From Patellaria atrata CBS 101060 (taxonomy: Eukaryota): DNA of 64,000 nt. Position 1 is the first letter of the stretch. Each line of letters starts with the position of its first letter. Below the pieces are notes generated by a model, which saw only the letters and a program-made list of their open reading frames with translations, was not told the DNA's origin and made no database searches. Location: NCBI GenBank assembly GCA_010093705.1, contig MU006089.1, forward strand, positions 2,467,561 through 2,531,560, in the 5' to 3' direction. Position numbers and translations under genes: made by a program. Below, piece by piece: positions 1 through 64,000 of the stretch.

Positions 1-175
1 CATGCTGCAATTTCAAAAGGGCTTCCCCCGTACCAATCAATCAATCAATTTAGATTCTCCTTATTCTGGTGGGGTTCCTATTCATATCGAAATTGACGTT
101 CTACTTCGTCCCTGTCATGTTTCGCTCGCTTCCTGTAGAAGATGTCAGTGAACATGTTAATATTACTAGTCCAGA

Positions 176-1690
176 TTAGACACAAAATGTTGTCCATATG
201 TCAATACCAAACAAGCTCAGTACTCCGACAACCCTGTAAAAATACATCGTTTCATAAGAGGAAATTGGGTTTGGAAATAGAGAAGATACGTACTTTTCGT
301 CTCCCAGGAGATCATATGCTCCCTGTACAATTTTAAACCTCTCTGTTGCCCCATCAATGTCATCCTGATTTTTATCGGGATGGTGTTCAATCGCAAGTCT
401 CTTGTACGCGCTCCTGATATCTGCCATGGAAGCGTTCCTCCGTACCTGTAGTACGGCATATGGGTCGTTGCGGATTGCCTGTAGACGCACCGTACGTGGA
501 TCTAATTGTGGAGGTGCAGGAGAAGGATATGGCGCTGATTCTCTAGCGGCAGCCTTCTTGTTTCTTCTCTGGTGTTCGCGTTCCGAATTCTGCTTCTTGC
601 AGTTTGGTTCCTCATCGCAGTTTTTCCTCTTTCTGCCATTGCCCCCAGCACTCTGTTGTTGTTGTTGTTTCTGCTGTTGCTGTTTGCACTCTTGCTCGGT
701 ACGGGACGTATTGGGGTTTGTATGGTGCGTACGAGACGAATCTTGGTGCTTAGGGGAAGTGCGCTCCTTGTATGCATCGTTTTCCGTTTTCGGTTTCTTT
801 CGTGGTTCTTCTTCCGTTCCACGCTTGTTGCATGCTTCTTCCCAATCACGCTTCTTCCGTGCTTGATCTTCCATGTCACTTTTCTTCTTTGCCTCTCTTT
901 CCTTTTCGCGCCGCTTTCGGTCTTGATTTCCTAGTTCCTGATAGAACTCTGTGAGATTCATGTAGCGCCGGGCCGAGACAAACCTCGCAGATTCGTTAGT
1001 GGTGGGGTTAGGGATGTGATCTTTGGTTCCCTCGTGTTCGTCGACCGGGGACTCACTAGCTTTGGAACGATCAGTATTTGGGGACTGAAGGCACTCAGAG
1101 GATGGAACGTCCCCAGGCCGCTCCTTTGTACGCTGAGGCTCCGGTGGTACCTGGCTGTCGGGCGGAGTACTTGCAGTGTTTGGCGGCGACGAACCTGGAT
1201 ATGACCATGGGTTACACCCACTCAGTGGAGGCCATATCCGAAAATTTGCTCCACCTGGTGTGAATAATGGCGTAGCGAGCGCTCTCCTCCGTGGTCTGTG
1301 GAACATGGCTTCCCACACATCTGGGATATACGGCATAGGAATATGGAATGCAACAGGAACACGAGGCGCGCGGAAGCGGATCTCCACGACACCTAATGTC
1401 ATAGATCTGACTATTCCGAGGATTCGGAAATGTTCGTCCAGGGTGACGAATGCGGTTCCATCGCACAATCCTTGGTACACCTCGATAATTCGCTCGAAAC
1501 CAGCATGATATTCGGGACCGTACCCGTCCAAGAGATACGGGAGTAAGCATGTATGTAGATCAGCGGCGAGATTTGGCACGTTGTTCTGAGCTACTCGGAA
1601 AAGAATCGGGCACTCAGACCGAAGATGGAGTTCTTCAGTAGCTATGCACATAGGGCATACCTCGAGCAATTGGTGGAGCGGGAGACTCAT
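176..1690 (-). CDS. DnaJ (J-domain) protein with a long charged/polyQ N-terminal region and a C-terminal J-domain
   Basis: DPYAVLQV...IRSAYKRLAIEHHPDKN...ATERFKIVQGAYDLLGDE is a J-domain with the HPD motif. First ATG is at 1690 (the track ORF starts at TTG 1717). A 3' intron is possible (GTACGT near 293). Confidence 0.8.
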   Translation of the reverse strand: MSLPLHQLLEVCPMCIATEELHLRSECPILFRVAQNNVPNLAADLHTCLLPYLLDGYGPEYHAGFERIIEVYQGLCDGTAFVTLDEHFRILGIVRSMTLGVVEIRFRAPRVPVAFHIPMPYIPDVWEAMFHRPRRRALATPLFTPGGANFRIWPPLSGCNPWSYPGSSPPNTASTPPDSQVPPEPQRTKERPGDVPSSECLQSPNTDRSKASESPVDEHEGTKDHIPNPTTNESARFVSARRYMNLTEFYQELGNQDRKRREKEREAKKKSDMEDQARKKRDWEEACNKRGTEEEPRKKPKTENDAYKERTSPKHQDSSRTHHTNPNTSRTEQECKQQQQKQQQQQSAGGNGRKRKNCDEEPNCKKQNSEREHQRRNKKAAARESAPYPSPAPPQLDPRTVRLQAIRNDPYAVLQVRRNASMADIRSAYKRLAIEHHPDKNQDDIDGATERFKIVQGAYDLLGDEKYVSSLFPNPISSYETMYFYRVVGVLSLFGIDIWTTFCV

Positions 1691-1717
1691 AATAATGCTG
1701 TGTATAAGAGATGTCAA

Positions 1718-1800
1718 GGTTTTGGTGGTAGTATGATGATGTTTTGCTGATAGTACGACGCGGTTTTGCTGATAGTACGACGAGGTTTTGATGATGATAT
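1718..1800. repeat. 22-bp tandem repeat, 2 near-exact plus 2 degenerate copies (GTTTTGCTGATAGTACGACG)
   Basis: Directly visible just upstream of the J-domain gene start. Confidence 0.75.
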
Positions 1801-2521
1801 GGAGACGATTTGATTTAAAAGAAAAGTGTTGTCAAAAATCGAGAGTTGGCGGAGGGAGAAGTGTCAGGTTGGTTGAAGGTCGAGATCAGATATTATAAGG
1901 TAGGATATTTCAGCGCGGAGGGGGCAAAGTGCGTGCTCACGTGGTTTGCTTATGCAAAATATCGAGGTAAATATTGAGGTTAAGGTAGCATCGGGGTACC
2001 TTAAGTTAAGGTGAGGTAGGTTAGTTGATGCGTCTTGCTTCGTCGTGACTACCAAATAAGGAAATTCCGGTTAAGGAAATGATCTCTTGGACCACAAGGA
2101 ATCAATGAATGCCTTATGACTTCTCAGCTCGTGTCTTTTTTTCACAAACTTGAATAAGAGAAATACCAACCCGACCTGATTACGAAACCTGTAAGTAACG
2201 CGGTTGTGTCTTCACAGGCGCTATCCATGGATAGAGTGTGAATATTGCAAAATGTCAAAACTTACCAAACAAATGCTCCATTGTTCCCGTACTACTCCCG
2301 ACGTGATATTTATTTTGCCTACTTCTTGCAAAACTCAAGGTTCCCACCTCCGCCCAACGCGTGCTAAAGAACATATATCACGTACCTCATCTGAACACAT
2401 CTTCTTAAACGGGTACTTTATCGCAGAACCATTGCTTTCTCCTCGGCCACTATCTACTTCCATACACATATCACACTTCTCCTACTACTGTGTCGACTTC
2501 TTCTGGAGACCACCAAACAAA

Positions 2522-3465
2522 ATGGCGGAGCCTCGTAGTAACGACGAACATCATCACATGGACCGTACCGAACAGGACAAGGCGGGTCTCCTGGTCGATA
2601 TCCCTCTCAACGAACCCCCATCCCCTCCTATTGAACCTTCACACACCGTACCAGATACGGATAGTGACTGGATCATAGTAAGGTCGGAAGACGAGTGTGA
2701 GGTACGTATATCTTATATCTCTATTTCCACGAAAAATTCATAAGACCTGAAGCCACAAATCGCTAATTCATACAGGATTCCGGAGGCCGATCTCCTCGAT
2801 ACAAAGTCCCACGGGCGGTCGAGAACATATTCCAGACCGCTCAACTAATGCGTGAAAATGTGCAGGAGCGGTACGCAAATGTAAAACGCTCTAGTGACGA
2901 TTCCGCGGTCGGCCGTGGGTATCAGCTTGCCAGCGAGTATGTACAGGAGAGGTACCCAAACGTACAAAGCTCTATGAATGATTCCGCAGTCGGTCGTGGA
3001 TACCAGCTTGCCAGCGAGTACGTACGGGAGAGGTACGCAAATATACAAAGCTCTATCAACGATTCCGCGGTTGGCGGTGGATACCAGGTTGCAAGCGAAT
3101 ATGTACCACGATATGTACGGGCTGTCGTGACATCTGTACGGGTTGATACAGTTGGTACGATCGATAGAGTGATAGAGGCCGCAAAAGAGGCGTTTAAGAG
3201 TTTGCGTGGAAGATATGACTTACTGTACGAAACGAGGAACAAGAAGCGCCTCCCCGCGGGTAGGCCACGACGATTGACGGGCTCGAGTATACACAGCTCG
3301 GCGATTATGGAAGAGGTTAAAGAGAATCATTGGAGTGTTGGAAATGAAGGAACTGTGGAAGCATCTGTACGAGCTGCTGTAAATATAGTCGAGGGCCAGG
3401 AGCACGGTTGGGTTGAAGTTTCGGACGAGCGTACAGAGGATTGGGTATTGCAAGACACCACCTAG
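2522..3465 (+). CDS. Hypothetical protein with about three 27-aa tandem repeats
   Basis: Exon 2522-2701, intron GTACGT..GCTAAT..TACAG 2702-2775, exon 2776-3465 in frame. Repeat VQERYxNVxxSxxDSAVGRGYQLASEY with an 81-nt period. Confidence 0.65.
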
Positions 3466-4449
3466 CTCAACAATTAGCATGGTACATCTCGCTTTATGTA
3501 GAGCCCAACACCTGACTCAAGTAGGATAGAACAAGAAGACTCGGCTTACCAATGAAGATTCCCTGATCCGCATATTTCTGACTCACTTTACCATTATAAT
3601 CGAAAGGACTGGTTTCTATGAACCAGTAAGTTATGGATATGGAGACAATCCGGAAATTTTCACAATGTCAGTATCAAGGCATAATAGTTATAGCAGACAA
3701 TGACATAAAAGGAGATGATACAGTGGTGAAACTAGGAATAGATGACTTCTAATTGAATATAACGAGAAAGTGAGGGGGAATGAAGGACTGGTTCTCCCAA
3801 TGTACGGTAATTGAGTATCTTTTGTTTAAAATGTTAAAGATGAAATCACCACTAAATGAGTCAAATCACTCACCTGTACGTTCCTAGTCCAAGGTCCTAG
3901 TAACGATTATTGACCCACACTCATCGGGTGCCACGGTAAAAATGAGTTGATATATCCCCCTGATAATCCTAGCACTTCAGGCACATTGTATGAATTTTCA
4001 ATTGAGATGCCCTACTCCTTTATACATACCTACTGTACTGTAGCAAGGACATTCACTTGCACCAACCGTGAGATTACACCGAATCTAAGTAGATGTCAGA
4101 CCAGCATCGGTACAGCATGTGTATAGCAGTCAAGAAGTGATGAACATAACAAAGGAAACGAAACCACTACGCTGTGTAAAAAGATGGGAGTAATTGTTCA
4201 AATGCTGATATGTGTAACCCAGTAAGAGGAGGAAACCGACGAGACATATAAGGACGCCCCCAATGTACAGGATGCATACGTAAATAAATAGCTGACCGTG
4301 CAAATTGAAACAAGAAGAGAGATGGGATCATGACGGGGTTAAGGCAGCGTGCACACAAATGAAAATACAAAATTCTGCTCCAAATATATAGCTATGTGTT
4401 CGCATAGCTATAGCGAAAGTGAGTCCATTGTTACAATCTGTTCTAGATA

Positions 4450-5740
4450 TCACTTCTTCCTTCGCCTTGCTTTACTCCTAGTCGACATCGCAGGGGTGCT
4501 TTCCGCTTTAATACTGAGCGCTTCGTCGCTCAACTCAGGAGTATCGCGCTCGGCCTCCACGCCATCATCCTGCCCACTACTCTCATCACTATCTAGAACT
4601 CGATTGGCCTCGCTTATTTCCTTGGATTCTACTCCGGAGACCCCCTGTTGACTTTGTGCTTCGGCAGCGATTTGCTGTACCAGCTTTTTCGCTTCGTTCT
4701 CCCGTCCATTCCACGCCTTACACTCACCACATCTCCAACGACCGACGTCTTCTAAAGTTTTCGTCCCTGGAGGTGCTTGGCCATTGACAAGCCTACACTT
4801 TGAACATATCAGAGCAATTCGGTTTTTGGCTTGTGTTTCGTCTTCGCCCATAAGGGCGTCCATCAAACGGTCATACCATGTCGGTTGACCGTACGACGGC
4901 CCAGAGATATACTCTGCGTTTGAAAATGCGTTTGGAGCAAATTCTTCTGTTGGTGGGATAATTTGGTCCACAGGCCCCTTCTGACCAAGGTTGCTAATGG
5001 CTGGACTGGTTGGTCGAGACAGTCCCTGCTGTGTTAGATTCGGGAAATGACTAGGTACCTCGGGTAGTTGATGTGGAGAGGCCCGAGGAATGTTAGCTGT
5101 AGGTGGTGGTGCAATATTCGTTCTTCCCGGCTGAGGTCCATTTCTCTGTTGCCCATCTGGGGACTTCTGTTGCTCAATCTTTGGTGGAGACTCAGTTTGC
5201 GGTGTTGACTTTTGTGAACCATACTTGTCTAGCAACTGTTGGGTAGAATTGTACTTTGTTGCCGCTTTCAGCCTCTCTATGGTCGCATCTTGCTCTTTAT
5301 GCAGCCGGTTTAGTGATGCCTGGGTATTTGTGATTCGATAGTTGTAGTAGGCGGTTAGAGCTTGTCTAACCCCATATATTCTTTGAGAGTGAATGTTAGT
5401 GAGTATTGAAATAAGTTGTAATTATCGACCTTACACAAGTGGACCTCCAGCTACTCCAGTATATTCGGTGGGACCCCAGTTACGCCATCCAATGACAACT
5501 GTAAGAATTGTCGTAGCCAGAATCCACGCAAAAATCGTATACAGTGTCCACATCACCTTCAGCTTCCTCGATCTTTGTCGAAGCGCGTCATTTCGCGCGG
5601 TTGCCTTGCTTATCCTAACTGCTAGATTCGATAACGTCTTCTCAAATGCTGCTGCGTCTTCTCCGCCCTGTTACGTTTAGCACATAGTAAAGGTGAGGGC
5701 TACGGCATCGACATACCTTCCAGGGCCAAAAGGAGACCAT
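4450..5740 (-). CDS. LNP1: Lunapark ER-junction protein
   Basis: MVSFWPWK start, two TM helices, coiled coil, WYDRLMDALMGEDE, zinc finger CSKC..NGQA..CGEC. Two introns. Confidence 0.9.
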
Positions 5741-6023
5741 TATTGAGGGACTATTATCGTATAATGATCATCTTTTATGAGTGAGTGGAAGAAGAAGTGT
5801 CAAAATATGCGAGCTTGGCTCAAAGTAAAGCTTCTCTACGTCAATGGATGCGACAGGCAAGCTGTTGATCGGCGTTTGGCAAGGGCCGAAACGTTTTTAT
5901 CACTTAGTCTACACGTGAACAGAAAGTTTCCCATCCCAACGCTTTGTTCATCAATTTATCTTGCAATAAAATTCAGCAGCAGCATTCTAAGGCGCAATCA
6001 TACAAACCTTCACAATCCATCAG

Positions 6024-6494
6024 ATGACTCTTGTATCTTTCCGATCCGTCCCAGAGGCCATTAGAGCCTACCGAAATCTTCTGCGTTCGACGCGAATTGC
6101 ATTTCAAGGTACTACTATACATCATTGCTTTCCGCGATCCAACAAGCTCTAATCAAGACATCCTAAAGGGGATAATCGCATGATCATGGGCGCTCGAGCA
6201 GAAGCAAGGAATAAATTCCGCGAAAACGCTAAACTAAAGGAGTTCAGCAAGGAAGCTGAAGAAGAGATAGCACTTGCGCAGGCAGTGGCCACAATTTTAA
6301 AGCAGAACGTCGTACAAGGGAAGGCGAAGGATGGAAGTAATCATTATGGTATGTTGCACTATATCTAGCATCTGGATAGAGCTGATGGTGGTCAAGAACT
6401 ACGAATACACGAGCACACGGAGAGAGGGGATAATGAAACCGTCAAGCTAGCGGGCAAACGCAGAAGTAATCTATCGGGAACGGGTCCCACTTGA
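6024..6494 (+). CDS. MZM1: LYR-family mitochondrial zinc maintenance protein / complex III assembly factor
   Basis: Spliced product: AIRAYRNLLRSTRIAFQGD...VATILKQNVVQG...YELRIHEHTERGDNETVK. Introns 6109-6168 and about 6349-6396. Confidence 0.88.
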
Positions 6495-6619
6495 AATTTT
6501 GATGTCCAAATGCTATCTGTGATATGAAAATGCTGACCCTAAACCGCTTGTTATATGCCATATTGCAACTGATCACAACGCCGGCCGATGCTAGTATTAT
6601 ACAAACAAATCAACCTAAA

Positions 6620-7759
6620 TCAGTTGCCTGCTAAGCTGGCATAATTCACGTCGTCCGCCCCTGGTGGTGGTGCGAGTGCGCCCATATTGTCAAGCTCGTC
6701 ATGAGCTGATGCTGCAGCAATCTGCGCAGGAGTGCCTGTAGCACCCCGACCACCTCTGGCTTTCCCTACGACCGCCCTTCCTTCTTTTGCGTGTACCATT
6801 CTTTGATCCAGTTCCATTGTATCTAGCGGTTTTGGTTTTCCCCATCTCACCCTCAGAGGGCACCCTTTAATTACTGCTTTCCCTTGGCAGGCCTCCGCGG
6901 CAGCTTCTGCTCCTTGACGGTTCATGTAGTTTAAGAACGCACAATGAGACCGATGAGAGCAGACAATAGATCGCAGAGCACCGAATTGCGAGAAGAAAGT
7001 GCGTAGTTCATGTTCGGGAAGATCATCCTCAACCCCAGTGACGAACAAGGACGTGACATTAGGATCGGCTGGGGGAAGGATGTCTTCAGGCGTTATAGGT
7101 ACTTGAGCAACACTTGGGAATCCACGCCCCCCGTTTCTTCCCCCACGAGCTCCGCGAGTGCCTGGCGGACCGCTGGGTCTGGAGTCTCGCGTCCGGATGG
7201 GGCCCGGAATATGCTTTGGGTCTTCATTTCCTTCCGGCGCTGGGAGTGCCTTCTGGCCTTCTGATCCCTCTGCATCGATCCGCCGTTGCTTCTTGTAATA
7301 CGGTTCACTGTTTGCTAGCCGTCGTAGTAGCTCTCTAGCCTTCTCGTCGGTCTTCTCGTATGCTTCGATAGCACCCCTACCCTCTTCAATCTCTTTCTCG
7401 TGCTCTTGTGCGTAATATTCTCTGTTGATGGTGCTTTGCGGTCCCGGGGCGACCATTTTGAGAGCGGCATCCCTAACAACAATGGGAAGACCGAAGGACA
7501 GATCCAGCATACAGCATTGACAGCAGTTCTTTAGCCTAGCGCATGTCAGGCAGATGTTGGTCCGCTTTTGTCTCGCAGTCCGATCTGCCTTCCATCGGAA
7601 CACAGTGAAAGGCCTGGTACAGATCTTGCACTCAGCTCCGTGATCTTCCTTTAGCATCTGAACGTAGGGATTATCGGGTAGGCATCTTTCGCAAACTGAT
7701 GGGAAGTCAGTAGTTTCCCAACCCGAACGGTTGAGGTCTTGTTTTATTTGTGGAGGCAT
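6620..7759 (-). CDS. SLT11: Pre-mRNA splicing factor Slt11/Ecm2/Cwf5 (RBM22 family)
   Basis: WETTDFPSVCERCLPDNPY..CKICTRPFTVFRW..CQCCMLDL zinc-binding region plus a C-terminal RRM. Intronless. Confidence 0.95.
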   Translation of the reverse strand: MPPQIKQDLNRSGWETTDFPSVCERCLPDNPYVQMLKEDHGAECKICTRPFTVFRWKADRTARQKRTNICLTCARLKNCCQCCMLDLSFGLPIVVRDAALKMVAPGPQSTINREYYAQEHEKEIEEGRGAIEAYEKTDEKARELLRRLANSEPYYKKQRRIDAEGSEGQKALPAPEGNEDPKHIPGPIRTRDSRPSGPPGTRGARGGRNGGRGFPSVAQVPITPEDILPPADPNVTSLFVTGVEDDLPEHELRTFFSQFGALRSIVCSHRSHCAFLNYMNRQGAEAAAEACQGKAVIKGCPLRVRWGKPKPLDTMELDQRMVHAKEGRAVVGKARGGRGATGTPAQIAAASAHDELDNMGALAPPPGADDVNYASLAGN

Positions 7760-8027
7760 AATTTCGTCAGAGCAACGTCAAATGTCAGAGATGCTCGATT
7801 GAAAGTAGGCTCGGAGTGCGTAACCGAAGTTATTTTGTTGGTTTTATGAAAGTGATGTTGAGGTCCTAGATTATCAATCTAATATCAAATGACGGAGAGC
7901 TAGTCTTCGCCGCTTGCACGTGACAGAAATTTGGGCTTTCCGCGGTACATCAAGGGCACGGTGCACCAAGGCGCGCAAGGGCTTTTCTCGCTTCGCCGTT
8001 AGCGTGATGCGAGAACTTGGCATTGTC

Positions 8028-8034
8028 TATAAAA
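8028..8034 (+). promoter_or_regulatory. TATA box of the U3 gene
   Basis: TATAAAA about 40 nt upstream of the U3 5' end. Confidence 0.6.
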
Positions 8035-8070
8035 TCTTCGCCCGTCCTCCAAATTTTCTTTTCTTCTTCA

Positions 8071-8353
8071 GTCGACTTTACGTGAGTAAAATTCCACCCC
8101 CCAACGTGCAAAATGCGAGCGCAATACTGATCAACGATGCCCTATAGTTCATAGAATCATTTCTATAGTAAACGTCCTCTACTGAGTTTCTTACCAGAGC
8201 CTCAGAATCCAACCTGGCTGATGATTTTCAACATCTGCACCCCAGAGTGATGCCTTTTACTTCTGCTTCGGCGGAAGTGGTGATGATCTCGACCCCGTTT
8301 CTGCTCTGGCTTCGGCCTGTAGGACTGGGTGGGTGTGGATGGATCTGACAGGC
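8071..8353 (+). ncRNA. U3: U3 snoRNA containing a spliceosomal intron (8082-8147)
   Basis: Spliced 5' end GTCGACTTTAC|TTCATAGAATCATTTCTATAG resembles yeast U3 boxes A'/A. Box C' TGATGA 8219, box B AGAGTGA 8244, box C TGATGA 8281, box D CTGA 8345. Intron GTGAGT..ACTGAT..TATAG. Confidence 0.93.
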
Positions 8354-8933
8354 TTTTGGACCATGGTAATTTATTTTCTTGCTTGGACTCTTGAAAGGAA
8401 TTAAAAGAGGCGTGAAGGAAGGTTTCTATATAGACTTGAATCTCTATCGTTAACCAATTTTGCACATCGGTCCAACTGTCCCTGGAGCACTCGTGAAATC
8501 CATTGAAGTCCTTGCCTTGACAATCCTAATGAAGTAAACATGCCTTTTCACCGCTGCTCAATATCATCCGTACCAGCAACCAATCTTGCAGAGGAAAGAC
8601 TGCCCTGGATTGAGCCAGGATCACGGCCCCTTGCACGACCACATTTAAATTTTTTAAACCTGAAAGGCGTATCTGACGAAGAATTTGCGTATGGAGATAG
8701 CCGTTGTACTAAGACCGTTGTGGGTAAGCTTAAGGGGCCTGAGTTGATTTTTTGGTCGAACATGCTCCTCGGTCTCAACAGTCTCCGGCCAGAGCACAAC
8801 GTAAGTTACGCTACGCCTCCCTTTCGCCATACAACATACAATATTTATAATTTCCTGCTCTGTGTGCATTTGACTCTCTACTGTCCCTCCTATACCCTTG
8901 GTTCAACTCATAATCTTTTCGCTTTGACACACA

Positions 8934-10182
8934 ATGGCTCCAATTGCGCTCGAGAAGGAGGACCACTCCCGCGATGCGAACTTCAACAAGGCCATGCATG
9001 GCAAGACCGCGACGAAAGAGGGCTACGGTGCGCTGTTGAGGAAGGATACTACGGCACAGAAAGCTGCAGTTGACGAGTACTTCAAGCATTGGGACAACAA
9101 GTCAGCAGAGATTGAGACAGAGGAGACGAGAGCAGTAAGTTTACCACTACCCCGGCTTCTAGCTACTAGCAGCATACTGACTGGTTTGAAACGCAGGCTC
9201 GGAGAGCGGAATATGCTACTCTCACCAGGCATTACTACAATCTCGCGACCGACTTCTACGAGATGGGCTGGGCGCAGTCCTTCCACTTCTGCCGTTTCGC
9301 CCACAACGAAGCTTTCAAACAGGCTCTTGCCCGCCATGAACACTACCTCGCCTACGTCATGGGTATCAAAGAAGACATGACCGTCCTAGACGTCGGCTGT
9401 GGTGTCGGTGGACCAGCTCGCGAGATCGCCAAGTTCACCGGCTGTAACATCGTTGGTCTGAACAACAACGACTATCAGATCGAGCGCGCAACTCGCTACG
9501 CGGAGAAGGAAGAGCTCTCTCATAAGCTCAAGTACACGAAGGGTGACTTCATGGTACATACATCCCTTCCCGAATCCTCCTGTATCAGACTCTAACTTCC
9601 ATCAAGCAAATGTCCTTCCCCGACAACACCTTCGATGCCGTCTACGCCATCGAAGCCACGGTCCATGCCCCCTCCCTCGAGGGGATCTACTCCCAAATCT
9701 TCCGCGTCCTCAAGCCCGGCGGCGTCTTCGGCGTCTACGAATGGCTCATGACCGACGCCTACGACAACAACAACGCGCACCACCGCGCCATCCGTCTCGC
9801 CATCGAGCAGGGCGACGGCATCTCCAACATGGAGAAAATCGACGTCGCCCTCGCCGCCATCAAGGCTGCCGGTTTTGAACTCGAGCTTAACGAGGACCTT
9901 GCGGATCGCCCTGATCCGAAGCCATGGTACTGGCCTTTGACCGGTGACTTCAGCTATATGGGCTCCGTTTGGGACTTCCCCACGATCTTAAGATTGACGA
10001 GGGTAGGCAGGGGTGCGGTGCACAGGTTCGTGGGCGCGCTTGAGATGGTAGGATTGGCGCCCAAGGGGACGCAGAAGACGGCGGACAGCTTGGCGGTTGC
10101 GGCTGATGCTTTGGTTGCCGGTGGTAAGGAGAAGCTGTTTACGCCGATGTATTTGATGGTTGCGAGGAAGCCTTTGAATTAG
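8934..10182 (+). CDS. ERG6: Sterol 24-C-methyltransferase
   Basis: [55 protein letters not shown]. Introns at about 9135-9197 and 9554-9606. Confidence 0.97.
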
Positions 10183-10550
10183 GAATTTGATGGACCTGGG
10201 GGTGATGTGTGGACGTAGGATGTCCGAAGTATATACGCGCTTTGTCTAGTGGTGGTGCTGCTCCTCTAAGAGCCTGTTCATATTTTCCTAATGTCTAGAG
10301 AAGTTGAAGGAGAGGATTGTCATGAGTATTTCCCGATGTACGGTAGACAGGCATCATGACTTGGACGGTTGGATTCAAGCACAAGATTAATATTAATAAG
10401 AAAGACCTAAGTCAGACCTTGTTCGAGATATGTTATCTCTGTATACTGTTCAAGGGAATGAGAGGAGGGGATTCAAAATGTAACGGTGTGGCACTGTTTT
10501 ATAAACATTCATGAAGACCCGTGTCATTATATATATATACCTGGTTCTAG

Positions 10551-11503
10551 TCAGTCTGGATCGTGTTATAGACCCTTCAGAGACGACGCAGAGACGTTCG
10601 TACGGCTGCGCAGCGCTTACGTTATATCGTAGTTATAGTAGTAAAAACTCTATACTAAAGAAGGGTAGAGAACTTTATTCGCTCGTAGGTAAGTATAACG
10701 ATACATATACTATAACTACGGCTTATACGAGAAAGATATATTAGTATTACGAATCTTAGACTAAATAAGCGATAGTCTCTCTCTACTCTATACGTTACTA
10801 TAGTAACGACGCTTCTTTATCGCCGTATCTACCGCCTCGCTAGCGTTTACTTGAATCTATTATATTGTTACGGCCACAAGTTGTGAAGACGTGCAGTGGA
10901 CGAGTGGGGGAGAAAAAGAGACCACTCGGCACAATCACGGGAAAAGCCAGTGTCACGAGGGTCACGTGATGTGATCGATAGTCGAAGGGTATCGAGCAGC
11001 CAGCATCGAGCACATCAAATAGGACTGTGAAGAAGGAATACTGAAGGACGTTCCTTTGCGGATGTATTTAGATTCTTCGTAGTTCTTCTTACCAACATAT
11101 CTTACTATAAGATTGGATGTTACGGTCTTTGACTTAACTCACCTTTGTCATACTGTGTTCGTACAGTATCACTTGTCTCTACTGTGAAGCCTTTGAGAGA
11201 GTGTTAAGGGGAAGCAAGTTATATCGTAACTTGAAGTGCAGACTTTTACACGTTCTATCACGAAGCGAAAACCTGCCCTTCTAGGAAGGAGGTCTCTCGT
11301 CAGTGAGAAACCTTTCGCATGTTTATACCTATCTGGTTCCGGCTTAGAGAAGTATAAACTCTCGTCAGTAACAGTAGTATAGCTCGTAATATACCACTCG
11401 CAGACCTATCGCCTACGTCTTCCCCTTAGCTGCGGGGACACTATTATAGCTTTTTCCTACTAGTACTATACATAGGTTTTTACTTAGCATAGCTCAGTCT
11501 GGA
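10551..11503. mobile_element. Degenerate, RIP-like transposon relic containing LTR-like piece(s)
   Basis: TpA-rich/CpA-poor flanks at about 10560-10865 and 11374-11490. The inner segment 10866-11373 starts TGTTAC and ends GTAACA, with a second TGTTACGG at 11118. No clean target-site duplication. Confidence 0.5.
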
Positions 11504-11731
11504 TGGACCCATAGAAAGGGACGCCTCAGACATTAAACAAGAAACAATTAATTATTATCGTGAAGTGCATTTATTGCTATTCCCTTAATTTAAAACTGAC
11601 AAAATGCTACACAACCCCCCCCCTCCCCCCCCTCCGGGGGAGGGGCCCATGCATCTCACCTGCAAAGAACCACACCCGTCAAGGAAGAGCCTGGGTAGTG
11701 AACGAGGTCGACGTGTAAACTACACCTCCTC

Positions 11732-13332
11732 TCACCGCAATACCAAACCGTCAATGTCGGCAGACGTAGGCAAACCTTCCAACATCTCCGCCATGACTTT
11801 ACCCGTGCCTAGGCATTGCGATATACCTAACGAATACAGTTTCAGTAATAGGCCGGGAACAGACGCAATAATAAGGTAGGAATGGCGGCGCCGGTGAACT
11901 TACCCCAAGGACCATGACCCGCGGCTAAGAAAATGCCACCCTTGCCGGCACCGGCGGTAGAGAAGCCGTTGCCGAGTTTGCTGTCTGGGATGCGGGAGAG
12001 GATTGGACGGCCGGAAGGAGTTACGGGACGGAAGCACTTGTAGAGGAGACGTTAGTGAGCATTCGGAGCTTGGACTATATGTGTAGAGTATAGATGGAGT
12101 GAACATAATATAAAACAAGGTGATATAGATTGCGGGTGAAACAGAATGGTGTCACTAACCAGACCTTCCCTCAAGACCTCCAAATCATCAGTCCCATCCT
12201 CAAGCCCAAGCATGCGCTTCCCAACATCTTTTAGCTGGGCAATCGCGTCCTCGTTGATCTTTGCGTCACTAGAGAGTTCGGGTAGCTCTAACGAAGCGTT
12301 ATTGAGGCCTGCTACGTAAATCTCGCCCCCGGTCCGGCTGAAAATCTCGGGTGAGAAACCGAGCGTATCGGTTGCGAAAACAGCATGGCAGCCGGTATCC
12401 TCATGCGCCGCGCTCCACCGTGGAGAGCGGAGAACGAGCGAATGGCCAGCGAGAGAGGTAAGCGGCAGTCGGACGGGTGATAGGGGGAATAGGGTGCTGA
12501 ACACCTTGGGACTCCAGGCGCCGGACGCAATCAAGATACGTGCGCACGGAACTCAAATTCGCGTCAGATGCCATCAAACTTTAGGTGATCGGGTTCTTAC
12601 TATCTGCTTCTGATCCATCATCGCGGACGATCCGTATGCTTGCAAGCTGATTCTTGCTATCTTTCAGTACGGATATAGCTTTAGCAGGGTGATGGACCTG
12701 AACACCCCTATCTTTGCAATGCTTGAGCAGGAATCGACATAACCGCAATGGATCTCTGTCCAATATTAGTGCTCCGTTTCTGTCAAGTAGAACGGATGGG
12801 CCCTGTTTACATTTGACCTGTGCTATCGTGTCCACTGATTACTTCAATGCTCGAACCCTTTCTCTTCGTCAACCAGACAGGACCTTTTCCGCTTTGCTGC
12901 TCATGTCCAGACTCCGGTAATGTTCGAGTAGGTTCAGCTCTTAACCAATCGTCACCTCTATGACCGGCTACATCAGTCTCCTGAGATAAGGATGTACCGG
13001 TACTGCGACAGTAACCCCATTTCTCCCTTCCACCGTGCTTTTCGGCCAACTCTTTATGCAACCTGAACGAAAGAGCACCGAGAGACGATACTGAAGGAGC
13101 GAACCCTAACATTCCCATCATCAGCGCTAAGTGTGAGACTGAGAGGATCCTAGAGTAGCGCACAATCAGCAGCCAGAAAGCCAGCAGCTAAACCTGATGC
13201 ACATTGGAACAAGTCAGGCAATGGGTCGACAAGATGTATGTTTTGTGGTTGTATGGTTTTGGATTCTGATAGATAAAATGCCGTTGAACAGCCTATGATA
13301 CCGGCCCCAAGGATAACAGTAGTACCAGACAT
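11732..13332 (-). CDS. FAD-dependent oxidoreductase (DAO/Tda3-like)
   Basis: TVILGAGIIGCSTA dinucleotide-binding motif, ASGLAAGF, GAWS, AAGHGPWG|IS..GTG at the C-terminus. Multi-intron. Confidence 0.88.
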
Positions 13333-14064
13333 TGTTAAGTGCAATGATAGAACACGTAAACGCTGTATAGAATATGAAAGTACCCAACGTGGAAGGACAA
13401 CAACTTGCAATCTGAACAGAGTATCAAAATATCCATGGAGTAGAGCCGCTTAAAAGAGAACATTAACCCTGTAGGGCGTAAGGCATTGGAGACATCTAGA
13501 ACAAACTATCAACACGTAGTAAGGTAAGATAATATTTTGATGATGCATAGCGACGACGAAGAAGAATTACAATAGTATGTTAAGAAGGAACGTGGGCCGA
13601 TGAATCGTATGATGTGCAGTTATTTTGATGCTTGCAGCTGCAAGTTCCGTCCAGCAAAAGGCAGTGGTGGTCTGTTTTTCTGGGATCATGAACTGTAACC
13701 GTACGGTAGTGCCTTCAAGCTTGAGCTGTCGGTTCACCGTAATTTTCTGTTAGCAGATTACCCAACTCCACTGTTAACCTAACTCCTTCCACCCCGCGCT
13801 TCGGTACCGCAACCATGCTGGATTAATAAAGATTCCATACGGTAAGGACAATCCATCCCACTTGCACATCCACCGCCAGAGTAATTCCGTTATATGAGCA
13901 GCCACAAACAAGCTGGTTTACAATACCACATACCTTAGTCACCATATCATTAGGTAGCCCTACCTTCTATACTTTCCCGTCATTTCTCAGCCCTTCTACA
14001 AACAAGCGACACTGCAGGTCGCCATTGGTTGCATCAACCACAGATCATCCTCCCGATCGATGAA

Positions 14065-15006
14065 ATGGCGAGCGAAGCCAAGATCATTATCTTAACAGGT
14101 GCTTCAAGAGGTGCGTCCCGTTTCATCCCCAGCTCCGAGGACATCTTTTCGTCCAGTACTGAGATTGACTCGTTCTAGGTATTGGTTTAGCTGTCGCTCA
14201 CTATATCCTCAGACAGAACTGCAAACTGGTTGTCGTGGCGCGCAGCAAAGCCCCGTTGCAAAAGTTGTCCGATGAGTACCCTGACCAGATTGAATATTTG
14301 GCCGGAGACATATCCGACTTCTCGCTAGCACAGAAAACTGTTGATCTAGCCATAGCGAGATGGAAGCGCCTTGACGGTCTAATTGTGAATCACGGTGTCC
14401 TAAATCCCATCAAACGCGTCAGTGATGTCGATGTAGAAGAGTGGAGAACAGCGTTCGACATCAACGTCTTTTCAGTAGTCGCATTGGTAATAATAGAGGG
14501 GTGAGAGGGCATTGAGGTGAGAGACTTGCTAACTGTTCCAAGGTAAAAGCGGCCCTGCCCGCATTACGCGATACCCGCGGACGCATTGTTTTAACGTCTT
14601 CTGGTGCAGCTGTCGGCGCTTATTCGACGTGGGGCAGTTACGGGGCGTCCAAAGCAGTTCTCAATCATTTAGCTATGACACTTGCAACTGAGGAACCTGA
14701 GGTCACGACTATCGCTATCCGTCCAGGGGTAGTCGATACGGAGATGCAACGTGAGATAAGAGAAGTCCATCACAGGGCTATGGACAAAAAGGACGCCGAA
14801 AAGTTTGCAAGTCTAAAAGAGAACGGTGGTCTATTGAGGCCCGAACAGCCAGGGAATGTCATGGCTCGTCTTGTTCTAGACGCGCCAAAAGACTTGAATG
14901 GAAAGTTTCTCAAGTACGTTTTATGCCCCCAAGCTTACTGGGACCATCATAGCTCACACACAGAAGCTGGAACGACCCTACCTTGAGCCAATTTCAAGAC
15001 GAGTAG
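14065..15006 (+). CDS. Short-chain dehydrogenase/reductase (benzil/sepiapterin-reductase-like)
   Basis: TGASRGIG, SSGAA, YGASK catalytic YxxxK, IRPGVVDT. Three introns. Confidence 0.9.
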
Positions 15007-15112
15007 AGTCTCTTAGAGCTATTGTTCTGGTTATAGTTGATGTTTCTAACATAAAGTGGTTAGCTTCTAAGAGCAGCGCAGTATCGCCATGGGAAGAAAC
15101 GGTTTGAAGGGA

Positions 15113-15208
15113 ACAATCAGTCGAAAGATGAAAAGCTGGATGTTTTGACAGCATGAGGGTGATAACCTTCAGTATTAACATGGAATATATCATTGTTACA
15201 TCATGTGA
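15113..15208 (-). ncRNA. Intronic box C/D snoRNA, snR53-like double guide
   Basis: Box C variant ATGATGT. D' guide TATTCCATGTTAATA-CTGA is antisense to 18S UAUUAGCAUGGAAUA (yeast Am796 register). D guide GCTTTTCATCTTTCGA-CTGA is antisense to LSU UCGAAAGAUGAAAAGC. Lies in intron 15242-15046. Confidence 0.85.
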
Positions 15209-15336
15209 ATATAACTGTACGAAAAGAAGAATATCTACTCACCCAGTGCCAATCTTTCAAAAACTTCGACTGTTATGCGCAAATTAGTAATGCACTCTAC
15301 CAAGCAATCATAGTAATGGGATGATATCGAAGCTAA

Positions 15337-15412
15337 GATGTCAGGTAATCGAACCACGTTTTGTTCATCATTGTTTGTCGGTATTTGATAGTACAATGTT
15401 GCTCATCAGGTG
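15337..15412 (-). ncRNA. Intronic box C/D snoRNA, double guide
   Basis: Boxes C TGATGA, D' CCGA, C' TGATGA, D CTGA. D' guide GTACTATCAAATA matches 18S UAUUUGAUAGUAC. D guide TGGTTCGATTA matches LSU UAAUCGAACCA. Lies in intron 15448-15270. Confidence 0.85.
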
Positions 15413-15762
15413 CAGCTCAGAGAAATAAAGATAAAAAAGCCGACGTACCTATGCTAACAAGCGCGCATGACCGCAAGTTATTTCATGTTGATAGAATTTA
15501 CTCAATTATTTTTCATGAAAGGGATTACATGTCTCGAGTAATAGAAGTGTAAGATCAAGGAAGGTTCTACTAGGTCATTGATTACTGGACAGCAGTCACA
15601 GTAATATTGTTTGGTAGGTAAACTACTTTGTACGATGAGAATTTCACGTCGCCGCGCGGTGTAAGACGATGACTGTATTATTCCACAGGGTATCTAGATA
15701 TCCTATTATCGGGTTAGCCCAGTTACAATGCAATATCAAGGTAACTGGAAAAGCATTTCAGG

Positions 15763-15857
15763 GTTTTCAGAAAAGTCCGTTTGGCAAGGACAGTGTAATC
15801 ACCAGAGGAGCAAAGCTCGATTGTAAGATAGGGGCGACACAATCGTTCATCATTAAG
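15763..15857 (-). ncRNA. Intronic box C/D snoRNA, snR60/U80-like guide
   Basis: Box C ATGATGA. Guide TCGCCCCTAT followed by a degenerate D' (CTTA) is antisense to LSU AUAGGGGCGA (yeast Gm908). C'-like TGATTA, D CTGA. Lies in intron 15894 to about 15703. Confidence 0.65.
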
Positions 15858-16188
15858 GATAGAAATAGGATGATGAGATTTGGGGTGAACTTACAGTACC
15901 GTTCTTGATGGATTGCAAGCAGATACCTTAATTCTGATGCTCAAAAGAAGTGGAAGTTTTGAAGCTTCTTGCGAAAACTTAAGCTCATTCACTAGCGCGT
16001 CGGCTCTGACGATATTCCGAGCCCCTCGCAACAAGAATGCTCCAAGCATCCAAAAGCTTCAAATAATGCTGCCTCCCCCATCCAAACTCAAGATGAGGCG
16101 TCGTAATTCTAGAAGAACCTTTCATATTTTCTTTTACAACTCGAACTTACCTTGAACCTTCCATTCCCAAAAGCGGATCGGTCCAGTC

Positions 16189-16921
16189 ATGTCAGATAGA
16201 GAAGTAGGAGGTATCTTACGGCACCTCTCAAGGCACCGTGCTTTGTCGCGCTTGTCTATGTTGAAAGAAATACTGATCACTTGATTCACTGTAGGCAAAG
16301 ATGACTTGTCATTACCAAAAGGTATAAGCTGGCCCCCTAGAATTTAAGTCGCTTTCAACTGCCTTTCCCACTTCACCAAGCTTACCCAGCTTATTCGGAT
16401 TAACAACCCCACCCGGTGCCATTATCGTGTATATATCATGGCAAAAGAGGCTGATTCAACTCTACCAACAGCAACGGTCCAAAAAATCATAACGGAAATT
16501 CTCTCTTCAGACCCCGGTGTCAATTTCGCGAAGGAGACCCGAGACCTTCTCATCGAGTGCTGTGTTGAGTTCATCACCCTCATATCCTCTGAAGCCAACG
16601 ACATTGCGGAAAAAGAAGCGAAGAAAACAATAGCTTGCGAGCATGTGAAGGCTGCGTTACAGGAACTTGGCTTTAGCGATTATGTCCAGGACGTCCTGGA
16701 TGTGGCGCAAGACCATAAGAAACAACAGGTGGTATGTTATAGCTCTGAGCCGGCTCGAACGAACAATAATCTGATCCTATCACCTGTTATAGTCGCGTGA
16801 AAAGAAACAGAGCTTACTCGAGCAAAGTGGTATGACGGAGGAGGAATTGATTAGGCAGCAACAGGAGCTATTTCGATCAGCGAACGACAAGTTTAACCAG
16901 TCATATCCTGAAACTGCTTAG
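16189..16921 (+). CDS. NCB2: Negative cofactor 2 beta subunit (Dr1), histone fold
   Basis: Spliced MSDREVGGKDDLSLPKATVQKII...ETRDLLIECCVEFITLISSEAN..KKTIACEHV. Exons 16189-16210, 16295-16321, 16472-16731 and about 16793-16921. Confidence 0.95.
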
Positions 16922-17343
16922 AGAGATTGCTTCGGGCAAGGAATTTTATGAAGTTGGGAGCAAATGGAACGGCGTTTTTGTATAAAATAGGAGCATGACT
17001 GGTTTTTCATCTGGAACTGCTTATTAAGTATCGGAGTGCATACTTTTTGTTAAGTTCCACCAGATCATGTACTGTATATCAAACAAAGTTCCCTCCTGTA
17101 CAAGGTATTACGCAGAATACTGGTGCGTGCTATTCTTTTTAGCTCAAGACGTTCTATAGTGAAAGTACGCCAAGCTGGTGACGAACTTGCCCTTGTTTGC
17201 CGCACGCGGTATTGTCTAAGGTGCCGAGCCAGTTCAACCTCATAGGTAAGGTACGATTACACCGCAGCCTCACCACCTAATACCACGATACTTTCCTTCC
17301 GTGAATCACATCTCTACAACTTACTTCAAACAACACTCTCACG

Positions 17344-18122
17344 ATGTCTGGCCTTGAAAAAGCACTGTTCAACCTTAAGGTTAGTGTATCTCAGACGGAG
17401 AGACGCATACGGAAGCCCCGCCGCTGATCGATAACTCGCAGTTTACCGCAAAGCAACTTAACAGGCAAGCAGCAAAAGCCGGTAAGGATGAACAGACGGA
17501 AAAGACCAAACTAGATAAGGTAAATACATACAATATCCGTTTCCGCTGGGGTTATGAACTAAAGTGTTTGCGAACAAGGCTATGGCCCAAAACCACCATG
17601 ATATCGCCCGAATATACGCGCAGAACGCTGTACGCAAGCAGAATGAGAAGTTGAACCTGCTAAGACTCGCCTCTCGCATTGATGCTGTTAGTAGCAGGGT
17701 ACAGACTGCCGTTACTATGCGACAGGTCACTGGAAGTATGGCGAACGTAGTAAGAGGCATGGATACGGCGATGAAGACGATGGATCTTGAAAAGGTACTG
17801 CTTCGGCCTTTGGATATCCCTTCTCTCGACACTTTCTGACACTTAATCAAATACGTAGATTTCCGCAGTAATGGACAAATTTGAAACTCAGTTCGAAGAT
17901 CTCGACGTCGCGACGAGTTACTACGAGAATGCGACATCATCTGCAACTGCAGTAGGGACACCACAAGAAGATGTAGATCGCTTAATGGCACAGTCTGCGG
18001 ATAAAGCAGGGATTGAACTCAATCAAGAGTTGGAAGCTGCTACCCCAGCTAAGACGAAGATTGGCGCCACAGAGCAACAGGAAGAAGGCCTGAGTGATCG
18101 CTTGAGAGCCCTGCGAAGCTAG
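17344..18122 (+). CDS. DID2: ESCRT-III-associated Did2/Vps46/CHMP1
   Basis: [52 protein letters not shown] (MIM1 tail). Three introns. Confidence 0.95.
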
Positions 18123-18665
18123 GTGCCGTTCAATATTATACTTTGGTGATGTAGAATTTTGGAGTGTTTAGGGCGTTGGGAGTGGTATGAGATGTGGGAT
18201 GCAATAGCGTGTTACGAATGCCGCAAGTTGCACTTCATCTCTCGCCCGTAATGGATGTGATCCTCTTAGGTTTGGTGTCTCCTAATCAGCCGAGACGATT
18301 TTTATCAATCAATGTAGGCGTTAACAGCTGATGAGTTGGCTGCATATGAACCGGAGTGTGAGTTGTGCTGATTTGATGGTTCAAAATCGAAGGTCAGAGA
18401 ACTGAACCTCCAAGATCGCGGACTTATCCCTTTCCTCAAAAATCGGCTCTGCACTAAAATAGTCAGAATTTGTCACCAAACTTGCTGATCGAGGTAATGT
18501 CGAACCCTAAAGCTAGTAGCAGCAGCCTTGAAGTGCTAATCAACTGTCAGATCAAGAAACTGAGGATCTGAAACAAGGACCACATATTAGTCTGATCGCA
18601 CATCCATTTCTAGAATTTTGTTTTATAATGCTTATGTACTTTATCGGCTCCAATCATAGTCACCC

Positions 18666-19900
18666 TCACATACCACTCATAATCATCAGTACATGTCTTG
18701 TCTGGCCGTTTATAGCTCCTAATCGAAGGTTGATATTACTCACAACTGTAGTATCATAAGTAATTTTACCTTGACCGCCTCCAATGTCATTAACCGTAGC
18801 TTTCAGTCTTTGAGCAATCTCCCTTCTAGTTTGCACGTATTCACAAGCAGATAAATCTGATGCAATTGTCTCGACTTTAATTCGAATTCTGGACAGGATC
18901 ATACGTATGGCTTGTAACTCGTTTAGTAAATCCTGTGATTGCTGACATAGCTCTAGGCACCGAGTTTGGATGAGATCAATAGTGGAGCTTACAAGGTTGT
19001 AACCGGATATTTTACTACTCAGACCGGGCAACTCTCGTTCTAGGTCCAATATTTGTGTTCTGAGAGATCCGAGTTGAGACTGAAGGGTAGTTCGCGATTA
19101 CAAAGATCCCATGCTTGTGAATCGAAGCCACTGTGTCGACTTAGTACCCGATTACTTTGATAGAGTTGATCTGCTAACCCAGATGCGATCGCATTACTCC
19201 AGCAAGGAATTCACCCGTTACATGCTTCCAGATGAGTTAGCTTGTGCTCATAGTATTACACTATTGGTCTTACGTTCGAATGTGTTTCACTCCTTTCTTC
19301 AGATTCTAGTCTATTGCTTTCGACCGAACTAATCTTACTCGAGACCCCTCGAATGTTCACTTCTATCGTGTTGCACTCTGACTTTTTACTGTCTATGGAC
19401 CGTTGTACTGTCTCAATTTGAGAGTGATGCTCTCCTTGTACATCTCTAGCTTCCATCTGCAATCCACCGACCCTAGCAGTTGAATAGTTTGTGACTTGAG
19501 TGTTTACTTCTTGCACAGCTTTCAAACTAGTTTGTGTAACTTCTCCTGCTTTGCGGAATTGTCCTTCCACTTTCAAAACACGGTTCTTGAGCTTTGTCGA
19601 CCTTTTTTGTACAATCGAATCTGTACGTCGATCAATACCAACACAACGCAACATGGTCTTAGCTGAAGTCCCTTTCTCTAGCCAGTATATCAGTGCACGA
19701 TCCATTCGGCTGAAATGGTCGACTATCTGCACTAGGCCTGATAGTGCTTCATTGAGGGAATGAGAGCAAGCTCCCTCATGTGATACTCGTATTCCGTAGT
19801 CGCTTTTGATGTCGATGAACGCCAAGTCGAGGGCTTCAATTTGTGTTTTCAGACGAAAGAGACGTGGTTCTGATATGCCTCCCGAAAGAATAAGAGACAT
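18666..19900 (-). pseudogene. Probably disrupted coiled-coil protein gene of unknown family
   Basis: Two long heptad-rich ORF blocks (19256-19900 and 18666-19090) are joined by a short intron-flanked segment that does not splice cleanly in frame. Confidence 0.45.
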
Positions 19901-20596
19901 GCTGAGAATAAGGGTCTTTACCGAGAACGGGAGACTTAGCAAGTATACATAGGTTCTTCCAGGAAGAAATGATTTCCCAGGATAGATATATAGGATATTT
20001 TTTACTGGGCTTTGGGGAAAGTTTAGGGCCCTTAGGATCATGGGCAAGCAGTGAAACATGTCCAAGTAACGATAAGGGGGGAAATATCCAGCACGTCTCC
20101 ACATTGCTTATACCAGATTATTCTTTCAATGAGAGGCAGGACTAGTTCTTCACCGGAAAACGAGAAGGCTGGAATATTCACACAAAGTAGGCTGTGTGAT
20201 GGCTTTATGTCGACATGATAATGTCCGGAACTGGAAATTGAGCTATATAGTTCAACGCCACGCGTAACTGGTAAGCTCTTATTGACCAATGAAGCAATTG
20301 AATGTCATTAATCGATCTTGTCAGAAGTTTGCATATCCCATCCTCTATCATCGATTAGTTACATGCCAAAATATCACATCCATCCGGAGCAAATCAGCAG
20401 CAGCGCCCGCCGCAAACCCGTACCGCACAACGACGAAGTAAACTCTATCTTTCGGTGAAACCAGCCACAATGCGAGAACTCGACATGCGGGACTCTCCTA
20501 TCACTGTACATAGAAGAAAAATAGACCCCAGAGTTTAAGGAGTCCAGCTATATAATTCTAATAACCTACTTCTCATTCGCTCTGTCAGCTATAACT

Positions 20597-22142
20597 ATGG
20601 AGTCCCTCGTAGTTCCAAAGCAGAAATTTCCTTTTTTTTCTAATAGCAAATTGACTATGACATCCCCAGATTCAGGTCAACTTGTCTCCCAGAATTGGAC
20701 ACCATGGCTAGTCATGGCTCCAAGGCTAATTCAGACTCTCGGCGTTTGCATAGCAGCTGCGTCGACTCCGAGAGTCTGCCAAATTCGCCTAGCAGGGTCA
20801 GATGTGAAGTATGTCTCTATAGTGTTAAACAATTGGAGAACGAGAGCTGACTGTCATTAGGTATCGTGATCTAGCCACGAATCTGGTCGATATTCCCAAT
20901 CAAGGTCAAAATGCTTTCTTGGATGCTTATTCTGACCTTCTCGATATCGGTATGCAGACGAATAGCATGGGTCGCCCAGGAGGAATAGTAAGATTCTATC
21001 ATATGTGAAGCCTTACCGCCAGTCATTAACGAAGAACAGTTCGATCAACTGAGCGAAATGTTTGGTGAAAGTCTACGGAACGTGCTTCGGCACGACTATT
21101 GGATCGACTGAAGTCCGATGTAGAAAAAGTGATGAAGAGGGTGAAAGGACAGCAGTCCAGTTCAAAGATTGGAAAAAAGACGTAGACAAGGTGCATCGGG
21201 CGCTTAATGCTACTCAAAGTATGCTTCCAAGAAAAGTCCATAGTTCAAAGCTAAAGGTTGACTCCTCACTATAGGTGAAACATCAGCAAAGTACCTGGAA
21301 GCAGAAGAAGAACTAAAAGCGATCAATAAAGAACTTACACTGCAGCAAGCCGTAATGACATCAGTTCAAGGTGATTTGAATCTTGCAAAGGACGAACAAG
21401 ATCGTCTGAGAGGCATTCACAAAGAGGGAGGATGAACTCAACATATACCGTAAGCCATACCGTTTGCTACATCTTTCAAGTCCGGAACTAATATATAAAC
21501 TTAGATGCAACAGGAACTATGATGTCTTTCGATCTTGGATGGGCTACTTTAGGTGCACTTGTCGCTACAGGGTCATCGGCCTACAGACTTTCAATTGCAA
21601 CTGAGCAAGTCGCGCAAGCCGAGAGAGTACTAGGTCAAAAGCGAAGTACCGCAATGGAGATGGACTTTAACCCTACTAAAGTGAATCTGGACCTTCAAGG
21701 CACAGAAGCAAAGTAAAGAACACTCGTAAGACTGTTCTACCAAGTCTTCAATCAAATCATTTGACATATCTTCTAGGATGAAGTCCTATTGGACATCGCA
21801 AGAGTTCTGCGCTTACTCCAAGGTCTTTGTAGTGATATTGTGTCTCTCATCGCGAATGAACACCTTTATCACAGCTTTAGTAGCCGAGCATCGGCTTCAT
21901 CAGGATACTGCCAGAAGTATAGCCAACGATCTGGCAGACGGCGATCAACCGTCAGCGTTTGACTACAACAGTTTCATAACGATATAGTAGAGATGAGGCG
22001 GGTCACTTTAACCATAGACTCGCTCGCGTCGCTTTATTCCTCGGTGATTACGGATATCATCAACCCGGGGTTCGAAAAGGTCGTTCAAGCAAGCCATGGG
22101 GATGTTACAGGACAGGTTACAGGCCTCATCGTAGCTTCTTAA
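20597..22142 (+). pseudogene. Disrupted all-helical/coiled-coil protein gene with a central hydrophobic segment
   Basis: Intron-bounded exons are readable (QNWTPWLVMAPRLIQTLG.., K|YRDLATNLVDIPNQGQNAF.., LGWATLGALVATG) but carry frameshifts and in-frame stops (TGA about 21433, TAA about 21714). TATA near 20549. Confidence 0.55.
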
Positions 22143-23233
22143 TCAGGCTGGTATGACGGAGTACCTCGTAGCCGCTGAGAATGATTGCAAATTGAAATCT
22201 CTGGAAGCAAACCGTGCGTTGATTGTGAGATGATGAGAGATCGATGAAAGTGAGGGGGTTGAGAATAGGAGAGCAGAAAGGAATTGGAAGAGCACTAGAG
22301 TACCAGGACGAGGAGATGATCGATCACAAGAGAGTAGAAGTCGATAGTCTAAATGGAATCCGCTCAGGAATTAAAGGTAACTCAACTCTTACATACAACG
22401 GGAATCTTGTTTGCTCCCCTTGAGACATTGTTATGTTACTTTATTACATATACTGTTATTACGGACACTTACAACGGTTTCTGGACTCTCTACAATGGAT
22501 TTATTTCTGCTTATGGGACAAGCTCTTTGCGGATGCTTGTCCTTGACTCGGCGCTCATATGTTGGCGGCTTGGTGAGGCTTCTCTTCACCTCGTAAAGAG
22601 GGTTGCAGCTATGAAGTAGCATGTGAGTCAGCCAAAGATCTCGCCTCTACCTTACTGTTAGCTGTGGCGGTGCACTTGTGACTGCTGGTGCTGGCTGGCT
22701 CTTTAACTACCACCGGCTCTTACTGAAGTGTCGTTTCATAATCTCGCTCCAACGCTCTCGCCGATTCTGAGTTTCTCATTGTTAGCAGAGAAAGGGAAAA
22801 TTGGGAAGTGACTGGCAATGTGACAGTATACATACAAATGTCAGAATGTGCCTAAACCCATCAAGCGGTTCCGGGTTTCTTGTTCACGGTATTTGCTGGA
22901 ATTGAATAGCAAAGTTCCGGTTATTACCTACGTAGAACTACCACAACCTAAAATATATCAGTCGTCATCACTTACCAGGACATCTTTCATCTGATGCTTC
23001 ACAAGGAAAATTGAATGCTTGTTTGAGAGGACTGCGAATGACGGTGGCTTGGTCGGAAGTCTTGACATGCGTAAGCCCCCCGCGCTCACCGCGTTTCATA
23101 GGTCCTACGTCTATCACTATCTTAGTGCGATTTGCCTCACCTTCCAAGTCCATTTATCACCGTCTCTTCCGCTGCAATCTTTCTGCTACTTCTTACATTC
23201 CAACTTCCACCCCGCAGAACACTGCACACATCG

Positions 23234-26091
23234 ATGGGAGAATCCTCTGACGACTCAAGTTTGATAGACCGTTTAAAGTCTTGGGCACGAGCGCATGCCT
23301 TTGATCAGAACGCTTCAAGAGTCGCTCAGCGATCTGTACTCCCCACGATAAATCCACAGCAGACCAATGTCCCTTGCGCCGTTACAACAAGTCCTCATGA
23401 CACAAAATTCAACAATCCAAGTGGTAGCGGCCCTAATAGAGATAATGCCATTGACAGTATCTCCTCAATTACCCCTCCCCCAGCACCTCCGGAGTCCCAA
23501 ATTGATGGAGCGTCGTCTCCCCCCGTAGAACACGAGAAACAGGAAGAGGCCCCAACTTATCGAACTCGACTTTCTGCCGGTTCTACACGCTTTTGGCGTC
23601 ACACAGTCAACGCATTATGCTACAGCTGGGTCAACGTGTTGTTGATATTCGTACCTATCGGTATAGCCGCTGAAGTTGCTCACTTAAATCCAACTATCAT
23701 CTTTGCTGTGAATGCTGTTGCTATCGTTCCCCTGGCTGGTCTCCTCAGTCATGCAACCGAAAATGTTGCAAGTCGGTTAGGCGATACCCTTGGTGCCTTG
23801 CTCAATGTTAGTTTTGGAAATGCTGTTGAGCTTATTATCTTGTACGTACTGTGTCCGAATCATCTCTCAGGGATCATCTAGCTAATCATCATTCAGTATG
23901 TACGTCTATCATGGGCTGCCTGCAGTCAAAGCTGTGCAGTTGGACGACTTGTTTTTCAGTTTGATCTGTGTCGACGTTATTTTTCCGAACAATTTTGACT
24001 AATTTGAAACAGTATTGCTCTCGTGAAGGATGAAATTCGTATAGTGCAAGCTTCACTTTTGGGCTCAATACTAGCAAATCTATTGTTGATCCTAGGTATG
24101 GCATTCTTACTTGGAGGCCTTCGCTATAGGGAACAGGTATGTGGTGATGAAGAATCAACTAAACTCAGCTAATTGAAATGAGCATTAGGTCTACAATAGC
24201 ACAGTCACTCAGATGAGTGCCTGTCTTCTCAGTCTTTCAGTGATGAGTCTTCTGCTTCCGGTGAGTGGTCGAGGATCCAGTTCTGTGCGTCTCTATTGTA
24301 GAGCAAATTTGAACTGACTCAAGTCGAATGCAGACAGCATTCCATGCGTCTTTCGCAGAGGAGGATGAAGCAAATCGAGATACCCTAAAAATAAGTCGTG
24401 GTACTAGTGTGGTATGCAGTCATGTGTCTTTCCTTTCAGATTCTTCCTCTAATTATGCCATAGGTGCTTCTCCTAATCTATGTTTTGTATCTTCTCTTCC
24501 AGTTGAAGTCTCATGCTTATATGTATGAGAGTACTCCTCAACAAATCATTGATGAGGAGTCTCACCCGGGTGTATTACATGACATGCCATGGAATTCTTC
24601 TAGTTCTTCAAGCTCGTCGAGCGATTCGAGTAGCAGTGATACCGATACTACTTCGGGCTCTCACACAACTGCAAAACGAATCAAGCAAGCTTTTAAGAAT
24701 CGTAAGAGGCGCAAATCCTCTATAAGTTCGAAGGACGCATCATCTCTCCCGTCAAAGGTTAGCTCGCCGTCAACAGATGTTCAGTCTGGCTTCATGGATA
24801 GCCAAGCCCTTCCCGGTCGATCCCGGCAAGGGTCCGTATCTTTCACTCATGCAATCCTAAGTGGTGACGAGGCGGATACAGATGGTGAGAGTGATCCTCA
24901 TACTTTCAGAACGCATGTCCAGGACTTTGAGAAAAAGACGGCAGAAGGTTCCCATTCCCCTAAACGCAAGCAGCGCAAGAAGAAGAAATCAAAGAGGAAG
25001 AGACATCATAAAGGAAGTGAATCGAATGGACTTCCAGACAGGGACCACCAGAATGTCTTAGTTGGTACTGAAAACCAAACTCCGGCAAACACTACTTCTG
25101 ATAGCACCGCTGAACCAAGGGTCGGGTTCGCGGAGGGAGTACTCATACAGGAATCTAATGGGACTTCCAACCCAAGGCGGCCTTTCAACTTACGTCAATT
25201 TTCTACTCGTCCCTCGACTTTCCGTCCTCCCATCCCCAAAATGCTGACGCAAACGGTCTTCTCAACACCTCCACCTCGCGCGGGAGACTCTCCAGCTCCT
25301 GGTCAGCCCATCACTCCTAGAATTGGACCGATGGGTCTTCGCCGCGCCAACTCTCTTCCTGATCGACTAAACCGGACAGGGAATCCGGCAACTTTACCTC
25401 CAGGGAACAATGGAATTTCTCAAACACAGCCGCTTCCACAGGGTGAACATGGCGCGGCTATCGAGGATGATGAGCATGCCTCTGTGATGTCCCGTACTGC
25501 TGCAGTTGTCCTATTGCTCGTCTCCACTGGGTTAGTCGCCGTTTGCGCTGAGTTTCTCGTTAGTGCCATTCCCGAGATGGTTGCCAACTCAAAGGTTAGC
25601 CAAGCTTTCATCGGTTTAATCATCCTACCTATTGTCGGGAACGCTGCGGAACACGTTACAGCGGTGACAGTTGCGGCTAAGAACAAAATGGACTTGGCTA
25701 TTGGTGTTGCGGTGGGCAGTAGTATCCAGATTGGTATGTGACCCTCAATATGTCCTCTTAATCCTTTGCTGATTTAAAACAGCGATATTTGTTACTCCCC
25801 TCGTCGTTGTATTAGGCTGGTGCATGGACAAACCGATGTCTCTCTACTTCAACCTCTTCGAGACGGTGTCCCTATTCGTAACTGCCTTCGTCGTCAACTT
25901 CCTAGTCTTGGATGGTAGAAGCAATTACCTAGAAGGGGCGCTGCTAATCGCTGCATATGTCATCATTGGGTAAGATCTCAGACAAAGTCATTCATACATA
26001 TTTCTGATAAAACCATAGCGTTGCAGCATTCTTCTATCCTGACAACAATGCGCAGAGTGACATTGGAGGCTCCAATCTGCCTGGGTCCTGA
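23234..26091 (+). CDS. Ca2+/H+ exchanger (CAX/Vcx1 family) with a long central loop
   Basis: Alpha-1 repeat LLNVSFGNAVEL..GSILANLLL and alpha-2 repeat LPIVGNAAEH..GSSIQI. Multi-intron, including a 3-nt exon. Confidence 0.92.
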
Positions 26092-26848
26092 TAAGGCATT
26101 TGATGTCTTCTAATTCTTTGGAATCGATACACGTTTACCTTTAATTTGGATCTGGATGTATCGGTATAATACTTGTATCAGTTTGAACTGTCTTTACCGT
26201 CAGCAATACAAACTAGTCGCTCTTTAGCACCATTAGAAGTCATGTACCACCATAAGTGGCTGGTTACTAATCATTATTTCCTATGGTACAAATATTAACA
26301 AACATTCAATTAGTTAAGAGAGATTACATGCCGTTTTGTCATCTTGTAAATGACTTTGGGATTTCTCATGCACTCTTATTACTAGACCCATTTTCGTACC
26401 GCATGACAATAAAGGAGGAAAAGGGGACGTCCAAACCTAACATGCGTTTAATGATTGACACAAGAGCATAATCAATCCCCATTACGATCGCTGATCTTAG
26501 AATTACTATCAGTTATCGCATCTAACTACTGAGATATGCTGCCGTTAACAAACAGGTCTTTGGCTCGGTTAGAACTTCCTCAAACTTCAAATGCGTACCT
26601 CTGCTCCCGAAATGTCGAAGCTACTGACGAACTGTTTGTTTTCAAGCTCAGGAGTTTCTCGTTCGTCACGGATGGAATCTCTGTATTGTCACAGTATACA
26701 CTTCCACATCTAAGCGTAGATAAGTCCATTGTACCAAAATTTTCACGTCCTGTGGGCCTTCCCAGTTGGCACAACTCAGTTATCCTGTACAGTGGATCGA
26801 AGATATTTGAAGTAACCTACAGGAACCTAGGTCAAGAAAATTAATCCC

Positions 26849-28302
26849 ATGGTATCACTCTCAGCCCTCCCAGTGAAACTTCTTATCCAGATATCTTTTA
26901 AAGTCAACATTAATGACATAGTTTCATTTTCGCTCGCAAACAAGAGAATATATGCTTGTTCGCATGAAGCTTTAACTTTTCACCAAGAGCGAGGGAGAAA
27001 GTTACACCTCATCCATGATCGGGAGCCTATGCAGCTATTGGAAACTCCAAGGAGTATCGTGCGTGAACCTGAGTTGGGAGAATATGTTCGCACCTTGGAG
27101 ATACGCGAGAATCGATTATCGTTTCAAGAGTGTGGAAATTCAACTCCTGAATATTCCTTATGCGACGCTGCGGAAATCAAGAGGCACAGGTCATTGAAGT
27201 TCCATCATATGATTACACTCATTACGACTGGTCACTTTACGCCGAAGAGGAACTTGAAGTATATCAGCTCATTGTTGTCGACCGATTCGGACCTGACCAG
27301 AATCAGCAGTAACACTTAATGAGTTGGATGCGAGCAGGAAATGATCGAACTATCAAGCTTCTGCTGATTTCACTCTGCCCTCGATTACGTGACCTAAAAA
27401 TAGTCGACAAACTCCCGAGTTATAGGTACACTTACTTCTTAGACTCTTTGATATGAATAATTAAAAGTCTCTACCTAAAGTATGGTCACAATCTCAAATG
27501 GCCATTCCTCGCGAATCTCCGCTCCGTTTCCATCACACACTCTCAAACACATGAACATCCCTTACTTGGATCAACCGGTGATCAATTGAATCTTTAACTT
27601 CTTTTTTCTTGCTTCCAAAGATCGAGACCTTGGGTTGGTCAGGGATAGCCTTCTCCAAACGTCACCCCCGACCCTCATTCTGTTACCAAACCTCTAACAT
27701 CAGGAATCTCGCATTTGACGGGAATCATTCGATTAACTTTTATACCCTTGAAGCTATCCTCAGTGGTATCAAATCACTCCGTTCCGTGTGTGGTTTGAGA
27801 ATTGCCGGACCGTGTACAAAACTTATCGACAGTCTCGTCCAGCATGTGGGCCATTCTCTCGAGGTGCTTGACTTGACACTAGTTTCCTGGAGTATCAACT
27901 TGAAATCTATTCCTGGACTATCTCGCCTCAAAACGCTCCATCTATGTTTTGGTCATATCTACACCCTAATCCGTTGCTCTACGGGCACAATCGCCGAATG
28001 CGACTGATCGGCATTTGGAAGATATTCTTCCCAAATTAATAGAGAATCTTAGTTTCTCCGATTATCCCCCAATAGTGACGAAACAGAGCGAGGAGCTTCT
28101 AGATTTGATTAACTCCTTCGTCAAGAACAGGGAAAAGCGAGCGTTTCACGCATCCAAGAGGCTTCGCTTCCCAAGGATCATGGAAGAAGATATGGCTTTT
28201 AAAAGGCCTGATTTTCGGCTTGGCCAGATCTATGAATATAAGCAGCGGAGTAGATTTTTTCGACAGATAAGGAAATACGTTCGCACGTGGATAAGACGTT
28301 AG
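26849..28302 (+). pseudogene. Degenerate F-box/LRR-like gene
   Basis: N-terminal LSALPVKLLIQI..DIVSFSLANKR resembles an F-box. LRR-like pieces (LRSV, HSLEVLDL, LKTLHL) occur in three frames separated by stops. Confidence 0.6.
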
Positions 28303-28559
28303 AAAACAATCTGCAAAGCAGGCAGGAAGTCTGGGCTACTGGTACACCTCAAACCTACCAAGCACGAACACCTCGGGGATTATTGTGTTGTCTGCAAAGT
28401 TCTGCAGAAGATTCCCCCAAGTAGGCTACTTGGATGGACAGTTCCATGGCCTAAAATCCCAATCGAGCAGCAGGATAGCAAAGATAGGCCATTTCAATCC
28501 ACCGCAACCGAAAACATAATCGGCAGGTTTGGCGTAGCTTTCCCCGTATCATGGGTTTT

Positions 28560-28940
28560 TTCGTATCTCAAAACTAGAAGATAGATAGGGTGGCAATGAC
28601 GACGGTAGGGCGAGTGGCTAAGGATAGATGCTGAATACCTTCCCTTGGCCAAGAATGGTATTTTTGGAGAGTCCTTATTTGCTCTAGGTTCGCACCGGTT
28701 TAACTTTATCCTTTTCTCCTCTAAGGAAGCTATTGAGGTAATAAATAGTGTTTTCGTTGAGCTTTTCGCTATTTCTACGCTTTTGCTCAGACAATTTACG
28801 GTCACACCACTCTAGAGGTGAGTAGGGGAATAAGGCAAATTTCTACGAGAGATTGAGTTAGAACTATATATTCAGCTAATATTAGAGAATTACTATTAAG
28901 CTAGAGGATACCTTGCAGTACCTTACTTTACTATGTACTG
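28560..28940. mobile_element. Possible RIP-mutated repeat relic
   Basis: Local TpA enrichment (e.g. CTATATATTCAGCTAATATTAGAGAATTACTATTAAGCTAG). No termini identified. Confidence 0.25.
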
Positions 28941-29379
28941 AAAGCAAGATGGACGTACGGTAGCTGGGGAGCTTACCTACGCCAGATGTTGGCATCGCCC
29001 ATCATTCCTGTCATGGGTTGTCATAATCATGCAAATAAAAGCTCTGGAGCTGTCATGACCACGACAAGAAGAGCTCTCATCCGACATGTGACGGGAGGCA
29101 CCGCGTTTGGTCTGTGCGCAGAATGTTTTTCCCCAAGGATCCCAACTTCTGGAGGAGCTGCCTGCTTCGGCGTAGGGTGCTCAAGATTTCTCACTTTCCC
29201 TCGTCGCCTCTCCGCCTTAGGTCGAGTGAGAGAGACGGTGTCGAGTGACTCGAGTCAAGTATAACCAAATTTATAGTTCCCTCTCGATTTTTCCACGCTT
29301 CTTTCGCGGGAAAGAAAGTTTTCTGAAGCGTCATGATTCGACCGACATCTTTCGCGCACCTTGGCAGGTTCAACGTTCT

Positions 29380-29415
29380 GTGGGGTAGAAAGCGGAGTGT
29401 GCGGAGTAAAGGAGG
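29380..29415 (+). promoter_or_regulatory. Candidate AmyR site (CGG-N8-AGG, 29402-29415) with overlapping and adjacent CreA SYGGRG sites
   Basis: GTGGGG 29380, GCGGAG 29392 and 29401, CGGAGTAAAGGAGG, all about 330 nt upstream of a GH31 gene. Confidence 0.4.
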
Positions 29416-29738
29416 CGTGGAAGGCGATCTTTTCAAAGACTTGGTGCCCGGAACCATCTCATATCGAGCATTTGACCGATCGCCGTTCGTTAGGATTGGC
29501 TAATTCCTCTTCATATGGCGTCGAAAACCCCGGCCTCAGGAACAGTCCGTCAGCGTGCGTCTGTTCACTTTGGCGATGGAAAAGCTCGTAAAGCTATGAT
29601 GCTCTGCAAAGATCCCCGGGATCCTCATCTGTTGAGTCTGTGTACTACGATGGCGCAAAAGCAGGATTACAAAGGACTATATAAGAGCTTGGAGATGGAT
29701 CAACAAGGCTCCAACTTGCTGCTCGTTGCACAAGAAGA

Positions 29739-32684
29739 ATGGTTTTCTACGCATTCGCTGGCCTACTTTGGGCCACTACAGCTTCCGGAGCTGCTATATC
29801 CCTAAGGCAAGCTTCGAGCTCTGTCGACTCTTGTCCAGGGTACTCTGCATCTAATGTCCAGACATCAGCTATTGGGTTGACAGCCGATTTATCCCTTGCT
29901 GGATCTCCATGCAATGCTTACGGGAATGATATTGCAGATCTGAAACTTACCGTCAATTATGAGACCGGTATGTTCACTGTTATGACTAGATCTGTTTCTA
30001 GACGTACTAATAACCTATAGGATATCGCATACACGTAAAGATTGAAGATGCGGAGCACATTGCCTACCAAGTACCTGAGAGTGTGTTCGCAAGGCCTGAT
30101 AGCTCAAATTGTGTCTCCATGGATGAATCCTCCCTTGAATTCGCATACAAGGAGTCGCCATTTAGTTTCACGGTAACTCGCAAGTCCAACGGCGAAGTCT
30201 TGTTCGATTCCTCAGTCGCACCAATAGTATTTGAGGATCAGTATCTCCGTCTACGTACCGCACTCCCGGAAGATCCCAACCTGTATGGATTGGGTGAGCA
30301 CACAGATGGCCTACGCCTGAATACGACCGACTATACAAGGACTTTGTGGTCCAGAGATTCTTACGGTATTCCATCTGGTAGTAATCTTTATGGAAATCAT
30401 CCAATATATTTCGATCATCGTGGGGATAAAGGGACACATGGAGTGTTCCTCCTATCGAGCGCTGGTATGGATGTAAAGATCAACCGTACCGAGGCAGATG
30501 GACAATATCTGGAATATAATCTATTAAGTGGAGTTTTGGATCTCTACGTTCTGGACGGACCCTCTCCCGTTGAGGTTGCGGAACACTACAGTGAAGTTGC
30601 AGGGAAACCTGTCATGATGCCTTACTGGGGTTTTGGCCTGCACCAGTGTCGATATGGATATAGAGACTTCTACAGTATTGCTGAGGTAGTGTACAATTAC
30701 AGTCAGGCTGGCATCCCGCTTGAGACAATGTGGACAGATATTGACTATATGTATGCGGTACGTACTAGTATAATAAAGAGATTATGTTCTGCTTATATGC
30801 TAACATTCGTAGCGGTATATCATGACCACAGATCCAGATCGCTTCCCACTTGCACGTGTGCGGGAGTATGTCTATTATCTGCATGAACACAACCAACATT
30901 ACATTGTCATGGTTGATCCAGCCATAGCATATCAGGAGGAAAAATATGATGATCTTCCCTATGACACTTTCCTACGCTTCCGCGACAATGGAACATTTCT
31001 ATACAAGAACGGTAGTATTTACAGAGGAGTGGTCTGGCCTGGTGTGACCGCGTTTCCAGATTGGTTCCATCCAGACACTCAAGAATTGTGGAATGAAGAG
31101 TTTCTGGAATTCTTTGATCCCGAGACTGGTGTCGATATAGATGCGCTCTGGATTGATATGAACGAAGCTGCCAACTTCAATCTCTTCGGAGACGATCCCG
31201 ATGAGACCACTGAAGATAGAGGCTTCCCTCCACCAAGACTACCTCTTCGCTCTGCTCCACGACCTATTCCAGGATTTCCCCAGGCATTCCAGCCAGACCC
31301 TAACTCACCGTATCCGCCCGATAGTATAGGATATGCCCCACCTTGGTTAGCTCCCGATGCCAGTCCTAACGACAAGAGGTCAGTTTCTGAGGTTGAGAAT
31401 CATCTAGTGAAGAGGCAAAGTGAGGATATCATTGGTTACCATAACCGTAATTTGTTGGCACCTCTATATCAAATTGATAACGAGAATACGTATCAGCCAT
31501 ACGGTGGTCTGTCTAATTTCACATTGGATACTGATATTGTCCACTACGACGGCCATGTTGAGCTCGACGTCCATAACCTATACGGCACAATGATGAGTGA
31601 AGCTTCAAGAAACGCAATGCTCGCTCGTCGTCCTACCAGGAGGCCTTTGGTGATCACACGTTCTACGTTTGCTGGTGCGGGTCGCTATGTTGGCAAATGG
31701 CTAGGTGACAATCTTTCCGAATGGGGTCAATACCGTCAGTCTATTCAGGGAATGCTCGATTTTGCGGCCCTCTATCAAGTACCGATGGTCGGATCAGATG
31801 TATGCGGCTTCGGTGGTAATGCTACTGAAACTTTATGTGCTCGATGGGCTACGCTTGGAGCTTTTTATCCTTTCTATCGCAACCATAACGGCGACAGCTC
31901 CATCCCTCAAGAGTTTTTCCAGTGGAAGACCGTAACTGAAGCAGCAAAAAATGCTATTGACATACGGTACAGGCTTCTCGATTACATTTATACCGCGCTG
32001 CACAAGCAATCCATGCACGGATCGCCTATTTTGAGTCCTCTGTACTTCAAGTATCCCCATGATTCCAACACGTTTAGCTTAGGGTTGCAGTTCTTCTATG
32101 GAGACTCAATTCTCGTGTCACCTGTAACGGAGGAAAACTCCACTAGCGTGGAAATCTATCTACCGAATGACCTCTTCTACGACTTCAAGACCTACTCATC
32201 CATTCAAGGAGACGGTGCAAACATTACTTTGAATGATATCTCGTTCACTGAAATCCCTCTGCATATCAAGGCTGGATCTATTCTACCTTTGAGGAAAGAA
32301 TCAGGTTACACCACTACGGACGTGAGGAAACAACCTTTCGGCATTCTTGTTGCACCAACTACGAATGGAGAAGCCGTTGGGTCTTTGTACCTCGATGACG
32401 GTGATAGCATCGAGCAACCGGTGACATCTGAGATTGAATTTAACTTCTCCAAGCGAGTCCTGACCGTTTCCGGGTCGTTTGAATATACCGCCGAAGATGC
32501 TGCTGTATCTACTGTTACTATCCTAGGTGTTGAGGAGGCTCCCTCCGGTGCTTCTTATCGTCAAGGTGAGAACGGGAACTGGCAGAACTGTGGAGATGAC
32601 GACTGGGAATACGACGAGGACAAAAAGGCCTTAACAATCACGGTGAATGTTAAACTGGAGGGTCCGTTCGAGGTTCGACTTTGA
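29739..32684 (+). CDS. Secreted GH31 alpha-glucosidase
   Basis: Signal peptide, [27 protein letters not shown] nucleophile, KWLGDN acid/base, FYPFYRNHN. Two introns. Confidence 0.96.
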
Positions 32685-33125
32685 AAGCAGCAAATGCTCT
32701 GAGGATACTGTACTGTATGATGACAGGACTGATTACCAATGATCAAGTGTAGATAATTATATATAGAGAAGCTAATCACTTCATCTTAACATAAACTTCA
32801 AAGAGTAAACGCTTAACAACTATACGGACATTATCCGCAAAGAGGAAGGCTTGGTTCTGCTGATCTGAGGGGCCCTGGGGGTTGAAGGCACGCCTTTCCT
32901 ATTTCTCTTTTGTTCAGCCGTTGCGAGCCGAACTCTCACAACGGCGAGACGAGGAAACTCAAGAGCTGCCGCGGCGGTTTGGCACGAGTGACCATCTCAA
33001 CGCTATGGTCGCTATGCTGACGATCCAGTGGAGTAATTGCTCCACCGATCTTAAGAAGCAATGGTTCCGCCCTCGAAATCCGCTTCGGATCCCCTCTTTA
33101 CCTACCTCTCCATAGTAGAGCAATA

Positions 33126-34972
33126 ATGTTAGAGTTACACTCCTTCGAGGAATTGAAGTCTTTACTCTCCTTGATTCTAGCGTCGGTCATTGGAACTGGG
33201 CTCATTTATGTACGGACTCCCTCCAAATTCAATTGGTATATGCTAACAGCGAGCTTAGGTACTAGCTGTTGTCTTATACCGATTGACCTTCCACCCACTT
33301 GCAAAGTATCCGGGACCATTCCTGGCGAAGATAACAGCATGGTATGATGTCTATCATGCATACAAGGGAGATAAGCATATTCACTTTGTCTACCTGCATG
33401 AGAAATATGGTGAGAAATTCCAATTGATCCTAAAAAGTTCAGGGCATGAATCATCTGGCAGGAAGAGTGGCTGCTACACGGATTCCTCAGGATGATGGAT
33501 ACATATAGAACCAGAGCTAATCCAGAATCCAGGCACGTTCGTGCGTTTTGGGCCTAATAAGCTTTCCATCAACCATCCCGAGGCATTAAAGGCCATATAC
33601 GGCCATCGGGCGAACACTAGGAAATCCGATTTTTATCTTGCCTTCCCAGCTGCTAAAGGAGTCGTTAGCACACATACTGCGATTGATCGGCAAACTCATT
33701 CTCGCAAACGGCGGGTACTAAGTTATGCGTTTTCGGATTCTGCTCTGAAGGGGATGGAGGAATATGTGCTTGTCCATATTCGAGATTATCTGAATAAGCT
33801 AGTATCAGCGAGCTCAGAACCGAACGGAAGTGCCAACGGGCATGTTAAGAGCGAGAAATCGGGATGGAGCGAAGCTAAAGACGTTGCTACATGGACAAAC
33901 TATATGAGCTTCGATATTCTTGGGGACTTGTGCTTTGGTAAACCATTCGGGATGCTCGCGGGAAATGTTGAGAATCGGCATATGATTTACTTATTAACTC
34001 AGGCTGTGCGACGCCACAACATCGTAAGCAAACCATAGTTATGTTATGCCCTCCGCATCATTACTGATCTTTTAGACTGGACCAATGCCAGCCCTTCACC
34101 AAACCGGTTTTGACAAAATCCTACTCCGAAAGATCTACAACGACCGACAACAATATCTTGCATTCAGCCGAGCCATGGTAGGCGCCAGGTCCAAGGCCGG
34201 CATCATGGAATCTGAGCGAAAAGACTTCTTCTGGTACATTCTCCGCTCCAAGGACCCAGAAACCGGTCAAGGCTTCAGCAGCGGAGAACTCTGGGGTGAA
34301 TCTAATACTCTAATCGTTGCCGGCTCAGATACCAGTTCTATCACCATCAGCTCGACAATCTTCTATCTACTTCACAACCCGGACTGTTTGACTCGCCTAA
34401 CAACCGAAATCGACTCCAAATTCGCCTCAGCCGAAGACATCCGATCGGGACCTGTACTGAACAGTTGCACGTACCTCCGTGCCTGTGTTGACGAGGCACT
34501 CCGTATGTCTCCTCCCGTCGGCGGGTTACTCGAACGCTACGTGCTCCCCGGCGGTCTTACAGTCCTCGGTCATCAGATCCCAGCCGGCACGGATCTGGGT
34601 ACCCCTATCTACGCCATCCACCATCACCCAGACTATGTCCCGAACGCATATACTTATGACCCCTCGCGTTGGTCATCAGAAACGGGGAGTCCTGTCGATC
34701 TAGAAAAGTTGCATAGCGTGTTTAATCCGTTTAGTATTGGACCGCGCGGCTGTATCGGCAAGCCGATGGGGTATTTGGAAGTTACTCTTACGCTGGCGAG
34801 ATTGGTGTGGGGATATGAGATGAGGTTGGCTCCCGGTGAAGCTGGCATGATGGGAGAAGGACGAAAGGGGTTGGGCTGGGGGAGGGAGAGGGAGGGAGAG
34901 TTCCAGACGGAAGAGATGTTTGTGAGTAAGGTTAGGGGACCGGTTGTGCAGTTTAGGGAAAGGATGAGATAA
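33126..34972 (+). CDS. Cytochrome P450 monooxygenase
   Basis: N-terminal TM + [15 protein letters not shown]-helix, EALR (ExxR), [10 protein letters not shown] heme motif. Three introns. Confidence 0.96.
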
Positions 34973-35286
34973 AGCGAGGATCTTGGAATATGAGGTGGAT
35001 GATATAACGAGATAGATGTAACCGTATCACAAAGTACAACATTAACAGAGTTATGGTAATGGATATATATTTTCATATTCTAGTATATACAAGAATGTCA
35101 TCATTAGCAAGAGTTGGATATAGCGAGTCCTTCGTAATCTTAAGTCTCATACTAAAAGTCTTTCCAGATACCAGAACTCCTCTTTGAAGGCCCGTAAACT
35201 ATCAAATCATATCAACATTCAATTTATACCCACCACTTCACACCTCGGAATCACAACCTAGCAACCCCAACCTTCCCGCTTCCCAT

Positions 35287-36704
35287 TCATTCAGTCTCTC
35301 CGTGAACACACTCCCCAAACTTCCACACCTGCTCCACCCTCAACTCCTTCCACCCGTCCTCCGAAACCGCCTCCCCCAAAACCACCAAATCGGCATCACA
35401 CCCGGGCTCCAAGCCGCCCTTGGTGCCCCTCAACCCCAGCATCTTCGCCGGCGTCTCCGTCACGGCCCTCACGCCCTCGGCAACCCCGATACCGCACCAG
35501 TTGACAAAGTTCTCCACGCACTGGATCAGGGTGATGGACGTACCGGCGATGGTCTCGGAGTCGTTAAGCGTGAGCTGAGCGCCGCGTTTCGTGATCAGCT
35601 CGCCGTTCGTCCAAGGGTACGTGCCATCCGGCAGGCCGGCGAGGGCCATAGCGTCGGTGACGAGGATGAAGCCGGTTGGGTGGGAGGCATAGGCGATGGT
35701 TATGGAGGTTGGGTGCAGGTGTATGCCGTCTGCTATGATGCCGAAGAAGGGTTTCGGGTGCGGGGAGAGGGATGTACTGAGGAAGGTTGGGGTGGATGGG
35801 GAGGTGCTGGTTGGAGAGGTGGAGCGAGAGCTTCGGGGTGAGGCGCTCGTGCCGAGGATGCCGAAGATGCCCGGGTTGCGGTGGTGCAGGGGGCGCATCG
35901 CGTTGAAGAGGTGCGTTATCATTGTTGCCCCGGCGGAGATGGCGGAGGTCGCGGTTTCGAAGGTCGCTTCGGAGTGTCCGATTGAGACGATTATGTTGCG
36001 GGCTGTCAGTTGGGGGATGCAGGATAGAGCACCGGGAAGCTCGGGGGCGATGGTTATCTTTTTGATCTGGGTGGCAGAGTCCGGGGATAGGTGGGCTGAG
36101 CCGTAACAGTCTTCCAAAGAAGAGAAACCGGAAGTCGGCGTCTGGAGCACGCCCAAGGTGTGAATACCGTTCTTGGTGGGACTGATGAAGGGTCCTTCAA
36201 CATGAGCTCCTAGAGATTCGGCGCCGTCGGCAGGGTCCCGATTCTTGCCGGATGGGCCGAGATGTGGGAGAGCCTGGGATTATTAGCAACAGGAGTGGTT
36301 TTGGTGAAATAAACAACGCGAACCTTGGTATATAATTCCTTCTTCTGACTCGGAATAGTAGGAAGATAGGAGGTGACCCCCGTCTCTATGAGCTTTTTGT
36401 TCACCTGCCTGATGCCTTTTGGGTACGCTGACGGTTCATTTGGTACCACAGAGAAATCGAAGCCGCACCAGCCATTGAGTTGGACATCAATGAATCCCGG
36501 TGCAAGTATACGGCCACCAAGGTCCAGTATTCGGTCAGCGGTCGCTTGATGCTCATAGAACACTTCTTGGCTTTGAAGAATCTTCCCAGTCACGGAGCTG
36601 ATCCATAGATCGTCTTTCACGAGCCGGTCGCCTTTGACGAGTAAGCAGTTCGTAAACTTGGTAATCCCGGTCTGGGGAGATGATTTTGGAATTGCGGAAG
36701 GCAT
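35287..36704 (-). CDS. DAC1: N-acetylglucosamine-6-phosphate deacetylase
   Basis: PGFIDVQLNG, GAHVEGPF, TIAPE, SIGHS, THLFNAM, IADGIH, LVTDA. One intron at about 36275-36324. Confidence 0.96.
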
Positions 36705-37568
36705 AGTAAGGATTGACTTTTATGTATATAGTGAAGTATAGACGGGCAAAAGAATTAGAGTCTATATTACTATGAAAGGTCTAGGGAGAGAAAAAGTCTA
36801 TGTTCTAATTCTATACAACGAAATGAATGACAACCAGAAAATCGTGGACTTCACGATGCCTATATGGAAAACGCTGTTCACCGCTTGCCAACGCTTTGCG
36901 TAACCAGAGGTCCAGTCGTCGGTTGTCATCACCACGTCAGGTTAGTTGGTACATTATGTTTGGAGAACTACGCAGTGGGTATACATGTCTCCGGTAGAAA
37001 GCATCGCATAGTCAAATAGTAGATCTGATATCGTTCACATGGTGAAATTAGTGTAGAGGAAAGTACAACAGAGAGAGTCGAGAGGAGTGTAACGTTAAGG
37101 TTGAGCCGGGAATAAACCGAGCTATCTTGTACTTTACCCTTTTTCTCGTTGCCTTCCATCTGACATGTCGGTTCCCCTCGGCGTTTTCCCCGTAGAGAAT
37201 TGTAGACAGCCATCTGAAACGTTCTCCCTTGGCTGCAACCTTCATATGTCTCCATACCCTTCATGTTGGACATCCATCCATGCCACTAGCAAGGGATGAG
37301 CTACCGTAGCAGTGTAACTCTTACCAACGCTCTCTTACCCCCGCGACGTGGGGAAGTTGGCCACCAAGGCACTATCGATCCTGAGAGGACTCGCCTGCGC
37401 GTTGCAACCTAATATGTCCGTTGATAGCACTCTTTGCGCATCCAGCAATCAGAGTCTCGTATTGTTTCCGCTTGAGCAGTGAAGGAACCGTACCGACTGC
37501 TCGACTTACGATAGCTTGACCCGACCCGTAACCGTTGCGCTCTAGGCATCACCTGCCCGTTATTCAGT

Positions 37569-40500
37569 ATGGTTGTCAAAGAAACTAACAAGGTGGATCC
37601 GGTATGGGATGACCTGGATAGGTAAGAAAATATCATCTGTAACTCTAAACCGTGATATCATGTCAAAATGTGATCCACGCTGACACATTCTACTGTAGGA
37701 CATTGGTATGTTTGCCATGTGTAGACCTTAAGGCTGAGAGCTAAATCCATTAAGGGCCAACTGTTTATGATGGGATTTGATGGTACAACTGTAACTCCAC
37801 AGATCAAAACACTTATCGAAAAGCATCATCTTGGATCTATATTATTGACAGCTAAAAACCTTAAATGTGAGGACTGAGGACACGCCATAGAGACTGGAAT
37901 GGATTCTTACTAACATCAATAGCCGCTGAGGATACCACGAAATTAGTATATGAATTGCAAAAGATAGCACATGATGCCGGCCATCCAGTACCTCTTGCAA
38001 TCGGAGTGGACCAAGAAAATGGAGGTGTCAATAGTCTTTTCGATGAGATATATATCCGCCAATACCCAAGTGCCATGGGACTTGCTGCAACTGGATCAAC
38101 CGACCTAGCTTACGAAGTAGCCAAAGCCACCGCCCAGGAGATTGCAGCATGTGGAATCAACTGGATCTTTGGTCCTTGTTTAGATGTCTTGACCAATGCT
38201 CGAAATCAGCCACTAGGTGTTAGGACGTCTGGTGACGACCCTCAAGAGGTATCTGCTTTCGGCGTGGCTTTCATGAAAGGCTATAAAGAAGCTGGACTTG
38301 TTACATTAGGAAAGCATTTTCCTTCATATGGTAACCTGGAGTTTCTAGGTTCAGCGTTAGATGTGCCCATCATAACAGAATCACTCGAACAACTAAGTCT
38401 AAGCGCACTTATCCCATTCCGGAATGCTATAAAACATGGCCTTGATTCGATGATGGTCGGTGGCTGCGCTATGTCTTCTGCAGACTTAAATATTATGCAT
38501 GCTTGTCTATCAGATCAGGTTGTCGACGGTCTGCTTCGGAATGACTTAAAGTTCGAAGGAGTGGTTGTGTCAGAGTGCCTTGAGATGGAGGCACTCAGTC
38601 ACAATATTGGGGTCGGTGGTGGTACAGTCATGGCAGTCAACGCTGGCTGTGATATCGTTCTACTCTGCCGCTCATTCTCGGTCCAACAAGAGGCCATTGC
38701 TGGACTTAAGCTTGGAATAGAAAACTCGATGATTTCAAAGGATCGTATTCGTCAATCCCTAAGGCGAGTGCTCAATATGAAGTCGAAATGTACATCGTGG
38801 GATAAGGCGCTTAACCCTCCAGGTATCAATTTTCTTTCTACCCTCCAGCCGTCTCATACAGCTCTCTCAACCAAAGCGTACAACTCCTCTATAACGGTAG
38901 TACGCGATAAGAATAGACTCCTTCCTTTGTCTAGCATTATCGAAGCTGAAGAAGAACTTTTACTACTTACACCACTCGTGAAGCCATTAGCCGCTTCCGC
39001 TGCATCACGCGCCCTTTCAGATTCTGTCAATGCTGGTTCTCCTGAGCCAGCTGTATGGGAGCGAAGTGCGTCTGTCATGAGTGGAGAACGTGTATTCCGT
39101 GAATTAGGACGCTCTCTAGCAAGACAGAGGAGTGGAAGAGTCTTACATACCTCCTATACCGCCAACGGGCTTCGACCAGTCCATGAGAATTTGATAAATC
39201 GAGCTAGCGCAATAATCGTCCTTACAGCCGATGCTAATAGAAACCTCTACCAGCAAGGCTTCACAAAGCATGTATCAATGATCTGTAATATGCAATATTC
39301 TGCAGGAGGAGAGAAGAGAGAAAAGCCACTGGTAGTTGTGGCATGCAGTTCTCCCTATGATTTTGCAATGGACACTTCTATTGGAACATATATTTGCACC
39401 TATGATTTCACCGAAACAGCACTCAATTCCCTAGTAAAGGTTCTATACGGCGAACTATCACCAAGTGGCGCGTTACCAGGGACAATAAGTCAAAGCCAGA
39501 AATTGCACACCTCACGGCAACACTGGCTGGTGGAAGCATTCAACGACGAAAGAGATGCTCATGCCCTAGACACTCTGATAAAGACAGTGATCGAAGCTTC
39601 TCCTCCATCGCAGCGGTCCGAAATTTCAAGCGCGACATCTAATTCTTTCCTACTTCACCATCCGGAGGTACTCGAATCCCATTTTGTGGTTCGGAATAGC
39701 AGTACCCAGGCGCTTTATGGCTTCTGTTCAACATACTTCTTCAAGACCACAGGGACTGGCGTTATTGGAGCCCTCTTTGTGGATCCGGCAAGAAGAAAAC
39801 TCTCCATCGGACACTCCCTCCACAATAGAGCTATACGTACTCTCTTGCAGAGGGAAGGCATCAAAAGATTCCAGTTAGGCTCAAGATTACCTAGCATTTT
39901 CTTAGGAATTCCCACAGGACACAGCTCGGAAAGAAAGAGACTGAGATCATGGTTCGCGAACATGGGTTGGAATACTGCTTTATCTCGACCAGTTTGCAGC
40001 ATGGTAGCTCGCAACTTGCTGACCTGGGCACCACCAGACGGTATGGCGAAGAGTCTTCAGAGTGCGGGTGCTGAATTCGATCTCGTTTATGGATGGGAAC
40101 ATTCAGGTCCCGTTTTAGATCATATCAAGACAAGTAACCGACAAGGGCTTGCTGAGGTTTACAAACTTGCGCTCACTGATCCTACAGCATGTGGTATTAT
40201 CCGAGCTAAGAGACCAGAAGACCAAGCTATCGTTGGAACAGTAGTTTTGTATAGTATGCATTCTCACCTAGCAGAGTTCGTCCCAGCCATTAAGGACCTC
40301 AACGAAATGGTAGGGGGTATATCATCGCCAGTAATATCTCCCGCGGTTGGAGAATATTCGACATTATTACAGGGCTTAATATTGCTGGGAATGCGTCAAC
40401 TCAAACAGCAAGGGTGTAATGCATGTGTTCTTGACTATGTAAGTCCTCCTTCGTCTTCATTCGTCTTATACGCTTTTAGTCATGCTGAGTACTTTTGATA

Positions 40501-40617
40501 TAGATGGATGGTGATGGTAACTTCGATGGACTATCCACCATGGGATTCGATGTACTCCATAACTTCGAAGAAGTCTCCTGCGATGCCGCAACCTGGACGA
40601 TGGTACCGCCAGCCTAA
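37569..40617 (+). CDS. NGS1: GH3 beta-N-acetylglucosaminidase-like plus GNAT fusion (Ngs1/Nag3-type GlcNAc sensor)
   Basis: GVDQENGGV, PCLDV, KHFP GH3 motifs. C-terminal GNAT LFVDPARRKLSIGHSL. Exons 37569-37621, 37699-37705, 37755-37866, 37923-40437, 40504-40617. Confidence 0.88.
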
Positions 40618-42027
40618 AAGCTGTTTGAGCAAAATAGTCGCACTTCTGCACTAACCTCATTGTATCACCACATGCGCACAAGCTGCTTTGGTACTCCGTT
40701 AATCGGTAACTTTTTAATTCACTTAGACTATCTCCTTAAAAGTTCTGTTGTTGTATACATGCAAATTATGAAGACATGAGTTATTTCTATATGACGATAT
40801 GCATCTTGAATTCAAGCAGTGATGAGAGAGGTTCGGCCCCCCCGGGGTAGTTCACTAATCCGCTATTACTTTCCGAGCTTTTTGTTATAGTTCTGGAGAG
40901 CTATATGTAATATTAAACAAATCCAACTTATCCATCCTTACCTATTTGCACGTGCTAAAAATTCACGTATTTCTCCATATTCAGGAGAAGAGATGGATTG
41001 CAGAAATTATGAAGGAACAGGAAGGTCCATGAGCAACATAGGATAGATTCTAGCGAGCCATCACGGAGTCGAAACGCACAGTATCCTGGAGGTACTTCGA
41101 ACTGCAGTTCGCGACACCGACAAGTTGTCTCGGAGGGGCCGTGACATGTGTAAGAGGATGACGATCTTCTCTCCTCTCCACCTGTTGTCTCTCACCTCCA
41201 AAGCCGAACTTCATCGCCAAGCTGCCAAATGGAGCAGCGGGAGGCGGGAAGAGAGGGGCATAACGGTTTACAAGAACCCCTTAGATCTCTTAGAATCGTT
41301 TGAATTCACGAGTAGAACGTTTGAAACATTCTTCTAGAAGTATTCCTATTTCGTGGCGGAAGAGAGTGAAATAGCTTAAGAGTGCTTCGTTATAGTTCTA
41401 GCAGTCCTTTCCCCAACTCTCCAATAACAATCCAAAGGGTGAAATTACTCCTATCCTCACTGGCTTAAGTCGCTGCTTCATATCGCATCGTCCTGTCGCA
41501 CGCTTCCTATCTCAGACACAGTGTGCAGTGCATTCAATACATAGGGCGATAAAGACTCGCTGCATGTGACTGCTTCGGGCGAACGTAACAGTCGCACAGA
41601 GTGAGCGACGAATATTGCCATCACCGTCTTTTTGTCCTATCCGTCCTCTTGCTGCTAGATTCATTTGCAGCACGTCAAATAATATTTCCATTATTAGCGA
41701 CTCGGTCCCTTAAGGCCAACATCCAGAACCCCAGCTACAGTACAGGATCGTTCAGGCGCGCCGAGTTCGTTGCTCTCTTGCACGCCGCTCCCCGTCCATC
41801 TCCACCTCAGACCCCAGCAGTAGAAAACACCAACTCGCAGTACCGTTACAGCACTTTCGCAACACCCACAACCTTTTCAGTTCCGCTGTGAGTTCACACT
41901 ACGAAATCTCCACTTTGCGCCTCGATCGGTCGAATAAACAACGGTTCTTGTGGATTCGTATCGGGCGCATGCAGCTATTCCATAACTACATCAGGCTCAA
42001 TAGTGCCGCCTCGGCCGCCGACCAGCT

Positions 42028-43719
42028 ATGGAGGGCTTCGATACGATTACCATGTCCTACTTGGCGGCTCCAATGTCACTTTCCAACGTAACGGCGGCCG
42101 ATGCCCTCTCAGTCCCGCTATTACCTCTGGAGAATCTCGACCACCACTCAAATTACGACGCAGAAACATTCGCTGGGTAAGCGCAGACCACTCTCCGATT
42201 TTGTCGAGCAAACATGCGAGCAATGCTAACCTTACTTCGTAGTAGCGAAGATGCTACATTCGCACAGCACGGTTTATCACAACATCCACCGCTGAAGAGA
42301 TATCCGAGCACGTACGAGGACCCATTTTCAGACGTTCTCAGTGCGTACGAGCATCCGGCACATCAAGATGGGAATGGGGTCGAGAACCCCTCTATCGAGC
42401 GAGACAACAAGCTCCTCAGTTTCTCCTTACCCATATTTAACTATACACTGTTGGACTATGCATTACGAAGGACTTCCATCTCGCTCTCCGCGCAGCTACA
42501 TGGCATGTTCTTCCTGGCAGAATCGCCATGGGCCTCTGCGGGCGATGCATCAGCGGCTCCTACGGAGCTTACATGCTATAGAAGAAATTTGTTTCAGATC
42601 ACTGGAACGGTGACATTACCAAGGACTCTGCAATTCATCTTGACTGAGACAGGAGAGCAACTTCCTATTCTCGGTCAAGAGTTGACTATATCTGCTACCG
42701 AATCTGTTGAGGGCAATCCGGTCAAGATTATCTCTGTTCCATGGAAGACGCCGACAACTCATCAGACTGTCGTTGAAGATAAGACAGAGAAGGAACCACC
42801 GTCAATACCGTTGGACCTTTCAAATGGCCAAGATATGGACTCGGATTTTGTAAACTTTCCTATTGCATGGAAACGATTACAGTTCAGGATCGCAACAGCG
42901 AATAACGGAAGAAGGAAAGAACTTCAGCAGCATTTCGTTGTACGTCTAAGAGTCATGGCTACATTATCAACAGGTGCGAAGATATCTCTATGTGAGGTCC
43001 AATCTGGTGCCATTATTGTACGAGGTCGAAGTCCCAGAAATTTCCAATCCAGGAAGGACTTTCCTATAAGTGGAGGAAGCGCATCAGGGCGAAAAGCACA
43101 TCTACCAGCTCAACCGTCAAGAACATCAACTGGTGAATCCAGCCATCACAACAACCATCAGCAACCGGAAAGACCTCCGGATACGAAACCATTACAGATT
43201 CCCCAAATACCCTTTCCTTACGATCCAAGTGAGATTCAGGTGTCACCTGATTTCTTCGAATGGAGAATCCCAACCGGACAACCTAGTGCAATGACAGCAC
43301 TACCTCCAGACCCAACCTCATTTCCCCTTCAAGCAGGCCCCGGTGCATATCCTCAATCAAGCCCGGATCTCTCACGATACGGGCGACATATGCCACAAGC
43401 TCCTGCCGCACCTATCAATCTCTCACTCACAGACGATGAGCCGAAGAAGCCAGAGTCTCCGAACGAGAATATCAAGAAGGCACCCAGGTTGTCCTCGGTA
43501 CCTCGGCCACCTTCCTTTTCGATTAACCTAATCAGCAGCCCAGACGAAAGTGCGGATCTACTGTATGAATACTTTCCCCTAGGCCTGGATGACTGGATGC
43601 CGCCAGTTGATGCGGTGTACAGGCCTCATGTCGTCCATCATACGAACTTACCCCCTGACCCTAAAGCGCTGGCTGTCAAGAACCGATCAAAACGGTATTT
43701 CTCAGAGGATCAGTCCTGA
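42028..43719 (+). CDS. RON1: Ndt80/PhoG-family transcription factor (RON1/XprG-like)
   Basis: LTCYRRNLFQI, WKRLQFRIATANNGRRKELQQHF, IIVRGRSPRNF. Intron 42177 to about 42242. The RON1 name is inferred from cluster context. Confidence 0.88.
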
Positions 43720-45883
43720 TTTCAGTAGTAGAGCAGATGGGATAACACCTCCACTGACGGGAGTGGCGGCCCCGCACATTGGTGTTTCACACGCACGTCA
43801 GAAGTGTTCTGCTGTGAGCGTAGGAAATCAATTCCCTTTAGCAGTACAATTTCCCGACCTGCAAGGATGTGACTTCTTGCCACAGTGGAACGAGATTCGA
43901 GTAGCACCTTCCAAATCGGGTAATACCCGTTTCAGCAGCGTCGAACCTTCTAGTCACGGGACTGTCGAGATTTTGTATATCCTGGGAGAATGTACTGAAA
44001 CCCGACCCATACCTGGATATTGCGTCTTTAATATCGAATTCACACAAGCCGCACGATTTTGATCCGTACTCTGGGGATTGCGACTTCTGACCTGTAAAAC
44101 GGCCGAGACGAAATGGAAGAGGGTACCGGAGCTTTGGAGAAACGGGTCAACATTCACGATAATTTCCGAGCGCTTATTTTTCGCGCCCCCGTTTCGGAGA
44201 ATATAGCTTTCAATGTACAGTACATTCACCCAGATACCATTCAGTTGGAATCGTCCTAGGGGCCTACTACCGGTCAATATCCATCATGATCTCGAAACTT
44301 ATGTATCCCATATATCATCTCCGCGTTTCAAGCACACGGCCTGATCTGTCTTCGATCGATATCTTTCTACGTCATAGAGAAATAGTGATGCTGATTTTCG
44401 TCCGCGTAGCGCAAGTTGAGATCTGTGTCGGGGGGCCCCGTGCTACAGTACAGTACACGACTTGTACTGTACTACAATGATTCGAATAGTCCGTCAGATA
44501 CTGTACTCTTCGGCCTCTATTCGGGGTGGCACAACCTATAAGGTGTATGAGGTACGGTATATGTACTGTATGGCGATACTTTTCTGTTGGATGTGGATGA
44601 GCTGTGGTAGGGACGAATTCTAGGCTGCAGGAACGACTGACAGGTAGGAAGAATGAAGGAGGGATACGTAGGGTTGTTCGTCTAGTTGGTGTAGTGAAGT
44701 GGAATGGGTCACCTGTACTGTACCAGATCTACGCTATCAATCCCATATATATACAAATATCATATACCAATACCATATCCCCTCCGCTTCCATCGTTCAT
44801 AGTATATAAATCGAAACCACCATCTTCCCCCCCCCCCCCCCCTCCTCTCTTCAAACACGTAATCAATCCCTGATGGGAACCCAAAATAAACGCACTAAAG
44901 TAAGGGCAACAATCGAATACTAGATCCATCTACCACTATCCCATTACGGGAGACGCGAGACCCATTTCGGCACGAAATAGAACTCTAAGGTACGGTTCCC
45001 CATTTCCGTTGGCCTGCGCTTTTGCGAGGGAGAGGATAGATGGATGGACCGGCGCGATGCAACCTCAACCTCACAGCTAACAGCAAACTGGGTGGAATTC
45101 CATTAGATATCCCTATCTATCCTACAGAAAACCAAATCCAATATTAGACTGAGAGAAATTGCTTACCGCAATATGGATGATGTGTGTTTTATGACAGCGT
45201 CGTGAAGACACGAGACGCGAGAATTTTGTTTTATCGGCGCCCTGAAATGCATCGCGTGTATTGCTTCCCGTTTCCCCTAAGTGCTTGCTCCACCTTTCAT
45301 CCTGTATGGATGTCGTGCCTTTATATACAAGATGGATATGATGATCTATGACAGGGCTGAAACGCTCACTGTATATGGAAAATAAAGGGTAGATGATGTA
45401 GATAACAAGGGTAAAACTGCGAGACTGACACCCGGTTCCCAAGGAGGATGGGAAAATAATGAGCAAATAGACCAAACTTGCAACCGCACTGTATCACCAG
45501 ACGGTTACCTCAAGAGCTTGGCAAGACGATCTAAGGGACAAGGGAAAATGCTTTCACTCCCCGTAACGCAGGCCCCATAAACCCCCGATGAACGCTACGC
45601 CCGATGCTATGCACATGCTATGTTTCTATGCTAAACGAAAACCCATGAAGTTAAACGCCACGTTTGGAGTGAAAAAGGGAAACTACGACCGCACCCCTCC
45701 TTTCTACATCGCCTATTAACGGGTACGGTTGAAGCGGGTACTTGGTAAATGGTGAGATTGTGACTGCGACGACAACGTAGCCGGAGCAGCATTGCTACGC
45801 TGACGGCGTCGCCAAGTATGCTCGTTGAGCCTGGCGAAGGACAGGCTTTAGTTCTGCATAGAGATCCAGCTGTAAGATGTTCC

Positions 45884-47571
45884 TCAGGCATCGGGTACGC
45901 TCGCAGCTACCGCAGCTCCGAAGATGGCAGCCTCGTCTGCAATCTCCAAGACAACGGAATGAGGGTCGGCGCCGGACAACGCGGTGAGGTCGTCGAGATA
46001 CGCTTGGCACTGCTGACGGAATCCTGGATATTTCTCGATGACCGAACCGTTGCAGCCGATAGTCATGTGGCCGTTCGATGCAGCCGTAAGTCCTTCGGCT
46101 ACGAGCCGTAATTGCCAGAGAGAATGGATACCCACAGCGAGGTAAGCAGCGGCTCGACGAGACACGACTTGCGCTACTTGGCGAATGAATAGAAGGTCGG
46201 CGTAGGATGGCGGTGTGGAGAGAGGGTGTTGTGAGTAAAATGCGGCGCTTGATTTTGATAGAAGAGGGGTATCATCACTGTGGACGATGTCAGTTAAAGT
46301 TCGATAGGCTAAAAGGGGATCTTTTACGCTTGAAATATTGCTAGTATCCCTGTGTCGAGAGAGTACGGTTCGCTGAACTTCTCTGGCATCTCACCGCCAA
46401 ATAATCCAGCATCGTTTATTGCTTCTAGCATGACGAGACGTACGATTTCGCCTAGATATCTCCCCCCGAGAAGATGCTCGAACGGTTGAAAGTCTGGTTG
46501 TCGATGGGTTAAATTCAGATATTCGTCCCATCTGGTGGTGTGCAAAATGTTCTTGCCGAACATGCTGTATTCCGTATTTACCACAACATGGGTAGCATTG
46601 TCATACCAACTTTGCTCCCTCCTGCCGAACTTCGAATGTGCAAGTGTTGAGACGGGAAGATGAATGGCGGCATTTGTACCGGTACCAAGGATAACTGCCA
46701 TTCTGGTTGCACTGTTTTCATATGCGCAGGACAAGAGAGAAGCAACCCCGTCGTTAATGATGGCGCCCACTCGGACATTGAGGTTCTATGTTTAGTATTA
46801 GTCATCATTTAGATTAGAGTAACCTCAGAACATACCCTCTTGTGGCAAGCATCCATTATCAATTCGCTTATATCACGCTCCTGGCAGCCAACAGTGGCGC
46901 AGAAACCCTTTCCCATTTCTAGCAGCAGTCCATTGCGACCAGAAAGTTGGCTATTTACTATTAGTACAAGAGGAGTGATGATTGTTGCTAACCACTCACT
47001 TGATTGGAAATGACCAAGACAAGCCCATAGATAAGGTCGACATGGCATGAGACTTTAATTCTGCATCCGCAAGAGTTTCCTCTATTCTCCCCGCCATCCA
47101 GTCAAAGAATTGGGTTCCTTCGAGAACTCGGATGGACTCATCAATCTTGAAACTTCGCATTTTCGTGATCTGCATCGGCTTTTCCCCAGGAGATATTCCT
47201 TTCAGCACCACCACCGCAACTCGGAAGGTAGAACCCCCAACATCAAGAGCTAGAAACGTTCCTCGCTCGTCGCCTGCAGGGAGGGTATGGGTAAAAGTAG
47301 GGAGCATGCTGATATTGCTCGCCTGGAGCTTGACCGCGAATTGTTCTTGCAACGCCGCGGACATGGCTAATAATTTCCCAGATTGTAAAGGTGACTCGAA
47401 GTTCCTCCGTACCTCCCGTAGGAACTTATCCATATTTCGATTTTTGGGGCGAACAACATCTTGTAAGCGTTTTCTTGTATGTAGGGACGGGAATATCGCG
47501 GAGTGCACAAGCGAAGGGAGCATGATGATCGCCTCCAAGACCGCGAGAAAGCTATGCCAAAGGTCAAACAT
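45884..47571 (-). CDS. Hexokinase-family GlcNAc kinase (Hxk3 / Candida Hxk1-like)
   Basis: SMLPTF, LALDVGGSTFRV, GLSWSFPI, MGKGF, IINDGVA, ILGTGTNA, NTEYSMF, GGRYLGE, NGSVIEKYPGF. Three introns. Confidence 0.92.
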
Positions 47572-50296
47572 GAGAGGCGAACGGGGTATAAAACGGTAAT
47601 CCACACAATTTCGAAAGTCGGTTCACCCGACGGGGGTACTTGAACGTTGTGAAAGACTCAAGGATGAAGTATACCGGCAAGTATAGTCAAATGATGCAGT
47701 TCGTAGCACTAGACTATGTACTGCTGGTATGGACAGGCTGATCTCCACCCTCCGTTATGCAAAGAAAATTCAGGTTAGCGGAAGTTGGAGAAGAGGTCGA
47801 GTATGATTCGCCCGATGTCGCAAACGGTTCTTATGCATTGCGGGTTGTACGGGCAGCGGGCCTGAAGATGAAGGGTGCGTGAAGTTGAAGAGGATGAACA
47901 AGGTGTCATCCGCTACGCTACTCGTACAGTACAGTAAAGTAACCGCCAGCGGGGCGTGGTAGATGGGAGATTACCGGTACATGCAAATAGGGCAGAAGCA
48001 GGACAGGGAGGAGAGGCACGGTAAGGTTCTAAAGAGAACTAGGAATGTTCTTTTGCAAAGTGAGCAACGTGGGGAGGGATTCTGATGGAACGTTCTAAAA
48101 ATGCTACTAGGGACGGATGGGGAGGCAGAAAGGATACTGCTACATCACCGCGTTGGTTGGTATCAGATGAGATATTCTTCCGCAAGAAAATAAATCAATT
48201 GGGGGAAACAATAGGCCAACGGGGCAAGGGTAGAAGGGGTAGAAGGGTGCTTAACGGGCTGAATAGAGAGAAAGCTGGCCCCACAGTTGTGGAATCGGGG
48301 TGTAGGAATGCTGAAGGCTGGAGAGTGCGTGGACGGGTTGGGACGATAATTGGGGCCTTGAGTGTGGTGATGGCTGTGTGATGGTGCTGGTTCATGTTGA
48401 GTGCGAGCGTTCTGCTGCCGTTTGGGTGCGTAAGGTAGTTGATGAAAAAGTGTGTTGCGATGTGCTATCGACGTAACCGTTCAACACAACGTTACTATAC
48501 CCAAACAGGCACCATACAAGACATCCGAGGGAAAATGAAATCCGGATGCATCCAACAGCACGGAGGCAGCTATACAGTATACTCTATACTGCTTACGACA
48601 AGCATTCATTCCATACTCCACCCTTTCCCATAAACATCCTTTAAAGATCAATATACGACGTGCATCGTTGTCCAAACATTCATAAACACGCCCTGTTTCT
48701 TTGAACTGAGTTGCAGAGTGAAAACCTTACTGTAACGTCCGCCTTCCAAAGTCGATCCTACGTCAACAGCTAATGCTAACGTAACTGACAGCTATAAAAG
48801 GCCAAAATCAATCCGATAATGCCAATTAACGGGTACGCCGAGAAAAGCCACTTGTAGATGGCAATTGGCCATTCCGCAACACCAAGCGTGTAGATCCGCC
48901 GCTAATAGAATCGTCAATTCATATCAATATGGCTTAGCCTAGATGTGCTTTTCTCAAAAGTAAAGCAGGACTCCGTACACTCAAGTACAGTGAATATCCT
49001 CCGCATAAAGCATGCAGCAACCGCTACAGTACTCAACGGGAACGCGGCGGACGTCGATACTGACCCACATGATCTGCTTTCCGCCCTATCTCGAAACTAA
49101 AATTGTTTTTGCTCGAGGCACGACGTCTGTAACTCTACCCCTGTCAACCGGATTTCCCCTTTCCAGCTATGTCGGACTGTTTGGGTGTAACGACGACTTG
49201 AAACGCGAGATCTGAGGTATTGCATGGGACGCCCCATCGTGGGAGCATGCACAGATCCTGAGACAAAAACCAGTGCACAAGAAGCATGGGCAACTTTCTC
49301 GTCTGGTTTTAAAACTCAGTGAGATCTCGAAACGAGATCGCCACGGTAGCCAGGGGGACGATATCAGGACCCTTCCCCGCGTATGGTCACAGCGTCGCAT
49401 GCCGTCCGAGAAAGGCAACCCGCTGTAATCGTAACGCGGGGCAGCTTCAACGAGATACGGGACGATTAGCTCCATGCACCACGGATGTACCGCTGTAGGG
49501 TAAGGTATCAGGTGAAAAAAAAAAAACCAAGGTAGAGTGCAAATACGCGTATTCGACTATAGGTCGTAAGTGAGCATTGGCCCTGCTTGAAGTTGATGTA
49601 CGTTCGCAAGCGATGCTACAGTCTGTAGGCGATACAATCAATGTCATGTCATTATCGCTAATCTTGAAATGACCCGCTTGTTTATAGTATCACGTATACT
49701 AGCCACCATATGGAGAATGCACGAGTTCCGTTATCTGGCATGTTGGGACACACTGCTCGATTTAGTCTAGAACAAATGACCACCCACTCGAATAACTGGG
49801 TCACATTGCGCGCAGTACTATCATATTGGGCTGTAACTTGTAATGGGTGATGTCTCGGATAAACAACTTTATCCCAACTCGAAACGGGGAGGACGATTTC
49901 AAAAGCAGGTACTGTGAGACTTAACGAATTGTAGTTGAAAAACGTACCTAGTCCTCCGCAATGCGACCTCAGTCGCTAGAGCTGTAGCCGGAATTGGATC
50001 ATTGCTTTTCTGGAAGATGAATACTTCAATTATACAAGTCTTGAAATATGACATGAGGATGCGGGATATTAGAAAGTTTGCTTATGTGAAGGAGCAAGTG
50101 TTTGATATTATCATTCAAGCTAAGATTTATTTACTACCTCCGTGAGGTATAGCATCATTCATCATTTCGGAAGATTTGCAAACATCAGTGCCATATGACC
50201 CTATTTGGGAACTCTGCACAAGACGATCGATGCCAAATCGCTCAGTGAAGAATTACAATATGAAAAGAAATCGAGATGGTATCATTAAAAGAAAAA

Positions 50297-51962
50297 TCAG
50301 GCGACCGTCTTCTCATGCTCCGTTCTGGGGCCTTTCGGGGCGACGTCGCGAATAGTCTCGTCGGTATATTTCAAGTCATCTTCGACGGGAATGTGATCAC
50401 GAATCTTGAGGAAGATGACAGGAGCAGCAAAGAGTAAGCTGCCCGCAAGGACTCCCCATGCGGAGCCAAACATGGACCAGTACGACGTGCCAAGATTGTC
50501 GAGACGCCAGTTGATGGCAGCAGCGCCGGATTGAATGCCTTTGTAGAAACCTGCAAAATTTGCGAGTTTCCTGCCGTTGTTGGTAAGTGCGCCCATGTAC
50601 CTATTTTACCATATCAGTCCAAAAGCTTGCCATATCGACAATTGTAAGTGCCACATACCAGTAAACGACTGTCTGCCACGCAGCATCGTAGAAGCCGTAA
50701 AACATGTAAAGGAACATTGGGCCAATGTAACCATTATCGGTCCAGTCAAACTTGATAAAATCGTCGGTAGGGTCATCTGGTGTGTCCTCTCCGGCGGTGA
50801 CCATTGCTCGAGTATATGTCTTCTGGAATGCATAACCGCCGCCCCAAATAGAGAAAGTGAGGACGATCAGAGCAACCCAAGCGGCTTTTGCACGAATAGT
50901 ACGCCTAAAGTAGGTTGTATCCAGGGCGTGACCGAAAGTGAAAGCACCGGCAATCTGCATAATGTAGTAGAGAACCGAATTTAGGGCACGAGTGCGGGTA
51001 TTGAACTTGGCCAAGTTCACATCATTGAAGTGATAGGTGTAAAACCAGTTGGAGGCGAAGAACATTGGAAAGAGTAAAAGGATGTAGGTGTCGGATCGGA
51101 ACACCTCCCAGAGACCCAGGATTTCGGTCTTCCAAGTAGGATTTTTCATCAAAATGATCTTTGAGCCATCTTCACGAATCACATCTTTTGCGTTAACGAG
51201 ACACCAGGCCAAGGAGGCACCGATAAGGGTGAGGATCAGAAATCCAATATAAGTGCCATCAGTGACGGGTTTGTTACCGCGTTGATTGATGTTCTGACCA
51301 AGAGGGATCTAAGATGGTGCTGTTAGTTGTTCCATATCAATACCAAGCGTGAGGGTAAGGTTTACCAAACCGCCAATAACCGCACCAAGGTTGAAAATCA
51401 TCCAGAACCAGGCGATGAAGCGACCTTTCGAGTCTTCAGACGGATACGACATCATAATCGCACCTTGCGCACACCACAAAAGACCGGCGCAAACACCGAG
51501 AAGCGCGCCGGCGAAGACGCAAAAGCCATAGTTTTGATTATGGTTGTAGGACAAGAAGGAAGCGACGTAGATGCTGTATCCCATACCACCGAAGCAGAGG
51601 GCCGTTCGAACACCAAGCCTGTTTGTGAAAGTACCGGCAAAGAATCCAACGACAGCGAAAGTGGAATAGAGGGCAACGGCGGCATCATTTGCGGCGGTAG
51701 CATCAATTTGACCTCCTCCGCCCATGCCTGAGAGGGCATTGTACATGCCCGGGCACATGAAGCAAACAAACGAAACGATGGTCAATTGCCATGACGGAGA
51801 GGCATACCATGATAACTTCAAGGGACCAAGTTTCAATCTCTTGTACATCCAGCGCTTTGGAAGAATGACTTCGCCAGTCGCATCTCGAGTGGCATCGTTG
51901 TCGTGACTGGAATTACCAGAAGAGGCAACTTCTGGTTGCATGGCACCCCCCTTCTCAGACAT
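50297..51962 (-). CDS. NGT1: MFS/UNC-93-like GlcNAc transporter
   Basis: CFMCPGMYNALSGMGGGG, LWCAQGAIMMSYP, FNTRTRALN, AGFYKGIQS. Multiple TM helices, two introns, cluster context. Confidence 0.88.
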
Positions 51963-53492
51963 GATTTCGATAGCGGGGTTACGGCAGCTCAACTGACGAG
52001 TAGGAGGTGAGAGAGTTTGAAGAAGCAGAAGGAGAGAGAGTGAAAGGTGAGGTGAGGCCGGGTAATTAAAGAGATGAGAGGCAAAAAAAGCTTATAGAGA
52101 CGAATCAGCTGAATATGCACAGGACCGATGAGTGAGGGTGAGTGCACGAGGAGCGGAAGGAGCTTCTAGTTTCCTAGGTTGACAGACTAGGATGTAGTCC
52201 CCTTGCTTTTGATATTCCTCGAGTTTTGAGAGGATGGAGGAGGCAAGATGACATTAATATATGGGGATAAGTTTATATCAATAACACATATGTGAGCGAA
52301 GGAGCTGATTTCCTAAGCCGTTACTCTCTCCGCATGTTGCACGCGACTGGAAATTTTCGGCTTTGTTGTCTACGAGGTTGTGGAGGTTTTGATAGCTTGT
52401 GACTGGCCTAACAGAAGGATGGCGAGAGGCTTATCGAGCACGCCAACCACTCATGAAGATCAGGCCCGTCTTTTAGTAGGATGCCTAGACTATCTTCGGT
52501 GATGCATCCTTGACACCCTAGGGACCCTTCAAAGTCCCTAACAAGCCCCCAGCTTGCCCCCAGACTTTTGGTGTCCTTTTGGTGTCCTTTAGGTCTCCTT
52601 TAGGTGGGTTAGGTACTTCTGGTGCCCAGATCTTCGAGGCTTCGATGCTCCCTCTGCAGGGACTACCAATGCGCTTCATTGCTCTCCCGCAAGTGGCTTT
52701 TGTTAGCTGTTGCTCCACCGTTACCTTAAAGCTCACCCTGCAACCGTTTGAAGACGAGAAAGACGCTAGACCAGGTCCCGAATGTAACCCTCTGATTACT
52801 TCCTTGCAATTTCATGAGCTCGAAGAAGATTGCTATCTTTTCCTCAATGCAAAGAACGGCGATATCGTCTCCACCAAAGCGCCATCGTCTATCTGATGAT
52901 TCTCATGAGACCATCCGATCTAATCTTCCATTCTATGGATACGTACGGCACCGCAAACGACTTTCATCGCAGCGACGTCGCTACCATAGTACCCCGTAAG
53001 AGTTCACGACGGGAACGGTTGATAGTGAAGTTGCACCCTGGCCACGATGCTATACGTACTAGCAGAAAGAGGAACCTGTACAGTACGGTACAATGCTGTA
53101 CCTTACTGTATCTGACAGACTTGTTGCACACAATAGAAGCGTAACCTCAACATGAGCTGTACTCCCCGCCTAATTCTACCACATGCGAGATTTCTTAGAA
53201 CTTCCTGAGCGGGGAGATGGTCAGGTAACACAACGATCCCACCGCCAATTGAGTAGCACATGGCTGGCACAACACACTCTGCACTCTTGTAACTTCTTTC
53301 TTGCGGTTTGTGACGGACATGTCATGTCGCCGTGTGACCCGGATACTTTGCAATTGCAACTACGTGGAGTCCGTAGAATAGAATATATGCAAAATGCCAT
53401 GCTCCAATCTTTCTTTCCCTCAATCAAAACCAAACTTCACACATCTCTTTTTATAGTACTATCGATCCAAGGATATTGTATAACGCTACACA

Positions 53493-54928
53493 ATGTATGA
53501 GCACTTGCATGCTCTATAGTATACTCCTGCTGACGGTAGTACAGGAGACTATTAATTAGAGAAGATCCCGAAGCGGCGTCAAGATATATCGCCGACTATA
53601 TAATCGGTATGCGTAGAGACATCTGCTGTGTCTATACAATTTGCGCTAATGTTCCGTAGATCGTATAAAGGTCTTCGACCCCACCCCAGAGAAGCCTTTC
53701 GTTCTAGGCCTCCCAACCGGGAGCAGCCCAGAGATAATATACATGATTCTTGTCCAGAGATACAAAGATGGAGATATTTCTTTTCGGAATGTGGTTACAT
53801 TCAATATGGTATGTTTGGTTATACGACATCTGTCTCACTATCCCCAGGAGTCTTATGTCGAGCGCCACAAGCATGCATGATGTTCGCCATGCTGGCTTTG
53901 AGACAGAGAACCGCCAGATCCGGATTACTGCGATTTAACTTCCGTGGCTGACCAATCGTTCCAGGATGAGTACGTCGGCATCCCGAGAGAGCACCCGGAA
54001 AGCTATCACAGCTTTATGTATAAACACTTTTTCTCCCATGTGGATGTCGATCCCGGCAACATACACATTCTGAATGGAAATGCTCCAGATCTTGAGGCGG
54101 AATGCATTGCATACGAGGAAAAGATCAAGCAAGCAGGAGGTATCGAGCTGTTTTTGGGCGGCATCGGTCCTGATGGACACATTGCTTTCAATGAGCCTGG
54201 CTCAAGCATGAAATCCCGAACTAGAGTCAAGACTTTGGCTTACGACACAATCATTGCAAACTCAAGATTCTTTGGCAATGACTTGACAAAGGTCCCAAAA
54301 ATGGCTTTAACTGTCGGAGTCCAGACTGTGTTAGATGTGAGTAGGTTGACTGAGTGCACCGAAATGTTCCTAATACAAGATAGGCCAGGGAAATCGTTAT
54401 TATTATAACCGGGGCTCACAAAGCTCTCGCCTTACAAAAATGCATTGAAGAGGGCGTCAACCACATGTGGACCTTGTCTTCTCTTCAGCTACATCCCCAC
54501 CCGATGATAGTCGTAGACGAGGATGCAACCTTGGAGCTGCGAGTTAAGACCGTCAAGGTAATACCAGTATAGCTTGCGAAATGTTCAACTTGGGTACTAA
54601 TAGTTGGCAGTACTTCAAGAGCATCGAGAATGTCGCATCCCAACTAGGTTTTGAGCAGATATTACCTTCGGAAGCTCGCACAGGCGCGAAAAGAAATGCC
54701 ATCATCGAACAGTTACAAAGCCCAAAGGACAAGAAGCCGAATGGGTTCTACGTCCTCGCTCCGAAACCTCCGCAATTAGCCATCAGTACGGCAGTAACTC
54801 CTGAGCTTGTACCTGATTCGATGTCTTCGAGAATATCCCCTGAAGACTCAACACCGCTAGATAACCCTGTTCACGATGAGGTATCTTTCAAGGCTATGTC
54901 GCAAAGAATAACACCACTGGGTGCCTAA
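53493..54928 (+). CDS. NAG1: Glucosamine-6-phosphate deaminase
   Basis: AT|G RLLIRED.., [43 protein letters not shown]. Five introns, the first splitting the ATG. Confidence 0.96.
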
Positions 54929-55514
54929 ATTCAGATACGAAAGACCTGGCCTGAAGTATGAATTTAGAACAATTGACGACGCAAGACTGAGGGCTTAGTT
55001 AGCAATTGATGAGACTGAAAAGAGAGGCAAATGAAGACCGTATAACGAGAATGTTTTGATATACTCTGGAAAGACTGGATCTTGCAGATGAAGGAAAACT
55101 GTATATTCATAGACAGAATGGATCGGACGAAAGAATTACGAAGACTTATGACTATAGAGTGCCCTGTGTTTACCTTGAAGCTGGTTTTGCGCCATGGATA
55201 CCTAGAATATATGATAGAGAACTATAATGTATGTAACTTGGAATATGTATAAATTTGTATTAGGTTGTTTCAGTTTTGTGTTGTGTACAGACGACGCGTT
55301 TGGGAGCAAGGGGATGGGAGGTGGTAATACAAAAAAAACCTAAAGGTAATCGAGGTCAATGCTCGATTAGGTCTAGGGCTAGTTCTAAGCTTGGCAAAAT
55401 AATCTTATCACATCTTCATCTCTTTAAAATCAGATGGTAAACAATCTTCATACTGTCACATAACAAAATCACAAAAATTGTTTATACATCAAATTCAGTA
55501 GCGTCTTCGGCAAT

Positions 55515-56702
55515 ATGTCAAATTCACAGGAAAATACCACCCCTCAACCACCTCAGGACTCCACGGAAGCAACCGCGATCCAGCAATCGCTTGCAGCAGC
55601 TTCCCCTCCCGCAACCTCAACGACGACCGAACCCCCAGGTCCAGTATCCCAACCTCTGAACGAGCCCAAACCTGCCGAAGGCACAACACAACCTCAACAA
55701 CCTACAAAGACATCTACCCCTGTATCCTCAGAGCCAGTATGGCCTGAACTTACCCCAGAGCACCCTATCTCTAAGCTCCTAGGCCTTCTCCCTGATATCC
55801 TCGACCAAGCTGCTCACAACGAGGTCTACGGAGTTACCCTTAAACCAGAAGGATCCTTCCACACGAAATTGATCCTGCAGAAATTCCTACGAGCGAACGC
55901 CAATGATATCGAGAAAGCGAAGACGCAGCTTCTCGGGACGCTGAAATGGCGGAAAGAGTTCGAGCCTTGGAATGCGGCTAAAGAGGTGTATAGCCGTAAG
56001 AACTTCGGTGGGTTGGGGTACATCATCGAGCTGGAGGATGTGCCGGAGAGCCCGAATAAGAAGGACATCGCGACGTTCAATATTTACGGTGCGGTGGAGG
56101 ATAATAAAGCCACGTTTGGGGATTTAGATGGGTTAGTTATTCCTTGCCCTTAGCCCCCTTTTTTGCACTTTCTAGTGCCCCAATATTCCCTATTCAAAGT
56201 TAGAGCATATATGAGGACAACTCCTACTTCATGTATAGCTCCCATAGTTGACATCGACAGCTTCATCCGCTGGCGCGTCGGCCTCATGGAACGCGGTATC
56301 CAAAAGCTCTCCCTCCCCAACGCAACCAAACCAATCCCCGACCACGGCGCCGGACCCGACCCCTACCAAGGGATCCAAATCCACGACTACCTCTCCGTCT
56401 CCTTCCTACGGCAAGACCCGCTCGTCAAAGCCGCCTCTAAGAAGACTATCGAAATCATGCAAGCACACTACCCCGAGACCCTCGCCAGAAAGTTCTTCGT
56501 GAACGTGCCGCTGCTGATGGGCTGGATGTTCACGGCGATGAAGCTGTTCTTGGCCAAGGAGACAGTGAGGAAGTTCACCGTGCTGAGTTATGGGAATCAG
56601 CTGGTGAATGAGCTGGGAAAGAGTGTCCCAGCGTCTTATGGAGGCACGGGGTCGGAGTTGGACATGGCGGGAGAGACGCTGAAGTTGAGGGATGAGGAGT
56701 AG
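55515..56702 (+). CDS. SFH5: Sec14-like CRAL-TRIO protein
   Basis: LILQKFLRAN, TFNIYG, FIRWRVGLME, QIHDY..VSF, YPETLARKFFVNVP, YGG. Intron at about 56132-56261. Confidence 0.9.
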
Positions 56703-57073
56703 GAAGTGGTGGTATTCGAGAGATTGATAGCTCGTCTTCGCGTCAAAAGCTTGGTTATCTGTTATCTTCGTCTTCGTCTCTAGCGTTTTGTGTCTATCTC
56801 CACTCAAATACCCGTTTAAACTTTTTTTTTTTTTGGATCTTAGCATCGTAATACCTATTAATATTTGGGCATTGGAATTGTATTCCTATCCAATCCTATA
56901 TGGCCGTGATAATAATAATAACAACTCTCCTCTCTCCATCCGTAGCCAACCGCATTGCTGTCATAGACTCCAAAAGCCTGACCAAGGAGGGGCACCCAGC
57001 CAACAATAATAACACCTTTTCCTACACCCAAACAACACGCTGTCCCACCAACACCCAAAAAACAGATGGAACC

Positions 57074-59754
57074 CTACATCAGAATCTCATCATCATCCAT
57101 ACGCCCATAATTCGAATACGGACGACGCGTCGTGCTCTGCGGAGGAGGAGGGGGGAAAGATCTATAACTCTCATGAAGCAACCTGTGCCTCCTGTGCCAC
57201 GGTTCTTCAAACAGCTTCCACGCGTTCGGAAACACCCAGTCAAGAAATTTCAGTACAGGTCTCCACATGGGCTCGAAAGGGCGCATGGCGAGGGTGAATG
57301 TGACGTAGGGTTTGACGGGGGCGTTGGGGTCGACGCCGAAGCCGACCATGTGCGAGGCGTATTGTTTGTTGCAGTAGACGCTGCTAGAGGGGGGGTTAAA
57401 AGTGGCATTTGGGGGGATTTTTTTTGGGTGAGGACGTACCATAATGTCTGTTCTGTGAAATACCATATTATGAAGAGCACGGAAAAGAGACCCAGCCATG
57501 TAAACTTAAACCTCCCCCTCTCATCTCTGTATCTGAACCGATTCTTAACCCAGTCCCACATGCCGGACCAGGGAAACACGTAGATGACGGTGGTGTGATG
57601 GACGATAGTCGCGTTAGGAGCGTGACCGCACGTCTTGCAGACCTCACAGCCTGCACCCGCCGCGATTTCGTTAGCTCTCTGTGAATCGACGCGGTGTTCG
57701 AGAGATCTCATACCGCGGCTCGCGTCTCGGACGCTGATCCGAGCGGCTTTGAGTCTGTTGTTCATGTTGTGTAATTCACGGATCTCTTGTTGTCTCTGCC
57801 GCTCTGCTGCGTTCTTTGGAGTCTCGTCTGACACTTGAAGGCCCTGGAGTGTGTCGTCTTCGGGATCAATGCGGGGAATGTCGCCGTCGGAGGGGACCAT
57901 GAGGTCTTCGAGAGAGTTTATCGTCGAGTCACCGTATGTGTCGCCGTCTTCGTTGGAAGCTTTGCCCTTCCTACGTCTTACACTGTTGAGAATTGCGCCT
58001 AAGGCGGAGGGAGGTGGAGGTTGTTCCGGCATCTTGGGCCTGGCTCGAGGGGTAGGTTCAGCTGGTTCCTCTTCTACGGGTGACTTTTCGGGGGATGTGT
58101 CAAGGGATACGGGAATGCGCGTTTGCGAAAATGAAGGGCCGAATATCTCTAAAGCTTTCGGTCGTGCTTGCTTGGTGGACTTTGGAGCAGGGGTATCTAT
58201 CCAGGCTCCTGTGACCACGGGCGTCTTTGCTATTATTGTGGGCTCTTCAATGTTTTGTGCGGTGTCGATTTCACTGTCTTTAGCCGTCGGACGGAGTTCT
58301 TTGGATGGCGAAGAAACACGCTTGTTCTCATCTTGGGCTACTGTTTGCGACTGAGGTTCAGAAGTTAGATCTAGAATCGGTTCCGATTTTGACGTATGAC
58401 TAATGGGTCGATTGACTCTTGAATTGCTCTGTTGCGGTAAATCTTTTTGAGGTAGCGAAGTTTGTTTTGTTTTAACTTCCTTTGAGATGTTTTGCTTCAC
58501 AGGTATTTTCGAGGAGGCGCTCGACGAGCTATGCTCAACAGATCTCCTAGGACTAGGTGTAGAGCTTGTCGCACGCGCCAGTCGTTTAAGGATATCGTGG
58601 GAATCCTCCCTGGTATGATTGGGTCGCCGTGGACTTGCTTGTGCCTTTGCTTGGATTCCTTGGTTTATTGATCCTACTGTCTCTGAAGACTTGTACACCA
58701 TGATTGGGGATTTTCGAGGAGATTCTAGAGCCCCTTGAGAAGAGTAAGCTCTTTCCCTCCCCTGTGACTGTTCAGGGTGGGAAGAACGCTCGGAATCTTT
58801 TGTTACATCACCGGTAGAAACAATCTGCTGAGAGCTTAATGATCTTGAGGACGCTGATCGCGGTCGCAAAGTGAATTCTGGCGTCTTTTCTCTGAATTTA
58901 TCCAATCTACTGGTCGTGACAGCTCGTTCTTTGACTTCTTCAATTTCTCTTTGTCTAATATCATCCAGCATTCTACTCCGCGGGACCGCCGGCGTCGACG
59001 CTATGACAGAACCAAGAGTGAAATCCTCCCCAGCCTCCCACTCCTGAATTCGGTCTAGGGAAGTGTTCCTCTTCTCTATAGACGCTGGTATGATCCGCGC
59101 CGGTAATGCTCTTCCAGAACTCTCCTCGATTGACGGTAGTGGTACATCGGCCGCAGCAGCAGCCCAATCAATGTCACGCGCGCTATCCGCACGTGTCTGA
59201 GGGTACGTAGGATCTGGTTCCTCATCTTTCTGCGCGGGTTCCTGTGAGTCTTCCCTGACATTGAGCCTGCGCAACCAGTCCAGGTTCTGTCTTGCCTTCC
59301 TACCCCATTCTCGCGGTGCGTGGACCGGCGGTTCCGACTGTTCGTCGCTGCTCACGCTTCCCGGTCGTCTGAATTGCTCCGAAAAGTCCAAGCCCGCGCT
59401 CGGGCTCTGTTTATTATTACGCTCCAGGTTTTCCAGAGTGAGTCCTACGCGTGGATGTGTTCTAGCTTTTTTGAAGGCCTGAATCCGCGCCCCACTTTGT
59501 TGCGCGTTGTGTGCTCTCTGAGCTTCTCTTGCAGCCCAATAAATCCGTTTTCCAAAGTCACCTGTCCCGTTTTCCAAAGAAGTCACGTCCGAGATTCCGG
59601 CGTCGGATTGTGTGAAGTCTTCGTAGTCGCGCTCGTCCATTGCGTGGAAGGCATTGAGGGCGTCAACGTTCGCGGTAGTCGAGACGGAATATGTTGTCTT
59701 AACAATATTGGCGGATACAGTGGATAAAGGTTTCGGTTGATGAGACTTTTTCAT
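57074..59754 (-). CDS. Large disordered protein with a C-terminal coiled coil, TM helix and short Cys-containing tail; function unknown
   Basis: 834-aa ORF; an intron at 57439-57384 joins FTWLGLFSVLFIIWYFTEQTL to CSVYCNKQYA..PYV. Start codon uncertain. Confidence 0.75.
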
Positions 59755-60331
59755 TCCAGTAGCTACCTCGAATCAATGCGTGCCCTGTGCAGTAGCGGTG
59801 GTATATACTATTGTTACATAAATGCCAGTTATTATTTTGCAAACAATGGCGCCAGTTGACGGAGCGCGTCTATGAGATGGCTCTCGCCAAACCTCCCCAT
59901 TCAAGGTACCCTCAGACCGGAATTGTGGCTGAGGGAGATCCCTGAGGTGGGCTTGGATGTTGTGGCTAGGTAAGCTAGTGATGACGCGCCAGAACGGAAC
60001 CTGAACCTCCTTCAAAACTATAATGGAAGTAAACAGGAGTGGAGAATCCGCCATCACTTCAGACAGGCCTTGAATAGTTGTCAAAGCAATCATTGACCTG
60101 TCAGGTGCCGCACTGAGGGCATTCCCAACTATCCAAGCTCCTAGAACTTTCCTAATTATTGAAACTGTTCAGACTCCACGACAGTTGATAGGTGGGAGCC
60201 TGTTCATCACTTCATTTGACAGATCGGTCTTCAAAGTTCCAAGTCAGCACTCAGAACTACCCAACTTGAACGGTCTATCAATAATCTCTTCAGATTGGGT
60301 TATTGTCCTTTGAGCTTAAACAAAGTCAGCC

Positions 60332-60958
60332 ATGGCTACCGCCGTGGAGCGCGTATTCTCAATCGTAGAGCTCCACGAGGACATCCTCCTCCAGTTGCCC
60401 ATTCTGGATCTTCTCATGGCGCAGAAGGTTTCAAAACAATGGCAATCCGTTAGCAACTCCTCCATAAAGATCAAGCGAAGACTTTCCTTCACCAAGCCAG
60501 ACCACGTCAAAATGGAGAACTGGGCTTCCTGCCGCCCAGTGCAATCAGAACTGCTCCGCCCGTTCTTTTCCATCATTGCCCACCCCTCAGGCCAGTACAT
60601 ACCAGGAATTCCTTGGACTTGCTATCACATTCAGCTCGCGCCTGGGGCCAAACTTATCTTGTTCAAATACCCCAAAGCGTCATGGCGTAAGATGTGGCTA
60701 TTCCAACCTTTAGTAACGTACTACTTTAGCTACGTTAGCGGCGCGGTCAACGCTAAAATACCAATCGAGGGTCAACCCCTTGAGAAGGTGGCATGGTCCA
60801 TCGAAGCCATCGACAAGACTGAAAAATTCCTGAAGAAGGATACCAGACATGTTCTAGAAAAGGCTCTGAGGAATAGACTCCAGTTGCTGCCATGCGCAGA
60901 TGTAGAGCGTAGAGATGAGGAGCCGAAACCCCATTCGGAGCCTAACATGCTCACTTGA
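60332..60958 (+). CDS. F-box domain protein
   Basis: AVERVFSIVELHEDILLQLPILDLLMAQKVSKQW and ASWRKM are typical of fungal F-box families. Confidence 0.75.
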   Translation: MATAVERVFSIVELHEDILLQLPILDLLMAQKVSKQWQSVSNSSIKIKRRLSFTKPDHVKMENWASCRPVQSELLRPFFSIIAHPSGQYIPGIPWTCYHIQLAPGAKLILFKYPKASWRKMWLFQPLVTYYFSYVSGAVNAKIPIEGQPLEKVAWSIEAIDKTEKFLKKDTRHVLEKALRNRLQLLPCADVERRDEEPKPHSEPNMLT

Positions 60959-61992
60959 AACCTGAACTAGCACAATGCAACTTGACAGCTATTTGAGATG
61001 AGTCAACCTCTTTCAACACCGCTACAATGATAGGCACTAGGCCCTGCTTAGTCTGCACTCCCGGGAATTACCACTTTCAGATGAATCAGCATGTTGGAAG
61101 ACAAGACCATTAATCAATCTAGAACTATTGTGGAAAGATCCACTGGAACTATATAGAGGAACGCTCTCCCCTCTTAAAACTTTCGTCTTTACCTCGACTC
61201 ATACTCCGAACAAAGTACACCCTTACCAGTAGAAAATCAAAAATTCTCTACTGTGATATGATCCACTTCAATATGCGATGTGACCCGCTTTGATATAGTC
61301 CTTTGTGATATGACCTCCTGTGCCCTGATATCTTCAGAAGTCCTCGTCGCCGCTTAACGTGGGTAGATGTTAGATATGAATGCGGACTTGAATGACACGA
61401 AAATTGAACCCGGGAGTGTTATCTCTCTTTCCAACCTCATTCCATAAACCTCGCAGCCTTCCATCTTTCATATCCCAAACCTTTACCGCTCCGAGACTGC
61501 TCTTGAACCGTGGAAAAAAAACTCGCATCTGTCTTATACAGAATCCGTAGAACAGAATTTCGCAATAAGAAATTCACTGCCATTCAATCAATCACGTCCA
61601 TTTTGCACAGTAGAAGTTTCAGGCAATTCGATTGAGAGACCTATCTAAAGCACTTTATCCACCATTGCAAACTCCGAATCTAACGCTCCATCCATACCCA
61701 TGATAAATTCAAAACCGATATGAACCGAAAACCGATGCCTCCTGAAAATGTGTAGATACCAACCCATGGGGGAATGTACAGAACCCAAAAGCGAAAGGAA
61801 TACAAAGAATCCGAAACAATCCGCAAAGGGAACCAACAGCGCCAAACACCATGGTAAAAAAAAGAAATTTTGCCCATCTTTTTCGCTGTGATGCACCGTT
61901 CCGTCGAAAAGCTGAAAACAAAACACACTTTTTCCTCCATGTACCAATTTAGCCCCCAATTTCAAATAATCGATCCTCGTGAATTCCTAATG

Positions 61993-62160
61993 TTTTCTCC
62001 ATCGTTTTACCCCAAAGACGTTTTCCTCCATCGTTTTACCCCAAAGTCATTTTCCTCCATCGTTTTACCCCAAAGTCATTTTCCTCCGTCGTTTTACCCC
62101 AAAGTCATTTTCCTCCATCGTTTTACCCTAGAGCCATTTTGTTCCGTTGTTTTGCCCAAA
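61993..62160. repeat. 29-bp minisatellite, about 5.8 copies (TTTTCCTCCATCGTTTTACCCCAAAGTCA)
   Basis: Unit starts at about 61993, 62021, 62050, 62079, 62108 and 62137. Confidence 0.92.
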
Positions 62161-62301
62161 TTTATACTCCATTCAATATAATGCGCAAAATCACAAGACT
62201 CATCCAACCAAAGAAAACAGGGGAAAACTCATATCAACGTGAGACCAACTGAACAACCGCACCATGGAATAGCTTTCTCTTCTTCCAAGAGCCTCCGATT
62301 C

Positions 62302-62468
62302 CTACATCCATCTCGAAACGCAGCTCTGGTCACGCTCAGTTCCGAAGGGAAGGGGGGACGCAGAGGGGTAAATCACTAGATGTATTTCTACATCCAGATC
62401 GAAACGCACCTCTGGTCACGCTCAATTCACGAAGGAAAGGGGGACGCCAGAGTGGTAAACCACTAGAT
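62302..62468. repeat. 86-bp diverged tandem duplication
   Basis: CTACATCCA..CGAAACGCA.CTCTGGTCACGCTCA..CACTAGAT at 62302 and 62388. Confidence 0.85.
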
Positions 62469-62537
62469 TAGGGAAGTATAAGAGGGAGAGGAGCATGCTA
62501 TTTTGTTTTATGCAAGAAAGGTACGGTTGTTTTGAAA

Positions 62538-64000
62538 TTAGAAATTGTGGTTGCTGTTGTTACCCCAGCCACGGCCACGAGGGTGGACAGAAGGTCGAGA
62601 TGAAGAGGAGCGGGCGGAGATGGAAGGAGACGGATCTATTTGTACAGCGTACTTGCTGCTCATTATGCCGGCGCCAGTGGTACGGATGGAATTTTGCGGT
62701 GGTGGAATCGAAGGTATGGTTGGCCTAACGGCCGTAGACCTGACTGCATATTTGCTCGCGGCCATGCCTCTATTTAAGGTTGGAGTAGTAGAAGTAGTAT
62801 TAGTATTTGACGGCACAGTAGGGGAGGTGGAAGCGATGGGAGTAGCAAATCTGCTACTTGATAAACCTCTGCTTAGGACGGGAGTAGCTGATACCGGCGT
62901 ACGAGGCTTATCCGAATGAGCACTCGCAATAGCAGGTGCAATAATAGGTGTGGTGGTAGGTGTGGTGGCAGGTGTACCCGTATCCGACCTTAAGCTTGCC
63001 GCCGCCATAGAGTTCGAGTTGGCAGCGGGCTCGGTTTCCGTCGGAGCAGCTGTTTCCACCGGAGTCCGGGCCGGGGTGAAGTCATTTGCCTTTGGGGAGA
63101 GAGTAACTGACTTGTTCTCATTCCTATTCGGATTCTTGTGCTGTGGAATTTGTCTGGGTATGGCATATTTGCTAGCTTCCATGCCCTTGGTGTCGAATAC
63201 AGAATTGGAAGAAGGGGTGGTTGGCACTTGCACCGGTGAAGAGTGTAAGGTAGCCACGCCCGGAGCCATCCTCGGGGGAGACGCTGAATTGACTGGTGCA
63301 CTAGATGCTGACTCGGAGGTAGATGTGCTCATACAGATATCGGTTTGCACACGAACAGGATTCGGAGCCAAGCTTGGCGTCATCGATGCACTTGCTGCTG
63401 CATTTCCCTGTTCAAGTTGGTTAGGATTCCACCATGCCGGCAGAGGGAGGACAAGAGGGCGACTCACTCCATCTTTTGTGACCATGATCGGTACTGGCCC
63501 GATCACCGTCGCTTGAGGGTCGAATTCTGGTGCGAGGAGATTGCTGGATTCCGGTTTTGAGGTGGTCTTGACCGGGTCGACGCCTGTTTGCGTTGCTACC
63601 TGGTGTGTCTTACTGGTGTCCTTGTCTAGAACCACACGACTAACATATCGCATCCTCTTCGTCCGGTCGTCCCATTGCCGCACGCTTTCCAATCGTCCGC
63701 TAAACGCATGTTTGCTCTGGCTTATACCTCCGACGTCGAGGTACTCTTCGTCAGATTCCTCGTTGTCGGCGTCTTCTCGCTCCTCGGAGAACTGCTTGCT
63801 CAGCTCTTGGGCCTCGGGGTAGATTCTGTTGATGCGATCTAGGAGTTCTTGAGCATGGTTGAACCTATTTTGGGTAGAGTCAAGCTCCAATTCGCACTTC
63901 TCTAGCTGCGCTTGCGTCATCGCCGTCGATTTTTGGCTCAGCGCCAGCCTCTCCCAGTATGGCTTGACTGCAGCGGCCACTTCAGCAGCTTTCCTAGCTT
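62538..64000 (-). CDS. 5'-truncated hypothetical protein: coiled coil followed by a P/S/T-rich disordered region with repeated GxxxS[KR][YF]A motifs
   Basis: At least 480 aa open frame running off the window edge. Confidence 0.7.
   Translation of the reverse strand, partial: ARKAAEVAAAVKPYWERLALSQKSTAMTQAQLEKCELELDSTQNRFNHAQELLDRINRIYPEAQELSKQFSEEREDADNEESDEEYLDVGGISQSKHAFSGRLESVRQWDDRTKRMRYVSRVVLDKDTSKTHQVATQTGVDPVKTTSKPESSNLLAPEFDPQATVIGPVPIMVTKDGVSRPLVLPLPAWWNPNQLEQGNAAASASMTPSLAPNPVRVQTDICMSTSTSESASSAPVNSASPPRMAPGVATLHSSPVQVPTTPSSNSVFDTKGMEASKYAIPRQIPQHKNPNRNENKSVTLSPKANDFTPARTPVETAAPTETEPAANSNSMAAASLRSDTGTPATTPTTTPIIAPAIASAHSDKPRTPVSATPVLSRGLSSSRFATPIASTSPTVPSNTNTTSTTPTLNRGMAASKYAVRSTAVRPTIPSIPPPQNSIRTTGAGIMSSKYAVQIDPSPSISARSSSSRPSVHPRGRGWGNNSNHNF

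Follow-up and report, generated by a model that had tools for sequence, protein, structure and literature searches.

Our analysis makes it highly probable that the minus strand between a short-chain dehydrogenase (SDR) gene and an NCB2-like gene carries a non-protein-coding snoRNA host gene, divergent from the NCB2-like gene and with its snoRNAs located in introns (Table 1). Specifically, direct reading of the minus strand identified three intron-like units at positions 15046-15894 of the window (the whole stretch of 64,000 nucleotides that was analysed), between two protein genes, and the motifs support the view that each canonical intron holds one element resembling a box C/D guide RNA. Judged by their sequences, two of these elements appear to be clear relatives of the snR67 and snR53 families, and their order, snR67 then snR53, is seemingly that of the conserved snR67-snR53 cluster, which the first-pass annotation had not recognised. 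The locus would thus correspond to the yeast snR67-snR53 polycistron in an intron-borne form, with a further snoRNA placed between the two. The evidence for this consists of the motifs with their spacing and rarity, the likeness to cloned N. crassa snoRNAs, the complementarity of the guides to fungal rRNA and the lack of ORFs; conservation was assessed on N. crassa and yeast sequences taken from the literature and from Rfam.

Table 1. Features of the predicted snoRNA host locus and of the neighbouring protein genes. Positions are those of the window; boxes of minus-strand elements are given in the direction of the RNA.
Feature	Position	Strand	Remarks
Short-chain dehydrogenase	14169-14983	+	flanking gene
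Dehydrogenase ORF	14516-14986	+	stop codon ends at 14986
Putative last exon	14900..15045	-	3′ splice site at 15046; extent conjectural
Intron 3 (197 nt)	15046..15242	-	GTGAGT at 15242; GCTAAC 15064-15059; TAG, end 15046
snoRNA 3, snR53 / Nc CD11 (CD_11) family	15115..15208	-	predicted, within intron 3; ends approximate
snoRNA 3 boxes		-	C box AUGAUGU 15204-15198; D′ CUGA 15172-15169; D CUGA 15120-15117 (direct reading)
Exon 3 (27 nt)	15243..15269	-	between introns 2 and 3
Intron 2 (179 nt)	15270..15448	-	GTACGT at 15448; TACTAAT 15289-15283; CAG, end 15270
snoRNA 2, family unassigned	15339..15413	-	predicted, within intron 2; ends approximate
snoRNA 2 boxes, 5′ half		-	C box CUGAUGA 15409-15403; 21-nt guide; D′ CCGA 15381-15378 (direct reading)
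snoRNA 2 boxes, 3′ half		-	C′ AUGAUGA 15371-15365; 20-nt guide; D CUGA 15344-15341 (direct reading)
Exon 2 (254 nt)	15449..15702	-	between introns 1 and 2
Intron 1 (192 nt)	15703..15894	-	GTAAGT at 15894; GCTAAC 15718-15713; TAG, end 15703
snoRNA 1, snR67 / Nc CD26 (CD_26) family	15756..15857	-	predicted, within intron 1
snoRNA 1 boxes, 5′ half		-	C box AUGAUGA 15853-15847; D′ CUUA 15827-15824 (direct reading)
snoRNA 1 boxes, 3′ half		-	C′-like UGAUUA 15801-15796; D CUGA 15770-15767; second CUGA 15761-15758
Putative first exon	15895..16200	-	conjectural; upper coordinate a guess
NF-Y/NC2-type histone-fold protein (NCB2-like)	from 16438	+	starts at ATG

The first-pass annotation had proposed three minus-strand introns in the gap between SDR and NCB2, with one C/D-box RNA in each and an exon of 27 nt between the last two. 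These claims held throughout: each intron could be read with its 5′ splice site, branch motif and 3′ AG, a C/D unit was found in all three by direct reading, and the short exon occupies 15269-15243. For intron 1 an alternative TAG, ending at 15694, was also read. Spacing is nearly constant: measured to a point some 4 nt ahead of the C box, the 5′ splice site is 37, 35 and 34 nt away in introns 1, 2 and 3, and the branch A follows the end of snoRNAs 1, 2 and 3 by about 42-51, 55 and 55 nt; a similar distance to the 5′ splice site (41-60 nt) is given for N. crassa in the accessible text of Liu 2009 (PMC2780460). In exon 2 neither direct reading nor Rfam gave a sign of a C/D unit or of any other RNA family, and its folding gave no gain over shuffles (z -0.86). 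The putative first exon would lie between the 5′ splice site at 15894 and the ATG at 16438, in a 544-nt space shared with the NCB2-like gene, and contains short ORFs only. The putative last exon must overlap the 3′ end of the plus-strand dehydrogenase gene (stop codon end at 14986) in antisense orientation. Elsewhere in the window, the SLT11 protein has its closest relatives among Dothideomycetes (best 79%), which suggests this class for the genome.

We defined a composite as splice signals together with a C..D pair in a snoRNA-like position. The whole window has 74 intron-like elements, of which three qualify, all of them at 15046-15894, and among 20000 mononucleotide shuffles of 15046-15900 one composite was obtained in 13 and two or more in 0. 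By themselves, C-box/D-box pairs are frequent, with a D candidate accompanying 20 C boxes over the two strands of the window, and a plain C-box/D-box scan was therefore discarded as uninformative. A scan for bacterial promoters and terminators, a method irrelevant for a fungus, found nothing. The composites bear on an alternative in which the snoRNAs are real and are produced in the style of budding yeast, either by RNase III (Rnt1) and exonucleases from an unspliced polycistron or from promoters of their own, with the splice motifs being incidental. Yeast snR67 and snR53 do originate from an intron-less polycistronic unit (bioRxiv 10.1101/352906), Neurospora cluster V has a putative own promoter for each snoRNA although both are co-transcribed (PMC2780460), and the 254-nt exon 2 would offer space for a second promoter. 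However, the 5′ splice site, branch motif and 3′ AG are canonical and stand at near-equal distances in all three units, shuffling never produced a second composite, and 45 of the 55 N. crassa C/D snoRNAs are intron-encoded, with cluster hosts shown to be spliced (PMC2780460), so that we regard yeast-style processing as very improbable and retain the intron-borne arrangement.

The spliced model is poor in coding potential, the longest ATG ORF being 59 aa. None of the four ORFs tested against Pfam gave a match above the cut-off: three were without any match, and one had a zinc-finger match with an E-value of 0.15 and 12 bits compared to the Pfam cut-off of 27. The earlier statement that there is no convincing ORF is thereby confirmed for the spliced model. 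ORFs of Neurospora hosts were described by Liu 2009 (PMC2780460) as 159-267 bp long. A protein-coding or small-peptide gene with missed exons, whose ordinary mRNA introns would carry the snoRNAs, is another conceivable host. Introns of protein genes carry many fungal snoRNAs (PMC2780460), and the 59-aa ORF does extend across exon 1 and exon 2. Against such a gene stand the upper limit of 59 aa, the missing Pfam matches above cut-off in the four ORFs and the agreement of the 27-nt exon and of the ORF sizes with the non-coding Neurospora hosts (PMC2780460); taken together they leave this explanation hardly any credit, and a non-coding host is preferred.

With several introns, one snoRNA in each, canonical splice signals and no long ORF in the spliced RNA, the predicted host is of the UHG-like kind. 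Mammalian UHG/SNHG1 and GAS5 are likewise multi-intron genes without a meaningful ORF and with exons ill suited to coding, and they carry one C/D snoRNA per intron; their snoRNA content is unrelated to that of this locus. Mammalian snoRNA host genes typically have a 5′-TOP promoter, and their spliced RNA is subject to nonsense-mediated decay. Liu 2009 (PMC2780460) compared the Neurospora hosts to this UHG/GAS5 type. The first-pass annotation had started from the premise that filamentous fungi encode snoRNAs in introns of non-coding hosts. This has been documented for Neurospora clusters I-V, in which the arrangement was validated by RT-PCR; in the N. crassa hosts, too, each intron holds a single C/D snoRNA, the splice signals are canonical and the ORFs are all short (PMC2780460). 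One C/D snoRNA per intron of a non-coding host is thus an arrangement already known in fungi, and the find is real and ordinary.

The first-pass annotation had recommended an Rfam search, which we carried out: at gathering thresholds the window contained only U3 and none of the three snoRNAs, and at permissive E-values, applied to 3.5 kb, to 441 nt and to the whole window, only sub-threshold matches appeared. The best score among the three was 18.1 bits compared to a gathering score of 55. Matches to TtnuCD13, mir-2834 and CRISPR-DR33 were treated as chance. Since none of the three is found by Rfam at curated thresholds, annotation would miss them, and the locus would also escape protein-centred annotation, as had been suspected.

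For the assignment of the elements we looked for a 5′-proximal C box RUGAUGA and a 3′-proximal D box CUGA separated by 60-120 nt. All three elements show this layout, with the C boxes of snoRNA 2 and snoRNA 3 being one base off consensus: in snoRNA 2 a C replaces the R before UGAUGA, and in snoRNA 3 the deviating base is the last one of UGAUGU. No convincing 4-5 bp stem, of the terminal kind that joins C and D in a kink-turn, was found directly beside the boxes of the three snoRNAs, and their folding showed no structure beyond shuffles (z -1.46, -0.04 and -0.09). A 5-bp outer pairing of GAGCU with AGCUU is present in snoRNA 2.

Guides were compared to fungal rDNA stand-ins recognised by Rfam, and not to the rRNA of the organism itself. 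Stand-in L072 provides SSU, 5.8S and LSU 1-941 and stand-in L021 provides LSU 1-2255; the 3′ third of LSU, U2 and U6 are not contained in them, and the 25S G2619 and U2724 regions lie outside their coverage. Duplexes were evaluated by the position-5 rule, by which the target nucleotide lies opposite the fifth base ahead of D or D′, against 1000 shuffles, and as a second control by energy only against 120 shuffles. Antisense elements of at least 10 nt obeying this rule were found on the stand-ins for four of seven candidate guides, as duplexes of 12-16 bp that were equalled by 0-31 of 1000 shuffles, whereas the three guides of snoRNA 1 were within chance. By energy only, three of the seven were equalled by no more than 5 of 120 shuffles.

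Judged by sequence likeness, snoRNA 1 is evidently a member of the snR67 / N. crassa CD26 family. By eye it shares with CD26 the D′ guide GUGUCGCCCCUAUC (14/14), the C′-like block with UGGUGAU (7/7) and GCCAAACG (8/8), with GUGUCGCCCCUAUC being followed by CUUA where CD26 has CAUA. The conserved D′ antisense element of the family is present, its UGUCGCCCC core set at constant spacing from a degenerate D′ box, and this core also occurs in the Rfam snR67 consensus. The Rfam snR67 model (RF01177) scored 18.1 bits with an E-value of 1.8 over 3.5 kb, below its gathering score of 55, and the match was absent from the whole-window search; in the alignment the C box, the double CUGA tail and the UGUCGCCCC guide are preserved. 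At G900 of L021 the D′ guide pairs with AUAGGGGCGA over 10 of 10 positions, a match equalled by 220 of 1000 and 15 of 120 shuffles, and AUAGGGGCGA occurs in all three stand-in contigs covering that LSU region. The matched site is the G908-equivalent, as described for Dothideomycetes by Canzler 2018, who assigned CD_26 in this class to the snR60 site (25S G908-equivalent). The two candidate D guides gave matches within chance on the stand-ins (955 and 533 of 1000 shuffles as good). We would expect the D′ guide to direct 2′-O-methylation of the 25S G equal to yeast G908 (25S G in AUAGGGGCG), and snoRNA 1 may in addition act on the ancestral G2619 site, the 25S target in yeast.

By the same kind of comparison, snoRNA 3 appears to be a clear relative within the snR53 / N. 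crassa CD11 family. It has AUUCCAUG (8/8) and UUUUCAUCUUUCGACUGAUU (20/20) in common with CD11 by eye, comprising the last 20 nt with the whole D guide as well as the core of the D′ guide, and its 15-nt D guide is identical to that of CD11. The D guide pairs over 16 of 16 positions with fungal LSU A357 of L021 (0/1000 shuffles), and its 16-mer target is present in nine of nine fungal LSU contigs found; this match is partly circular, as the stand-ins were fetched with that 16-mer, and its presence in nine LSU contigs is itself the result. The D′ guide forms 14 bp, including one G-U, with 18S A793 of the L072 SSU (3/1000; 0/120), the site targeted by N. crassa CD11 (Am793) and by yeast snR53 (Am796; PMC8307265). 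At this guide CD11 has CUAGUC where snoRNA 3 has UUAAUA, and the change fits the respective 18S sequences, ACUAGC in N. crassa and AUUAGC in the stand-in. The CD11 targets, equal to those of snoRNA 3, were shown by primer extension (PMC2780460, Additional file 4), and Canzler 2018 reported a D-guide target at 25S A356 (N. crassa numbering) across Pezizomycotina. Both marks of the snR53 / CD_11 family, the D′ guide for 18S-Am796 and the Pezizomycotina D guide for 25S A356, are thus found in snoRNA 3. In Rfam no snR53 match was obtained even at E-values up to 10. The D′ half weakly matched snoU6-53 (16.4 bits compared to a gathering score of 36), and membership in that family was rejected because the match reflects a shared AUUAGCAUGG-type target. 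The D′ guide would direct methylation of 18S-Am796 (yeast numbering; 18S A in AUUAGCAUGG) and possibly of the U6 snRNA A in GAUUAGCAUGG, and the D guide that of the Pezizomycotina-specific 25S A (N. crassa A356; 25S A in UCGAAAGAUG).

The yeast snR67-snR53 polycistron contains both families in the same 5′ to 3′ order as snoRNA 1 and snoRNA 3 (bioRxiv 10.1101/352906). In N. crassa, CD26 and CD11 likewise lie together in one cluster. Of the features of the yeast unit, the snR53 target 18S-Am796, the snR67 guide core UGUCGCCCC and the snR67 double CUGA tail are kept here, and of the yeast snR67 D guide for U2724 a remnant is seen, with 8 of the 9 first positions matching when compared to an N. 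crassa 26S segment by eye. Unlike snoRNA 3, yeast snR53 is without a 25S guide.

Only snoRNA 2, in the middle, together with the 18S target predicted for it, goes beyond the literature available to us. Its family is matched neither in Rfam, where the sole match is a meaningless one to TtnuCD13 (E 2.1), nor, by eye, in the list of 55 N. crassa snoRNA sequences, in which no counterpart was seen for this element placed here between relatives of CD26 and CD11; the family alignments of Canzler 2018 could include a match. Searching the literature for its guide motifs returned unrelated papers only, and no RiboMeth-seq work on filamentous fungi was found. The D′ guide forms 13 perfect bp with 18S U121 of L072 (5/1000; 5/120 shuffles) and has a competing match at LSU U1866 with one mismatch in 15 positions. 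The D guide forms 12 bp, including one G-U, with LSU U914 of L021 (31/1000), and in the energy-only test it was no better than chance (47/120). The lack of relatives, the two rival D′ matches and the chance-level D guide would all agree with snoRNA 2 being non-functional, whether as a degenerate copy or as a fortuitous C/D-like set of motifs in a real intron of an snR67-snR53 host. We consider this distinctly unlikely, as the layout is complete and symmetric (C, 21 nt, D′, 7 nt, a perfect C′ UGAUGA, 20 nt, D), the position in the intron corresponds to that of both homologous neighbours, and the perfect 13-bp D′ match obeys the position-5 rule.

As a functional guide RNA, snoRNA 2 would direct methylation of the 18S U in the UAUUUGAUAG stretch (U before GAUAGUAC) through its D′ guide and, less surely, of the 25S U in CUAAUCGAACC. 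Yeast and human 18S numbering presumably differ by one, and we take the positional equivalence to human Um121 from numbering; on this basis the 18S target is probably the equivalent of that site. Human 18S-Um121 is guided by SNORD4A/B (PMC11550049), and the D′ guide of snoRNA 2 aims at the U before GAUAG, position 121 of the stand-in 18S. SNORD4A/B show no sequence likeness to snoRNA 2 in Rfam at E-values up to 10.

Transcription, splicing, processing, the methylations and the presence of all three snoRNAs on one transcript we infer from the arrangement described above. RNA polymerase II would produce a precursor with at least four exons, from which three introns of 192, 179 and 197 nt would be spliced out. 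After debranching, exonucleases would trim each lariat back to the box C/D core protected by snoRNP proteins, yielding three guide RNAs of about 75-100 nt, with the spliced exons probably being a by-product. The yeast snR67-snR53 unit has no introns, and its snoRNAs are freed by an endonuclease and exonucleases.

The locus leaves the general understanding of snoRNA genes unchanged. It does provide a concrete annotation, namely three predicted methylation guides and their host gene, for a stretch that protein-centred pipelines leave intergenic, and it would extend the conserved snR67-snR53 cluster, in intron-borne form, to a Dothideomycete-like genome. It also agrees with the published claim that the D′ guide of the Dothideomycete snR67 family matches the snR60 site (Canzler 2018). 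Whether snoRNA 2 represents an uncatalogued fungal C/D family that was inserted in the snR67-snR53 cluster and installs both an Um121 counterpart and an unreported 25S Um in CUAAUCGAACC is more doubtful, and we put this forward as a tentative possibility. If true, a filamentous fungus would have a counterpart of 18S-Um121, a site left unmethylated in budding yeast, and Um121 would either go back to the common ancestor of fungi and animals, with a loss in yeasts, or have been re-invented by a new guide.

Splice motifs of three minus-strand introns were found at the positions proposed in the first-pass annotation when the minus strand was read directly for introns and boxes over 14700-16300. Each intron holds one box C/D unit, as had been claimed (snoRNAs 1-3, numbered 5′-3′ on the minus strand), and the short exon expected between the last two introns was also read. 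The placement of the snoRNAs inside the introns is strikingly regular, with about 34-37 nt between the 5′ splice site and the snoRNA start in all three introns and about 55 nt between the snoRNA end and the branch adenosine for snoRNAs 2 and 3. For snoRNA 1 this second distance is 42-51 nt, according to which CUGA is chosen as D box.

Elements of the host locus (minus strand, window positions), stand-in rRNAs and predicted guide targets.
Feature	Position or target	Length or pairing	Basis or shuffled guides as good
Intron 1	GTAAGT at 15894; GCTAAC 15718-15713; TAG ending 15703; further TAG ending 15694		direct reading
Intron 2	GTACGT at 15448; TACTAAT 15289-15283; CAG ending 15270		direct reading
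Intron 3	GTGAGT at 15242; GCTAAC 15064-15059; TAG ending 15046		direct reading
Exon between introns 1 and 2		254 nt	direct reading
Exon between introns 2 and 3	15269-15243	27 nt	direct reading
snoRNA 1 boxes	AUGAUGA 15853; CUGA 15770; repeat CUGA 15761		direct reading
snoRNA 2 boxes	CUGAUGA 15409; CCGA 15381; AUGAUGA 15371; CUGA 15344		direct reading
snoRNA 3 boxes	AUGAUGU 15204; CUGA 15172; CUGA 15120		direct reading
Stand-in L072	complete 18S, 5.8S, LSU 1-941		Rfam
Stand-in L021	LSU 1-2255		Rfam
Stand-in L007	LSU 26-2221		Rfam
snoRNA 1 D′ guide	LSU G900	10 perfect bp	220/1000
snoRNA 2 D′ guide	18S U121	13 perfect bp	5/1000
snoRNA 2 D guide	LSU U914	12 bp, one G-U	31/1000
snoRNA 3 D′ guide	18S A793	14 bp, one G-U	3/1000
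snoRNA 3 D guide	LSU A357	16/16	0/1000; match partly by construction (stand-ins fetched with this guide)

The supposed setting between a short-chain dehydrogenase and NCB2, divergent from the latter, agreed with the flanks: plus-strand ORFs at 14169-14504 and 14516-14983 match a short-chain dehydrogenase, and a plus-strand ORF from 16438, head-to-head with the locus, matches the NF-Y/NC2 histone fold. Only 59 nt separate the host's final 3′ splice site (15046, minus strand) from the end of the convergent dehydrogenase's stop codon (14986, plus strand), so any last host exon must overlap the dehydrogenase 3′ end in antisense. The claim that no convincing ORF is present held, since the longest ATG ORF in the spliced host model is 59 aa and none of four ORFs of the locus region matched Pfam above cut-off. 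Folding showed no gain over shuffled sequence for exon 2 or any of the three snoRNAs; C/D snoRNAs usually fold no better than shuffles. At curated thresholds, Rfam recognised a single RNA family in the whole window, a U3 snoRNA gene outside the locus (8137-8353, plus strand; Fungi_U3, full model, 130.1 bits, gathering score 95). The window also carries a single-exon gene for the pre-mRNA splicing factor SLT11/ECM2 with an RRM domain (6620-7759, minus strand). The closest SLT11 relatives are all Dothideomycetes at no more than 79% identity (Lepidopterella palustris 79%, Coniosporium apollinis 77%), and the protein collection therefore contains no close sequenced relative of this genome.

In a plain box scan of both window strands, 20 C boxes were accompanied by a D candidate. 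Such box motifs by themselves do not exceed chance, and we therefore scanned for composites, defined as a fungal 5′ splice site, branch motif and 3′ AG enclosing a UGAUG[A/U]...CUGA pair in snoRNA-like position. Three of the 74 intron-like elements on both strands were composites, and all three are the introns of this locus. Among 20000 shuffles of 15046-15900, one composite occurred in 13 and two or more in none.

Rfam, which the first-pass annotation had named as a check, gave a sub-threshold alignment of snoRNA 1 to snR67, and none of the three snoRNAs was recovered at curated thresholds. Under permissive settings snoRNA 1 aligned to the full snR67 model (18.1 bits, gathering score 55, E 1.8), with C box, guide core (UGUCGCCCC) and double CUGA tail all retained, and the D′ half of snoRNA 3 aligned weakly to the U6-53 guide family. 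Comparison by eye with the cloned Neurospora crassa snoRNAs printed in PMC2780460 Additional file 1 revealed that snoRNA 1 has the blocks GUGUCGCCCCUAUC (14/14), UGGUGAU (7/7) and GCCAAACG (8/8) in common with CD26, and snoRNA 3 the block AUUCCAUG (8/8) and the last 20 nt, UUUUCAUCUUUCGACUGAUU (20/20), with CD11. Canzler et al. 2018 (PMC5824354) filed CD26 under snR67 (CD_26) and CD11 under snR53 (CD_11). This literature comparison settles the family identity of snoRNAs 1 and 3. The tail of snoRNA 1 (15758-15770, minus strand; CUGAAAACCCUGA) carries CUGA twice, with the spacing of the Rfam snR67 consensus (CUGAAAAUUCUGA). Ahead of the second CUGA, the bases match by eye the N. crassa 26S segment surrounding Um2682 (U2724 in yeast) at eight of its first nine positions, which looks like a remnant of a yeast-type D guide.

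Stand-in rRNAs were obtained by scanning a bacterial/archaeal genome collection with the 16-base complement of the snoRNA 3 D guide, which gave 107 loci: 98 chance matches in bacterial DNA and nine fungal large-subunit rDNA contigs. The latter (L004, L007, L011, L018, L021, L072, L084, L092 and L107) contaminate bacterial assemblies, among them isolates of Arthrobacter globiformis, Motilimonas pumila, Streptomyces actuosus and a Streptomyces sp., and Pedobacter and Erythrobacter MAGs. Four of the nine were confirmed with eukaryotic SSU/5.8S/LSU models and the other five by LSU sequence context only. The stand-ins are fungal rRNAs of an origin other than P. atrata and extend over the first two thirds of the LSU. 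For every D and D′ box, the 20 nt preceding it were scanned along the stand-ins with the fifth base Watson-Crick paired and at most one mismatch, against 1000 shuffled guides; a second, looser control used energy only and 120 shuffles.

Both stand-in targets of snoRNA 3 are rRNA targets assigned to CD11, for which Liu et al. 2009 (PMC2780460) reported 18S-Am793, 26S-Am356 and U6-Am47, backed by primer extension. The energy-only control agrees (D′ 0/120, D 1/120), and by eye the snoRNA 3 guide pairs with 10 positions of an 11-nt N. crassa U6 segment, including one G-U. The D′ guide (15173-15186, minus strand) has A where CD11 has G, and at the same guide position the 18S near A793 reads AUUAGC in stand-in L072 and ACUAGC in N. 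crassa (U for C); judged on the stand-in 18S, this looks like a possible compensatory change. For snoRNA 1, neither the first nor the second CUGA gave a D guide with a convincing target on the stand-ins (955/1000 and 533/1000 shuffles as good). Its D′ match is insignificant alone, also in the energy-only control (15/120), and falls on the G served by snR60 (yeast G908). According to Canzler et al. 2018 (PMC5824354), the CD_26 D′ guide matches the snR60 site in Dothideomycetes, Eurotiomycetes and Leotiomycetes, and the agreement thus falls in the right lineage given the closest relatives of SLT11. SnoRNA 1 may in addition serve 25S G2619, the ancestral target.

The layout of the middle snoRNA, more regular than those of its two neighbours, runs from the C box through 21 nt, D′, 7 nt, a perfect C′ (UGAUGA) and 20 nt to the D box. 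The energy-only control agrees for its D′ guide (5/120) and gives no support to its D guide (47/120). A competing target of the D′ guide is LSU U1866 of stand-in L021, with one mismatch over 15 positions. On 18S, this guide is directed at the U that precedes GAUAGUAC, at stand-in position 121. We take the stand-in to be one base shorter than yeast 18S near position 75, and yeast 18S carries Am28 and Am100. Their human counterparts are Am27 and Am99 in the site table of PMC11550049, where Um121 is guided by SNORD4A/B. Human numbering hereabouts runs one below that of yeast and, since the stand-in is also one base short, the snoRNA 2 site is probably the counterpart of human Um121, by numbering rather than alignment. 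Comparison by eye revealed no counterpart of snoRNA 2 among the N. crassa sequences of PMC2780460 Additional file 1, Rfam at permissive thresholds gave only a meaningless match, and motif searches of the literature found none; a matching published family may exist, for example among the A. fumigatus or Canzler 2018 supplementary sequences. N. crassa CD10 (same file) contains UAUUUGAUAGUA, by eye the complement of the snoRNA 2 guide at 15382-15394 (minus strand) and identical in sense to the 18S segment predicted to pair with that guide; this complementarity is probably coincidence.

The analysis shows the anatomy of the locus, how rare it is, its homology, the complementarity of its guides and the absence of coding potential, whereas all steps of host expression, processing and methylation, which would show in RNA or protein data, are inferred. 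A Pol II transcript would start in the 544-nt space common to the host and the NCB2-like gene and be spliced at the three introns; every excised intron would be debranched and trimmed to its snoRNP-protected core, and the three snoRNPs would direct methylation to the predicted sites of 18S, of 25S and, perhaps, of U6. The sequence is compatible both with one promoter for all three snoRNAs and with a second one in exon 2. Neurospora clusters were described as co-transcribed even where internal promoters seemed present (Liu et al., PMC2780460).

SnoRNAs in introns of non-coding hosts of filamentous fungi, the premise of the first-pass annotation, are documented for Neurospora: Liu et al. (PMC2780460) described six C/D snoRNA clusters, and the five conserved with yeast have UHG-like hosts with ORFs of 159-267 bp only and RT-PCR-confirmed spliced products. 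In yeast, snR67 and snR53, in that order, form one of five polycistronic snoRNA units (bioRxiv 10.1101/352906); the window has the same family order and adds one snoRNA in between. The A. fumigatus snoRNA clusters of Jöchl et al. 2008 (PMC2377427) were entered simply as intergenic and are therefore an example of annotation overlooking snoRNA hosts. The locus belongs to an already known kind, the UHG-like intronic snoRNA host, and its recognition is correct and useful for annotation and unsurprising to a specialist; snoRNA 2 is the only part that may lie beyond the catalogue.
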